Made by a program: the position numbers and the translations under genes. From Deltaproteobacteria bacterium (lineage in GTDB: Bacteria > Myxococcota > Kuafuiibacteriia > Kuafuiibacteriales > Kuafuiibacteriaceae), in assembly GCA_040218735.1 (NCBI GenBank), contig JAVJQW010000049.1, forward strand, positions 192,001-256,000: DNA of 64,000 nucleotides, written 5' to 3'. The notes below the pieces were generated by a model. The model ran no database searches. It was not told the origin of the DNA and saw nothing but the letters and a program-made list of their open reading frames with translations. Below, one piece after another: positions 1 to 64,000 of this stretch. Position 1 is the first letter of the stretch, and each line of letters begins with the position of its first letter.

Positions 1-953
1 TACACCTTCATCAGCTCGGCCTTTGCGACGAGGCCGCGGATGCGGACGACCTGCCGCGGCTTCACGCCGATCAGCTCGGCGAGCTGGGTGGTGAGCTCCT
101 CGGAGGCGTCGTCGGAGATGTCGAGACGCACCGGCTCGCCGCGGTCGCGGCGGCGGAGCTCGTCCTGAATCGTGGACAGGAGGTTTTCGGCTTCGTCTTC
201 GGCGATGTCGAGATCACTCGCGCGCATCACGCGGAAGGGGCTCGCCTCCAGGATGTCGTAGCCGGGGAAGAGCTGCCCGACGAAACACTTGATGACCCCT
301 TCGAGCGCGAGGAAACGGAAGCGCTTCTTCGCGGCGGGGAAGGGCGCGAAGCGCGGGAGCACCGACGGCACCTGCACGATCGCGAGCAGCTCGCCGCTCG
401 GCTGTTCGAACCGCGCGTGTTTCTTTGCCGGCATCCGGTTCTTCACGCGGAGGGCGAGGTTGAGCGACCCGTTGCGGAGGTTCGGGAACGGGTGCGCCGT
501 GTCGATCGCGATCGGCGTTAGGCACGGGTGCACCTCGCGCTCGTAGAAGGCGAGGGCGTCGGCTTCGATCGATTCGTCGAACTGCTTCGGCCCGAGGATG
601 TGGATGCCGCTCGCTTCGAGCGCGGGGAGGACCTCGTCGTCCAGGATGTTGGAGAGGTCCGCGATGAGCGTGGTGGCGCGCGTCCAGACCTCGCGGAGGA
701 GGACTTCGAGCTCCAGGCCGTCGGGGCCCATCTCGAAGGCGTCGTCGTCGGCGCGCGCGTGGCGCTCGAGGCCGCCGACGCGAACCATGAAGAACTCGTC
801 GAGGTTCGAGGACGCGATCGCGATGAACTTGAGGCGCTCCAGGACGGGGACGTCGGACCGGCGCGCGAGGTCGAGGACACGTCGGTTGAAGTCCAACCAC
901 GACAGCTCGCGGTTGATGAACAGATGCGGTGACAACAGATCGACGTCGTCCAA
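1..953 (-). CDS. ppk1: Polyphosphate kinase 1 (partial, runs off the left edge)
   Basis: Not in the ORF track because it has no stop in the window. Manual translation from TTG at 953 gives LDDVDLLSPHLFINRELSWLDFNRRVL...FIAIASSNLDEFFMVRVGGL...TPIAIDTAHPFPNL, which are PPK1 motifs. Confidence 0.93.
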   Translation of the reverse strand, partial: MDDVDLLSPHLFINRELSWLDFNRRVLDLARRSDVPVLERLKFIAIASSNLDEFFMVRVGGLERHARADDDAFEMGPDGLELEVLLREVWTRATTLIADLSNILDDEVLPALEASGIHILGPKQFDESIEADALAFYEREVHPCLTPIAIDTAHPFPNLRNGSLNLALRVKNRMPAKKHARFEQPSGELLAIVQVPSVLPRFAPFPAAKKRFRFLALEGVIKCFVGQLFPGYDILEASPFRVMRASDLDIAEDEAENLLSTIQDELRRRDRGEPVRLDISDDASEELTTQLAELIGVKPRQVVRIRGLVAKAELMKV

Positions 954-998
954 AGCGGGCGTAGGGTACCAGAGCGAACCGAGGTACGGTGCGCCGAG

Positions 999-3017
999 AT
1001 GGTGACCCCGCTGACGGCTGAGGCGCTCCTCGGTGAAGGGGGGGCGGCGGATCGGGTGCTCCCGGGCTGGGAGGCGCGGCCCGAGCAGATCCGCATGGCG
1101 GAGGCGGTCCAGGCCAAGCTCGACGAGGGGGGCGTCGCGATCGTCGAGGCCCCCACGGGGGTCGGGAAGACACTGGCCTATCTGGTCCCGGCGGCGCTGA
1201 GCGGTCGGCGCGTCATCGTCTCGACGAACACCAAGACGCTGCAGGATCAGATCGTCGACAAGGATCTGGTGCGGCTGCGCGCGATCCTCGGCGAGGCGGG
1301 GTTGGAGCTGTCGCGCGCGACGGCGGACGACGTGACGCCGCAGCACCCCGAGCGCGTGCGTTACGCGCTGATGAAGGGGCGGGCGAACTACCTGTGCATC
1401 GATCGCCTCCAGGCGAAGACGCGGCAGCGCACGTTCGACTTCGACGACTACGATCTGATGCGCGAGATCCGCGAGTGGTCGGAGGTGACGGAGCGCGGCG
1501 ACCGCAGCGAGCTCGTGGGGCTCCCGGAGCGGTCGATGCTGTGGGACGGCCTCGACGCGCGCTCGGAGACCTGCAAGGGCAAGCGCTGCGAAAACTACGA
1601 CGCGTGTTGGGTGGTGCGGATGCGGCGCGAGGCGGAGAACGCCGAGCTCATCATCGTGAACCACCACCTGCTCCTGGCGGACCTGTCGATGCAGGCGGCG
1701 CAGATGCTCTCGGGGGACGGTCGCACGTTCGGGGAGATCATCCCGCCCGCCGACGCGCTGATCGTCGACGAGGCGCACGCGTTGGAGGAGATCGCGACGG
1801 ACTACTTCGGCGGCTCGTTGTCCACGAAGAAGCTCGATCGGCTCGTCGCGGATCTGTCGGCGTTCGGCTCGACGCGCGATGGCCGGTTCGCCGCGCGGCT
1901 CGTGGCGGCGACGGCGCGCGTGGGCGCGTCTTCGTCGAGGGTCTTCGGCGCGCTGCCGAAGGGCGACGGGCGCGTGCGCGCGAAGCAGGGGGAGTCGCCG
2001 TTCGAGCCGGCGCGACGGGTGTTGCCGGACGCGGAGCGGGACCTCGACGAGGTCGTCCAGCTCGTCGACGAGGTCGCGGGGTACGACCCGGCGGCGGACG
2101 CGTTGTCGCGACGAACGCGGGAGATGGCGGACGCGATCGGGTTCGTGCTGCGTGCGGAGGACGACGACTACGTCTACTGGTCGGAGCGGAAGAACAAGGT
2201 GGTGACGATGGGCGCCTCGCCGATCGACGTGGCGAGCCTCTTGTCGCGGTTTTTGTTCGATCGGTTCGCCGCGGTGGCGTTGACGAGCGCGACGCTCAGC
2301 ACGGGGCGCGAGGACACGCGCTTCTTCTCGCGTGCGGTGGGTGCGCCCGAGGACGCCGATGCGCTGGTGCTCGGGTCACCCTTCGACTTCGCGAAGCAGT
2401 CATTGTTGTTCGTCCCGCACGACGCGCCGGAGGGGAACCAGCGCGACGCCACCGAGCTCGGGGCGGAGATCGCGAAGACGTTGATCGACACGGTCGGCGG
2501 CGGCGCGCTGTACCTGTTCACGAGTTACCGCGCGATGCACGCGGCGCACCGGATGCTCGCGCACCGGCTCGACTACCCGGTGTTCATGCAGGGCGACAAA
2601 CCGAAGCGCGAGCTCATCGCGGGGTTCGTCGCGCAGGCGCCGGCGGTGTTGTTCGCGACGGCGAGCTTCTGGGAGGGCGTCGACGTCCCGGGGGCGGCCC
2701 TGCAGATCGTGCTGATGGACCGGCTCCCGTTCGACCCGCCGAACGACCCGCTCGCGGTGGCGCGCGGCGAGCGGCTCGAGGCGCGGGGGAAGAGTGCGTT
2801 CTCCGCCTACTTCGTCCCGCGCGCGATCCTGCGGTTGAAGCAGGGCTTCGGGCGATTGGTGCGCACGAAGCAGGACCGCGGGGTGGTCGCGATCCTCGAT
2901 CGACGGATCCTCAGCCGCGGCTACGGGCGGCGCTTCCTCGCGGCGCTCCCCAACGCGCGGCGGGTGTCGCACCTCGAAGACGTCGAGCAGTGGTGGCGGG
3001 ACACCCCCGGCGCCTGA
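999..3017 (+). CDS. ATP-dependent DinG/YoaA family DNA helicase
   Basis: Walker A EAPTGVGKT, KGRANYLC, Fe-S cysteines (CKGKRC...C), DEAH box, SFWEGVDVPG, LKQGFGRLVR. Confidence 0.93.
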   Translation: MVTPLTAEALLGEGGAADRVLPGWEARPEQIRMAEAVQAKLDEGGVAIVEAPTGVGKTLAYLVPAALSGRRVIVSTNTKTLQDQIVDKDLVRLRAILGEAGLELSRATADDVTPQHPERVRYALMKGRANYLCIDRLQAKTRQRTFDFDDYDLMREIREWSEVTERGDRSELVGLPERSMLWDGLDARSETCKGKRCENYDACWVVRMRREAENAELIIVNHHLLLADLSMQAAQMLSGDGRTFGEIIPPADALIVDEAHALEEIATDYFGGSLSTKKLDRLVADLSAFGSTRDGRFAARLVAATARVGASSSRVFGALPKGDGRVRAKQGESPFEPARRVLPDAERDLDEVVQLVDEVAGYDPAADALSRRTREMADAIGFVLRAEDDDYVYWSERKNKVVTMGASPIDVASLLSRFLFDRFAAVALTSATLSTGREDTRFFSRAVGAPEDADALVLGSPFDFAKQSLLFVPHDAPEGNQRDATELGAEIAKTLIDTVGGGALYLFTSYRAMHAAHRMLAHRLDYPVFMQGDKPKRELIAGFVAQAPAVLFATASFWEGVDVPGAALQIVLMDRLPFDPPNDPLAVARGERLEARGKSAFSAYFVPRAILRLKQGFGRLVRTKQDRGVVAILDRRILSRGYGRRFLAALPNARRVSHLEDVEQWWRDTPGA

Positions 3018-3054
3018 CTTGCGTTCGAGTCCGGGGCCTGGGTAACACAGGCGC

Positions 3055-5466
3055 GTGGGGGATCGCGCGCCAGTCGAAGTGTCCGGTGAAGACTTCGGAC
3101 CGCTCCCGGAGCGCCTCCCGCTGCTGCCGATTCGCGACCTCGTCGTCTTCCCGTACATGGTCGTGCCGCTGTTCGTGAGCCGCGATGTCTCGATCGGTGC
3201 GATCGAGGAGGCGCAGGCGGCGGACGGGTTGATGTTCCTCGCGGCGCAGAAGATGACCTCGAAGGACGCGCCGTTCTCGGACGACGTCTACGCGGTCGGC
3301 ACCATCGGCAAGGTGCTGCGCGTGAAGCGGCTCGCGGACGGACAGATCAAGCTGCTCGTGCAAGGGCTACGGCGCGCGCGCATCGACGACTGGATCCAGG
3401 AGCGCCCCACGATGGCGGTGCGCGCGTCGGCGCTCGAGGATGCGGTCTCTAAGGACCAGCAGTTCGAGGTCGAGGCGTTGATCCGCGAGGTGCACGACTC
3501 GCTGAAGGCGCTGAACGACGCCGGGCGTGGGCTGCCGAAGGACGTCATGAACGTGATGCTCGGGCTGACGGAGCCGGGCGCGCTCGCGGATCTCGTCGCT
3601 TCGAACCTCGGGTTGAAGGTGGCGGACGCGCAGCAGGTGTTGTCGGCGGGGCCGCCGCTCGAGCGGCTGAAACACGTGAACGAGGCGCTGACCAAGGAGC
3701 TCGAAGTCCTCACGTGGCAGCAGAAGATCCAGTCGCAGGCGAAGGAGGAGATGTCGCGCGCGCAGCGCGAGTACTTCCTGAGGGAGCAGCTCAAGCAGAT
3801 CCAGAACGAGCTGGGGGACCTCGACTCGAAGGACGAAGACCTCCGGTCGCTGCGCTCGCGCCTCGACGAGGCGGGGCTGTCGCCGGACGCGCAGGCGGAG
3901 GCGAACAAACAGCTTCGGCGGCTCGAGTCGATGAACGCGGACTCCGCGGAGTCGTCGGTGGTGCGCACGTACCTGGAGTGGCTCGCGGACCTGCCGTGGT
4001 CGGCCGCCGCGCCGGACGCGGTGGACCTGAAGGCGGCGCTCGCGACGTTGGACGCGGACCACCACGGGCTGGAGGCGGTGAAGGATCGCATCCTCGAGTA
4101 CATGGCGGTGCTCGGGCTGAAGGGGGACATGAAGGGCCCCATCCTGTGTTTCGTCGGTCCGCCGGGCGTCGGTAAGACGAGCCTCGGGCGCAGCATCGCG
4201 CGCGCGTTGTCGCGGCCGTTCGTGCGGGTGTCGCTCGGGGGTGTGCACGACGAGTCGGAGATCCGCGGGCACCGCCGGACGTACGTCGGCGCGATGCCGG
4301 GGCGGATCATCGGTGGGTTGAAGCAGGCCGGGGCGAACAACCCAGTGTTCATGCTCGACGAGCTCGACAAGGTCGGGACGGACGCGCGCGGAGATCCGGC
4401 GTCGGCGCTGTTGGAGGTGCTCGACCCCGAGCAGAACGACGGGTTCACCGACCACTATCTGAACCTGCCGTTCGATCTGTCGCGGGTGTTGTGGCTCGGC
4501 ACGGCGAACGTGGTGGACCGCATCCCGGCGCCGTTGCGCGACCGGATGGAGATCATCCAGCTCCCCGGCTACGACGCCGAGGACAAGCTACACATCGCGG
4601 AGCAGTACCTGGTGCCGAAGCAGCTGGAGCGGGCGGGGCTGTCCTCGGAGCAGATCCACATCTCGAAGGCGGCGCTGGAGGCGATCGTCGATCGCTATAC
4701 GCGTGAGGCGGGGTTGCGTTCGCTGGAGCGGCAGCTCGCGAAGATCGCGCGGAAGGTGGCGCGCTCGGTCGCCGAGGGGCGCAAGCGCCCGGCGCGGGTG
4801 ACGACGCAGAAGCTCGAGAAGTACCTCGGCCCGCGGCGCCACGATCCGGAGCGCCCCGATCACGAGGATCGCGTCGGCTTGGCGACGGGGCTGGCGTGGA
4901 CGGAGGCGGGTGGCTCCATCCTGCACGTCGAGGCGACGATCATGCGCGGCAAGCCGGGTCTCACGCTCACGGGGCAGCTCGGCGCGGTGATGAAGGAGTC
5001 GGCGCAGGCGGCGCTGTCCTGCGCGCGCTCGCGGATGGCGATGTACGGCATCGACGAGGACGTGCTGTCGAACCAGGAGCTGCACGTGCACGTCCCGCAC
5101 GGCGCGATCCCGAAGGACGGCCCCTCGGCTGGCATCACGATGGCGGTGGCGATCCTGTCGCTGCTGATGGGGCGGCCGATTCGGCGCGACGTCGCGATGA
5201 CCGGGGAGATCACTTTGCGCGGGCGCGTGCTCCCGGTGGGCGGGTTGCGTCAGAAGCTCTTGGCCGCGGCGCGCGCGGGTGTGAACGAGGTGATCGTCCC
5301 GGCGGCGAACGAACCGGACCTCAAGGAGATCCCTTCGCGCCTGTTGTCGCGCGTGAAGGTGCACCCGGTGAAGGAGCTCGAAGAGGTCCTCCAGATCGCG
5401 GTGCTCGGCTTTTCACCCCCGAAGCGCCCGGAGTCGGAGCGCGGCGCTCGGGTTGGGTGGGCCTGA
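3055..5466 (+). CDS. lon: ATP-dependent Lon protease
   Basis: N-domain [13 protein letters not shown], Walker [10 protein letters not shown], Walker B LDELDK, catalytic PKDGPSAG and downstream Lys (GGLRQK). Confidence 0.97.
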
Positions 5467-5506
5467 GACGAATCAAGCGTCCGAAATGACCAGAAGCGCT
5501 CGACGG

Positions 5507-6502
5507 TCAGTCCGTCGAACCGGCGGTGAGCGCGGCGGTCTGGTCCCCGGGGCCGTCGCGGAAGCGGGTCACGGCGTTCTTCACCGGGGGCACCGTCCGT
5601 AGGTAGTCGTAGATCGCGCCGAGGTCCTCCTCGGACATCCCCGCGTACGACGTCCACGGCATGATGGTCTGACCGTCTCCCGGGTCGAGCTTCGGGAGGC
5701 TGTCCGCGTCCGCGAAGGCCTTGAAGCGGCCGATGAAGCGCTCGCGGCTCCACGCGCCAATGCCGGTGTCGACGTCCGGCGTGATGTTCGCCGACGTCAC
5801 GTGCATGCCCAGCACGGAGACGTCGAAGTCGAAGCCCCCGGCGAGCATCCGGCCGGGGACCGGTCCGTTGGCGTCCTGCACCGTGTGGCAGTCGTGGCAG
5901 CTCGCGGACTCGAGGAGGTACTGGCCGTAGGCGATGGTGTCCTTCCGATCCGGGCAGTCCTCGCGGAGAGCGAACGTCCCCGTTGGGCCGGCGGGCGCGT
6001 CCCAAGGGATGTCGAGCGCGCGCGGTGGGACGGTGAAGTCGATGGGTTCGAGCGCACGCAGCCACGCGAGGATCGCCTCCAGGTCGCTTCGGCACATCTT
6101 TCGGAGCTGGAGGTAGGGCATGAGCGGGAACAAGGCGTCGCCCCGCGGCCCGACCCCTGCGGTCATCGCCCGTAGGATCTGTTCGTCGCTGAACGTGCCG
6201 AGCGCCGCCGGCGTGATGTTTCGCGCGAACACCGTCCCGGGGATCCCCATTTCACGCGTAAAGGGGGCTCCTCCTTTGCCTGCGGTGCCGCGAACCGGTG
6301 GGCCTGCGAACCGGGAGAAGTCGCGGTCGGAGTGGCAGTCGACGCAGATGGCGACGCTGTGCGCGAGGTACTCACCGCGGACGAGCTTGTCGGCGGTGGG
6401 TACGTGGTGGTTCGTGGCGGGCTGCTCCGACGAACCCACGCAGGCGGTCATGATCAGCGCGAACGCGCAAGAGAGTGAGTAGAGAGGAGTAGTAAGCTTC
6501 AT
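5507..6502 (-). CDS. Diheme c-type cytochrome, probable lipoprotein
   Basis: Two CxxCH motifs (CVDCH, CHDCH), two NITP motifs and MPY/MPW axial-Met motifs. Signal peptide has a lipobox-like IMTAC. ATG at 6502 is preferred over GTG at 6517. Confidence 0.85.
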   Translation of the reverse strand: MKLTTPLYSLSCAFALIMTACVGSSEQPATNHHVPTADKLVRGEYLAHSVAICVDCHSDRDFSRFAGPPVRGTAGKGGAPFTREMGIPGTVFARNITPAALGTFSDEQILRAMTAGVGPRGDALFPLMPYLQLRKMCRSDLEAILAWLRALEPIDFTVPPRALDIPWDAPAGPTGTFALREDCPDRKDTIAYGQYLLESASCHDCHTVQDANGPVPGRMLAGGFDFDVSVLGMHVTSANITPDVDTGIGAWSRERFIGRFKAFADADSLPKLDPGDGQTIMPWTSYAGMSEEDLGAIYDYLRTVPPVKNAVTRFRDGPGDQTAALTAGSTD

Positions 6503-6531
6503 GCTCGTAAAGTGCACGAAGTCGCGAGACC

Positions 6532-6575
6532 GCGATCCTGAGTTGTTACTGAGGATAGACTAACTATTTACTAAG
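6532..6575 (-). promoter_or_regulatory. Four direct repeats phased at 11 bp, candidate wHTH regulator binding array
   Basis: Minus strand reads CTTAGTAAATA|GTTAGTCTATC|CTCAGTAACAA|CTCAGGATCGC. It is an AT-rich island between the regulator's 3' end and the cytochrome start. Confidence 0.55.
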
Positions 6576-7921
6576 TCGGAGGCGGAGCTTCGTTCCGTGA
6601 GCGTGATCGCGGAGGAGACGACCAGCGTGAACTTACCCCGCCCCGATGAAACGATGCGCACGTCTGGGCACTTGTCGTTCAGGCGCCTGCGCAAGAGAAT
6701 CAGTCGACTCTCGAGGTTGTCCTTGATCGGCGGGAGGCCCAGCGATGGGTCGAGACGGAGCTCACGGTTCGAAAAGTCCGTGCGCCCCTCGCGACGGTAC
6801 GCCGAGAGGACCTTCCACAGGATCTTCGCCGGGACGTTGCGGATGAGGTACTCGCCGTCCACGAAGATGCAGTCGTCGTTCTTGTACAGACAGAACGAGC
6901 GGGCCGTCGTGCGCTGCTCGGCGGGCTCTTCGGTTTCGACGTTCGAGAGACGTTCGATCGCCGTCGCGATCTGGTTGCCGACGATGCTGATGAACGCTTC
7001 GTGCCACTGCGTGAGCGCGGCCGGGCGCCGGCTCTCCACCGCGAGGACGCCAACCAGCTGACACCCGACGAGCAACGGGACGGCGAGCTCACTCTCGGCG
7101 TCCGGGAGGCCACAGATCGGGACTTCGGACGTCACGGCGTCGCGGAGAGTGCGGCGGATCGCACGTCGATACCGGAGCTCGGTGCCGACCTCCATTCGGA
7201 GCGGCCGCTTCTGGCGCGCGGCGGCGCCGATCACGCCCACACCGAACGGGACGACGGCGCCAACCCCATCGTGAGCGTAACCGCGGCTGGCGAGTGTGAC
7301 GAGACGATCCCCCGTGTCGTCCGGAATGAGGATGATCGTGTGGTCGAAGCCGAAGAGAGCTCCGAGGGTCTCCAGCGTCGTGGCCAGAAGCTCCTCGAGG
7401 TCGCTCGCGCGGTTGATGCGGTCGGAGATGATCTGCAACGACCGCAACTCACCCACCGGGTCGTTGCGTGGGACGCTGAGTGCAATCGGGGCGGCCAGGT
7501 CTTCCGGTGTCGGCGGTCGCAGGAATCCGGGGACGGCTTGGACGTCCAGCACCTCGCAGATATCTGCGCTTCGGAGCCGAAACACTCCGGCCATGCCCGT
7601 CTGTGCGGCGATCGCATCGATGCGGCCCGACATGGTGTCGAACAGCGGGCCGTCGGTCTCCGAGCGCTCGAAACGCAGCTTCAAGCGGTAGGCTTCGAAG
7701 GTCAGCGGGTCGTAGACTTCGACGCGCGCGTATGGGTTCTCGCGGAGGTTCTTCGCGGTCTTGTTGAAGAACTGACAACTCAGCGCGACGTGGTTTGCGT
7801 CGACGTAATGGAGCTCACTCACATAGGTGATGTTGGGGAGCCCGCCGGCAGAGCACGTCGCGATGACGTTCGGGACGACACCGTGGAAGCACTGGACGAT
7901 CCGGTCGAGCGGGATACTCAC
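6560..7921 (-). CDS. Pyridoxamine 5'-phosphate oxidase-like (flavin-binding) + GAF + winged-helix transcriptional regulator
   Basis: N-terminal CFHGVVPNVIATCS...ALSCQFFNKTAKNL, central GAF (ELAVPL...GVLAVES), C-terminal wHTH (NRELRLDPSL...NLESRLILLRRRL). GTG at 7921 overlaps the upstream stop (GTGA). Confidence 0.8.
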   Translation of the reverse strand: MSIPLDRIVQCFHGVVPNVIATCSAGGLPNITYVSELHYVDANHVALSCQFFNKTAKNLRENPYARVEVYDPLTFEAYRLKLRFERSETDGPLFDTMSGRIDAIAAQTGMAGVFRLRSADICEVLDVQAVPGFLRPPTPEDLAAPIALSVPRNDPVGELRSLQIISDRINRASDLEELLATTLETLGALFGFDHTIILIPDDTGDRLVTLASRGYAHDGVGAVVPFGVGVIGAAARQKRPLRMEVGTELRYRRAIRRTLRDAVTSEVPICGLPDAESELAVPLLVGCQLVGVLAVESRRPAALTQWHEAFISIVGNQIATAIERLSNVETEEPAEQRTTARSFCLYKNDDCIFVDGEYLIRNVPAKILWKVLSAYRREGRTDFSNRELRLDPSLGLPPIKDNLESRLILLRRRLNDKCPDVRIVSSGRGKFTLVVSSAITLTERSSASDLVNS

Positions 7922-8397
7922 GACCCGACCTCGTTCAGTCGCTGCCCCGCGCGTGAGCCGGGGGTCTGGTCGAAGACGGCGTCGACGGTGCACTCGACGG
8001 CGTAGGCTGGCCATGTCGACATACGACGACTGATGCGCCGCGGCAGGCCGATCGACTCGAGCTCGACGACCAAGCGGTCGTGATACGCCTGAACCGTCGC
8101 CTGCTCCGACGCCTCCGCGACCCGAATGCTCCGCAGCATCCCCTTGAACTGGATCGACTCGTGCGTCGAGGGCCTCGTCACGACGACCGCGACGATCTTC
8201 GAGGTCTCCAGCGCGGCGTGCAGCTCCGTCGAAGTGGCGACGGGCAAGTAGACCGTCATGGACGCTCCGTCGGGCGCGACCACGATGCCGCAGGCCCGGG
8301 TCTCGCTGGGCATGAGCGAGCCATCTCGGCTCGTGGCCAAGACCGACACCCCCTGCGCGAGGAGCGCCGTGAGGCGCTCGTGGAGCTCCCGATCCGT
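7918..8397 (-). CDS. Pyridoxamine 5'-phosphate oxidase family (split-barrel flavin-binding) protein; start uncertain (ACG 8397 or GTG 8349)
   Basis: GVSVLATSRD...RACG...THESIQFKG...VFDQTPGSRAG, the typical partner of the GAF regulator. The frame is open upstream of 8349. Confidence 0.7.
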   Translation of the reverse strand, partial: TDRELHERLTALLAQGVSVLATSRDGSLMPSETRACGIVVAPDGASMTVYLPVATSTELHAALETSKIVAVVVTRPSTHESIQFKGMLRSIRVAEASEQATVQAYHDRLVVELESIGLPRRISRRMSTWPAYAVECTVDAVFDQTPGSRAGQRLNEVGS

Positions 8398-8656
8398 AGG
8401 TGGAACGCTACGCCCTCGCCGCGGCGGAATCGAGCGAAATCGTCTCGAGCTCGTCCGTCTGCGTCAGGATTCACACCCTGGAGCGCGTCGGACGGTTCGC
8501 TTCTGCCCGCGTGTTCAGTCGACGGTGTTCCAGCGACGGAAACGTTCGATGTCGCCGTCGGCGTGCACGAGGACGCCGTAGAGCCGGCTCTTGCAGACCT
8601 CACCTAAGAAGATCCTCACCGCGTTTGTGTGATGTCGGGGGCGCTGTCGGTGGGGT

Positions 8657-10225
8657 TCAGAACATGCCGGCGAGCATCGCTTCGACCGGGGCGTAGTCGT
8701 CGGTCAGCAGGATCGCGTCGGCGAGGTGGGGCTCGATCTGGTCCCACGCAACGAAGAAGCGGGTGAGCTCGGTGAGGCCCATCGCTTCGCCGAGGGCGCG
8801 GACGTCCTCGGGCCTCGGGAGGGGCTTTCGGCTCGCGACGAGGATGAGGTTGGAGCCGGCGCCGGCGCCGCGGCGGCCGTAGACCTGGACGTGGCCGAAG
8901 ACTTCGCGGAGCGTCTTCACCGTGGCGTAGAAGAAGGCGCCGTGTTTCGGGTCGAGCGAGGAGATGACGTTGCTCATGTACACGCCGTCGTCCGTCATGC
9001 GCTCCGCGACCAGCGTGTAGAACTCCTTCGTCGCGAGGTGGAACGGGATCCACGAGACGCCGTTGTAAGCGTCGCCGAAGACGAAGTCGTAGCGGTGATC
9101 CGACACACGTAGGTTTCGGCGGGCATCGCCCGTGACCGCACGAACGCGCGGGTGCTCGCCGAGCTCGAAGTACTCGACGCCCATCTCGACGACCTTCGGG
9201 TCGAGCTCGTACACGTCGACCGCAGCGTCCGGGTACATCTCGCTGAAGCGGATGGGCATCGTGAACGCGCCGCCGCCGACGAACGCCGCCCGCTTCGGGC
9301 CCTTCAGGTACACCCGCGCGACGTCGATGAAGCGTGTGTACCAAAACGGCAGCACGTCGGAGTCCAGCGCGCGCGCGCCCTCGCGGGTGGAGTCGAGGTC
9401 GAGCTGCCGGATCCGACCGACGCGGCTTCTGTACTCCGTGACGCGGACGCGGTGATAGAACGTCTCCTCCTCGTGCAGCAGCTCCTCCTGCGCGTTGAGG
9501 TGCGGCGTGTGCTCCACGAACCACGGCACCAACACCAGCGCCGCGACGACCGCGGGGGCCTTCATCGAGACCTTCGCGTACAGCGCACCGCCGACGCCGA
9601 TCGCCGCGAGCACCGCCGCGACGCCCGCGAGCACCGCCTTCGTCCCGAGGAACGGGAGCAGGAAGAAACCGGCGCCGAACGTCCCGAGGATCGAACCCAT
9701 CGCGCCGAGCGCCGACACGTGGCCCGACGCACGCCCCGCGTCGGCGCCGCCGAGGTTCACGACCTTCACCGCGACCGGAGAGAGCGCGCCGATCAACACA
9801 CTCGGCACGAAGAACAACAGCCCTGTCGCGACGAGCGCACCCGACGACGGCGACATCGAGGCCGCGAGCTTCGGCAGCAGCCACGACGACCACAGCGGCA
9901 CGACCGCGACCGTCGCCCCCGCGCCGCACGACAGGAACACCAACGTCGAAGGGCGCCCGCGCTCGGCGAGCATGCCGCCGACCTGGTAGCCGATCGTCAG
10001 CGCCGCGAGGATCATCCCGATGATCCCCGACCACAGGAACACCGTGTTCCCGAACTCCGGCGCCAGCACGCGGCTCGCCGTGATCTCCAGGACCATCAAG
10101 CACGCCCCCGCCGCGAACGACACCGCGCCCGCGTACCAGGACGCGTGTTTGTCGGACGCCGCGGCCTCCGGGACGGGCGCCTCCGCCTCCGGAGCCTTCT
10201 TGGCCTTCTTCTTCGACTTGGCCAT
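8657..10225 (-). CDS. Fused membrane domain/spermidine synthase-like SAM-fold protein
   Basis: Several TM helices, then VGGGAFT, YELDPKVV, TGDAR, DFVFGDAY, PFHLATKEFY, LTDDYAPVE. ATG at 10225 is coupled to the upstream TGA. Confidence 0.85.
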   Translation of the reverse strand: MAKSKKKAKKAPEAEAPVPEAAASDKHASWYAGAVSFAAGACLMVLEITASRVLAPEFGNTVFLWSGIIGMILAALTIGYQVGGMLAERGRPSTLVFLSCGAGATVAVVPLWSSWLLPKLAASMSPSSGALVATGLLFFVPSVLIGALSPVAVKVVNLGGADAGRASGHVSALGAMGSILGTFGAGFFLLPFLGTKAVLAGVAAVLAAIGVGGALYAKVSMKAPAVVAALVLVPWFVEHTPHLNAQEELLHEEETFYHRVRVTEYRSRVGRIRQLDLDSTREGARALDSDVLPFWYTRFIDVARVYLKGPKRAAFVGGGAFTMPIRFSEMYPDAAVDVYELDPKVVEMGVEYFELGEHPRVRAVTGDARRNLRVSDHRYDFVFGDAYNGVSWIPFHLATKEFYTLVAERMTDDGVYMSNVISSLDPKHGAFFYATVKTLREVFGHVQVYGRRGAGAGSNLILVASRKPLPRPEDVRALGEAMGLTELTRFFVAWDQIEPHLADAILLTDDYAPVEAMLAGMF

Positions 10226-10671
10226 CAGTCGCCGTAGAACACGAGCGACTGGATCAGCCAATCACCGTTGAAGTCCTTGAACAGGATGAAGCGGTCGACG
10301 CCCGTGCTCTTCTTGTTCTTTTTCTCCAGGACCCACTGCACCGTCGCGCTCGCGGCGACGTCGTCGACGTCGGCGACGAAGCTCGTCATACGCTCCACCA
10401 TCTTCTCGGACTTCACCGCGTGGCGCTGGGTGGCGAGGAAGCGGTCGAGCGGGAGCACCCACTGCACGCTGCCCTTCTCGATCAACGTGATCGTCGCCTT
10501 CGGGGAGAAGTGCGCGCCGTAGGCGTCGATGTCTCCGCGGGACCACGTCGCGAAGTAACTCGTGAGGAACTTCTCGATCTCGGGGTTCGGCTTCTTCTCG
10601 GACGCCGTCGTCGACTTACACGCGCCCGCGAGGAGCAGCACCGACAGGGCGGGGATGAGGACCCAGCGCAT
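10225..10671 (-). CDS. NTF2/SnoaL-like lipoprotein
   Basis: Lipobox LAGAC. NTF2-like pattern YFATWSRGDIDAYGAHFSPKA...GVDRFILFK...WLIQSL. Confidence 0.7.
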   Translation of the reverse strand: MRWVLIPALSVLLLAGACKSTTASEKKPNPEIEKFLTSYFATWSRGDIDAYGAHFSPKATITLIEKGSVQWVLPLDRFLATQRHAVKSEKMVERMTSFVADVDDVAASATVQWVLEKKNKKSTGVDRFILFKDFNGDWLIQSLVFYGD

Positions 10672-10678
10672 GCCTTCG

Positions 10679-11683
10679 TCATTCCATCAGACAGCGCACC
10701 GCGTAAACACCGAACTGCGCGACCCAGTGCCCGTAGGCGTCATAGTCGTCCTTTTTCGCCTCGTGGACCCGCATCGCCGCGCGGACGTGGCGCGCGGCCG
10801 CGTCGAGGAGGCGGTCGTCCCCGAGCGCCTTACCCATCGCGCAGAGGCCCCAGGCGCGGGAGAAGCTCATGCCGAGGTGGTGGTCGCTCCGGGGACGGAC
10901 GACCGGTTCGAACGACGCACCCTTCGCGGAGCGCTCGAACCACGCTTTGAGCGCGTCGGGGTGCGTCGCGGCGACGAGGTTCCCCGCGTTGCCCCAGCGC
11001 GAGAAGAACTCGGCCCGGCGGTGGTCCTCCTTCGGGTCGAGCGGCGGCGCGTCGAGGTAGTGCGCCTTCACGAGCGCGCGTACGAGCTCGACGCCAGCCT
11101 CGTCGTCCGTCGCGAGGTACCACGCGTGAAGCTGCGTGAGCGCCCAGGCCGCGTTGTCGTACTCATAGGAGCGCGGGTCGGGGGCGCGCTTCGTGTAGAG
11201 CGCGCGCAGCGAGTCGGCGCAGACCGTCGCGAGGGGGCGTAGGTCGGGGCGTCCGGTCTGGGCGCGGTGGGTGAGGGCGAGGCGCAGGAACCAGGCGCGC
11301 CCGTAGGGGCGCTCGAAGTCGGGGTGTTCGACCAGGAACGCACGCTCGGCGTCGAGGCCGGCGCGGTCGAGCGAAGCGAGCACACGGTCGCGGACGTCGT
11401 CGTGCCCCAACGCTGCGGAGGTCTCGAGGAGTGCCCAATGCGCGTGCACGGAGGAGTGCCAGTCGATGCAGCAGTCGAAGACGGGGTGGTCGGTGTCGTC
11501 GCGCCTGAAGGCGTCGAGGATCGTGGCTTCGAGCTGCGCGAGGATCCGCGGCGCGTCGGCGCGGAGCTGGGCGATCGGCGTCTCAGGGCCCACGGCCTCC
11601 TTCGTCGTCGCCTCCCCGGGCTCGGGCGGGGTCGCCGCGGCGCAGGCCGCGACGAGGATGCTCACGAAGATGGCGCCCCTCAC
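10679..11683 (-). CDS. DUF2891 family protein, probably exported/lipoprotein
   Basis: HPVFDCCIDWHSSVHAHW, FERPYGRAWFL, HHLGMSFSRAWGL, YGHWVAQF. GTG at 11683 overlaps the upstream stop and begins a signal-like VRGAIFVSILVAAC. Confidence 0.75.
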   Translation of the reverse strand: MRGAIFVSILVAACAAATPPEPGEATTKEAVGPETPIAQLRADAPRILAQLEATILDAFRRDDTDHPVFDCCIDWHSSVHAHWALLETSAALGHDDVRDRVLASLDRAGLDAERAFLVEHPDFERPYGRAWFLRLALTHRAQTGRPDLRPLATVCADSLRALYTKRAPDPRSYEYDNAAWALTQLHAWYLATDDEAGVELVRALVKAHYLDAPPLDPKEDHRRAEFFSRWGNAGNLVAATHPDALKAWFERSAKGASFEPVVRPRSDHHLGMSFSRAWGLCAMGKALGDDRLLDAAARHVRAAMRVHEAKKDDYDAYGHWVAQFGVYAVRCLME

Positions 11684-13014
11684 GGCGACCCGGACATGTG
11701 CGCGCCCATCTTCGTGACGCGCCAGCGCGTCCCCTCGCGCACGAAGTCGAACGTGCGTTTGTCGACGCCGTTCGGCGCGCCGCGGCAGCGCTGAATCGCG
11801 CACTGGTAGTAGTACTCGACGTGCGCACGCGCCGCGCTGTCGCCGTTCGGCACGATGCGGATCTTCATCGTGCGTACGAGGTTGTACTCGCCGGCCCACT
11901 CGCTGCGGTAGTTGTAATACGACTTCGCGAGCTCGGTGACGTCGTCACGTGTGAGCGGCTTCGGCGCGATGCGCTCTCGGAGGTTCTTCGCGTCTTCGAC
12001 GTACGGGTGACCGGAAGGGTACTCGCGCAGGAACTTGTCGAGCGCGCGCTGTCGGCGGTCGAGGGAGGCGGATGCGTCGGTCGCGAACGCCCGGACGTTC
12101 TCCCACGCGGTCTCGATGCGCTTCATGCGCTTTCGATCCGCCCGCCCGTCGTCGCGCTCCACGCGCACGCGCGACTTCCCCCACGGGTACACGATCTCGC
12201 CGCGGATCTTGTCGAGCAGGCTCGACACCGCGCCCGCGACGCTGATGCCCGGCTCCAGCGGGTTCCAGCGTTCGACGGAGGAGTGCGAGAGGCACCCGCG
12301 CTGGGCGTCGAGCAAGTTGAGTTGCAAACGCAGTCGCCCGCCTCGCCCGGTCACGTAGACGTCCAGCAGGGAGTTGGGCGCGAGCGCCGAACCGACCTCG
12401 CAGCTCGAGCGTTCGTCGTAGCGCGACTTCAGCGACTCCTTCACCACCGCGTCGAGCGCGCGCCGCTCCGCCGCCGTCGCGACGACGTGGATCTTGCCGT
12501 GGTCACCGAGTTTCGATCGAACGAGCTGCTCGAGCGCGGGCGCACCGATGCGCGCGCCTCGGCTGACGTCCTTCACCTCGACCCGCGCGCGCGGCGTACG
12601 TTTCGTCCACGCTTGGATCGCGGACTCCGCCTGATCGACCGAGAGCTGCGCGCCGAGCATCTTCCCGTCCCAGGACCACAGGAACGCCTTGGGCATCGCT
12701 TCGACCTCGAACCGGCGCATGATCGAGCCGTCGTCGTCGCAGACCAGCGCATCGGGGTTCCAGCCGGGGTTCGTGGTGCCACACTTCGGGTCTTCGGACG
12801 CGACGACGATCAGCCGAAGCCCTTCGCGCTCGTAGCGCTCGTGGAGCGCGCGCCACTTCGGCACCGACGCCTGACACGGCTCGCACCACGACGCGTAGAA
12901 CTCGACCGCGACCATCCGAACGCCGGGGCGTGCGAGCCAGCCCTCGACGTCGACGCCGCCGGCGTACGCGGGGGTGGCGATCAGCGGCGCGAGGAGCGCG
13001 ATACGGCGGAACAT
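11680..13014 (-). CDS. Exported TlpA/thioredoxin-domain multidomain protein
   Basis: Signal peptide ending in AYA and VEFYASWCEPC active site. Downstream domains are unassigned. Confidence 0.75.
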   Translation of the reverse strand: MFRRIALLAPLIATPAYAGGVDVEGWLARPGVRMVAVEFYASWCEPCQASVPKWRALHERYEREGLRLIVVASEDPKCGTTNPGWNPDALVCDDDGSIMRRFEVEAMPKAFLWSWDGKMLGAQLSVDQAESAIQAWTKRTPRARVEVKDVSRGARIGAPALEQLVRSKLGDHGKIHVVATAAERRALDAVVKESLKSRYDERSSCEVGSALAPNSLLDVYVTGRGGRLRLQLNLLDAQRGCLSHSSVERWNPLEPGISVAGAVSSLLDKIRGEIVYPWGKSRVRVERDDGRADRKRMKRIETAWENVRAFATDASASLDRRQRALDKFLREYPSGHPYVEDAKNLRERIAPKPLTRDDVTELAKSYYNYRSEWAGEYNLVRTMKIRIVPNGDSAARAHVEYYYQCAIQRCRGAPNGVDKRTFDFVREGTRWRVTKMGAHMSGSP

Positions 13015-13075
13015 GTCGAAATGTTAACAGCGGCTCCCAGGCGCGCGAAGGCGTTGACGACCGAGCGTCGCTCGG

Positions 13076-13921
13076 TTGATTCATCCCGACGTGGCCCCCG
13101 TTGCCCTGGTGTTCGCGGCGCTCGTCACCGCCCAAGCTCCCGCGCTGAACAAACCCCTCGCGGATCGCGAGGTCGCGGTCCCGTCGCAGTATTCCGACAT
13201 CCGTATCCGCGACGAGGGACCGTTCCGTTCGATGTACTTCGCGCGTCCGGACGGCTCGATGGCGCTGGAGTCGCGCGTGCACAAGAAGGAGCCGAGCCAG
13301 CTCGTCGTCCCCTACACCAAGGCGATGTTCGCGAGTCACCTCTACGCGCCCAAACCGAAGCGCGCGCTGCTCGTCGGGCTCGGCGGCGGGTCGATGGTGC
13401 ACTTCGTCCGTGTGTTCGACCCGAACCTCCTCGTTACGGCCGTCGACATCGATCCGGCGGTCGTTCAGTCGGCCGCCAAGTACTTCGGGGTGACGCCGTC
13501 CGAGAACATCGAGATCGTCACCGCGGACGCGTTCGACGTCCTCGCGAAGAAGGCGCCGAAGTTCGACATCATCTGGATGGACGCCTTCCTGCAGCCGTCG
13601 GAGGACACCGACGAAAACGGCGTCCCGCTCAACATCAAGACCCTCGCGTTCTGGCGGCAGGTGAAGAAGCGACTCACGAAGCAGGGCGTGCTCGTGGTGA
13701 ACGTGAACACCGGGCCCTCGACCCAGCGCGACCTCGCGACGATGAAGGAGGCGTTCGGCGCGTTGTTCAGCGTCGCGCCGCGCGGCTCGGGGAACCTCAT
13801 CGTGATGGCGCCGATCCAAACGCCGGACGCCAAGACCCTCGCGTCGCGCGCCAAGAAGCTCGACGCACGCGCCTCCCAGATCGGCTTCGCGGATCTCGCG
13901 CGGCGCGCGAAGGCGCTCTAG
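13076..13921 (+). CDS. Spermidine synthase-like methyltransferase-fold protein with N-terminal hydrophobic segment (start may be GTG 13091)
   Basis: LVVPYTKAM, LVGLGGGS, VDIDPAVV, TADA, FDIIWMDAF, GVLVVN. Confidence 0.75.
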   Translation: MIHPDVAPVALVFAALVTAQAPALNKPLADREVAVPSQYSDIRIRDEGPFRSMYFARPDGSMALESRVHKKEPSQLVVPYTKAMFASHLYAPKPKRALLVGLGGGSMVHFVRVFDPNLLVTAVDIDPAVVQSAAKYFGVTPSENIEIVTADAFDVLAKKAPKFDIIWMDAFLQPSEDTDENGVPLNIKTLAFWRQVKKRLTKQGVLVVNVNTGPSTQRDLATMKEAFGALFSVAPRGSGNLIVMAPIQTPDAKTLASRAKKLDARASQIGFADLARRAKAL

Positions 13922-13929
13922 TCACCTGA

Positions 13930-14973
13930 CTAGCGATCGACGACGACCCGGTCGCGGCCGTTGCGCTTCGCGCGGTAGAGCATCGCGTCGGCGCGCGCGA
14001 GGAGGGCCTTCGTCGACTCTCCGCGGCGGACCTGCGCGACGCCCGCGGAGCACGTGACCTCGACCATCGTGCCGTCGCAGTCGACCGGGGTCGAGCGGAT
14101 CGCGTCGAGGAGTCGCTCGGTCATCTTGAGCGCGTCGTCGAGGTTGGCGTCGCGGAGGATGACGACGAACTCCTCGCCGCCGTAGCGCGCGACGTAGTCC
14201 GACTTGCGCGGGTAGGCGCGCACGAGCTCGTCGGCGGTGTTGCGGATGACGATGTCGCCGGCGGGGTGTCCGTAGGTGTCGTTGACCTGTTTGAAGTGGT
14301 CGATGTCGACCATCACCACGGACAGCGGCTGGTTCGTGAGCGGGATGAGGCGGCTGATGCGGTCGAAGTCCTGGTCGAACGCGGAGCGGTTGTAGAGGCC
14401 CGTGAGGCTGTCGGTCGCGCTCTTCTTCTTCGCCTTGACGAGATCGGCCTGCAGCACTTCGACGTGCTCGCCCATCTGCACCATCCGACGCTCCGCGCGT
14501 TGCCGTGAGCGCTCGAGCTCCTTGCTGAGGTCCTCGACGGTGGAGCGGACGCGGTTCTGGAGCTGAGTGAGGTCGTCGGTGTCGACGGCGTTGGCGAGCT
14601 CCGACAGGCGGGTGAGGAGTCGGTCCGCCGTCTCGACGTCCTCACCGACCGCTTCGGACAGGCTGGCGAGCGCCTCCATCAGCGCACCCTTCAGCTCCTT
14701 GAGGGCCTTCGGGACGTACTTCTTCTCGGCCTGGCGTCGCCGCAGGATGACGAGCTTGAGCTCTTCGACCGCGCCGTCCTCGTCGGGGCGCACGACGCGC
14801 TTCGCCCAGTCCTCCATGCGACGCTCGAGCTTCTCGGCGGTCTCGTTGGGCAGATCGAATGCGTGCCGTCCGAAGCCCCGCGCGAGATCCGCGATGGCGT
14901 CGAGTGTGGAGCTGGTCGCCGCAGGCGCAGCCTCGACGGGAGAGGGACGGGTCTTGCGCGAAAAGAGGCCCAC
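13930..14973 (-). CDS. Diguanylate cyclase (coiled coil + GGDEF)
   Basis: DSLTGLYNR, DIDHFKQVNDTYGHPAGD, RKSD I-site, RYGGEEF. Confidence 0.93.
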   Translation of the reverse strand: MGLFSRKTRPSPVEAAPAATSSTLDAIADLARGFGRHAFDLPNETAEKLERRMEDWAKRVVRPDEDGAVEELKLVILRRRQAEKKYVPKALKELKGALMEALASLSEAVGEDVETADRLLTRLSELANAVDTDDLTQLQNRVRSTVEDLSKELERSRQRAERRMVQMGEHVEVLQADLVKAKKKSATDSLTGLYNRSAFDQDFDRISRLIPLTNQPLSVVMVDIDHFKQVNDTYGHPAGDIVIRNTADELVRAYPRKSDYVARYGGEEFVVILRDANLDDALKMTERLLDAIRSTPVDCDGTMVEVTCSAGVAQVRRGESTKALLARADAMLYRAKRNGRDRVVVDR

Positions 14974-15017
14974 GCCCCAGACATCGGCGGCGGGCGACGG
15001 GGCGTGAAGCCGGCGTC

Positions 15018-16744
<1,727 letters not shown>

Positions 16745-16745
<1 letters not shown>

Positions 16746-16981
16746 CAGTCCTCCGCCACGCCGTGTTTGGCGTCGAGGCGGTTCATCAGCCGCACGTAGA
16801 CGAAGATCAGGACGACGAAGACGTAGATGCTGCCCTGCTGCGCGAACCAGAACCCGAGCGGGAAGCCGAACAGCACGATGCGGTCGAGCGCCTCACGGAA
16901 GAGGATCCCCGCGCCGTAGGAGACGGCGAACCAGATCGACAGCAGGATCAGCAGGTAGCGGACGTTCGTTCGCCAGTACAC
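16745..16981 (-). CDS. DUF4212 small membrane subunit of the SSS transporter
   Basis: YWRTNVRYLLILLSIWF...GFPLGFWFAQQGSIYVF. Coupled to the symporter. Start placed at GTG 16981; the longer track ORF overlaps pyrD. Confidence 0.8.
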
Positions 16982-17029
16982 CCGATCGTGCGTACCAGGT
17001 CCCGCGTCCGCGTGGTATGGCGTGCCCCC

Positions 17030-18124
17030 GTGGACCCGCTGTACGCGTTGGCGCGCCCGCTGTTGTTCTCGCTCGACGCGGAGACCGCGCACAGCACGAC
17101 CCTCGCGGGCGCTTCCTTCGTCGCACGATCCCCCGCGCTGACGCGGGTCGCCGAGGCGACGTACGGTTTCGATGCGCCGGTGTCGTTGGCGACCCATGCG
17201 TTAGGTCTCGACTTTCGACACCCCATCGGTCTCGCCGCGGGGCTCGACAAGAACGGCGAGGCGATCGACCTGTGGGCGGCGATCGGGTTCGCGTTCGTGG
17301 AGGTCGGCACCGTGACGCCCGGCGACGGGCAGCCGGGGAACGACAAACCGCGCCTGTATCGCGCGCGCGAAGATCGCGCGCTCGTGAACCGGATGGGGTT
17401 CAACAACCACGGCTCTGCGGCGCTCGCGAAGAAGCTCGTCGCGCGGCGCACGCGGGTGCCGGTCGGCGCGAACCTCGGCAAGGCGAAGGTCACGCCGCTC
17501 GAGCAGGCGGCGGACGACTACGAGGCGACACTGCGCGACGTGTGGCTCGGCGCCGACTACATCGTGGTGAACGTATCGAGCCCGAACACGCCTGGGCTGC
17601 GCGACCTGCAGGCGGTGACCGCGCTGGAGCCGCTGCTGACGCGCGTGGTTCGCGTGAACCGTGAGCTCGCCGACGAACACGGGGAGCTTCCCCGACCCAT
17701 TCTCCTCAAGGTCGCACCGGATCTGGCCGAAGCAGACATCGATGCGGTCGCTCAGCTCGCAGTCGGTGTGGAGGTGGACGGCATCATCGCCACCAACACC
17801 ACGAACCGGCACGCGCTGCTGTCGAACCCGCCGCCGATCGGAGGTGGCGTCAGCGGTGCGCCGCTCGGACCGCGCGCGCTCGAGGTGTGTCGCCACCTGT
17901 TCCGGCGGCTCGACGGGCGGCTCCCGATCGTCGGGGTGGGGGGCCTGATGACCGGCGAAGACGTGGCGGCGCGGATCGCGGCGGGGGCAACACTCGTTCA
18001 GGTCTATTCGGCGTTGATTTACGAAGGACCGGGATTGGTGTCATCAATGGTGCACGGGTTGGTGAACCGCATGAAAGATCTGGGCGTGGATTCGGTGTCG
18101 GATCTGGTGGGCCGAGACGCGTAA
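17030..18124 (+). CDS. pyrD: Quinone-dependent dihydroorotate dehydrogenase (class 2)
   Basis: PLLFSLDAETAH, GLAAGLDKN, NRMGFNN, NVSSPNTPGLR, TNTT, GGVSG. Start GTG at 17030. Confidence 0.95.
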   Translation: MDPLYALARPLLFSLDAETAHSTTLAGASFVARSPALTRVAEATYGFDAPVSLATHALGLDFRHPIGLAAGLDKNGEAIDLWAAIGFAFVEVGTVTPGDGQPGNDKPRLYRAREDRALVNRMGFNNHGSAALAKKLVARRTRVPVGANLGKAKVTPLEQAADDYEATLRDVWLGADYIVVNVSSPNTPGLRDLQAVTALEPLLTRVVRVNRELADEHGELPRPILLKVAPDLAEADIDAVAQLAVGVEVDGIIATNTTNRHALLSNPPPIGGGVSGAPLGPRALEVCRHLFRRLDGRLPIVGVGGLMTGEDVAARIAAGATLVQVYSALIYEGPGLVSSMVHGLVNRMKDLGVDSVSDLVGRDA

Positions 18125-18157
18125 ATGCGGACACCGTAGGTTCAGGAGTAGGCGCGC

Positions 18158-18835
18158 GTGCAATTCAACACGAAGGACAAAGAGCTCACGCTCAAGATCG
18201 TCTACTACGGCCCGGCGCTCTCCGGGAAGACGACGAACATCCAGGCGTTGCACGCGATGCTCGACCCCGCGGCGCGCGGTCGGCTGATGACCCTCGACAC
18301 CAAGGGCGACCGCACCCTGTTCTTCGATCTCCTCCCCGTCCACTTCTCCACGCGCTCGGGTTTCAAGGTGAAGATCAAGCTCTTCACGGTCCCCGGCCAG
18401 GTGATGCACGAGTCGACGCGCCGCATCGTCCTCGCGTCCACCGACACCGTGTGTTTCATCGCCGACGGCCAGCGCTCGCAGCGCGCCGCGAACAACGAGG
18501 CGTACGCGGGGATGCTGAGGAACCTCAAGTCGCAGGGGCTCGATCCCGGCGAGGTCCCGATCGTCATCCAATTCAACAAGATGGACCTCGGGGACGTCCT
18601 CACGGACGAGGAGCTCGCCGACTACGAGCGCCGCGGGTCGGAGCCGGTGTTCAAGGCGTCGGCGATCCGCGGAGAGGGCGTCGTGGAGACGCTCAAGGGC
18701 GGCATGTCGCTGCTGTGGCAACGCCTCGACGAAGTCCACGACCTCGCGCGCAAGCTCCAGATCACGCGCGAGGAGTTCATGAACGGCATCTTCCACTCCC
18801 TGCGTGACGACAAGCGCCTGGAGGCGCAGCCGTGA
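18158..18835 (+). CDS. MglA-family small GTPase (paralog, no adjacent mglB)
   Basis: KIVYYGPALSGKTTN, DRTLFFDLLP, FTVPGQV, QFNKMD, ASA.GEGV. AGGAG RBS upstream. Confidence 0.88.
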   Translation: MQFNTKDKELTLKIVYYGPALSGKTTNIQALHAMLDPAARGRLMTLDTKGDRTLFFDLLPVHFSTRSGFKVKIKLFTVPGQVMHESTRRIVLASTDTVCFIADGQRSQRAANNEAYAGMLRNLKSQGLDPGEVPIVIQFNKMDLGDVLTDEELADYERRGSEPVFKASAIRGEGVVETLKGGMSLLWQRLDEVHDLARKLQITREEFMNGIFHSLRDDKRLEAQP

Positions 18836-20337
18836 CGAGCGGCTCCATGGGTGGTCATCCTTCGCTGCCGGTCATGACGGATGACCTGGTCGCGGAGGGG
18901 ACGCCGGTCGACGGGCCGACGGCGCCGAGTGTCCTCGACCGCCAGATCCACCTCGGGGAGCTGCTCGACGTCACCGCGTTCCGCGACGTCTGCGCGAGCT
19001 TCGTCGACCTCTACAAGATCGGCCTCAAGATCTTCGAGAAGGACGGCACCAAGCTCGTCGACATCCGCGTCGGCAACGGCGACTGGTGCGGTTACATCTT
19101 CAGCGACCCGAAGGGCCGCTCGCAGTGCACCGGTCTGGTCACGCGCATCAAACAGTTCGACTACCCCGAGCTGGGGACGGGGGAGGTCGTCGAGCAGACC
19201 TGCTTCTCCGGGCTGAAGTACGTGATCATGCCGATCACCTACGGCGGGGACCTGCTGGGGCGCGTGATCTACGGGCCCTTCATGCCGGCGGACCTCGCGC
19301 GCCCCGGCGACGACGTCTACCAGTACGGCGAGGACTTCGATCCCAACCGTCTGTGGTCGTACGGCGAGAAGATTCGCCGCGCCCCGGACGAGATGATCAT
19401 GAAGATCCTCACCAACTTCCGACGCGTGGTCGACACGGTGACCTTCATCGCGATGAAGGCGCACATGACGCAGCAGCTGCACCTGGAGTCGGTGACCGCG
19501 AGTTACAACGAGCTCGCGAACGCGAACAAACGGCTGCGCCGATCCTTCGAGAAGCTGAAGGAGCTCGACAAGCTCAAGTCGAACTTCCTCGCGATGATCA
19601 GCCACGAGCTGCGCACGCCGCTCACGAGTGTCATCGGGTACTCGGAGATGTTGATCGAAGGCCTCGCGGGGCCGATGCCCGACGAGCAGTCGCAGTACGT
19701 CCAGACGATCAAGGAGAAGGGCGTTGCGCTCTTGGATCTGATCGGGTCGCTCCTCGACATGTCGAAGATCGAGGCGGGCGCGATGCAGCTGAAGGTCGCG
19801 GACGTCGAGCCGGTGACGCTGCTGGAGGGGGCGAAGAGCTACGTCGTCCCGCAGGCGCAGAAGAAGCGCATCACGCTCGCGATCGACGTCGCGCCGGACG
19901 TCCCCGTCTTCAAGGGCGATCCCGACAAGCTGCGCCAGTGTTTGATCAACCTGGTGGGCAACGCGACGAAGTTCACGCCGGAGGGGGGCACGATCACCCT
20001 CGCGGCGGCGATGTGGACGGGGACGCGCAAGAACGCGCCGGACGCCGGCCGGTTCGGGCCGCCCGAGGAGACCTTCGTGCGGCTGGAGGTGCGGGACACC
20101 GGGATCGGGATCCCCGCCGACAAGCTGGAGCAGGTCTTCAGCAGCTTCTACCAGGTCGACAACTCGATCACCCGCGAGTACGGCGGTACGGGTCTGGGGC
20201 TGGCGATCGTCAAGCGCTTCGTGGAGGCCCACAAGGGTGAAGTGCGGGTCACGAGCGCAGAAGGGCAGGGCACGACCTTTGCGCTGCTCATCCCCGCGGA
20301 CGCGAACCTCGGCGAGAGCGTCGACATCGTCATGTGA
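18832..20337 (+). CDS. PocR-sensor histidine kinase
   Basis: N-terminal PocR-like Cys pattern (WCGYI...QC...TCFSGL), H-box [31 protein letters not shown]. Confidence 0.85.
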
Positions 20338-20360
20338 CACGGGGCGGGGGTTCATTCCCC

Positions 20361-20389
20361 TTGCCGGCTCCACCCTCCTTGGCTAGCGT
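20361..20389 (+). promoter_or_regulatory. Putative sigma70-type promoter of the pyrH operon
   Basis: TTGCCG-17 bp-TAGCGT, ending 10 nt before the pyrH ATG. Confidence 0.45.
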
Positions 20390-20399
20390 CCCGGCCCCG

Positions 20400-21155
20400 A
20401 TGGGTTCGGCGGTCGGTGGCCTCGCGTACAAACGCGTCCTTCTGAAGCTCTCGGGCGAAGCGCTCCAGGGTGACGGCAAGACGATCAGCCCGTCGATCAT
20501 CGGGCGCCTCTCCGACGAAGTCGCGGAGGTGCACCGCGCCGGCGTCGAGATGGCGCTGGTGATCGGCGGCGGCAACATCTTCCGCGGCGTGTCGGCGGCC
20601 ATCTCCGGGATGGACCGCGCGACGGCGGACTACATGGGGATGCTCGCGACGAGCATCAACGCGCTGGCGCTCCAGGACGCGATGGAGAAGCGCGGGCTCG
20701 AGACGCGCGTGATGAGCGCGATCAAGATGGAGCAGATCGCGGAGCCGTACATCCGGCGGCGCGCGGTGCGGCACCTCGAGCAGGGCCGCGTCGTCATCTT
20801 CGCGGCCGGCACCGGCAACCCGTACTTCACGACGGACACCGCGGCGTCGCTGCGCGCGATGGAGATCAACGCGGAGGCGATCCTCAAGGGGACGAAGGTC
20901 GACGGCGTCTACGACAAGGACCCGAAGGTCCACGACGACGCCAAGCGCTTCCGCACCGTGAGCTACCTCGACGCGTTGAACCGCGGGCTCAAGGTGATGG
21001 ACGCGACGGCCATCTCCCTGTGCATGGACAACAAACTCCCGATCATCGTGTTCTCGGTCGAAGAGCCCGGGACGTTCAAGAAGCTCGTCCAGGGCGAGAC
21101 GGTCGGGACCCTGGTCAGCGAGAAGGACAGCGAGCTGTTCGAGGGCATGCTCTAG
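20400..21155 (+). CDS. pyrH: UMP kinase
   Basis: [42 protein letters not shown] at 20400. Confidence 0.97.
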
Positions 21156-21200
21156 GCGGCTTCGACGGCTTCGACGAACAACGGAAGGGATGACGTAGGG

Positions 21201-21761
21201 ATGAAAGACGACGTAATCAACGAGCTGAAGTCCAAGGGTGACGACGCCATCGAGGCGCTCCGCGGCGCGCTCGCGCGGATCCGCACGGGGCGCGCGAACC
21301 TGTCGATCCTCGACAACATCCGGGTCGAGTACTACGGCGCGAAGTCTCCGCTGAACCAGGTCGCGACGCTGACGGTCGCGGACCCGCGGCTCATCACGAT
21401 CAAGCCGTTCGACAAGTCGCTGACCTCGGAGATCGAGAAGGTGCTGCGCTCGACCTCGGACCTCGGCATCTCGCCGCAGAACGACGGGGAGAAGATCCTG
21501 CTGCCGATCCCGCCGCTGACCGAGGAGCGCCGCAAGGAGTTCACGAAGATCGCGAAGTCGAAGGGCGAGGACGCGAAGATCTCGGTGCGCAACGCGCGTC
21601 GCGACGCGAACGAGATGCTCAAGGGCCTCGAGAAGGACGGCGACCTCCCCGAGGACGACTCGAAGAAGGCGCAGTCCGAGGTCCAGAAGATCACCGACGA
21701 CTTCGTGGCGAAGGTCGACGAGATCGTCGGCAAGAAGGAAAAGGAGATCATGGAAGTCTGA
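21201..21761 (+). CDS. frr: Ribosome recycling factor
   Basis: IRTGRAN, PPLTEERRKE, VRNARRDAN, KEKEIMEV. Confidence 0.97.
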   Translation: MKDDVINELKSKGDDAIEALRGALARIRTGRANLSILDNIRVEYYGAKSPLNQVATLTVADPRLITIKPFDKSLTSEIEKVLRSTSDLGISPQNDGEKILLPIPPLTEERRKEFTKIAKSKGEDAKISVRNARRDANEMLKGLEKDGDLPEDDSKKAQSEVQKITDDFVAKVDEIVGKKEKEIMEV

Positions 21762-22507
21762 TGCCGGACGTCTTGGCACCGGGTCCTCTGCCCCGGCACA
21801 TCGCCATCATCATGGATGGCAACGGCCGCTGGGCGGAGGCGCGCGGGCGCCCTCGCTGGGAGGGGCACGCCTACGGTGCGAAGTCCGTGCGTGAGATCGT
21901 CACGGCGGCTCGCGAGAACGGCATCGAGGCGCTGACGCTGTACGCGTTCTCGGTGCAGAACTGGGCCCGCCCCGACGTCGAGGTGGAGCGCCTGATGACG
22001 CTCTTGCTCGACTACCTCGTCGACGAGCAGTCGACGATCATGGACAACGACATCCGGCTGCAGGGCATCGGCGAGACCGACCGTCTCCCGGCCCACGTGA
22101 AGAAGCAGCTCGACTACCTGTCGAACCTCTCCAAGGACAACACCTCCATGGTCCTCACGCTGGCGCTGTCGTACGGCGGTCGCGAGGAGCTCACGGAGGC
22201 GGTGCGGGCACTCGCGACCGACGTCGCCGAGGGGCGCCTCGCGGCGGAGGACGTGACGGAGGAGGCGATCGAGTCGCGTCTGTTCACGGCGGGGCTCCCG
22301 GAGCTCGACCTCATCATTCGAACGAGCGGGGAGATGCGCCTGTCGAACTTCCTGCTTTGGCAGTGCGCCTACGCGGAGATCGTCGTGACGGACGTGCTGT
22401 GGCCGGACTTCACGAAGGCGGAGTTCTTCGACTGCATCGAGCAGTACCGCGGGCGCCAGCGGCGCTACGGTAAGACCGGCGCCCAGATCGACGGTGCCGC
22501 TTGCTGA
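21761..22507 (+). CDS. uppS: Undecaprenyl diphosphate synthase
   Basis: HIAIIMDGNGRWA, YAFSVQNW, SYGGR, IRTSGEMRLSNFLLWQ. Confidence 0.96.
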   Translation: MPDVLAPGPLPRHIAIIMDGNGRWAEARGRPRWEGHAYGAKSVREIVTAARENGIEALTLYAFSVQNWARPDVEVERLMTLLLDYLVDEQSTIMDNDIRLQGIGETDRLPAHVKKQLDYLSNLSKDNTSMVLTLALSYGGREELTEAVRALATDVAEGRLAAEDVTEEAIESRLFTAGLPELDLIIRTSGEMRLSNFLLWQCAYAEIVVTDVLWPDFTKAEFFDCIEQYRGRQRRYGKTGAQIDGAAC

Positions 22508-23325
22508 CGCGGATCCTCAGCGCCCTCATCGCGCTGCCGATCGCGGTCTTCCTCATCGAGATGGGGGGCTGGTGGTTCTTCGGACTCGTGCTCTTCGTCG
22601 GCGCGGTGAGCGTCAACGAGTTCATGGGCATGGCGCACGGCGACGACAAGACGTCGAGCACGCTGCTGACGATCGTCGGCGTGTTGGTGATGGCGCTGCT
22701 GATGAGCGGCCAGCTGCGCGGCGACCAGGGCGTGGTGGTGATGGCCGCGCTGGTGATGTTCGTCTGGATCTACTTTCTGTTCCGGATCGGCGACCAGGCC
22801 ACGGTCGCGGCGCGCGCCTCGTTGTCGGTGACCGGGGTGCTGTGGGCGGGGGCGCTGCTCGCCGCGACCGCCTCGCTGCGGCTGCTCCCCGGCGGGAGCG
22901 CCTGGCTGTACCTCGCGTGTGTCATCGCGTGGGGGAGCGACACCGGCGGCTACTTCGCGGGGCGATTCCTCGGCAAACACAAGCTCTACCCGGCGGTGAG
23001 CCCGAAGAAGACCTGGGAGGGCTCGATCGGTGGCGTCGTGGTCGCGACGGCCGGATCGTTTGCGCTCAATCACTTCTGGGGGCCGGGTATCGACCCGGTG
23101 CACCTCGCGATCCTCGCGCCGGTGGGGACGGTGCTCGGTCAGATCGGTGACCTCGCCGAGAGCCTGCTGAAGCGCTCCACCGGGGTGAAGGACTCGGGGC
23201 GGATCATGCCCGGGCACGGCGGGCTGTTCGATCGGATCGACGCGCTGATCTTCGTGGGGCCGCTGCTGCTCGCCTACGCTGTCCTGATTCGAAACGATAC
23301 GATCGCCTGGCTCGATCTGATCTGA
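22501..23325 (+). CDS. cdsA: Phosphatidate cytidylyltransferase
   Basis: SDTGGYFAGR, SPKKTWEG, GDLAESLLKR...KDSG.IMPGHGG.FDRID. Confidence 0.95.
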   Translation: MLTRILSALIALPIAVFLIEMGGWWFFGLVLFVGAVSVNEFMGMAHGDDKTSSTLLTIVGVLVMALLMSGQLRGDQGVVVMAALVMFVWIYFLFRIGDQATVAARASLSVTGVLWAGALLAATASLRLLPGGSAWLYLACVIAWGSDTGGYFAGRFLGKHKLYPAVSPKKTWEGSIGGVVVATAGSFALNHFWGPGIDPVHLAILAPVGTVLGQIGDLAESLLKRSTGVKDSGRIMPGHGGLFDRIDALIFVGPLLLAYAVLIRNDTIAWLDLI

Positions 23326-23372
23326 GGCAGCGCACTCCAACGCGCGAGTGGCGGTGCCGACACTCGCTACAG

Positions 23373-24983
23373 ATGCCCGCGTTTTTCGTTCGCGACGTGA
23401 TGTCGCGCGGGGTTTGGTGTGTCCCTCGGGAGGCACCGCTCGCCGACGTCGTACGCCTCATGCGCGAGGAGGCGATCTCCTGCGTCGTGGTGGCGGACGA
23501 GGACGGCAAGGCGGTCGGGATCATCAGTGAGCGAGACCTCGTCCAGGAGCTCGACCGCGCGCTCGGCGCCCCCCACGAGCCTCGCCTCGCGCGGGACGTC
23601 ATGTCGGCGCCGCTGGTCACGACGAGCCCGGACGCCACGTCGGAGTCCGCGACGCGCACGATGTTCGAGCGTCGGATTCGGCGCCTCCCCGTGTTGTCCT
23701 CGACCGGCACCCTCGTCGGCCTCGTGACCCAGACGGATCTGTTGCGTGGGCAGCTGACGGAGCTGGAGGCCCGGACCGACTCGCTGGAGGCGCAGGTCGA
23801 GAAACGCACGCGTGAGCTCGTCGCGACGGCGCGCCGGCTGGAGGCGTCGAACCGTCAGCGCGGTGAGTTCCTCGCGACGATGAGCCACGAGATTCGAACG
23901 CCGCTGTCCGGCATCCTCGGCACGGTCGAGCTGCTGCTGCAGGGCCCCGTCGATCCCGACTTCCGCGAGAACCTCGAGACCGTGGCGCAGTCGGGTATCG
24001 CGATGCTGCACATCGTCAACGACGTCCTCGACCTGTCGAAGATCGACGCCGGGGAGTTCAAGATCGCGGAGGCGCCGTTCGAGCCGCGGCTCCTCGTGCG
24101 CGACGTCGTGCGTCTGCTCGACGCACGCGCGCAGGCGCGCGGCAACACCCTCGGGTCGAGCGTCGCGGACGCGGTGCCGAAGGTGCTCGTCGGCGACAGT
24201 CATCGGCTGCGGCAGGTCCTATCGAACCTCGTGAGCAACGCGGTGAAGTTCACCGAGCACGGGTGGGTCGACGTCGTGGTTTCGTGTCAGGCGGTCATGC
24301 GCGATCGCGCCGCGGTGCGGGTCGAGGTGCGCGACACCGGCCTCGGGATGGAGACCGCCGACGTCGAGCGGATCTTCATGCCGTACACCCAGGCCGGTGA
24401 CGACGCGGTGATGCACGCGCAAGGGACGGGGCTCGGGCTCGCGATCTGCAAGCGGTTGATGGAGCTGATGGGCGGACGCATCGGCGTCGAGAGCAAACAC
24501 GGATCGGGGTCGATGTTCTGGATGGAGCTCGAGCTCGCGATCGGCGTGGAGGACGACGCGGAGCCCACGGAGGAGATCTCGGCGTCGTTCGATCTCGAGG
24601 TGTTGGTGGTCGACGACGACGCCGTGAGTCGGCGGGTCCTCGCGCGCCGGCTGGAGTCGCTCGGGTGCACCGTCGACACCGCGATCAACGGGCTCGATGC
24701 GGTGAGCAAGTGGTCGGATCGGCGCTACCCCGTGATCTTCATGGACTGCGAGATGCCGGTCTTCGACGGCGTCGAGGCGACGGCGGAGATTCGCCAGCGG
24801 GCGCGCGGGGAGGGGCCCTACATCTGTGCGCTGACGGGCCGCGCGCGCGACGCGGAGCGCGAGGCGTGCATCGAAGCGGGGATGAACGACTACGTGCTGA
24901 AGCCCGCGTCGCGTAAGGACCTGGTTCAGCGGCTGAATCGCTACGTCGAGGTTGCGGACGGCGTACGCATGGGTGCCGCATGA
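23373..24983 (+). CDS. CBS-pair sensor hybrid histidine kinase (CBS-CBS-HisKA-HATPase-REC)
   Basis: Two CBS repeats (GIISERDL, GLVTQTDL), SHEIRTPL, NAVKFT, GTGLGL, and receiver VVDDD...FMDCEMP...KP. Confidence 0.88.
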   Translation: MPAFFVRDVMSRGVWCVPREAPLADVVRLMREEAISCVVVADEDGKAVGIISERDLVQELDRALGAPHEPRLARDVMSAPLVTTSPDATSESATRTMFERRIRRLPVLSSTGTLVGLVTQTDLLRGQLTELEARTDSLEAQVEKRTRELVATARRLEASNRQRGEFLATMSHEIRTPLSGILGTVELLLQGPVDPDFRENLETVAQSGIAMLHIVNDVLDLSKIDAGEFKIAEAPFEPRLLVRDVVRLLDARAQARGNTLGSSVADAVPKVLVGDSHRLRQVLSNLVSNAVKFTEHGWVDVVVSCQAVMRDRAAVRVEVRDTGLGMETADVERIFMPYTQAGDDAVMHAQGTGLGLAICKRLMELMGGRIGVESKHGSGSMFWMELELAIGVEDDAEPTEEISASFDLEVLVVDDDAVSRRVLARRLESLGCTVDTAINGLDAVSKWSDRRYPVIFMDCEMPVFDGVEATAEIRQRARGEGPYICALTGRARDAEREACIEAGMNDYVLKPASRKDLVQRLNRYVEVADGVRMGAA

Positions 24984-25064
24984 ACCCTGACGGCTGATCG
25001 TTCTGGCCACCGTGATCGCTCCGCCCGTGCTAGGCTTTGACCGAGCCTCCCTGGCGAGGTCGTG

Positions 25065-26783
25065 ATGGGCGTTCCCTGGTCATTCGGTCCCTCGGCGGTC
25101 GCAGCGTTCATCGTCTTCATCGGGATCCTCATCTTCGTGCACGAGCTGGGGCACTTCCTGGCGGCGAAGTACTTCGACATCAAGGTCACCAAGTTCTCGC
25201 TCGGCTTCGGGCCGGCGCTGGTGCGCTTCCAGTACGGCGAGACGATCTATCAGATCGCGGCGATCCCGCTCGGCGGGTACGTGAAGATGGTCGGCGACAA
25301 CCCGGGTGAGGAGGTCGAGCCGGAGGACCGCGATCGCGCGTTCACGACGGCGGCGCTCCATCAGCGTGCGATCGTCGCGCTGGCCGGACCGACCTTCAAC
25401 CTCGTCTTCCCGATCGTCTGTTTCTTTGCCTACAACCTCCTCGGGCCGACGGTGCCGTCGCCGATCGTGGGGCAGATGGAGATCGGCGACCCCGCGGACG
25501 TCGCGGGGCTCGAGCCCGGTGATCGCATCATCGAGGTCGACGGCGAGCGCACCTGGAGCTTCCACCGGATCACCGAGCTGATCAGCGCACGCCCCGGTCA
25601 GAAGACCCCGATCAAGGTCGAGCGCGACGGTCAGGAGGTCGCGCTGGAGGTGACCCCGAAGACGATCCGCCGGCAGGACCCGTTCGGCGAGACGACGGAC
25701 TGGGGGATCATCGGCGTGGTCGGGGCCTCGCACGGCACCGGGATCGGCGTGGCGTTCCCCGCGGCGAACCAGGGGGGCTTCGCGACCGGCGACGAGCTGA
25801 TGAAGATCGGCGACGACGAAGTGAAGCGCGGCGAGGAGCTCGCGCGTACGTTCAAGAAGTACGCGGGCCAGACGGTGCCGGTGGTGGTCGCGCGGCCCGA
25901 GCCGCTGGCGGCCGGGAGCCTGCTGTACGCGACGGCGCCCGTCCCGCGGACGCTTTCGGTGCCGGTGCCGGCGGAGTTCGCGCGGATCGAGGACGTCGGG
26001 ATCGCGCAGTCGGAGATGTTCCTGCGGCGCGTGATCGAGGACGGCGCGGCGGACCGCGCGGGGCTGGCGGCCGGGGATCAGATCCTGGAGGTCGACGGTC
26101 GGCGGGTGCAGCTGTTCTGGTCCTTCGTCGAAGCGGTGCGCGCGGCCGAGGATCGCCCGCTGCCGATCGTCGTGCGGCGCGGCGGCGAGCGTGTCGAAGT
26201 GACGCTGAAGAACGACCGCCACGGCTGCACGCAGCAGGCGAAGGAAGAGGTGCAGGACTTCTGGGACCCGGGCGTCGGTCTGGGTTGGGAAGGGGAGTCG
26301 ACGACCTGCGTGGCGATGAACGATCGCATCCAGCTCATGAGCCACTGGACGAGTGCGATGCCGCCGCGGACCGAGGTCGCGCGGCTGACGATCGGCGAGG
26401 CGTTCGTCTCGGGCGTCGAGCAGACCGGTCAGGTGATCGGGTTCGTCGGGCTCGGGATCTACAAGCTGCTGTCCGGGCAGATCTCGAGCAAGAACGTCGG
26501 CGGGCCGATCGCGTTGTTCAAGTTCGCGGCGCAGGCGGCGGAGATCGGGATCTTCGCGTACCTGAGGTTGCTCGCGCTCATCTCGGTGAACCTCGGCCTG
26601 ATCAACCTGCTGCCGATCCCGATCTTCGACGGCGGACATCTGGCGTTCGTGGCGATCGAAGCGATCAAGCGGCGGCCGATATCCATGCGCACGCGGGAGA
26701 TCGCGACGCTGGTCGGCTTCGTGCTGATCGCGGTGCTGTTCATCATCGCGACGCGCAACGACATCCTGAGCACGTGGGACTGA
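25065..26783 (+). CDS. rseP: RIP metalloprotease RseP with multiple PDZ-like domains
   Basis: HELGH, IPLGGYVKM, AGPTFN, NLLPIPIFDGGH. Three PDZ-like GD.I..V/IDG segments. Confidence 0.92.
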   Translation: MGVPWSFGPSAVAAFIVFIGILIFVHELGHFLAAKYFDIKVTKFSLGFGPALVRFQYGETIYQIAAIPLGGYVKMVGDNPGEEVEPEDRDRAFTTAALHQRAIVALAGPTFNLVFPIVCFFAYNLLGPTVPSPIVGQMEIGDPADVAGLEPGDRIIEVDGERTWSFHRITELISARPGQKTPIKVERDGQEVALEVTPKTIRRQDPFGETTDWGIIGVVGASHGTGIGVAFPAANQGGFATGDELMKIGDDEVKRGEELARTFKKYAGQTVPVVVARPEPLAAGSLLYATAPVPRTLSVPVPAEFARIEDVGIAQSEMFLRRVIEDGAADRAGLAAGDQILEVDGRRVQLFWSFVEAVRAAEDRPLPIVVRRGGERVEVTLKNDRHGCTQQAKEEVQDFWDPGVGLGWEGESTTCVAMNDRIQLMSHWTSAMPPRTEVARLTIGEAFVSGVEQTGQVIGFVGLGIYKLLSGQISSKNVGGPIALFKFAAQAAEIGIFAYLRLLALISVNLGLINLLPIPIFDGGHLAFVAIEAIKRRPISMRTREIATLVGFVLIAVLFIIATRNDILSTWD

Positions 26784-27454
26784 TCCTCGCGATCGAGACG
26801 GCCACGGCGGACGGCTCCGTCGCGGTGCACGACGGCGACGTCGTCGAGGTGCGCGAGCTCGGGGAGCAGCGCAACCACGCCAAGAACCTCGCGACCACGG
26901 TGCAGACGCTGATCGCCGGGCGCTTCGAAGACATCGACGGTTATGCGCTGAGCATCGGGCCGGGGTCGTTCACCGGGCTCCGCGTCGGCCTCGCGTTCCT
27001 CAAGGGCCTCGCAGCGGTGGTGCCGCGACCGGTCGTCCCCGTCTCGACGCTGGAGGTGATGGCGGCGGGCATCTTCCACCATCACCCCTACGCACAGCTC
27101 GCGCTCCCGGTGCTCGACGCGCGGCGCGACGAGGTGTTCGCGGGGCTCTTCACGCCGAGCGGCGCCGACCCGCGGCTGCCGGTCTCGATCGTCTCCGCGA
27201 CGTCGCTCTCGCAACGGATGCACGGCGTCGGCGAGGGGATGTACGCGGGCGGCGATGGGACGCGTCTGGACCTCGGTCCGAATGCGCCCTGGGCGATCGC
27301 CCGCGAGGAAGCGCACGTGCCCTCCGCGGCGATCCTGGCCTCGCTGGGCGCGGCGCGCTTGCACGAAGAGGGGCGAGACGTGGACACCGTGGCGCCGGTG
27401 TACCTCCAGGTGTCCGCGGCGGAGCAGAACCTCGGCATACGCGCGGGGGTCTGA
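26774..27454 (+). CDS. tsaB: tRNA t6A biosynthesis protein TsaB
   Basis: ILAIETAT, GPGSFTGLRVG, VSTLE, LDARRDEVF, PVY. Start GTG at 26774; the track ORF is over-extended. Confidence 0.9.
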   Translation: MGLILAIETATADGSVAVHDGDVVEVRELGEQRNHAKNLATTVQTLIAGRFEDIDGYALSIGPGSFTGLRVGLAFLKGLAAVVPRPVVPVSTLEVMAAGIFHHHPYAQLALPVLDARRDEVFAGLFTPSGADPRLPVSIVSATSLSQRMHGVGEGMYAGGDGTRLDLGPNAPWAIAREEAHVPSAAILASLGAARLHEEGRDVDTVAPVYLQVSAAEQNLGIRAGV

Positions 27455-27495
27455 GCGCCGAGGGTCGACTCGGACGAACGGCCGACCCCGGCGGT

Positions 27496-27524
27496 TTGAC
27501 TCGCTGTCGGCGCCTTCTTAGAGT
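27496..27524 (+). promoter_or_regulatory. Sigma70-type promoter upstream of the DUF465 gene
   Basis: TTGACT-17 bp-TAGAGT. Confidence 0.55.
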
Positions 27525-27628
27525 TTTCGTGATGGTCTGCACAACGCATCGTTCAGCCATCGAAACCTCAACAGAACGTCACGAACCACCGAACGCGAGC
27601 GCCGCGTTTGGATCGGAGACCCACACGC

Positions 27629-27865
27629 ATGATGGAACAAGTGAGAGCGGTCGACACCGAACAGCCCCGTAACGTGGGCCTCGATCTTTCACAGGAGATC
27701 GAGCGCCTCAAACGAGAGCACCGCGAGCTGAAGGCCCGCCTCTCCGAGCTGAACAGTCGACTTCACCTCTCCATCGACGAAGAGATCGAGCGCAAGAAGA
27801 TCCAGAAGCTGAAGCTCCTCAAGAAGGACCAGCTCCTGATGCTCGAAGCCAAGCTGCACAACTAA
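27629..27865 (+). CDS. DUF465/YdcH family small coiled-coil protein
   Basis: LKREHRELKARLSEL...EEIERKKIQKLKLLKKDQL. GGAG upstream of the ATG. Confidence 0.75.
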   Translation: MMEQVRAVDTEQPRNVGLDLSQEIERLKREHRELKARLSELNSRLHLSIDEEIERKKIQKLKLLKKDQLLMLEAKLHN

Positions 27866-27920
27866 CCCCCGACGGAAACGTTCTTGCCGGCCGGCGCCTC
27901 GGTGTGCTGAGTGCGCCGGC

Positions 27921-28871
27921 ATGGCGAAGACCGTGGCCGTACTGGGCGCCCACTCCGCGATCGGAGAGGCGCTCCTCACCGCCCTCGACGATCGAGCTCT
28001 GGACGCCGCCATCGTCGCGGCGACGACGACCGAGCACGTCGACGCGGGGCACGTCCTCATCGACGCCGATCTCATCTCGCGCGGCGACCTGTTCGTGATC
28101 GCGTTCGGCGGCAAGGTCGCCGAGGGCGTCGCGGCGGGGCTCATCGCTCAGGGCAAGCCGGTGCTGGACCTCGCGGGGGTCACCGAGGCGCCGTTTGTGT
28201 TCCCGACCCTCACCGAGGAGGTCTTTGCGCCCGCGCGGATCGCGGTGGGGCTCGCGGAGCCCGTCGCCGCGATCGTCCGGGCGTTGTCGCCGTTTTCGCC
28301 GTCGGCGGTGGACGTCACCACGTTCGAGTCGGCGGCGACGTTCGATCGCCCAGGGATGGACGAGCTGTCCGCGCAGACGCGGGCGGTGTTCACGATGCAG
28401 GACGCGCCGGCGGAGGTCTTCGCCGCGACGCTCGCCTTCGACGTCATCCCCACGGTGACCGGGCCGGACGGCGAGTGGGATCTGGCGGACGCCGCGCTCG
28501 CGACGGCGGTGACGGCGGCGTGTGGTGTTCCCGCCGATGCGACGCGGATCTTGGTGCCGTCCTTTTCGGCGGAGGGGGCGGTCGTCCGCCTCACCGTGGA
28601 GGGGACGCCGGACTTCGAGACCGTCGAGACGGCTTTGGCGGGGGGCAAGGGGATGCGGTACCTCCCGGACGAGCCGCCGCCGACGGTCGACGTCGTGGAT
28701 CGCGACGACGCGCTGGTGGGGCGGCTCGTCATTCGCGCGGGGCGGATCACGCTGTGGCTCGCGGCGGACCGGCTGCGGCGCGGGGGTGCGAGCCAGGCTG
28801 CGCTGTGGGTCGAGCGTTGGCTGAGTGGGAAAATCGGTGCTAGCGTCCCAGCGCCCCGAACGGACGCGTAA
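27921..28871 (+). CDS. Aspartate-semialdehyde dehydrogenase-like (Usg-type, degenerate) protein
   Basis: VAVLGA Rossmann start, GMDELSAQT, LAFDVIP, VGRL, LWLAADRLRRGGA. The catalytic Cys and His positions are not conserved. Confidence 0.75.
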   Translation: MAKTVAVLGAHSAIGEALLTALDDRALDAAIVAATTTEHVDAGHVLIDADLISRGDLFVIAFGGKVAEGVAAGLIAQGKPVLDLAGVTEAPFVFPTLTEEVFAPARIAVGLAEPVAAIVRALSPFSPSAVDVTTFESAATFDRPGMDELSAQTRAVFTMQDAPAEVFAATLAFDVIPTVTGPDGEWDLADAALATAVTAACGVPADATRILVPSFSAEGAVVRLTVEGTPDFETVETALAGGKGMRYLPDEPPPTVDVVDRDDALVGRLVIRAGRITLWLAADRLRRGGASQAALWVERWLSGKIGASVPAPRTDA

Positions 28872-28874
28872 CAG

Positions 28875-30842
28875 ATGCGAAATGCTTGGTTGATTGCAGC
28901 AGGGGTCGTGGCGGCGGCGGGTTGGACGCGGGCCGCCGAGGCCCAAAAACCCACGATCGTGCCGGACCCGCTCCCCGAGGCGTCGAAGCGCCTCAACATC
29001 GCGGAGATCGAGGCCAACGCGCGTATCCCCCTGTCGTGGATCGCGACGTTCAACGCGGGTGTCATCCCGGGGACGGGCGAGAGTTACTCGTACCAGCTCA
29101 CGTACGACAACTTCGTGACCGCAGAGCGGGCGGAGCTTCGGCTGATCACGGTCGAGGACGTGGAGTTCGGCGCCGAGGCCGAGGACCGCCAGGACAACGG
29201 CGCGCGCGTCACCGTGTACGTGCTGCCGCAGGATCTCGTCGCGGGGTTCGACCGCGAGGACGCTTCGGACCTCCCGCCGCCGCTCGGCACGGGCGCCGAC
29301 AACATGGAGCGCGAGGTCTTCTTGAAGGTCTACGCGGACGCGGACGAGACCGACGAGTTCCGGTACCAGACCTTCACGTGGCAGTTCGAGTACGACACGC
29401 GGCCGCCGCCGCAGCCGACCGTGACCAAGGTCGAGCCCGGCGAGAACCGCCTTCAGCTTTCGTGGGAGATCTCGGACGACGCCGACGTCGCGACCTACAA
29501 CATCGTCTACTGCCCGGACATCAGCGCGCTCGACGTCGACGAGGAGATGCTGATGGCCGACACCGCCACGACCGGCGGGGTGCTCCCGTGCGCGCAGCCG
29601 ACGGTCGGCGGGACGATCGACGGGATGTTCGGCAGCGCAGGCGTTCAGGCGGGCCTCGCGGTCGGCGTGAAGGCCGCGCTCGCGGTGCGCGCGGTGGACG
29701 AGGCCGGCAACGTCGGACCGCTGTCGAACGTGGTGATCGCCGAGCCGGTGCCGGTGAGTGACTTCTGGGAGCTGTACAAGGAGAGCGGCGGCGCCGAGGA
29801 GGGTGGCTTCTGCTTCATCGCGACCGCGGCGCACGGCTCGTACGCGCACCCCGCGGTGCAGGTGCTGCGCTGGTTCCGGGACGCGGTGTTGATCCCGGCG
29901 CCGGGCGGGCGCGCGATCGTCGACACGTACTACCGCTGGTCGCCGCCGATGGCGCGCCGAGTCGCGGCCGACGAGGATCTCGCGGCGGCGACGCGCGTCG
30001 CGCTGGTGTTCGGCGTGCTGCTCGCGCTCGCGGCGCTCGCGATGCTCGGCTTCGGCGCTGGGTTCGTGGTGGTGGCCGTCGCGCGGCGCGTGAAGCTCGC
30101 GTGGGCGGCGGCGCTGCTCGTGCTGCTGATCGGATCCACCGCGGAGGCCCGACGCCCGGACTCGACGATCGAGTCGTTCGGGCTCGGCTACGAGTTCAAG
30201 GGCGGGCCGTACCTGCCGGACCTCGGCAACACCGGCGGCGGGACCGAGGGCAACACGGCCTTCCAGGACATCTTCGAGTCGAACCCCAATGAGTTGTTCA
30301 CGATCGGCCTCGACGTACAGCTCTACCGCGGCATCGGCACGGCGGGGGTGGGCGCGAGCTTCGGCTTCATGCAGTTCGTCGGGCGCGGGCGTTACGCGAG
30401 CGGCGAGAACGTGGGGGAGATCGCGCAGGACACCACGGTCTTCAACATCGCGCCGCTGACGCTCACCGGCTTCTATCGCTTCGACTGGTTGGCCGACCAG
30501 ATACCGCTTCCGTTCGTGCCGTACGTGAAGGGCGGGCTCGCCTACTACGTCTGGTGGGTGACCACCGGGACGGGCGACGTCGCGCGCTTCGAGCAGCCGG
30601 GCAACGGCGCGGACGACCTCGCGGGGCGCGGCGGCAAGTTCGGCCTCACGGGGACGGTGGGCATGGCGATCATGCTGAACGTGTTCGAGCCGGCGTCGGC
30701 GCAGAGCCTCCACGCGGCCACCGGCGTGCGCGGGACGTACCTGTTCGGCGAGCTGCAGGCGAACAAGATCGATGGGTTCGGCTCGGCCGGGTTCGACTTG
30801 TCGGACGTGACCTGGAACATCGGTCTGTACCTCGAAATGTAG
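28875..30842 (+). CDS. Exported FN3-like protein with internal CFI-box-CTERM, fused in frame to an outer-membrane beta-barrel
   Basis: Signal peptide, YDTRPPPQP/VRAVDEAGN FN3-like motifs, DFWELYKESGG.EEGG, CFIATAAHGS...LRWFRD...YYRWSPP, TM segment, second signal-like segment, barrel ending WNIGLYLEM. Confidence 0.7.
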   Translation: MRNAWLIAAGVVAAAGWTRAAEAQKPTIVPDPLPEASKRLNIAEIEANARIPLSWIATFNAGVIPGTGESYSYQLTYDNFVTAERAELRLITVEDVEFGAEAEDRQDNGARVTVYVLPQDLVAGFDREDASDLPPPLGTGADNMEREVFLKVYADADETDEFRYQTFTWQFEYDTRPPPQPTVTKVEPGENRLQLSWEISDDADVATYNIVYCPDISALDVDEEMLMADTATTGGVLPCAQPTVGGTIDGMFGSAGVQAGLAVGVKAALAVRAVDEAGNVGPLSNVVIAEPVPVSDFWELYKESGGAEEGGFCFIATAAHGSYAHPAVQVLRWFRDAVLIPAPGGRAIVDTYYRWSPPMARRVAADEDLAAATRVALVFGVLLALAALAMLGFGAGFVVVAVARRVKLAWAAALLVLLIGSTAEARRPDSTIESFGLGYEFKGGPYLPDLGNTGGGTEGNTAFQDIFESNPNELFTIGLDVQLYRGIGTAGVGASFGFMQFVGRGRYASGENVGEIAQDTTVFNIAPLTLTGFYRFDWLADQIPLPFVPYVKGGLAYYVWWVTTGTGDVARFEQPGNGADDLAGRGGKFGLTGTVGMAIMLNVFEPASAQSLHAATGVRGTYLFGELQANKIDGFGSAGFDLSDVTWNIGLYLEM

Positions 30843-31651
30843 TGCGGACGATTCGACTGATCGTCGAGTACGACGGGACGGCCTTCGCGGGCTGGCAGAT
30901 CCAAAAGGGGCACAAGGCACCGACGGTGCAGGGTGCGCTCGAACGTGCGATTTCGAAGATGACGCAGACGCCGGTGAGCGTACGCGGCGCTTCGCGGACC
31001 GACGCGGGGGTGCACGCACGCGGGCAGGTCGCGGTGTTCAAGACCGACAAGGACATCCCGTGCATCGGGTTCGAGCGGGGCCTCGGGCAGTTCATGCCGC
31101 GGGGGATCTCGATCCGGCGTGCGGAGGAGGTCGAGGACGGCTGGGACCCGCGACGTACGTCGCGCGGGAAGCGGTACCGCTACACCTACTGGAACGATCG
31201 CACGCCGAGCGCGCTGGAGCGTGACCGGGCGTGGTGGGTGAAGGTCGGGCGCCTCGAGGTCGCGCCGATGCACGAGGCGGCGCAGGTGTTCCTCGGGACG
31301 CACGACTTCGAGGCGTTCCGCAGCGCGGGCTGCTCGGCGCGGCACGCGGTGCGGACGATGTACTCGGCGCGGGTGTTCGAGGGGGAGCACGAGCGGGTGA
31401 TCTTCGAGATCGTCGGGAACGCGTTCGTGCGGAACATGGTGCGGATCATGGCTGGGAACCTGTGCGACGTGGGGCTCGGGCGCATGACGAAGGACCAGCT
31501 CGTCGACGTGCTCGCTTCGAAGGATCGCACGCGCGGTGGGATGACGGCGCCGCCGCACGGGCTGTGCCTGGAGGAGGTCATCTACGACGACCGCCTGCCG
31601 CCGCGTCCGAAGGACGGCGTGGACCTGACCGAGGCGGATGCGGGAGAGTAG
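30842..31651 (+). CDS. truA: tRNA pseudouridine(38-40) synthase
   Basis: EYDGTAFAGWQ, SRTDAGVHARGQV, GTHDFEAF, FVRNMVR, TAPPHGLCL. Start GTG at 30842. Confidence 0.96.
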   Translation: MRTIRLIVEYDGTAFAGWQIQKGHKAPTVQGALERAISKMTQTPVSVRGASRTDAGVHARGQVAVFKTDKDIPCIGFERGLGQFMPRGISIRRAEEVEDGWDPRRTSRGKRYRYTYWNDRTPSALERDRAWWVKVGRLEVAPMHEAAQVFLGTHDFEAFRSAGCSARHAVRTMYSARVFEGEHERVIFEIVGNAFVRNMVRIMAGNLCDVGLGRMTKDQLVDVLASKDRTRGGMTAPPHGLCLEEVIYDDRLPPRPKDGVDLTEADAGE

Positions 31652-31654
31652 GGC

Positions 31655-32353
31655 GTGCGCGCGGTCTTCAACGCGTTGGTCCTCGGGGTCCTGACCGGGT
31701 TCTGGTCGGCGGTGGCCATCCTGGCCGTGCCGTTCATGCGGTGGGGTTCGACGACCTGGGTGGCGCAGACCTGGTCGAAGCAGGTGACCTGGCTGTGCAG
31801 CGTGGACGTGACGCTCGAGGGCGAGGTGCCGACTACGGGGTCCTACGTGGTGCTGGCGAACCACACGAGCCACTTCGACGTGCTGTCGCTGTACTCGAAG
31901 ATCCGCCTCGACATGCGGCCGGTGGCGAAGCGCGAGCTGGGGTTCATCCCGCTGTTCGGCTGGGTGCTGGCGCTGGGGGCGGCGATCATGATCGACCGCA
32001 AGAGCCGGGCGCGGGCGGTGGCGTCGATCGAGCGGGCGGCGAAGACCATCCGCGGCGGGCGCTCGGTGCTGATGTTCCCGGAGGGGACGCGCACGCCGCC
32101 GAACACGGTGGGCCCGATGAAGAAGGGCGCGTTTCACCTGGCGCTGGCGGCGCAGGTGCCGGTGCTCCCGGTGGGGGTGATCGGTACGGGCGATATTCTG
32201 CTCCCGGGCGACTGGAAGATCCGCGGCGGGGCGGTGACGGTGCGGGTCGGCGCGCCGATCGCGACGGCCGGGCGGGGGGACGACGCGGAGGATCGGGCGT
32301 GGTTGATGGCGGAGGTGGAGAAGGCGCTCGTCGACCTCACGAAAGGTGGTTGA
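31655..32353 (+). CDS. plsC: 1-acyl-sn-glycerol-3-phosphate acyltransferase (PlsC family)
   Basis: NHTSHFD, IDR, FPEGTR, KKGAF. Confidence 0.88.
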   Translation: MRAVFNALVLGVLTGFWSAVAILAVPFMRWGSTTWVAQTWSKQVTWLCSVDVTLEGEVPTTGSYVVLANHTSHFDVLSLYSKIRLDMRPVAKRELGFIPLFGWVLALGAAIMIDRKSRARAVASIERAAKTIRGGRSVLMFPEGTRTPPNTVGPMKKGAFHLALAAQVPVLPVGVIGTGDILLPGDWKIRGGAVTVRVGAPIATAGRGDDAEDRAWLMAEVEKALVDLTKGG

Positions 32354-32378
32354 CAGGTCCTATCCTCACCCATAGAAG
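32350..32378 (+). promoter_or_regulatory. Sigma70 promoter of rplM-rpsI
   Basis: Perfect TTGACA, 17 bp spacer, then TAGAAG. Confidence 0.65.
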
Positions 32379-32388
32379 CGACCGTCCC

Positions 32389-32898
32389 ATGGCCGAGGAA
32401 ACTTCGAACGGCGCCGAGAAGCGGGGTATGGAACCGCTCGTCAACGTGCGTCCCACCAAGCATTTCAATCGCGACGACGCGGAGCGCAAGTGGCTCCTGA
32501 TCGACGCGGAAGGCCAGACGGTTGGCCGCTTGGCGACGCAGATCGCCACGCTCCTGCGCGGCAAGCACAAGCCGAACTACACGCCCCACACGGACTCCGG
32601 TGACTTCGTCGTCGTCGTGAACGCCGAGAAGGTCGTGTTCCGCGGGAACAACAAGGTCTCCAAGAAGCGGTACTACAAACACACCGGCTACGTGGGGCAC
32701 CTGAAGGAGCGCACGGGCGTCGAGATGCTCGATCGCGCGCCGCACAAGGTCATCGAGCTCGCGGTGAAGGGGATGATTCCTCGCGGCGCGCTCGCCAACC
32801 AGCTGATGAAGAAGCTCAAGGTCTATGCGGGTCCCGAGCACCCCCACAAGGCCCAGAAGCCGGAAGCCTACGCCGTCGGCACGGACGCGAAGGCCTGA
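32389..32898 (+). CDS. rplM: 50S ribosomal protein L13 (start 32389 or 32428)
   Basis: [56 protein letters not shown]. Confidence 0.96.
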
Positions 32899-32909
32899 GG
32901 TCCAACGAG

Positions 32910-33296
32910 ATGGAACAGTTTTACGCCACGGGTCGTCGTAAGGAAGCCGTCGCGCGCGTTTACCTGCGCCCCGGCAGCGGCAAGATCACCGTCAACCGCC
33001 GCGACGTCGAGCGCTACTTCCCGCGCGAGACGCTCAAGATGATCCTCCGTCAGCCCCTCGAGGTTGCCGAGCAGGTCGCCAAGTGGGACGTCCTCGTGAA
33101 CGTCTGCGGCGGCGGCCTCTCCGGTCAGGCCGGCGCGATCCGCCACGGGATCACCCGCGCGCTGATCGCCTCGGACCCGGCGCTGCGCCCCCCGCTCAAG
33201 AAGGCGGGCTTCGTGACCCGCGACCCGCGTCGCGTGGAGCGCAAGAAGTACGGCCAGCCCGGCGCCCGCAAGCGCTTCCAGTTCTCGAAGCGCTAA
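32910..33296 (+). CDS. rpsI: 30S ribosomal protein S9
   Basis: [31 protein letters not shown]...[10 protein letters not shown]. Confidence 0.98.
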
Positions 33297-33307
33297 ACAG
33301 AGCGCCC

Positions 33308-33440
33308 TGCGGGACCCGGCCTTCGGCCACCCGCCTACGCACGCCTTCGGCGGGCTGCGCACTACGCTTCGCTCCGTTTGCGGATGCGGGACCCGGCCTT
33401 CGGCCACCCGCCTACGCACGCCTTCGGCGGGCTGCGCACT
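33308..33440. repeat. Two identical 56-bp REP-like palindromic units in tandem
   Basis: TGCGGGACCCGGCCTTCGGCCACCCGCCTACGCACGCCTTCGGCGGGCTGCGCACT at 33308-33363 and 33385-33440, with a 21-nt spacer. Each unit has two C(UUCG)G hairpins. Confidence 0.85.
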
Positions 33441-33500
33441 TGTGCGGCCTCCCCACTGAATTTCGGGTGCTGACTCCGCGTTTTACGTGGTGAGGGCCTT

Positions 33501-35228
33501 TTGTTATCCGTGTTCCACCCCGTGCGGCGCGAAAGCTCGGTGGCGATCGCGCTGATCGCCGGCTGTGTGTGCTCGGTGCCGGGATCGGTCCTGGCGGGGG
33601 ACGTGGGTGGCTTCGCGGCGTTCACGCCGCTGTCGGCCTCCGAGCTGTTCGAGAAGCGGATGCGTTTCTCCTCGGGGGAGCCGATCGTCTCCGTCGGCAT
33701 CATGACCGGGCAGCGCGGCGTCGCGCTCGAAGGGGGCGGACCGCTGCGCCTGATGTTCGAAGAGCGGCGCCTCCCCAAGACGGTGTACGCGCCCGAGAAG
33801 ACGCGGTTCTCGTTTTCGGTAAAGCGCGGGCGGGCCGCCGAGGTGCGCACCTGGGTCGTCGTCGACACGCTGCCCTACCTCGACGTGAAGGGCGCCGCGG
33901 CGGCGCGCGCGAAGTGGGCGAAGGAGAAGCTCGCCGCGCACGTCTTCGACGTCGGCACCGTCGTGGGGGTGTCCGGGAACGTCCTCGACACGCGCGAGAA
34001 GAAGGTCGCGGTCGGCGGGTTCCTACGTCGCGCGCAGGCGGAGGCGCTCGCGGCGAAGCTCTTCTCCGAGCGAGGCCTCCGCACGACGCTGTTCGAAGAG
34101 CTGGTGAAGAAACCCAGCGGCACCATCCTCGTCCGCGACGCGCAACGACGTGTCATCCACCGTGCGACCAACAGCGTCTTCATCGGCACGCTCGACGACG
34201 AGGCGATCACGATCTTCGACGTCGAACACTCCAAGGGCTACGCGTCACACGGTCGACAGACACGCCGGTACTGGGGCGGCGTCTACGTGGTGATCGATCG
34301 CGACGGTAAGCTCGCCGTCGTCAACTCCGTCGGCGCCGAGCGGCTCCTCGGGGGGCTCGTGCCGGCGGAGATCTTCGCGACGGCGCCGGCGGGCGCGCTC
34401 CGCGCTCAGGCGGTGACCGCGCGCGGGGAGATCTTCTCGAAGCTCGCCCACCGCCACTTCGCCGAGCCGTACCACCTGTGCAGCGCGCAGCACTGTCAGG
34501 TGTACGCGGGGGCCGGGCGGGAGCAGCCGGCGACCAACGCCGCCGTCGATGCGACGCGCGGCCTCTTGGCGGTGCGTCCGCGTAAGGACGACAAGGCGCC
34601 GCTCGAGCTCGTCGACTCGGTGTACGCGTCGACGTGCGGCGGGTTCTCGGAGGCGAACGAGGTGGTGTGGGATCAGACCGCGAGCCCCAGCCTGCGACCG
34701 CGCCTCGACGGGCCGGCGAACGACCCCGCGCTGAAGCCGTTCGCGAACGGGCTGAACGCTTCGAACATGGCGAACTGGGTGCGCTCGTACCCGCCGACCT
34801 ACTGCGCGCGGTCGTCATTCGCGAAGGCCAGCAAGGTGCGCTGGAAGACCGTGGTCCCCGCGGATCGCCTCACACGCTACGTCGACAAACTCGGCGTTGG
34901 GCGTGTCACGGATGTCGCCATTCTGGGGCGCGGCAAGGGTGGCCGCATCACCGGCCTGCGCATCCTCGGCTCCGAAGGGAAGGCCGACGTGTTGCGCGAG
35001 CTCCCGGTGCGCCGACTCTTCGGGAACCTCAATAGCGGCGCCTTCGTCCTGACCGTGGACAAGGACGACGCCGGCTTCGTCGAGCGGCTGACGTTCGAGG
35101 GCGGTGGCTGGGGACACGGCGTCGGCATGTGCCAGATGGGCGCGATCGGTCGCGCCGAAGCCGGGCAGACGTTCAAGGAGATCCTGTCGCACTACTACGG
35201 CGGAGCTGTCGTCGAGCGGATCTACTGA
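33501..35228 (+). CDS. SpoIID/LytB domain protein (putative lytic transglycosylase; start may be GTG 33540)
   Basis: GLVPAE, ALRAQAVTAR, LCSAQHCQVY, YASTCGG, GGGWGHGVGMCQMGA, ILSHYY. Confidence 0.88.
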   Translation: MLSVFHPVRRESSVAIALIAGCVCSVPGSVLAGDVGGFAAFTPLSASELFEKRMRFSSGEPIVSVGIMTGQRGVALEGGGPLRLMFEERRLPKTVYAPEKTRFSFSVKRGRAAEVRTWVVVDTLPYLDVKGAAAARAKWAKEKLAAHVFDVGTVVGVSGNVLDTREKKVAVGGFLRRAQAEALAAKLFSERGLRTTLFEELVKKPSGTILVRDAQRRVIHRATNSVFIGTLDDEAITIFDVEHSKGYASHGRQTRRYWGGVYVVIDRDGKLAVVNSVGAERLLGGLVPAEIFATAPAGALRAQAVTARGEIFSKLAHRHFAEPYHLCSAQHCQVYAGAGREQPATNAAVDATRGLLAVRPRKDDKAPLELVDSVYASTCGGFSEANEVVWDQTASPSLRPRLDGPANDPALKPFANGLNASNMANWVRSYPPTYCARSSFAKASKVRWKTVVPADRLTRYVDKLGVGRVTDVAILGRGKGGRITGLRILGSEGKADVLRELPVRRLFGNLNSGAFVLTVDKDDAGFVERLTFEGGGWGHGVGMCQMGAIGRAEAGQTFKEILSHYYGGAVVERIY

Positions 35229-35393
35229 AGTGTCCTAAAGCGAAGCCGGACCTCGGCACGCCGGCTATCCGGTACACTTTCCTAGCTCATGCCTGAATGA
35301 GCGGAGGATGGACGGCCGGGACTCGGCACCCTACGCTCACGAGGAGCCCGCCGATCGCAAACCTGCGTTCTCCGGCGCGGCCGCTTCGAGACC

Positions 35394-36608
35394 ATGCGCC
35401 GGGCCACCATCCTCACCGCGCTCCTTGCGGTCGCCTGCTCGGGCGAGACCCCGCGGGTGTTCCCACCCGCGGCGGAGCTTCCGCTGCGCGAGGCGCTCCC
35501 GGATTCGTTCGTCACGTTCTTCGGCGAGGCGCGCATCGAATCCGCCGATGACTGGCGCGACGCTCGACGGCCGGAGCTCATCGAGCTCTTCGAGCACTAC
35601 GTCTACGGCGTTGCGCCCGAGGCGCCCGCGATCACCGCCCGCGTGGAGACACCCGACGTCGAGATCGCCCCCGGCGTCGTGCACCGCGGCGTCGAGATCA
35701 CGCTGAGCCCCGACGCGCCGCAGATACACCTCGGGCTGTTCCTCCCCGCCGGCGTCTCGGACCCGCCGGTGCTCCTGGCGCTCAACCCCTGCGGGAACCA
35801 GTCCCTCGTCGCGTCGGAGGCGGTGCGGTTCAGCGAGTCCTTCCGGGCGCTCGGCTGCGGCGCGGATCGAGGCTCGCGGCAGGAGCGGTGGCCGGTCTTC
35901 GAGATCGTCGGGCGCGGCTACGCGCTCGCGACGTTCCACGAGAGCGACGTCGATCCCGACGACCCGGACGACGAGCGCAGCCTCGACGGCGTGCACCCGC
36001 ACTTCGACTCGGGCGAAGGCTTCCGCACGGCGTGGGGGCGCCTCGCCGCGTGGGCCTGGGGCCTCTCCCGGGCGGTCGACTACCTCGTCACGGACGCCAG
36101 CGTCGACGCGACGCGCATCGCGGTCGTCGGACACTCGCGCCGCGGGAAGACGGCGCTCCTCGCGGCGGCCCTCGACGAACGCATCGCCATCGCGATCCCC
36201 CACCAGTCGGGAACCGGCGGTGCGTCGCTCTCGCGCGACAACACCGGCGAGTCCGTCGGCGTGATCACCACCTTGTTCCCGAACTGGTTCGACGACGTCT
36301 TCGCGACCTTCGCCGACCAAGAGGCGCGGCTCCCCGTCGACCAGCACCTCCTCATCGCGCTCGTCGCGCCGCGCCCCGTGCTGGTGACCAACGGCGTCGA
36401 AGACCTGCGCGCCGATCCGCCGGGTGCGCTGAAGGCCGTGGAGGCCGCCGCGCCGGTCTACACGCTCCTCGGATCGCGGGGGCTCGTGCTCGAAGACGGA
36501 CGACCGAGCCTCGACGGACCGCTCTCGTGGCACGAGCGCACCGGCGGCCACAGCCTCGAGCCGCGGGACTGGTACACGTTCATGGACTTCGCCGACCGTC
36601 AGTGGTGA
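35394..36608 (+). CDS. CE15 (glucuronoyl esterase-like) alpha/beta hydrolase lipoprotein
   Basis: Lipobox LAVAC, AWAWGLSRAVDYL, GHSRRGK nucleophile motif, SGTGG, LPVDQH.LIALVAPRP. Confidence 0.82.
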   Translation: MRRATILTALLAVACSGETPRVFPPAAELPLREALPDSFVTFFGEARIESADDWRDARRPELIELFEHYVYGVAPEAPAITARVETPDVEIAPGVVHRGVEITLSPDAPQIHLGLFLPAGVSDPPVLLALNPCGNQSLVASEAVRFSESFRALGCGADRGSRQERWPVFEIVGRGYALATFHESDVDPDDPDDERSLDGVHPHFDSGEGFRTAWGRLAAWAWGLSRAVDYLVTDASVDATRIAVVGHSRRGKTALLAAALDERIAIAIPHQSGTGGASLSRDNTGESVGVITTLFPNWFDDVFATFADQEARLPVDQHLLIALVAPRPVLVTNGVEDLRADPPGALKAVEAAAPVYTLLGSRGLVLEDGRPSLDGPLSWHERTGGHSLEPRDWYTFMDFADRQW

Positions 36609-36615
36609 CGACGCA

Positions 36616-37536
36616 TCAGACCGCGGTCGTGCCGCGCAGGTGCTTCTCCACGAACAGCTCACCGGCGCGGTAGGACGAACGCACCAGCGGCCCGGAGGCG
36701 ACGTAGCCGAACCCCAACGCCTTCGCGACCTCGGCGTAGCGATCGAACGTCGCGGGCGGGACGTACTCCACCACCGGCAGGTGCTTCGAAGAGGGGCGGA
36801 GGTACTGGCCGAGCGTGACGATGTCGACGTCGTTCTCGCGGAGGTCCTCGAGCGTCTTCACGACCTCGTCCTCCGTCTCCCCGAGGCCGATCATGATCGA
36901 GCTCTTCGTCAGCAGGCCGGGGGCGTTGCGTTTGCTGAACGCGAGCACGTCCAGCGATTGCGCATAGGACGCACGCGGGTCGCGGACCCGCGAGGTCAGA
37001 CGCTCCACACACTCCACGTTGTGCGCGAGGACCGCGAGCGGCGACGCGAGCATCTCCCAGATCGCGGCTTCGTTGCCCTCGAAGTCGGGGATGAGCATCT
37101 CCAGCAGCACGTCGGGGCAACGCGCTCGGATCGCCTCCAGGCACCGGCGCAGGTGTCCGGCGCCGCCGTCGGGCAGCTCGTCGCGGTTCACGGAGGTGAG
37201 CACGACGTACGACAGGCCCATCGCGTCGACGGCCTCCGCGACGTGGTTCGGCTCTTCCTCGTCGAGCGGCGGAGGGATCCGCGCGGTGTTGATGGCGCAG
37301 AAGCGGCAGCCGCGGGTGCAGGTGTCACCCATCAGCATGAACGTGGCCGTGCCGCCGCCCCAGCACTCGGAGAGGTTCGGGCACTGCGCTTCCTCGCAGA
37401 CCGTGGCGAGCTTCAGGTTGCGCGCGCTCTTCTTGAGCGCGGCGTAGGCCGGCCCGCCCGGGGGGCGAATCTTGAGCCACTCGGGCTTGCGGACGCGCTC
37501 GACGCCGTCCTGCACGATGGGGAGGCTCCTCCGCAC
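36616..37536 (-). CDS. lipA: Lipoyl synthase
   Basis: RKPEWLK, CEEAQCPNLSEC, CTRGCRFC, GQYLRPS, VRSSY. Start GTG at 37536. Confidence 0.96.
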   Translation of the reverse strand: MRRSLPIVQDGVERVRKPEWLKIRPPGGPAYAALKKSARNLKLATVCEEAQCPNLSECWGGGTATFMLMGDTCTRGCRFCAINTARIPPPLDEEEPNHVAEAVDAMGLSYVVLTSVNRDELPDGGAGHLRRCLEAIRARCPDVLLEMLIPDFEGNEAAIWEMLASPLAVLAHNVECVERLTSRVRDPRASYAQSLDVLAFSKRNAPGLLTKSSIMIGLGETEDEVVKTLEDLRENDVDIVTLGQYLRPSSKHLPVVEYVPPATFDRYAEVAKALGFGYVASGPLVRSSYRAGELFVEKHLRGTTAV

Positions 37537-37546
37537 GACCTCGGAG

Positions 37547-39853
37547 TTAACACCCGAGCCTCGTCGCCGCCAACCACGCGATCGCGTAGACGGCCGCACC
37601 CGCGAGGAGAACCCCGGTGAAGCCCACGCTGCTCGCGCCGATGATCGCGAGGACCGTCCCCGCGACCGACAGCAGGCCGTTGGTCGCAAACGCCCAGGGC
37701 ACCAGCGCGGGTGCGTCTTCGAGGCGCGACAGGCCCGCGGGGAACGCGAGGCCCAACGCCGCGCCGGTAGGCAGCACCACCGCGAGCGCGAGCGCGACGC
37801 GCACCGGCTCCGCGCCCGGCGCCCCCGCGCCGAGGACGAACGGCAACGAGAGCGCGAGCGCGACCGCCGCCCCCACCGCGAACGCGGGCGCGTGCTCGGG
37901 GCGCGGAAGGCGCTTCGACAGCGCGCTCCCCGCGCCGGCGCCGACGAGCAAGCCGAAGAACACCGTCGCGAGGGTCAGCGCCGGAGCGCCGAGCAGGAGC
38001 CCGAGGCGCTGCACCAGCGCGATCTCCACGAGCATGAACCCCAGCCCGAGCGCCGCGAAGTAAGCGAACACCGCGACCGTGCGCCGCCGCGAGACGGTCA
38101 GGCGGCGGCGACCGAAGAACAACGGGAGCAGCAGCGCGAGCGCGCCGACGAGGGTCGTCTCGACGAGGAGGAGCACCGCGGCGATCTCCGCGAACGGTCG
38201 ATCCTCCAGCGCCATCCGCGCGCCGCTTCGAATCCCCAGCGTGCGCTCGAAGTCCGCCCACGACAGATCCGAGAAGCGCCGACGCTGGTGAAAGAACGGG
38301 CGGTCGTCGGTCGCCGGGTCCAGGCGCGAGCCGACCACGTCCTCGAACCGCGCGAGGTCTTGGCCGGCGAGGATCGCTTCGAACACCGGGTCCGTCGGCG
38401 CCTTCGCGTTCGTCAGGCCCGGCGGGGTGAACAACATCCTCAGCCCGGGCCGCGATGCGATTCGGGCGACGATCGTCGCGTGCGCCGCTTCGCTCGGGCG
38501 CTGCTTGAAGATCAGGAGCGCGCCGTAGAACGAGGGCCCCGCCGCACGCTCCGACCACGCGTAGACGTGCACGTCCTTGGGGAGGGAAGCGAGGAGGCGG
38601 TAGAGCTGCGCCTCGGGGCGCGTAAGGAACAGGGTCCCGTCGGCCGAGAGGCGGTTCACGAGCAGCGCGAGCGCCTCCTCGGTGAGCAGGAAGTCCTCGG
38701 CGAGGTGCATCGCACCCGCCGAGGTCGCGGCGTTGCTGATCGTGTGGATCATGACGATCGCGTCGTAGGCCTCCTCGGCGCGCTCGAGGACGCTGCGTGC
38801 TTCGTCGACGATCCAGGTGACGCGCGGATCCTCCCGCAGGCGCGCTGGCGCGTGCGCCGCGACGAGCGCGTTGACCTCGACGGCGTCGACGTGACCCGCG
38901 CCGAACGCGAGCGCTTCTTCGACCTCCCACCCGGCGCCGGCGCCGACGATCATGACGCGCCCGCCGGGGTGGAGTGTGTAGGGGAGGGTGGCGTCGCTCT
39001 CGACGGGCGCTGCGCCCGTGGGGATCCGAACGGCGGCGACGCCCGCGTCGATCATCAGACGCTCCAGGCCGGGCCGGAAGGCGACGTGGTCGACGCGCGC
39101 CAGGCTGTTCCAGGCGGTCGACTTCGTGCGGGACGGGTCGGCGAGGAGCTTCGAGAAGGGCTCACCGCTGCGGGTGACCTTGGACTGGGTGATGTGCAGC
39201 GGGAGCACGGCGTCCGCGAACGGCGTCAACGCCGCGAGCGCGACGGCGCTGCACAGGCCGGCGACGCGCAGGCGCGGACCGCCGAGGCACGCGGCGCCGA
39301 GCGCGGCGATAGCGGCGCCCGTGACGATTGCGCCGACGCCCCCGACCGCGCTCAGCGCAAGCAGGGTTGCGAACGAACCCACGCCCGCGCCGAACAGGTC
39401 CGCGGCGTAGAGCCGGTGCGCGTCCGCGACGTAGCGCTCGAGCGTCACGGCGATCGCGAGGCCGCTGCCGAAGAACGGGACCCCGAGGAGCACGTACACG
39501 ACGGCGAGCTTCACGAGCTCCGCGAAGGACGTCGCGAGCGCGAGCGGCTCCAGCGCGAGGCTCTGCGTGACCGCGAAGCAGACGGGGAGGCCGAGCGCGA
39601 GCAGGAGCGCGCCACCCCCGCCGAGCGCGTCCGCGCTCTGCCGGGTGAGCCACCCCGAGGCGCTGGAGTACGCCCCCGCGACCGAGGTTCCGAGGAGCGC
39701 CGTCGACACCACCAGGAACGCGAAGTGGTGGTACAGCGAGACGGACAGCACCCGGGTCAGCGCGACCTCGGCGAGGAGGGTGCCGCCCGCGATGCAGGCG
39801 AGGCCGACGGCGCGACGCCATCGCGGCGCGGCGGAGGCCGACGGTGCGCTCAC
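37547..39853 (-). CDS. Large membrane protein with a central spermidine synthase-like domain
   Basis: N- and C-terminal TM bundles, LYAADLFGAG, WNSLARVD, VGAGAG, VEVN, DEARS, ATDDRPFF, GLGFMLVEI. Start about GTG 39853; the track ORF is over-extended. Confidence 0.8.
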   Translation of the reverse strand: MSAPSASAAPRWRRAVGLACIAGGTLLAEVALTRVLSVSLYHHFAFLVVSTALLGTSVAGAYSSASGWLTRQSADALGGGGALLLALGLPVCFAVTQSLALEPLALATSFAELVKLAVVYVLLGVPFFGSGLAIAVTLERYVADAHRLYAADLFGAGVGSFATLLALSAVGGVGAIVTGAAIAALGAACLGGPRLRVAGLCSAVALAALTPFADAVLPLHITQSKVTRSGEPFSKLLADPSRTKSTAWNSLARVDHVAFRPGLERLMIDAGVAAVRIPTGAAPVESDATLPYTLHPGGRVMIVGAGAGWEVEEALAFGAGHVDAVEVNALVAAHAPARLREDPRVTWIVDEARSVLERAEEAYDAIVMIHTISNAATSAGAMHLAEDFLLTEEALALLVNRLSADGTLFLTRPEAQLYRLLASLPKDVHVYAWSERAAGPSFYGALLIFKQRPSEAAHATIVARIASRPGLRMLFTPPGLTNAKAPTDPVFEAILAGQDLARFEDVVGSRLDPATDDRPFFHQRRRFSDLSWADFERTLGIRSGARMALEDRPFAEIAAVLLLVETTLVGALALLLPLFFGRRRLTVSRRRTVAVFAYFAALGLGFMLVEIALVQRLGLLLGAPALTLATVFFGLLVGAGAGSALSKRLPRPEHAPAFAVGAAVALALSLPFVLGAGAPGAEPVRVALALAVVLPTGAALGLAFPAGLSRLEDAPALVPWAFATNGLLSVAGTVLAIIGASSVGFTGVLLAGAAVYAIAWLAATRLGC

Positions 39854-40021
39854 CGGCGAAGGCTCGCACGTGCGGCGCGTGATGTCGCGCCGACGGCCGA
39901 TCGTGGGCGGTCGGGGCGGTCCCTGCACACCGCGAAGGGCAGGGTCGGGGCTCAGTGCACACTCGAGCGCTCCGGATCGACCGGCGCTCGTTGGAACGGC
40001 GCGTGCTCTAGACGAGCGTTC

Positions 40022-41395
40022 ATGGCGGAAGTCACCAGCCAACAGGCCATCACCACCACTCACATCTGGTTCTCGTCGGAACGACGCGAGTCGGACGACG
40101 GCACGACCTACACCGTGCAGGTCAAACACCAGGAGACGAAGACCGAGATCAAGATCGTCGTTCGCCGCGTGCCGGATCCGCCGAGCGAAGAGCAGGTCCA
40201 GGCTGCGGCGGATCGGCTCGCGGAGCAGGGCGTCGAGCCGGAGGCGATCGAACGGGTCCTCACGGAGATGATCGAGTCGGGCGCGCTCACCGGATCGAAC
40301 GGTGACGCCGTCGCCGGGGACTGGATCGGGTTCACGGGGGGCGCCGTCGAGCCGAACGCCTCGAACCTGATCGCGGAGTCGGCCGCCAGCGCGCCGCCGC
40401 CGCCCGCGGGCGACCTCGACGGAACGACCGACGTCACCCAGGCCGCCGAAGCCCACTTCGACGACTGGGACGCCAACGCCGACGGCGTGCTCAGCGAGGA
40501 CGAGCTCCTCGACGCGATCGCCGACCCCGCGTACACCGGCGAGGACGCGGCCGCGCTCGTCGCGCTCTACCGGCGCTACGACGAGGTCAAGAGCGCGAGC
40601 AACGACCAGGTCTTCGGCGAGACGGGCATCTCGGTGAACGACCTGTTGGTGGTCGAAGCGGCCGCCGCCAACGGCGACGACTTCGCGCGGCTCGGCGTCT
40701 ACTTCGACGCCGCGAAGGATCGCGCCGACAACGCGTCGGCGGTGCTCTTCGGTGCGGGCGGGCCCGACCCGTACGCGGTTCAGCAGGGCGGGTTCGCGGA
40801 CTGCACGTTCCACGCAGCGTTGGCTGCGCTCGCGCTCCAACGCCCCGACGACATCACCAACATGATCCAGGCAAACGCCGACGGCTCCTTCACGGTCACC
40901 TTCCCCGGTGAGGATCCCGTGAACGTTCCGCCGCTGACCGACGGGCAGCTCGGCATCGGCGGGACGGCCGGCGCCAACGGGCAGTGGGTCACGGTGCTCG
41001 AGATCGCGTACCGCGAGGTCACCGGGAACCGTGAGGGAGCGCTGACGGGCGCGGGGATCCGGACGCTCACGGGCAACGGCACCATCCCGTGGCTCCCGGG
41101 GCTGGATTCGCCCGACAGCATCCTCGCGAGCGTCGAAGCGTCGCTCGACGCGGACGGGATCGTCACGGTCAGCAACAACTTCGGCTCGGAGAACCTGCCG
41201 GAGTGGCACATCTACAGCGTCCTCGACTACGACACCGCGAACGGCACCATCACCATCCGCAACCCGTGGGGTCGCGGTGAGCTCGAAGACGCCAGCGGCG
41301 CCCCGCTCGACGGGACGGACGACGGCGTCTTCACGGTGACGGAGGAGGAGTTCCTGGAGCTGTTCGAGAGTGTGTCCGTCGAGAACGTCGACTGA
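40022..41395 (+). CDS. Calpain-like (peptidase C2) cysteine protease with EF-hand
   Basis: ATG at 40022 inside the long track ORF. EF-hand DANADGVLSEDE; catalytic triad motifs QQGGFADC, WHIYSVL, IRNPWG. Confidence 0.8.
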   Translation: MAEVTSQQAITTTHIWFSSERRESDDGTTYTVQVKHQETKTEIKIVVRRVPDPPSEEQVQAAADRLAEQGVEPEAIERVLTEMIESGALTGSNGDAVAGDWIGFTGGAVEPNASNLIAESAASAPPPPAGDLDGTTDVTQAAEAHFDDWDANADGVLSEDELLDAIADPAYTGEDAAALVALYRRYDEVKSASNDQVFGETGISVNDLLVVEAAAANGDDFARLGVYFDAAKDRADNASAVLFGAGGPDPYAVQQGGFADCTFHAALAALALQRPDDITNMIQANADGSFTVTFPGEDPVNVPPLTDGQLGIGGTAGANGQWVTVLEIAYREVTGNREGALTGAGIRTLTGNGTIPWLPGLDSPDSILASVEASLDADGIVTVSNNFGSENLPEWHIYSVLDYDTANGTITIRNPWGRGELEDASGAPLDGTDDGVFTVTEEEFLELFESVSVENVD

Positions 41396-41404
41396 GGCGG
41401 AGGA

Positions 41405-41432
41405 GCTTGGCGCCGGGAGAGCGGCGCCAAGC
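41405..41432. terminator. Hairpin between convergent genes, possible bidirectional terminator
   Basis: GCTTGGCGCCG-GGAGAG-CGGCGCCAAGC, a perfect 11-bp stem with no U-tract. Confidence 0.5.
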
Positions 41433-41436
41433 CGGG

Positions 41437-43368
<1,932 letters not shown>

Positions 43369-43470
43369 GCTCGAGGTCTGCTCCCTAGAGGAAAATTTCG
43401 GTGCGAGGGTCCCCCGCGACAGGGGCGTGGGATAACCGCACGCGCGACGCTAGTCACGCGCAATTTGCCG

Positions 43471-46400
43471 TCAACTCACGTTCCGGCGGCGCCGACGGAG
43501 GCCGATCAGCAGGGCCAGCCCGAAGGCGGCGAGCGCCGACCGGGGGGTCTCGGAGGGCCCGGGGCGTTTCGCCACGGAACACCCACACCCGCCGTCCTCC
43601 TCGGCCTGCGTGACCGGCGTCCGGGGCGGCGGGACGATCGTGAACGACGACCCCACCACCGGCGCCCCGACGGTCGAGACGTCCCCGGTCGCCATACCCG
43701 TCGCGCGCAGGTCGTCGTTGCTCTCCAGGGCGAGCCGTAGCGTCCCGCCGGTGGCCGCGTCGGCGGCGATCTCCACCTCCGCGACCAGCGTGACGCTCGT
43801 GTCGGAGGGGATGTTCACGGCCAGGGACGGCAGCACGACGCGGCCGTCGTCGCCGTCGACGGGGGCGTTGGCGAGGATCATGTCCGTCTCGGAGGCCTCG
43901 CCGTCTTCGTCGCCGTCTACGTAGAGGCGGACCATGGCGATGGCAGAGGCGTCGTCGGCCGTACCGGAGGTGGTCAGGACCAGCTGATCCAAGGTCACGG
44001 TCTCGCCGCGCGTGAAGATCTCGAGCTGAAGCGCGGTGACGCGCTCCTCGGCGCGAACCCCACGTCCGGCGGGGGACAACACGCCGATTCGGACGTTCAG
44101 GGCCCCGACGAGGGACACCCGGGCCCCCTCCACCGGCGCGCCGGTGGCGGCGATGGCGCCCGACAGCGCACCGAATGCGGACACGTCGGCGTCGCTCTCG
44201 AGGCTGAAGGTGACCTCCTCGCCGGCCTGACCGATCCCGGACAGATCGATCGCCACCAAGAAGTGCGCCGTGGTGTTCCGGGTGACGCGCTCCGCGATCG
44301 GGCCAAACGTCGCCTTGCCGTCGTCGCCCGCTACGCGCGCGACCGGCGCGACCTCCACGTCGCCGGGATCGATCCGCCCGTCGGCGTTGGCGTCGAGGAA
44401 GAGGTGGACGTCGTCGATGCCCGTGGTGTCGTCGAGCGATCCCGAGGCCGAGACCGACAGGCGCGACAGCGTCACGTCCTCGTTGAACGCCGACGCCGCG
44501 AGCTGCAGCACCGGGACGAGCTCCGCGTTGGCCGCGACGATCTGATCCATCGGCGCCGCCGGGCCCGCCGCGATCTGGAGCGAGCCGCCGACCGTGAGCG
44601 TAGGTCCGAGGATCGGCGCGCCGACCGGGGAGGTCAGCCCCACGCTGTCACCCTCCGCGAGGACGTCGACGTTCGCGGCGATCGACACCGCGATCGACTC
44701 GTCGACGGTCGCGACCCCGTCGAGGTCCAGCACCACCAGGAGGCGACGCGGCGAGGCGGGATCCACGACCTCGTCGAGGCCCGCGATGACGGTGCGCCGG
44801 CTGTTCTCCGGGAACGTGACGCGCTCGGCGATGCGGCGGTCGGTGCCGGAGACGAGGCCGTCGTCGTCGTCGTCCGAGATCAGCGTGACCGCACCGACCG
44901 AGGCGGAGGGTGACATCGAGCCTTGCGTGGTGAGCGTGAGGCTGCGCAGGCGGAACGTCTCCCAGGTCGCCGAGACCGCGAGGTCGAGCGCGACCAAGCC
45001 GGCGTCGTCGTTCTGCACGGTCTGGTTCATCGGCGTGGAGGCCGCGCCGATGTTGAGGTGCCCCGCGACGGTCATCGTGTTGCTCACGACCGGTGCGCCG
45101 GTGACGAGCGGGTTGCCGAACGCGGAGGTCGCCGCGACATCGCTGTCGTTCGCGATGCCGACCGTGAACGTGGTGCCGGGCGTCGCGCCCGCCGCGATGT
45201 TCACCGTCGCGATCAAGAACTGCGCCTCCGTGGTGGGGACGGGGAGGGCGAGCCCGGCGAACGGAACCAGCCCGTTCGCGTCCGGAGCGGTGCCGGACGC
45301 GAGCAGCACGTCGGTGCGGTCGAGGACGCCGTCCTGGTTCACGTCGCGGAACAGATCGATCTGCGCGACGACGTCCGACGCTGCACCCGCCGAGACGCCG
45401 GTGGTCAGCGTAAGGCCCTGCAGCGTGAGCGGCTGCACCGTGGCGCCGACGCGGATCTGCAGCACCGCCGCGCGCACCGTGCCCTCCGCGACGAAGAGCC
45501 CCGGCGGGGACTGCGCGCCGCGCGAGACGACCATCGCGCCGTCCTCCTGAATGGAGAAGGAGGCGGAGTCGATCGGCGCGCCGGTCGGCGTGACGGGGCC
45601 GGAGACCGCGCAGGCGACGTCGAGGTCGAGGTTGTCCTCCAGGCGGACCGAGAAGGTCTCGAGGTTGGAGGCCGATCCGGAGAGGTCGTAGACGACGAGC
45701 CACCGCTGCGAGGCGTTGGTGCCGAGCATCCGGGCGAGGTTCGTGAAGGTCACGACGCCGTCGTCGTTCGGGAACGTCGCGGCCGCGGAGATGTCGACGT
45801 CGTTGAAGTCGACGAGGCCGTTTTCGTTGAGGTCGTGGACGAGGCGCACGCCGGCGACGTCGGCGCTGTCGTCGATGCTCCCGACGCCGCGAAGGACGAG
45901 GCCATTCACGGTGCAAGCCTCGTTGACGGCGCGCAAGTTGAGTTGCAGCACCGCCGCATTCTGCTGTGACTGGTTCACGGCGCCGCCGAGGCTGCTCTGG
46001 GCGCCGAGCGCGACCTCGAACCCGCCGCCCGCGGTGAGCAGCGCGCCGGTGAGGGGCACGCCGGTGACGCTGACCGCGCCGCTCGCGCTCGTGATCGCGA
46101 CGTCCTGCGCGGGGTCGACCGAGAGCGTGAACGTCTCGCCGCCGACGGGCGACGCGGTCATCGCGACGCGCGCGAGCAGATGCACCGCGGGGCCGACCTG
46201 GATGGCCTGCGTGAGGGCGAAGGTCACGGTGCCGTCGTTTGCGTTGAACGTGCCGGAGCCGAGCTGCGGCTCCCCCGCGCCGACCAGGCCGTTGCCGTCG
46301 CCGTCGAGGTAGAGGTCGACAGCGGCGATCCCGGTTGCGTCGTTGCCGGTGCCGCTCGCGTTCAGCGTGAGCGAAGTGATCGTGACCGGCTCGGTGTCCG

Positions 46401-49400
46401 CGACGAGGCGGAGCTGCATGGCGCCGATGCCGACCTCGTTCGGCCGCACTACGCGCGCGATCGGGGAGGCGACGCCCAGACCGACCTCCAGCGTGCCGCC
46501 CACCGTGAGGGGGTTGGCGGAGATCGGGAGGCCCGCGGCGTCGGTGATGTTCCGCCCCGCAAAGCCGGTCGCGGTGACGTAGGAGGCGTCCGGCATGTTG
46601 ATGCGCAGCGTCGTCCCGCCCTCCGCGCTGCCCGCGAAGTCGACGACGAACAAGACGTTGCGCGTCGTGCCGGCGGGGAGGCTCAACGACAGGCCCGAGA
46701 ACGTGACGACGCCGTCGTCCCCCGAGAAGGTGGACGGCGTGGACAGCGCGGTGTCGCCGGTGGTGAGCGCGCCGTCGCCGTCGTTGTCGAGGTACAGCGT
46801 CACGCCGGTGATGTCGGACTGGTCGTCGACGCTCCCCGCGGCGACGAACGACAGGCCCGTGACCGTGAACGCCTCGCCGACGCCGGTCAGCGCGACCTGC
46901 AGCACCGGCACGCCGCCCGCGGTGCGCGGGACCGTGGTCGAGGCCATCGATTGCGCGCCGCGCGCGACCATGAGCTGACCGAGCACGGTCTTCGTGCCGC
47001 CCGCCACCGGTGCGCCGCTCGTCCGCGGCACCATCCCGCTCGGGGCCATCGCGGTGAACGCGGTGTCGTTGACGATCGACAGCCCGAACGTGTTGCCCGC
47101 GACGGCGGTCCCCGCGAAGTCATAGGCGACGATCCACGACTCGTTCGCGCCGGCCGGGAGTGTCCGGCCCGGGAAGGTGAACGTGACGGTGCCGTCGTTC
47201 TGCGTGAACGACTGCGGCGTGCCGAGCGCGACGTCGCCCACCGTCTCGAGGACGCCGTTGTTGTTGGTGTCGATCCACAGCGTCGCGTTCGCGACGTCCG
47301 TGAGCTCGTTGCCGTTTCCGTTCGCGGTGAACGTCACGGAGGTGACGGTGACCGGCTCCAACACCGCGGTGAGGCGCGCCTGCATCATCACCACGTTGGC
47401 CGCGCTCGGCGTGACGGAGCCGCCGGCGGGGTTCGCGGGCCCCGCGGTGATCGTGAGCGCGCCGCCGATCGCGTGGTCGCTGCCCGCGACGGGGAGGCCG
47501 CTCGCGGTGGTCGCGCCGGAGAGGGACCCGGTCGCCGTGAAGTCGGCGGCCGAAGCGATCGACGCGCGGAACGTCTGGCCGGGCGTGGACAGCAGCGACA
47601 GGTCGTAGACGAACAACCAGCGCTCGTTGGCGCCCGCGCTCACCGTGACCGCGGGGGTGAAGTTGAAGATCGCGACGCCGTCGTCCGCGGCGAAGCTGCT
47701 GGTGCCGAGGAGGGTGTCGGTGCCGTCGACCACGCCGAACGGCGCGGTGTCACGGAGCAAGCGAACTTGCGCGACGCCCGCGTCGTCGAGCATCGATCCG
47801 GCGGCCGACAGACGGAGGCTCGACACGGTGAAGGTCTCGCCCTGCGCCGCGACCGCGACCTGGAGCACCGAGACGTCCGTGGAGCCGGGCTGGCGGTTCG
47901 TCGCGGGCGGGTTCTCCGGGCCGGTCGTGATCGAGAGACCGCCGAGGGTGGTGAGGGTGTTGCCCTGGATCGGGAACATGCCCATCGCCGTGATGGGCGC
48001 GCCCGAGGCGCCGCCCTGTGCGCCGACGTCGCCGCTCGCGTTCAGGCGGATCGCGAACGTCTCGCCGCCGGTCGGCGCGGCGGAGAAGTCGTAGGTCACG
48101 AGGTACGTGCGCGTCGCGGCGGCGGGGACGGACTCGCCGCCGGTGCTGAACGTGACGATGCCGTCGTTGGTCGCGAAGGTCTGCGGGAGGCCGACCGCGA
48201 CGTCGCCGCCGTCCACCGTGCCGTTGGCGTTCACGTCGCGGTACAGGCGCACGCGTGCGACGTGCGTGGTTTCGTTGCCGCTGCCGCTCGCCGTGAAGGT
48301 GAGGGTGTCGAGGTCCACCGCCTCGGCCTGCGCCGAGAACTGCACCTGGAGCATCGGGACGTTCGTGGCGTTGGGCTGCGCGGTCCCCGCGGGGTTGCTC
48401 GCCGCGCCGAGCGCCGCGGTGAGCGCGCCGCCGACGGTGCCGTCGTTGCCGATGACCGGGGCGCCGGTGAGCGCGCGCTGGCCGGTGGGGGGGACGGCGC
48501 CGGACGCGATGCCGGTCGCGACGATGTCGCCGGGGCTCGCGAAGATGGTGCGGAAGGTCGCGCCGCCGTTCGCGGTGCCGGCGAGATCGTAGACCACGAT
48601 GAAGTCGCGCCACGTGCTCGCGGGGATGTTCTGCGCCGCGAAGGTGAACGTGATGCGGCCGTCGTTCTGCGTGAAGGTCTGCGCGCCGCCGAGCTGCGTG
48701 TCGGTGGCCTGGTAGACGCCGTCGCCGTTGTTGTCGCGGTACAGGCGCGCGGCGTTGATCTGCGTGACGTCGTTCAGCGTGCCGCCCGCCGTGAACGACA
48801 GGCTCGTGAGGTCGAAGGTCTCGTTCACCGCGGTGACGCGGAGCTGGAGCGTCGCGAGGTTCGAAGCACCCGCGGGGATCACGGACGGCGCCATGCTGTT
48901 CGGGCCGAGGCCCACGGCGAGGCGCCCGGCGATCGTGACGGTGTCGCCGAGGAACCCACCGGTGCCGTTCGTCGTGCCGGACACGTACGGGGCGCCGACG
49001 TTCGAGCCGACGTCCGAGGCCTGCTGGATGCGCGCGGTGAACGTCTCGCCGCCGACCGGGGACGTGTTGAAGTCGTAGACGACGAGCCACTCCTCGGTGG
49101 TGCCGACGGTGAGCGTTCGGTTCGGCGAGAGGATCACCGCGCCGTCGTTGCCGTTGTAGGTGCCGGTCGCGATCACCGGCTCACCGGCGTCGGCGACGCC
49201 GTCCTGGTCCTGGTCGACGACGAGCCGCACCGTCTGCACGTCGAGGAAGTCGTCGCCGGTGCCGCTCGCGCGCACGGTGAGCGGGCCGACGGTGGTGTTC
49301 GTGGTGCCGCCGCGGATGCGGAACGCGAGCATCGTAACGTTGGACGCGCCCGCGACCTGGAAGGTGTCGCCCGGGTTGCTGTCCGCGAGCTTGAGGAAGA

Positions 49401-50097
49401 ACACCGGCTGCACGTTCACGCGCATGCCGACGTTGCCGATCGTCCAGATCGAGCTTCGCGTCGCGAAGTTGTCGTTGGTGAAGATGCTCGTCCCGACGGG
49501 GCTCAGCGCGGACTCGTCGACCGCGAAGTTCATGAACGCGTCCCAGTAGATGTACTTGATCGCGTAGAAGACCCGGCCCGGTGCGTCGAAGATCGTGCCG
49601 GCGGGGAGCGTCCACTGGTCCGGGAACAGCGTCCACGGCGGCGACGTGTACGTGGAGCCGGACCCGCTGAAGTTCACGTCGGGGAGCACGGAGTAGCGCT
49701 GGTTCTGGACCGGCACCGTGTACGTGATGGCACCCTGTGCGAAGACGGGGTTGGCGAGGTCGGGGGTGAGGCCGCCGGCGTCGACGGTGAGGTTCGCGGG
49801 GGCGATGACGCGCGCGTCCCAGTCGGGGGACGCGGTGCAAGTCGTGTTGCAAGGCTGCGTCTGACAGCAGAACTCGTCGACGTAGTACATCGTTGCGCTC
49901 GTCACCGCGAACGGGAACTCGTACGGCGGCGTGTACGCGACGCCGATCCAGTCGCCGTCTCCGGCGTTGGGCGCGGTGAGGGACCACATGCTGTCGAAGG
50001 TGCCGTCGTCGGCCTGGAGCGTGACGTTCTGGGCGACGGCGTTCGTAGCGGAGCCGAAGGTGAGGAGCGCGAGGAGGGGGATGTGAATTCGGTCCAT
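43471..50097 (-). CDS. Giant MYXO-CTERM surface protein with 12 tandem ~160-aa beta-rich repeats (adhesin-like)
   Basis: Signal peptide ending in AVA. Twelve repeats each contain a D-x-D/N-x-D/N-G-like loop and F..NDG.V.F. C-terminus GGCGCSV...LALLIGLRRRRR. Confidence 0.85.
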   Translation of the reverse strand: MDRIHIPLLALLTFGSATNAVAQNVTLQADDGTFDSMWSLTAPNAGDGDWIGVAYTPPYEFPFAVTSATMYYVDEFCCQTQPCNTTCTASPDWDARVIAPANLTVDAGGLTPDLANPVFAQGAITYTVPVQNQRYSVLPDVNFSGSGSTYTSPPWTLFPDQWTLPAGTIFDAPGRVFYAIKYIYWDAFMNFAVDESALSPVGTSIFTNDNFATRSSIWTIGNVGMRVNVQPVFFLKLADSNPGDTFQVAGASNVTMLAFRIRGGTTNTTVGPLTVRASGTGDDFLDVQTVRLVVDQDQDGVADAGEPVIATGTYNGNDGAVILSPNRTLTVGTTEEWLVVYDFNTSPVGGETFTARIQQASDVGSNVGAPYVSGTTNGTGGFLGDTVTIAGRLAVGLGPNSMAPSVIPAGASNLATLQLRVTAVNETFDLTSLSFTAGGTLNDVTQINAARLYRDNNGDGVYQATDTQLGGAQTFTQNDGRITFTFAAQNIPASTWRDFIVVYDLAGTANGGATFRTIFASPGDIVATGIASGAVPPTGQRALTGAPVIGNDGTVGGALTAALGAASNPAGTAQPNATNVPMLQVQFSAQAEAVDLDTLTFTASGSGNETTHVARVRLYRDVNANGTVDGGDVAVGLPQTFATNDGIVTFSTGGESVPAAATRTYLVTYDFSAAPTGGETFAIRLNASGDVGAQGGASGAPITAMGMFPIQGNTLTTLGGLSITTGPENPPATNRQPGSTDVSVLQVAVAAQGETFTVSSLRLSAAGSMLDDAGVAQVRLLRDTAPFGVVDGTDTLLGTSSFAADDGVAIFNFTPAVTVSAGANERWLFVYDLSLLSTPGQTFRASIASAADFTATGSLSGATTASGLPVAGSDHAIGGALTITAGPANPAGGSVTPSAANVVMMQARLTAVLEPVTVTSVTFTANGNGNELTDVANATLWIDTNNNGVLETVGDVALGTPQSFTQNDGTVTFTFPGRTLPAGANESWIVAYDFAGTAVAGNTFGLSIVNDTAFTAMAPSGMVPRTSGAPVAGGTKTVLGQLMVARGAQSMASTTVPRTAGGVPVLQVALTGVGEAFTVTGLSFVAAGSVDDQSDITGVTLYLDNDGDGALTTGDTALSTPSTFSGDDGVVTFSGLSLSLPAGTTRNVLFVVDFAGSAEGGTTLRINMPDASYVTATGFAGRNITDAAGLPISANPLTVGGTLEVGLGVASPIARVVRPNEVGIGAMQLRLVADTEPVTITSLTLNASGTGNDATGIAAVDLYLDGDGNGLVGAGEPQLGSGTFNANDGTVTFALTQAIQVGPAVHLLARVAMTASPVGGETFTLSVDPAQDVAITSASGAVSVTGVPLTGALLTAGGGFEVALGAQSSLGGAVNQSQQNAAVLQLNLRAVNEACTVNGLVLRGVGSIDDSADVAGVRLVHDLNENGLVDFNDVDISAAATFPNDDGVVTFTNLARMLGTNASQRWLVVYDLSGSASNLETFSVRLEDNLDLDVACAVSGPVTPTGAPIDSASFSIQEDGAMVVSRGAQSPPGLFVAEGTVRAAVLQIRVGATVQPLTLQGLTLTTGVSAGAASDVVAQIDLFRDVNQDGVLDRTDVLLASGTAPDANGLVPFAGLALPVPTTEAQFLIATVNIAAGATPGTTFTVGIANDSDVAATSAFGNPLVTGAPVVSNTMTVAGHLNIGAASTPMNQTVQNDDAGLVALDLAVSATWETFRLRSLTLTTQGSMSPSASVGAVTLISDDDDDGLVSGTDRRIAERVTFPENSRRTVIAGLDEVVDPASPRRLLVVLDLDGVATVDESIAVSIAANVDVLAEGDSVGLTSPVGAPILGPTLTVGGSLQIAAGPAAPMDQIVAANAELVPVLQLAASAFNEDVTLSRLSVSASGSLDDTTGIDDVHLFLDANADGRIDPGDVEVAPVARVAGDDGKATFGPIAERVTRNTTAHFLVAIDLSGIGQAGEEVTFSLESDADVSAFGALSGAIAATGAPVEGARVSLVGALNVRIGVLSPAGRGVRAEERVTALQLEIFTRGETVTLDQLVLTTSGTADDASAIAMVRLYVDGDEDGEASETDMILANAPVDGDDGRVVLPSLAVNIPSDTSVTLVAEVEIAADAATGGTLRLALESNDDLRATGMATGDVSTVGAPVVGSSFTIVPPPRTPVTQAEEDGGCGCSVAKRPGPSETPRSALAAFGLALLIGLRRRRRNVS

Positions 50098-50102
50098 GAC
50101 AA

Positions 50103-51716
50103 TCACCGGATCGTGTCGAGGCGGGTGAGGAGGCCCTCGGGCCAGGAGAGGGTGGCGACGTCCCAGGTCTCGGCCGACACCGGGATCGTCGCGGGGTACA
50201 CGGCGATCTGGACGTCGCCGAGGAAGACCTCCAGCGTCGCGCCGGTCGGGCCTTCGGGCGAGGCCGCGACGACGTTCACCTGCAGCGTGTAGACGCCGCC
50301 CGCGGGGGCGGTGACCGCGACGGACTCTTCGGCGCCGTTCGCGGTGAACGCGGGATCACCGCCGGGTCCCGGCGGGGCCCAGTCGGGCGTGGGGTTGTCG
50401 AAGAAGCAGTCGCCGAGCGAGCCGAGCGCGGCGCCGGGGGAGACGACGTGCAGGTCGAGGTCGGTGCCGGGGCGATCCCAGGTCAGCACGACGCGGACGT
50501 CCTCGCCCGCCTCCGCGGTGACCTCGGCGCGTGCGTCGTTCGTGGAGGCGAGGCCCTGGGCGTCGCGGACCTCGAGGCCTGCGACGTAGCGACCCGGGCG
50601 ATCGACGACGAACGCGGTGACTTCGGCGGTGGGATCCTCGAACGCGGCGCGGCTGCCTTCGGGGCGCGAGACGAAGCGCCAGCGGTAGGTGATGGCGTCG
50701 CCCTCGGGATCGTTCGAGCCCACGCCGCTCACGTCGATCCGCGTGCCGGGGAGGATCGGGGGCGTGGGCGCGGGATCGAGGTTCACGACCGCGACGGGCG
50801 GGAGGTTGTCGGGTCGTCCGAGGATCGGGACGACGACCGCGGGGCGCTCGAGGTCGTTCGACTCGATGACGAGCTGCGCGCTTCCGCGGTCGGTGACGCC
50901 CGGGGCGTAGTCGATGTCGATCACCGCGGTCCCGCCCGGGAGGAGCGGATCGATCCGCGCGTCGGAGACGACGGCGAAGCCGCGTCGCTCGAGCGGGGGC
51001 GAGGTGTCGACGTCCTCGCGGCACGCCATGTAGCCGGTGGTGTCGGTGGTACAGACGTACCCCGCGGGGCAGTCCGAGGCGCCGGTGCAGGCCTCGGCGC
51101 AGATCAGCCCGGAGAGCGATGGGGTGCAGCGGCCCTCCTGGCAGTCGCCGTCGCGGAAGCAGGCCTCGCCGGCGAAGCCTCCGGTCCGCAACGAGATGCG
51201 ATCCACGACGAGGGTCGCGTCGCCCGCGCTCTCGATCCGGACCGATCCCGACACCCGTCCGCCGCTCTCGATGTTGCCGAGCTCGAGCGTCGCGGGGGCG
51301 ACGGCGATGCGGGCGAAGGTGCGCTCGCTGGAGAGGGGGACGCCGACGTACGGGTTGTCGAGCGCGTCGGTCTCGATCTCGAGGAGGCCCGCGTCGGGAT
51401 CGGCGTCGTTGGGGGTGTAGGTGACGCGCACGGTCGCGGAAGTACCCGCGGCGATCTCGGTCGGGAGCTCCCCGAGCGTGAAGACGGGCGCGGAGCCGTC
51501 CGAGAAAGCGATCCGATCGACGCGGAGCGTCGCGGACGGGGCGTCGTTGGTGAGGACGAGGTCGACGCTGCGCGACTGGCCCGTCGGGACCTTACCGAAC
51601 GCGATCTGTTCGGGCGCGACGGTCATCGTCGCGCGCGCGCTGAGGACCTCCGGCTCGCAGCTCGTGAGGGCCCAGGCCGCGAGGAGAGTAGGTCCGAGAA
51701 CCCGTGCGTCGTACAC
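50103..51716 (-). CDS. Cys-rich lipoprotein with Ig-like (choice-of-anchor D/PKD-like) domains
   Basis: Lipobox LTSC, IAFGKV/VTYTP and IDYAP Ig-like repeats, Cys-rich insert, NLPPVA...SNDPEGD.ITYRW PKD-like, LTWD...DLDLH. Start GTG at 51716; its stop lies 5 nt upstream of the adhesin ATG. Confidence 0.72.
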   Translation of the reverse strand: MYDARVLGPTLLAAWALTSCEPEVLSARATMTVAPEQIAFGKVPTGQSRSVDLVLTNDAPSATLRVDRIAFSDGSAPVFTLGELPTEIAAGTSATVRVTYTPNDADPDAGLLEIETDALDNPYVGVPLSSERTFARIAVAPATLELGNIESGGRVSGSVRIESAGDATLVVDRISLRTGGFAGEACFRDGDCQEGRCTPSLSGLICAEACTGASDCPAGYVCTTDTTGYMACREDVDTSPPLERRGFAVVSDARIDPLLPGGTAVIDIDYAPGVTDRGSAQLVIESNDLERPAVVVPILGRPDNLPPVAVVNLDPAPTPPILPGTRIDVSGVGSNDPEGDAITYRWRFVSRPEGSRAAFEDPTAEVTAFVVDRPGRYVAGLEVRDAQGLASTNDARAEVTAEAGEDVRVVLTWDRPGTDLDLHVVSPGAALGSLGDCFFDNPTPDWAPPGPGGDPAFTANGAEESVAVTAPAGGVYTLQVNVVAASPEGPTGATLEVFLGDVQIAVYPATIPVSAETWDVATLSWPEGLLTRLDTIR

Positions 51717-51746
51717 CCTCGGTGGTGTACCCCGTCCGTCGACGGG

Positions 51747-51875
51747 GTCAACGGACACGGGGCGGATGCGTCCTTCAGGCCACAGGGGGACGGGCCGGGA
51801 TTGAATCGAGCCCGGTAGACGTTGTCGCCCACCGAGCCGCCCTGCGATTTCCGGCATCCGCCCCGCGTCGTTGAC
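51747..51875. repeat. About 22-bp imperfect inverted repeat flanking the divergent promoter region, each arm ending in an outward TTGAC
   Basis: GTCAACGGACACGGGGCGGATGC (51747-51769) versus GCATCCGCCCCGCGTCGTTGAC (51854-51875). Confidence 0.65.
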
Positions 51876-51942
51876 AGGGGTGGCGAGGTAGGGCTAAGCG
51901 GCCTCCCCATTAGGATCTCCGCGTCCAAGGAGCTTTGATTAG

Positions 51943-53874
51943 ATGAAGACCGGTGCTGCATTCGTAGGTTTCCTCTTTTCCGCAGGAGTCGGATTTGCCG
52001 TCGGCTGGGCCGTCGGCTCCGGTTCGGGCGGCCCGTCCGGTGGTGGCGGCGGTACGATGGCGCCCGGCGCCAAGGCCGCAGACGCCTCGGCCCTCCCGGT
52101 CGGTGACTCCTACGTCAAGGGTCCCAACGACGCCCTCGTGACGCTGATCGAGTTCTCGGACTTCGAGTGCCCGTTCTGCTCGCGCGTGAACCCCACGATC
52201 AAGCAGATCCAGGACACGTACGGCAAAGACGTCCGGATCGTGTTCAAGCACAACCCCCTGCCGTTCCATAAGAACGCGCCGCTCGCGTCCGAGTACGCGC
52301 TCGCCGCGGGTGAGCAGGGCAAGTTCTGGGAGATGCACGACAAGCTGTTCGCCAACCAAAAGGCGCTGCTCGAGCCGCAGCTCAAGGAGTACGCGGCGCA
52401 GCTCGGCCTCGACCAGGCCAAGATCGACGCGTTCATCGCGAGCGGGAAGGGCAAGAAGGCCATCGCGGATGACCAGGCTCTCGCGTCGAAGGTCGGCGCG
52501 CGCGGTACGCCGAACTTCTTCGTCAACGGTGCGCAGGTCACGGGCGCGCAGCCCTTCGACAACTTCAAGAAGGTGATCGACGAGCAGATCGCGATCGCGA
52601 AGAAGAAGGTCGCCGCCGGCACGCCGCGCGACAAGGTCTACGCGGCCGTCCTCGCGGAGAACCCGCCGAAACCCGCGCCGCCGCCGCAGCGCCCGCAGGC
52701 CCCGCCGGCGACCCGTCAGAAGGTCTCGCTCTCGGACGCGACGCCCCAAAAGGGCGGCAAGATGCCGCTCGTCACGATCGTGGAGTTCTCGGACTTCGAG
52801 TGCCCCTTCTGCTCTCGGGTGAACCCGACGCTCGCGCAGGTGATGAAGGAGTACGGCGACAAGGTGCAGATTCGCTTCCGTCACCAGCCGCTGCCGTTCC
52901 ACAAGCGCGCGATGCCCGCCGCCAAGGCGTCCCTCGCGGCGCACAAGCAGGGCAAGTTCTGGGAGATGCACGACAAGCTGTTCGCCAACCAGAAGGCGCT
53001 CCAGGACGCGGACCTCGAGAAGTACGCCAAGGAGATCGGCCTCAACGTCACGCGCTTCAAGGCGGACATGAACAGCGACGCGATCACCAAGCAGGTCGCG
53101 GCCGACCAGGCCGACGCCGGCAAGTGGGGCGCGCGCGGTACGCCGACGCTCTTCGTCAACGGCGTCCCGGTGCGCGGCGCGCAGCCGTTCGCGGCGTTCA
53201 AGACGGTCATCGACAAGGAGATCGAGCTCGCCAACAAGCTCCTCAAGGAGGGTGTGAAGAAGGCGGACCTGCACGCGGAGATCATCAAGCGTGAGGCCGG
53301 CAAGGAGGTCGCGGGCGCCGCGCCCGGCGCCGCGAAGCCGGCCGCCCCGGCGAAGCCGCAGGACGTGAAGCTCGGCCGCGCGCCGATCGTCGGCAACAAG
53401 AACGCGCCGGTGAAGGTCGTCCTCTGGTCGGACTTCGAGTGCCCCTTCTGTGGCCGCGTGAACCCCTCGATCGAGCAGATCAAGAAGGAGTACGGCAACA
53501 AGGTGGTCGTCGCGTTCAAGCACTTCCCGCTGCCGTTCCACAAGAACGCGACCCCGGCGGCCGTGGCGTCCCTCGCGGCGCACCGTCAGGGCAAGTTCTG
53601 GGAGATGCACGACAAGCTCTTCGAGAACCAGCGTGCGCTGCAGCGCACCGACCTCGAGCGCTACGCCGAGGAGCTCGGGCTGGACATGGCCAAGTTCAAG
53701 AAGGACATGGACGATCCGGAGCTCGAGGCCTGGGTGAAGGCCGATATGGCCGAGGGCTCCAAGGTGGGTGTGAACGGCACGCCGGCCACGTACATCAACG
53801 GCCGCAAGGTCTCCGGCGCCCAGCCGTTCCCGGCCTTCAAGGCCATCATCGACGAAGAGCTCAAGAAGGGCTGA
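51943..53874 (+). CDS. Triple DsbA/thioredoxin-fold protein
   Basis: Three SDFECPFC sites, three QGKFWEMHDKLF, three GTP cis-Pro loops. N-terminal hydrophobic segment and AGGAG RBS. Confidence 0.9.
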   Translation: MKTGAAFVGFLFSAGVGFAVGWAVGSGSGGPSGGGGGTMAPGAKAADASALPVGDSYVKGPNDALVTLIEFSDFECPFCSRVNPTIKQIQDTYGKDVRIVFKHNPLPFHKNAPLASEYALAAGEQGKFWEMHDKLFANQKALLEPQLKEYAAQLGLDQAKIDAFIASGKGKKAIADDQALASKVGARGTPNFFVNGAQVTGAQPFDNFKKVIDEQIAIAKKKVAAGTPRDKVYAAVLAENPPKPAPPPQRPQAPPATRQKVSLSDATPQKGGKMPLVTIVEFSDFECPFCSRVNPTLAQVMKEYGDKVQIRFRHQPLPFHKRAMPAAKASLAAHKQGKFWEMHDKLFANQKALQDADLEKYAKEIGLNVTRFKADMNSDAITKQVAADQADAGKWGARGTPTLFVNGVPVRGAQPFAAFKTVIDKEIELANKLLKEGVKKADLHAEIIKREAGKEVAGAAPGAAKPAAPAKPQDVKLGRAPIVGNKNAPVKVVLWSDFECPFCGRVNPSIEQIKKEYGNKVVVAFKHFPLPFHKNATPAAVASLAAHRQGKFWEMHDKLFENQRALQRTDLERYAEELGLDMAKFKKDMDDPELEAWVKADMAEGSKVGVNGTPATYINGRKVSGAQPFPAFKAIIDEELKKG

Positions 53875-53943
53875 ATCGTCGGTCCCCCCGACATGTGACC
53901 GAGCCCCCCTTGTTCATCGGGGGCGCGCGCCGATAGAGTAACG

Positions 53944-54318
53944 TTGCGGATGTCTCGGCAGCGCGCTTGGTTCTTGTCGCCGTCCATCGCGACGGCGGTC
54001 TTCTTCGTCGCTCAGGCCGTCGCCTCGTTCTCATCGAACGAGGCGTCGTCGACCATCGCCGCGGCCGCCGCGGACGCGCCGACCGCTGCGCCGGTCGAGG
54101 TGCGCGTCGTCGCCGAGATTCACGCGCTGGAGCACGTGACGCAGGCGGCGAGGGCGGTGCCGGCGACGGAAGAGGCCCTGTTCGAGATGATCGAGCGGGA
54201 CGGCGCCGTCATCTTCGACTCGGAGGAGGTCGACGTCGTCGCGATCCCCGAGCAGCAGTTCGGCTCCGACGAGGCCTTGGTCATCCGCGCGCGTGCGCGG
54301 CTCGTCGATCCCCGCTGA
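53944..54318 (+). CDS. Hypothetical exported/membrane-anchored protein
   Basis: Fills the gap before the tRNA, has an N-terminal hydrophobic stretch and GC3-rich codons. No family recognised. Confidence 0.45.
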   Translation: MRMSRQRAWFLSPSIATAVFFVAQAVASFSSNEASSTIAAAAADAPTAAPVEVRVVAEIHALEHVTQAARAVPATEEALFEMIERDGAVIFDSEEVDVVAIPEQQFGSDEALVIRARARLVDPR

Positions 54319-54379
54319 CGGTTGACCGCGCGGAGTCTTGACCGCGCCCCAAAAATCGGTGCACGAGAGCGACACCCGA

Positions 54380-54462
54380 GCCCGGGTGGCGGAATGGTAG
54401 ACGCGGCGGATTCAAAATCCGCTTTTCGAAAGGGAGTGTGGGTTCAAGTCCCTCCCCGGGCA
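54380..54462 (+). tRNA. tRNA-Leu (anticodon CAA), CCA not encoded
   Basis: Acceptor GCCCGGG/CCCGGGC-A, D-arm GCGGAATGGTAGACGC, anticodon arm GCGGA-TTCAAAA-TCCGC, long variable arm, T-loop TTCAAGT. Confidence 0.95.
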
Positions 54463-54476
54463 TCAAGCCGAGGCGG

Positions 54477-58207
<3,731 letters not shown>

Positions 58208-58211
<4 letters not shown>

Positions 58212-59152
58212 GTTCGGGTCCTCTTGCGGGTGGCGTAGAGCGTGATCACGTCGAAGTGCGGAGCACGTCTCTCGGTGTGGCTCACCGCGAGGTGCTCGAC
58301 TTCGAAATCGGCTGCGGCGAGGAGAGTTTCGAGCGCTTCGGGCTCGAATCCCAGATTTTGGTGATCGTAGGCCGCGACGGCGCTGGTGTGCGCGTGCGCC
58401 GCGAGGGTGACGGCGACGAGGCGGGCCCCGTCGCGGGCGACGCGCGCGCACTCGGCGAGCACACGCGCGGGTTCGGTGGCGTAGGTGAGCGCGTTGAGCG
58501 CGAGGACTTGGTCGAAGCTCGCGTCTTCGAAGGGGAGGGCGTGCATGTCGCCCTTCACGAAGCGGACGTGGTCGAAGCGCGCGAGGCGCCGCGTGCCGGC
58601 CTGGGTGACCTCTTCGCTCATGTCGAGGCAGGTCAGCGATCGTGCGCGCGGCGCGACGAGCTCGGCGAGGGCGCCGTCGCCCGAGGCGAGATCGAGGACG
58701 TCGCCGAGCTGCGCGAGCCCGATGAACGCCCGCGCGGTCGACTGCCAGGTGCGGCCGGGGGAGTAGTGCCGCTCCATGTGGCCGGCGACGGTGTCCGCCC
58801 ACGTGCCGCCCCGCTCGCGCGCCGCGAGGGCCTCCTCGAGGCGCCGCTGGTCGACGGCGAGCAGCGGGTCGTCGAGCCGATCGCGAATCGAGCGCCAGAA
58901 CTGGCGCGTGTCCTCGGCCATCCTCTCTTCGCTCGCGGCGTACAGCGTGACCGACTTGCTCTTGCGCGCCTGCACGAGGCCGGCGTCCTTCAGGCGGCCC
59001 AGGTGCGTCGAGACCCGCGACTGCGTGAGCCCCGTGATCCGCACGAGCTCGGCGACGGTCAGCGGCGTGGCCGTCAGCAGGTGCAGCAGCCGCACGCGCG
59101 AAGTGTCCGAGAGCGCGCGGCAGAGCGCGTTGGTGGCTTCGAGCGTGGGCAT
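58208..59152 (-). CDS. ArsR-HTH + SAM-binding methyltransferase-domain regulator (SahR/SamR type)
   Basis: [11 protein letters not shown]...[44 protein letters not shown]. Directly coupled to metH. Confidence 0.85.
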
Positions 59153-59161
59153 CGGACGCAT

Positions 59162-59187
59162 AATCTGCTTATCCGGATAAGCAGATT
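59162..59187. promoter_or_regulatory. Perfect 26-bp palindrome, candidate operator of the ArsR-metH operon
   Basis: AATCTGCTTATCC|GGATAAGCAGATT, lying just downstream (minus-strand sense) of a TACTCT -10 at 59196-59191. Confidence 0.75.
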
Positions 59188-59235
59188 CGAAGAGTAGGCC
59201 ACCGACGGCGCCCTGCGTCAAGGGGGGGGCGGATC

Positions 59236-60968
59236 TCAGCGTTGGAGCGCGCGGCGCACGGCGGCGACGAGGTCGTCCGGCGCGCCGGAGAGGACGGTGG
59301 GGCCGTCGCCGTCGCGGTCGAAGATCCACAGCACGGGGAGCTGCCGCGCGGACGCGAGGTGCTCACGCGCGACGGGGTGGTCGAAGCTCGGGACCTCCAC
59401 CCGCTTCACGAGCAGGTCGGCGTTCGAATCCGCGAGGGCTCGCAGCCGTCGGTCGAGGTCGTGGCAGGGCGCGCACCACTCCGCCCAGAAGTCGACGACG
59501 GTGACACGCGCGCGGACGGCGACGGTCGCGCGGTCGAAGGTGGCGCCGCCGATTGTGAGGTCGCAGACCCCACGGGAGCCGCAGGCCACCGGCCGGGGCT
59601 CCCGCCCGGTCCGGGTCCCGGTTCCGGTCCGGGTCCCGGAACTGGATCTGGGCACGGACTTCGAACCGGACGCGGACGCGGGCCGCGCATCGGGCTCGAG
59701 CTCGGCACCGGAACCGGGCACGGGCTTCGACCCGGACTCGGATGCGGACTCGGCCTCGGATGCGGACTCGGGCGCGGACTCGGCCTCGGATGCGGACTCG
59801 GATGCGGCCTCGGATGCGGACTCGGCTGCGGACTCGGACGCGGCCGCGGATGCGGACTCGGCCTCGGATGCGGACTCGGCCTCGGACTCGGACTCGGACT
59901 CGGATGCGGACCCGGAGTCGGATGGGGCGCCGCGATGGGGAATCACATCCCCATGCTCATGCGCGTCCCCATGCTCATGCGCGTCCCCATGGTCATGGTC
60001 ATGCCCGTGCTCGTCCGCCTCCGCGCCCCCGAAGGCCACCACCACCGCGGCGCCCACCGTGAAGCGCTCCGACACCTGCGGCCCGTTCACGTCGCGCCAC
60101 ATCGGGAGGCGTCCGTTCACGGCCACGGTCACCCGCTCGTGCACGCGCTGGCTCACGCCGGCGGCGAGCGCCACGATCGTGCCGCCCGAGCGCAGCACCG
60201 TGCCGACCTCCAGCTCCACGGCGCGGCCGCGCGTGGTGCCGTTGATGTCGAGGGACAGCGCCGTGTCGCCGAGGAGCACCAGGCCGCCGGCGCCGTAGCT
60301 GAAGCTGCTCGGGAGCTGCAGCGCGCCCGCCGTCGCGGTCAGCGGCGCGCGCAGGGCGACGTTGCCGCGCAGCGCGAAGCGTTTGTGGACGAACTGCGTC
60401 GCGAACAGCCCGGCGTCCGCCGAGAACGTGCCCGTCCCGACGGAGAGCTGGCTCGGCGCGACGCCGAGGACCCGCAGGGTCTCGGTTCGCCCCGTCGGCA
60501 GCCCGACGCCGAGCGCGAGCGTGACGCTCGGCGTGTACCCGCCGGGCCCCAGCAGCGCCGCGAAGTCGTACCGCCCCGACAGGCGCAGGTCCCCGAAGCC
60601 CGTCGAGCGCGCGGCCGGCGTTCGGTTCGCGCGATAGCGCACCATCCCCGCCGGGAGCTCGGCCTCGACCGACCAGCCCTCGCCGAAGAAGTGCCGCACG
60701 CCCAAGACCGCCACCGAGGACACGACGTTGGCGTTCGCCGGGTCGTCCACGCGAGACGAGCCGTCGAACGAGTCGGGCAGGGTGGAGTAGGCCCACCGCA
60801 ACCCAACTTGCGTCAGATCCTCGGGCAGCGCCTTACGCGTGCCGAGCGCGAGATCGAATGCGGACCCCCCGACCGGGAGGTTGGGGTTCGTTCACGACGC
60901 TCACTGGCCGAACGCCACCGTGGACCACACGAGGAACCACGGCAGCGTCAGCCCGAGAAGGAGCCACC

Positions 60969-60972
<4 letters not shown>
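59236..60972 (-). CDS. Candidate selenoprotein: signal peptide + UxxU + putative outer-membrane beta-barrel + His-rich tract + acidic linker + thioredoxin (WCAPC)
   Basis: TTG at 60972 overlaps the cbs stop and gives MRWLLLGLTLPWFLVWSTVAFGQ*AS*TNPNLPVGG..., continuing in frame into the 59236..60801 track ORF. TGAs are at 60903-60901 and 60894-60892. Confidence 0.72.
59733..60016 (-). repeat. Coding low-complexity repeats (Ser/Ala/Glu 6- and 18-nt repeats; 18-nt His-rich repeat)
   Basis: Iterated CGGACT/CGGATG/CGGCCT units at about 59733-59923, and TCCCCATGCTCATGCGCG tandem copies from 59948 (encoding HGDAHE). Confidence 0.85.
60864..60881 (-). promoter_or_regulatory. Candidate bacterial SECIS hairpin
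   Basis: mRNA ACCUCCC-GGUC-GGGGGGU, a 7-bp stem with one G-U pair. The loop begins 17 nt after the second UGA and 26 nt after the first. Confidence 0.6.
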
Positions 60973-62329
<1,357 letters not shown>

Positions 62330-62333
<4 letters not shown>

Positions 62334-62770
62334 CGCGCGGGGTCTAGCACGAGGACACGTTCGAGGCACTCGCGCATCGACGCGCCGAGCGGTTTGGGAC
62401 GGCGCGTCACGCGGTCGACGTAGACGTGGATGAAACGCCCGTCCGCCGCCGCCGTATCCGCGCCGGCGCGGAACACACCGACCTCGTAATGCACGCTGCT
62501 GTTCCCGATCCGCGTGACCCGCACGCCGACGTCCACGGATTCGGGGAACGCGACGGGTTCGTGGTAGCGGCACGACGTCTCGACCACGAGCCCGATCGAA
62601 TCCCCCTCGTGGATGTCGAGCACCCCCTCCTCGATCAGGTAGCGGTTCACCGCCGTGTCGAAGAACGCGTAGTACACGACGTTGTTGACGTGCCCGTAGA
62701 CGTCGTTGTCGGCCCACCGCGTCGCGACGGTCGTGAACCAGCGGTAGCTGTCCCGCGTCGGTCGCATCAC
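62330..62770 (-). CDS. Acyl-CoA thioesterase (4HBT/hotdog family)
   Basis: [42 protein letters not shown]. Confidence 0.9.
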
Positions 62771-64000
62771 CAGATCCTCATGGCCGCTTCGAACAGCTCA
62801 GCGAGGGTGTCGGCCGTGACCTCGATCGGCGCGTTGTCGAGGAGGCGGCGCTGCACGATCGCGCCGTTCGTCAGCGCGGGGACGTCGTCCGTCGCGTAGC
62901 CGAGCGCCCCGAGGCCGTTCGGCATCGCCGCGTCGCGCATCAGCTCGCCCAACCGCGCGGCGAGCGCGGCCCCGGCGTCGTCGTCGTCGCTCGCGACGCC
63001 GCCCAACAGACGCGCGGCTTCGCGGTGACGATCGGGGGAGGTCACGGCGGTGCTCGCGAAGGTCGCCGGAGCGTTCACCACCACGGAGATCCCGTGCGGC
63101 ACCATCGCCTCGTCGGCGTCGTAGTCCGGCGGCCGGTAGTCGCGCACCAGACCCGCGACGGCGTAGGCCATTCCGTGCGGGATGTGCACGCCCGCGTTCC
63201 CGAACGCGATGCCCGCGAGCGTCGCCGCCCACATCATCTGCGCGCGTGCTTCGACGTCGTTCCCGTCGCGCACCGCCCGCACGAGGTACGCGCCCGTGAG
63301 CCGCAGCGCTTCGCGCGCGCCGACGTCGCTCCACGGGTTGGCGCCCTGGCTCATCGGCCGTGCGCCCTTCTTGCGCGCGGTGAACGGACGTGCCGTGAAC
63401 GACTCGAGCGCGTGGCACAACACGTCGAAGCCGCTCGCCGCCACGACCGTCGCGGGGAGCGTCCGCGTCGTGTCGGGGTCCACCAACGCGCGGTTCGGTT
63501 TGAGGAACCGCGACGCGATTCCGGTCTTCGCCTCCAGCGGGAGGTGATCGAACACCGCGATCCCCGTGCACTCGCTCCCCGTGCCGCTCGTGGTCGGGCA
63601 GGCGAGGTGCGGCTTCAGCGGGCCGGGCACCGCGCGGCCCTCACCGACCGGCGCGTTCACGTACGCCTCGAAGGGCGCGGGGTGCGTCGCGTAGAGGTTG
63701 GCGGCCTTGGCGGTGTCGATCACCGAGCCGCCGCCGACCGAGACGAAGCCGTCGAAGCGCCCCTCGGTCGCGAACTCGGCGGCCCGCACGAACGACGTGT
63801 TCGTGGGCTCGACGCGGACCTCGTCGTAGACCACCGCGTCGACGCCGGCGCTTCGCAAGCTGGCTTGCACCTTGTCGACGTGCGGGGTGTCGACGAGGCG
63901 GACGTCCGTGAACAGCGCGACCCGGGTCATGCCGAGCGCACGGGCGACGTCACCGGCTTCGCCGAGCGCGCCGTGGCCGAAGGTGAGGGCGTTGGTGTCG
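62767..64000 (-). CDS. Hydroxyacid-oxoacid transhydrogenase-like iron-containing alcohol dehydrogenase (5' end beyond the window)
   Basis: [48 protein letters not shown]. The frame stays open to the window edge. Confidence 0.88.

Follow-up and report, generated by a model that had tools for sequence, protein, structure and literature searches.

A probable double-selenocysteine outer-membrane barrel protein with a fused thioredoxin, hidden behind two in-frame UGA codons

We found that positions 59236-60972, read on the minus strand of the window (the whole stretch of 64,000 nucleotides analyzed here), very probably represent one intact gene encoding a 578-residue, exported outer-membrane selenoprotein with two selenocysteine (Sec) residues. 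That the product is a genuine double-Sec protein, in which a UxxU motif is followed by a β barrel, a linker and a thioredoxin domain, is in our judgment nearly certain. An earlier note, made from the DNA sequence, had read this gene as a 578-aa UASU selenoprotein, and homologues, the Sec machinery of the host genome, contigs of public runs and a SECIS hairpin all support that reading.

Translation of 60972..59236 on the minus strand with TGA=U gave (M)RWLLLGLTLPWFLVWSTVAFG-Q-U-A-S-U-T-N-P followed by an open frame, for a total of 578 codons ending at the stop at 59236-59238. This retranslation agreed in all points with the order described earlier, namely a signal peptide, then Q-TGA-A-S-TGA-T-N-P, then an uninterrupted frame into a 521-aa ORF. 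Likewise, the coordinates of the TTG start and its TTGA overlap with the stop of the upstream cbs gene were reproduced. No ATG, GTG or TTG lay in frame within 14 codons upstream of the TTG at 60972. The 521-aa ORF (59236-60801, TTG start) obtained with translation table 11 is the downstream portion of the same frame, and on re-examination it was again found to lack a signal peptide. The features of the gene and its product are as follows.

60969-62717: upstream gene with PALP and CBS domains
60970..60972, minus strand: TTG start codon, overlapping the TGA stop (60971-60969) of the upstream gene
60907..60972, minus strand: signal peptide, codons 1-22, with A-F-G as its end before Q23
60901..60903, minus strand: Sec codon 1 (UGA, codon 24), U in the 15 aligned gene copies, C in the CxxU and CxxC forms
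60892..60894, minus strand: Sec codon 2 (UGA, codon 27), which stays U in the CxxU forms
60817..60906, minus strand: N-terminal segment of the mature protein, Q-U-A-S-U-T-NPNLPVGGSAFD..., preceding the first barrel strand
60028..60816, minus strand: outer-membrane β-barrel domain, mature residues about 31-293, AF2 pLDDT mostly > 90
59569..60027, minus strand: disordered linker, His/Asp/Glu-rich at first and then a low-complexity Ser/Glu/Ala repeat, pLDDT < 50
59239..59568, minus strand: C-terminal thioredoxin domain, PF00085 at 30.5 bits (cut-off 23.5), pLDDT > 90
59473-59475 and 59464-59466, minus strand: the WCAPC cysteines of the thioredoxin active site
59236..59238, minus strand: true stop TGA, its position agreeing with the thioredoxin-domain ends of orthologues

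Orthologue signal peptides finish with ...AFGQ, ...AFGA or ...AYGQ at the equivalent place, and no SECIS-like context was found at the stop codon at 59236..59238. Contigs from 4 public runs, belonging to 4 studies, covered 60700-61100 whole and showed no change at either internal TGA; the check on the sequence at these codons came out in favor of the original reading. Differences among these contigs were confined to positions 60754, 60856, 60883, 60916, 60978 and 60990; one of the 4 runs was near-identical to the window and may be its source sample. None of the public runs listed was an RNA run containing the stretch.

We examined conservation of the two Sec positions in relatives. Other genomes and metagenomes yielded 15 gene copies with UxxU, representing 13 distinct 81-nt sequences, at protein identities of 32-43%. 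Among 401 genomes of the phylum, 16 had a match, and these comprised 5 with UxxU, 1 with UU, 5 with CxxU, 3 with CxxC and 2 with CxxCxC. All 9 genes found in 8 metagenomic loci had UxxU. A profile search of genome contigs kept 80 loci, mostly unrelated thioredoxins; of the two that were read (L038 and L039), only L039, a locus in a metagenome-assembled genome, was useful, and it too had UxxU. The C-x-x-C, C-x-x-U, U-x-x-U and U-U motifs of relatives aligned with one another, and in the UxxU, UU, CxxU and CxxC relatives the Sec/Cys site always stood right behind the conserved signal peptide. The observation that the two TGAs are placed in CxxC spacing at the start of the mature protein thus extends to the 15 other gene copies. 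Coding conservation was evident on both sides of the site, upstream in the signal peptide and downstream in an NPxL...G..D motif, and the codons between the second TGA and 60801 were conserved as protein (NPNLPVGGSAFD...ALPEDLTQ) at the same overall identity of 32-43%. The gene is patchily distributed: of 19 other genomes of the family, it was found in 3, and it was not found in the same-genus genome G011, which is 75% complete.

Public protein records give a different picture of the N-terminus. None of the 35 matches at E <= 1e-30 in a library of 1.84 billion proteins extended upstream of query residue 29. Nine of the 35 started at query residue 29 with their own residue 2, indicating that these gene calls were cut at the second TGA. 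Only 14 of 142 library matches reached the Sec site, 9 of them with CxxC, and one public record (P0087) has W printed at both Sec positions.

Every component of the Sec machinery to which the earlier note had pointed was present in the host genome, with all matches above curated cut-offs: tRNA-Sec with anticodon tca scored 70.4 bits, selA 493, selB 341 and selD 326. This selD gene itself contains one in-frame TGA and is thus Sec-containing. Across genomes holding the gene, selA was found in 5 of 5 with UxxU or UU forms, in 4 of 5 with CxxU and in 0 of 3 with CxxC. The UxxU holder G003 carried selA in four fragments, and the CxxU holder G342, which is 89% complete, had no selA match.

The NLPVGGS codons that follow the second UGA contain a candidate SECIS element, composed of the following parts.

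60855..60890, minus strand: SECIS element, alignment A4 columns 20-55, RNAalifold structure
60864-60881, minus strand: upper stem-loop of 7 bp with loop GGUC
60887-60890 paired with 60855-60858, minus strand: lower helix of 4 bp

The second UGA precedes the GGUC loop by 17 nt and the first by 26 nt, and the published bSECIS model places the loop 16-37 nt from the UGA (PMC13188914, Fig. 2 legend). The hairpin agreed with all four published bacterial SECIS criteria, and with the one for distance at both UGAs (criteria from PMC13188914). Its upper stem was 97.8% paired, as compared to <= 58% in slid controls, with compensatory changes at 2 upper-stem pairs (33-42, CG 6, UA 5 and GC 1; 30-45, CG 11 and UA 1). 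The covariation score was reached by 0 of 500 shuffles, controls that related sequences without structure can also exceed. All 13 sequences had a minimum free energy between -9.8 and -11.8 kcal/mol. The element resembles the bSECIS model and the E. coli formate dehydrogenase elements in its 4-nt loop starting with G and its 7-bp upper stem; in contrast to the bSECIS consensus, a single element here would have to serve two UGAs 9 nt apart. In the UU relative, the two codons are 26 and 29 nt from the loop. The hairpin was absent from the three CxxC forms, no Rfam family matched 60700-61050 at E <= 10, and the selD gene of the host genome carries a similar element. The covarying hairpin had gone unmentioned in the earlier, sequence-only note.

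Foldseek searches matched the barrel to FapF (5o67; E 1.6e-14) and to 4rl8_C, a COG4313 channel (TM 0.83, rmsd 3.0, 281 columns). We regard the barrel as very probably a 12-strand, COG4313/FapF-like domain, with the strand number taken over from the fold match. PF13557 did not match the window's own barrel at E <= 1, and we therefore call it a distant structural relative instead of filing it as a COG4313 member; 27 of 54 relatives matched PF13557 at E <= 0.01. The barrel fold is like that of the COG4313 protein Pput2725 (4rl8) and of FapF (5o65, 5o67). Both the window protein and Pput2725 have a short N-terminal segment before the first strand, and that of Pput2725 occludes the lumen (PMC4493636). 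By analogy, and with low confidence, the UxxU-bearing segment may occupy the same position. Its N-terminal 15 residues were modeled at pLDDT < 50, and the plug position is therefore argued by the Pput2725 analogy only. Unlike the protein described here, Pput2725 has neither a thioredoxin fusion nor selenocysteine, and the text of PMC4493636 mentions cysteines 0 times.

The linker contains 9 His and 33 Asp+Glu residues. At least 3 His were present in the linkers of all 6 UxxU/UU loci and of 31 of the 34 relatives with truncated gene calls, as compared to 0 of 4 CxxU and 0 of 10 Cys-form sequences; His-rich linkers thus occurred only in the double-Sec subfamily. The thioredoxin fusion, by comparison, is common to the UxxU, UU, CxxU and CxxC forms. 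Residues W477, C478 and C481 of this domain were conserved at >= 90% across 54 sequences, and its best PDB sequence matches were classical thioredoxins. Its NCBIfam matches to DsbE (35/54), TlpA (26/54) and DsbD (9/54) were weak, all falling far below curated cut-offs, and the domains of 22 of 54 members weakly matched the model for TsoB, a DsbD-fusion-like selenoprotein. Some relatives also had AhpC-TSA and Redoxin Pfam matches, which were counted per family without positions; we assigned these to the C-terminal thioredoxin because the NCBIfam matches all fall there. The protein resembles DsbD/TlpA-type periplasmic relays in combining a thioredoxin-fold module with a vicinal dithiol-type target, but differs in that its thioredoxin is closest, among PDB sequences, to classical cytoplasmic-type thioredoxins and is fused to an outer-membrane barrel.

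UxxU selenoproteins are already known, and the eukaryotic SelL family is one of them. Those of prokaryotes include a Prx-like thiol:disulfide oxidoreductase (PF00578), the NF041115 metal-binding protein and the FmdB family (PMC13188914 Table 1). The present family is like known UxxU selenoproteins in its two Sec residues at CxxC spacing, a presumed single downstream SECIS and a presumed redox or metal role. However, their Sec pairs lie inside soluble thioredoxin-fold or metal-binding domains, while here the pair opens a mature outer-membrane barrel protein whose thioredoxin keeps ordinary cysteines. Catalogued outer-membrane barrel selenoproteins are the TonB-dependent receptor of FCYXU type (NF049945) and the MtrB/PioB-type GSU2204 (NF041027) (PMC13188914 Table 1); in contrast to the protein described here, these belong to other barrel families, have a single Sec, and lack both a thioredoxin fusion and an N-terminal UxxU. 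No NCBIfam 20.0 model covered the N-terminal part or the barrel, and the models for Prx-like PF00578, NF041115, TIGR02605, NF049945 and NF041027 gave 0 matches over the Sec site in the window protein and 54 relatives. The 2026 review PMC13188914 tabulates 119 prokaryotic selenoprotein families in its Table 1, none of them with this barrel, although supplementary lists of selenoprotein papers might name the family otherwise. Both sources agree with the original remark that this architecture is not among described selenoprotein families. Our literature search found no paper joining COG4313 or Phenol_MetA_deg with selenium, and one for outer-membrane selenoproteins gave only unrelated papers.

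The gene neighborhood was also surveyed. No conserved partner gene was found among 44 ORFs around 11 loci. The neighbors in the window, namely the upstream gene with PALP and CBS domains and, on the downstream side, metH and an ArsR-methyltransferase gene, were not common to other loci. Cytochrome_P460 was seen near 2 loci only.

These findings suggest the following model. Both UGAs would be decoded as selenocysteine by SelB with Sec-tRNA, via one hairpin lying within range of each, and cleavage of the signal peptide would leave a mature protein opening with Q-U-A-S-U. The predicted order is then the UxxU segment, a 12-strand barrel of COG4313/FapF type, a His/Asp-rich tether in the periplasm and a thioredoxin of classical type (WCAPC). 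By analogy with Pput2725, the N-terminal segment may lie at, or within, the barrel's periplasmic mouth, where the selenol/diselenide pair would be the working site and the tethered thioredoxin would cycle it between a diselenide and two selenols. We consider the chances about even that the thioredoxin acts on the UxxU pair. The His/Asp-rich tether of the double-Sec subfamily suggests metal-ion handling (capture, passage or detoxification at the outer membrane), which as a physiological role is possible and no more than tentatively proposed. More speculative, and in our view rather unlikely, is a selenol-based outer-membrane conduit, in which a plug-borne Sec pair in the 12-strand barrel would be recharged by the protein's own tethered periplasmic thioredoxin. 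Such a conduit might supply reducing equivalents at the cell surface, or it might capture soft metal or chalcogen species and pass them inward, with the help of the His/Asp tether in double-Sec forms. Selenium itself would be among the possible cargo; no dedicated prokaryotic selenium uptake system is known according to the 2026 review (PMC13188914).

Several alternatives bear on whether the protein contains selenium. The two TGAs could be nonsense codons, in a pseudogene or ahead of a downstream start, with the 521-aa ORF from 60801 as the real product. This account matches the table-11 ORF listing, and public gene callers treated nearly all close relatives in the same way; however, the 521-aa product lacks the signal peptide needed by an outer-membrane barrel, the stretch between the second TGA and 60801 is conserved at the protein level, and 15 gene copies retain the signal peptide together with the two TGAs, other relatives having Cys at those positions. 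We give this account next to no credence, as it is contradicted by the comparative data, and retention of the same TGA pair, equally spaced and right behind a signal peptide, in 15 gene copies goes well beyond chance, in line with the earlier judgment that two nonsense mutations are the less parsimonious explanation. Scarcely more credible is that the UGAs are read as Trp or Cys, by near-cognate tRNAs or following TGA reassignment, to yield a protein without selenium. Low-level UGA read-through does occur in bacteria, and record P0087 has W at both positions. Against this, a covarying hairpin that fits the bSECIS model is found at the right distance and is absent from Cys forms, and genomes with TGA forms have selA whereas those with Cys forms have no selA match. 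TGA terminates both the selenoprotein gene and the upstream gene and is therefore not reassigned, which rules out that version of the explanation.

Other alternatives accept a genuine selenoprotein and assign the Sec pair a different task. UxxU might be an electron relay instead of a metal site, in a DsbD-like conduit across the outer membrane that would run from the periplasmic thioredoxin to the Sec pair in the lumen and on to an extracellular or outer-membrane substrate (disulfides, polysulfide, selenium or tellurium species). Since the thioredoxin fusion is common to the UxxU, UU, CxxU and CxxC forms, while the His-rich tether is not in all of them, redox chemistry is the common denominator; the weak matches of the thioredoxin domains to TsoB (22/54) and DsbD (9/54) and the lumenal N-terminus of Pput2725 point the same way. 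On the other hand, no substrate, electron donor or conserved partner was evident (44 ORFs, 11 loci), the N-terminus is located in the model with low confidence (pLDDT < 50), and the relay offers no reason for the His/Asp-rich tether seen in double-Sec forms. We regard such a relay as a minority possibility. Less probable still is that the Sec pair forms a structural diselenide staple, holding the plug of a passive channel for hydrophobic molecules, a role proposed for other COG4313 proteins. The likeness of the fold to 4rl8 favors this idea, as does the link of COG4313 channels to uptake of hydrophobic compounds (PMC4493636), but a static cross-link would hardly warrant a costly pair of Sec residues and a fused thioredoxin, and vicinal C/U-x-x-C/U motifs are typical of redox or metal sites (PMC13188914).

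The exported double-Sec protein that we favor belongs to a family uncatalogued so far and would be an addition to the prokaryotic selenoproteome. It is unusual in placing two Sec residues first in an exported protein, in having an outer-membrane barrel as their carrier and in its built-in thioredoxin. It also exposes a systematic annotation error, in that the true N-terminus appears in 0 of the 35 closest public protein clusters, and in databases the family consequently looks like cytoplasmic thioredoxin proteins lacking a signal peptide. The natural series of UxxU, UU, CxxU and CxxC forms, with one SECIS, offers a test bed for the use of one hairpin by two UGAs at differing distances, and it allows the benefit of selenium versus sulfur at an outer-membrane site to be asked. 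Were the idea of a plug or relay true, the family would represent a new mode of redox or metal chemistry at the outer membrane, and were the conduit reading true, it would parallel DsbD-type relays at the outer membrane and be the first channel with Sec-dependent gate chemistry.

Translation of the minus strand with TGA read as U gave the hidden double-selenocysteine gene that an earlier note had proposed from sequence alone, with its coupled start, signal peptide and open frame all in place. The three codons that define its 5' end are as follows.

60972-60970, minus strand: TTG start codon, overlapping the upstream gene's TGA stop (60971-60969)
60903-60901, minus strand: first Sec codon, an in-frame TGA
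60894-60892, minus strand: second Sec codon, an in-frame TGA

The upstream gene encodes PALP plus CBS domains. From the TTG, a 22-residue signal peptide leads into Q-U-A-S-U-T-N-P and then an open frame to the stop at 59236-59238, for a gene of 578 codons; the table-11 ORF list holds only a 521-aa tail (59236-60801). Contigs from 4 public runs, belonging to 4 studies, span 60700-61100 unbroken; one of the 4 is near-identical to the window and may be its source. None of their 6 differing positions falls within the TGAs, and 2 are synonymous third-position changes adjoining the hairpin discussed below. Neither TGA is an assembly error.

We searched whole genomes translated through stops. The gene was found in 4 of 20 genomes of the order and, with a patchy distribution, in 3 of the 19 other genomes of the family; no match was obtained in a same-genus genome that is 75% complete. 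In a sample of the phylum it was present in 16 of 401 genomes, and in each of the 16 the motif directly follows the signal peptide. Five carry UxxU (our own genome, G003, G002, G142 and G127), one carries UU (G012, at a 47% GC locus), five CxxU, three CxxC and two, more distant members of the 16, CxxCxC. Cys and Sec thus align at the proposed positions behind a conserved signal peptide, which is the pattern that the earlier note had suggested looking for in homologs. A metagenome scan contributed 8 loci with 9 genes, UxxU in all, and a scan of genome contigs a further UxxU locus from a MAG (L039). One metagenome contig bears tandem paralogues (L120:1536 and L120:3443, plus strand), both UxxU with the same hairpin. 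Barrels more distantly related within the superfamily (loci L035 and L036, database proteins P0100 and P0146) have a mature part that opens with a Cys cluster (CxxCxC, CGC or CC), so thiol clusters at the N-terminus may be more widely shared among some of these channels.

Searching a library of 1.84 billion representative proteins returned 142 matches at E <= 1e-3. Of the 35 matches with E <= 1e-30, not one extends upstream of query residue 29, and 9 start at that residue with their own residue 2, indicating that gene callers restarted just past the second TGA; truncated records whose start was inspected begin M-NPNLPVGGSA. Only 14 of the 142 reach the Sec site, with CxxC in 9, W-x-x-W in 1, CGC or CC in 2 and no Cys in 2. 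The public record P0087 reads W-S-A-W in place of its relatives' UxxU, its source having probably translated TGA as Trp.

Our own genome (11.6 Mb, 70 contigs, 96.5% complete) encodes the full Sec machinery: tRNA-Sec (70.4 bits, gathering score 47; tRNA-SeC with anticodon tca by ARAGORN), selA (493 bits), selB (341 bits) and selD (326 bits). The selD gene (locus L018, G000:C18:152317-153240, minus strand) contains one in-frame TGA within the motif SGGUAAK, and ~11 nt past it lies a hairpin with GGU in its loop, similar to that of the UxxU gene. This selD is itself a selenoprotein, and the organism can make selenoproteins. Among relatives, selA was found in 5/5 UxxU or UU genomes, exceeding the cut-off in 4 and lying in four fragments in G003, in 4/5 CxxU genomes (the exception, G342, is 89% complete), in 0/3 CxxC genomes and in 2/2 genomes with the distant CxxCxC forms. 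The G003 fragments (G003:C16:99439-100205 and G003:C22:13-564), which occur alongside a UxxU orthologue, could reflect assembly frameshifts or a decaying gene. Taken together, Sec versus Cys forms track the presence of the Sec machinery.

We aligned 13 distinct UxxU sequences without gaps over 81 nt. RNAalifold returned the same structure as had been noted beforehand by inspection, namely an upper stem of 7 bp capped by the loop GGUC, with a lower helix of 4 bp. Pairing in the upper stem reaches 97.8%; all unpaired cells come from locus L122, whose hairpin forms in a shifted register. At pair 33-42, 6 sequences have C-G, 5 have U-A and 1 has G-C; at pair 30-45, 11 have C-G and 1 has U-A. None of 500 shuffles attained the observed covariation score or percentage paired, and sliding the partner columns held pairing to <= 58%. 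Since related sequences lacking structure can also beat shuffles, and the structure was derived from the same 13 sequences, we place greater weight on the compensatory changes, which are synonymous at the codon level, and on how the Cys forms differ: no hairpin is common to the three CxxC genes, in which the same third-codon positions vary freely. A stem of 6 bp lies at an equal distance in the CxxU genes, capped by a 3-nt loop that reads GGC in four of them and GUC in one. Compared with the published bSECIS model, in which the Fig 2 legend of PMC13188914 places the loop 16-37 nt after the UGA, the element has a 4-nt loop with G as first base, a 7-bp stem and an MFE of -9.8 to -11.8 kcal/mol. 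Its loop lies 17 nt from the second UGA and 26 nt from the first, both within that range, so that one hairpin could plausibly serve both codons; in the UU relative the distances are 26 and 29 nt. An Rfam scan of the hairpin region matched no family. Public run X3 also contains a pair of short contigs of foreign origin, 322 and 744 bases long, that match the window over 60851-60894, the SECIS region only, indicating that the element is conserved at the nucleotide level in other organisms of that sample. A SECIS element is present and is confined to the Sec forms.

Pfam recognized only a thioredoxin domain (residues 478-564, 30.5 bits; cut-off 23.5), most like classical thioredoxins, and NCBIfam 20.0 matched nothing over the first 320 residues of the protein or 54 relatives. 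In those 54, Pfam found PF13557, the family of COG4313-type channels, in 27 and Thioredoxin in 50. Modelled with AF2 (54-row alignment, mean pLDDT 78), the mature protein has a confident barrel at residues ~31-293 and a confident thioredoxin fold at 447-556, joined by a disordered linker; pLDDT is < 50 for residues 1-15, so that the N-terminus is placed with low confidence. By Foldseek the barrel resembles FapF (E 1.6e-14) and the Pseudomonas putida COG4313 channel (4rl8_C, TM 0.83, rmsd 3.0). A C-terminal thioredoxin is present in every UxxU, UU, CxxU and CxxC locus read to its end, and the barrel occurs alone in the distant CxxCxC forms and in some of the database proteins with CxxC.

The linker contains at least 3 His in 6/6 UxxU/UU loci and in 31/34 relatives with N-terminally truncated calls (the exceptions have 0, 0 and 1), and no His in 4/4 CxxU and 10/10 Cys-form rows. 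Asp and Glu are also abundant in the linkers, a pattern that points to possible metal binding in the subfamily with two Sec residues. In this copy a long low-complexity repeat of Ser/Glu/Ala (window ~59735-59925), which attracts spurious NCBIfam matches to serine-rich adhesins, accounts for the linker length of 161 residues versus 24-149 in other His-rich-linker rows. Just before the thioredoxin domain, I-G-G-A-T-F-D (window ~59611-59631, mature 448-454) forms a G-G-x-S/T-F motif echoing V-G-G-S-A-F-D after the Sec pair; this second G-G-x-S/T-F motif occurs in those UxxU and UU forms that were read and is absent among the Cys forms read.

Neighboring genes around the other loci include no conserved gene that would decide between a metal and an electron role, and translational coupling to a CBS-domain gene, seen in this window, is not common to them. 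Elsewhere in the window we noted the following genes.

58208-59161, ATG at 59161: ArsR-type HTH and SAM methyltransferase fusion
54477-58802, after the ArsR-methyltransferase gene: B12-dependent methionine synthase
51943-53874, plus strand: 643-aa protein with three tandem DsbA/Thioredoxin_4 domains

A perfect 26-base palindrome (59162-59187), AT-rich within a GC-rich genome, abuts the ATG of the fusion gene and resembles an operator for a regulator of the methionine cycle, possibly one like SahR.

The protein is a secreted barrel-thioredoxin fusion with two SECIS-directed Sec codons at its mature N-terminus. Outer-membrane barrels with an even strand number have both termini toward the periplasm. 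Both termini of this barrel would likewise be periplasmic, which would let the Sec pair, the His/Asp tether and the thioredoxin come together on that side or at the mouth of the lumen. In the COG4313 channel Pput2725, a stretch of ~14 residues at the N-terminus enters the lumen of the barrel from the periplasmic side (PMC4493636); the counterpart segment here opens with the Sec pair. UxxU selenoproteins listed in Table 1 of PMC13188914 comprise Prx-like oxidoreductases, the metal-binding protein NF041115 and the FmdB family, and its outer-membrane entries are of the TonB-dependent receptor type and the GSU2204 barrel; unlike the present protein, none joins a COG4313-like barrel, an N-terminal Sec pair and a thioredoxin. 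The earlier note had not recognized this architecture among described selenoprotein families, in agreement with that table and the NCBIfam negatives. Full-text searches of the literature yielded no paper on COG4313 or Phenol_MetA_deg with selenium and, for an outer-membrane selenoprotein, unrelated papers only; the family may be listed under another name in supplements. The recoding mechanism is ordinary; the family and its architecture appear undescribed. We envisage a diselenide that would be cycled by the thioredoxin, with the reduced selenols binding or passing a soft metal, or relaying electrons.
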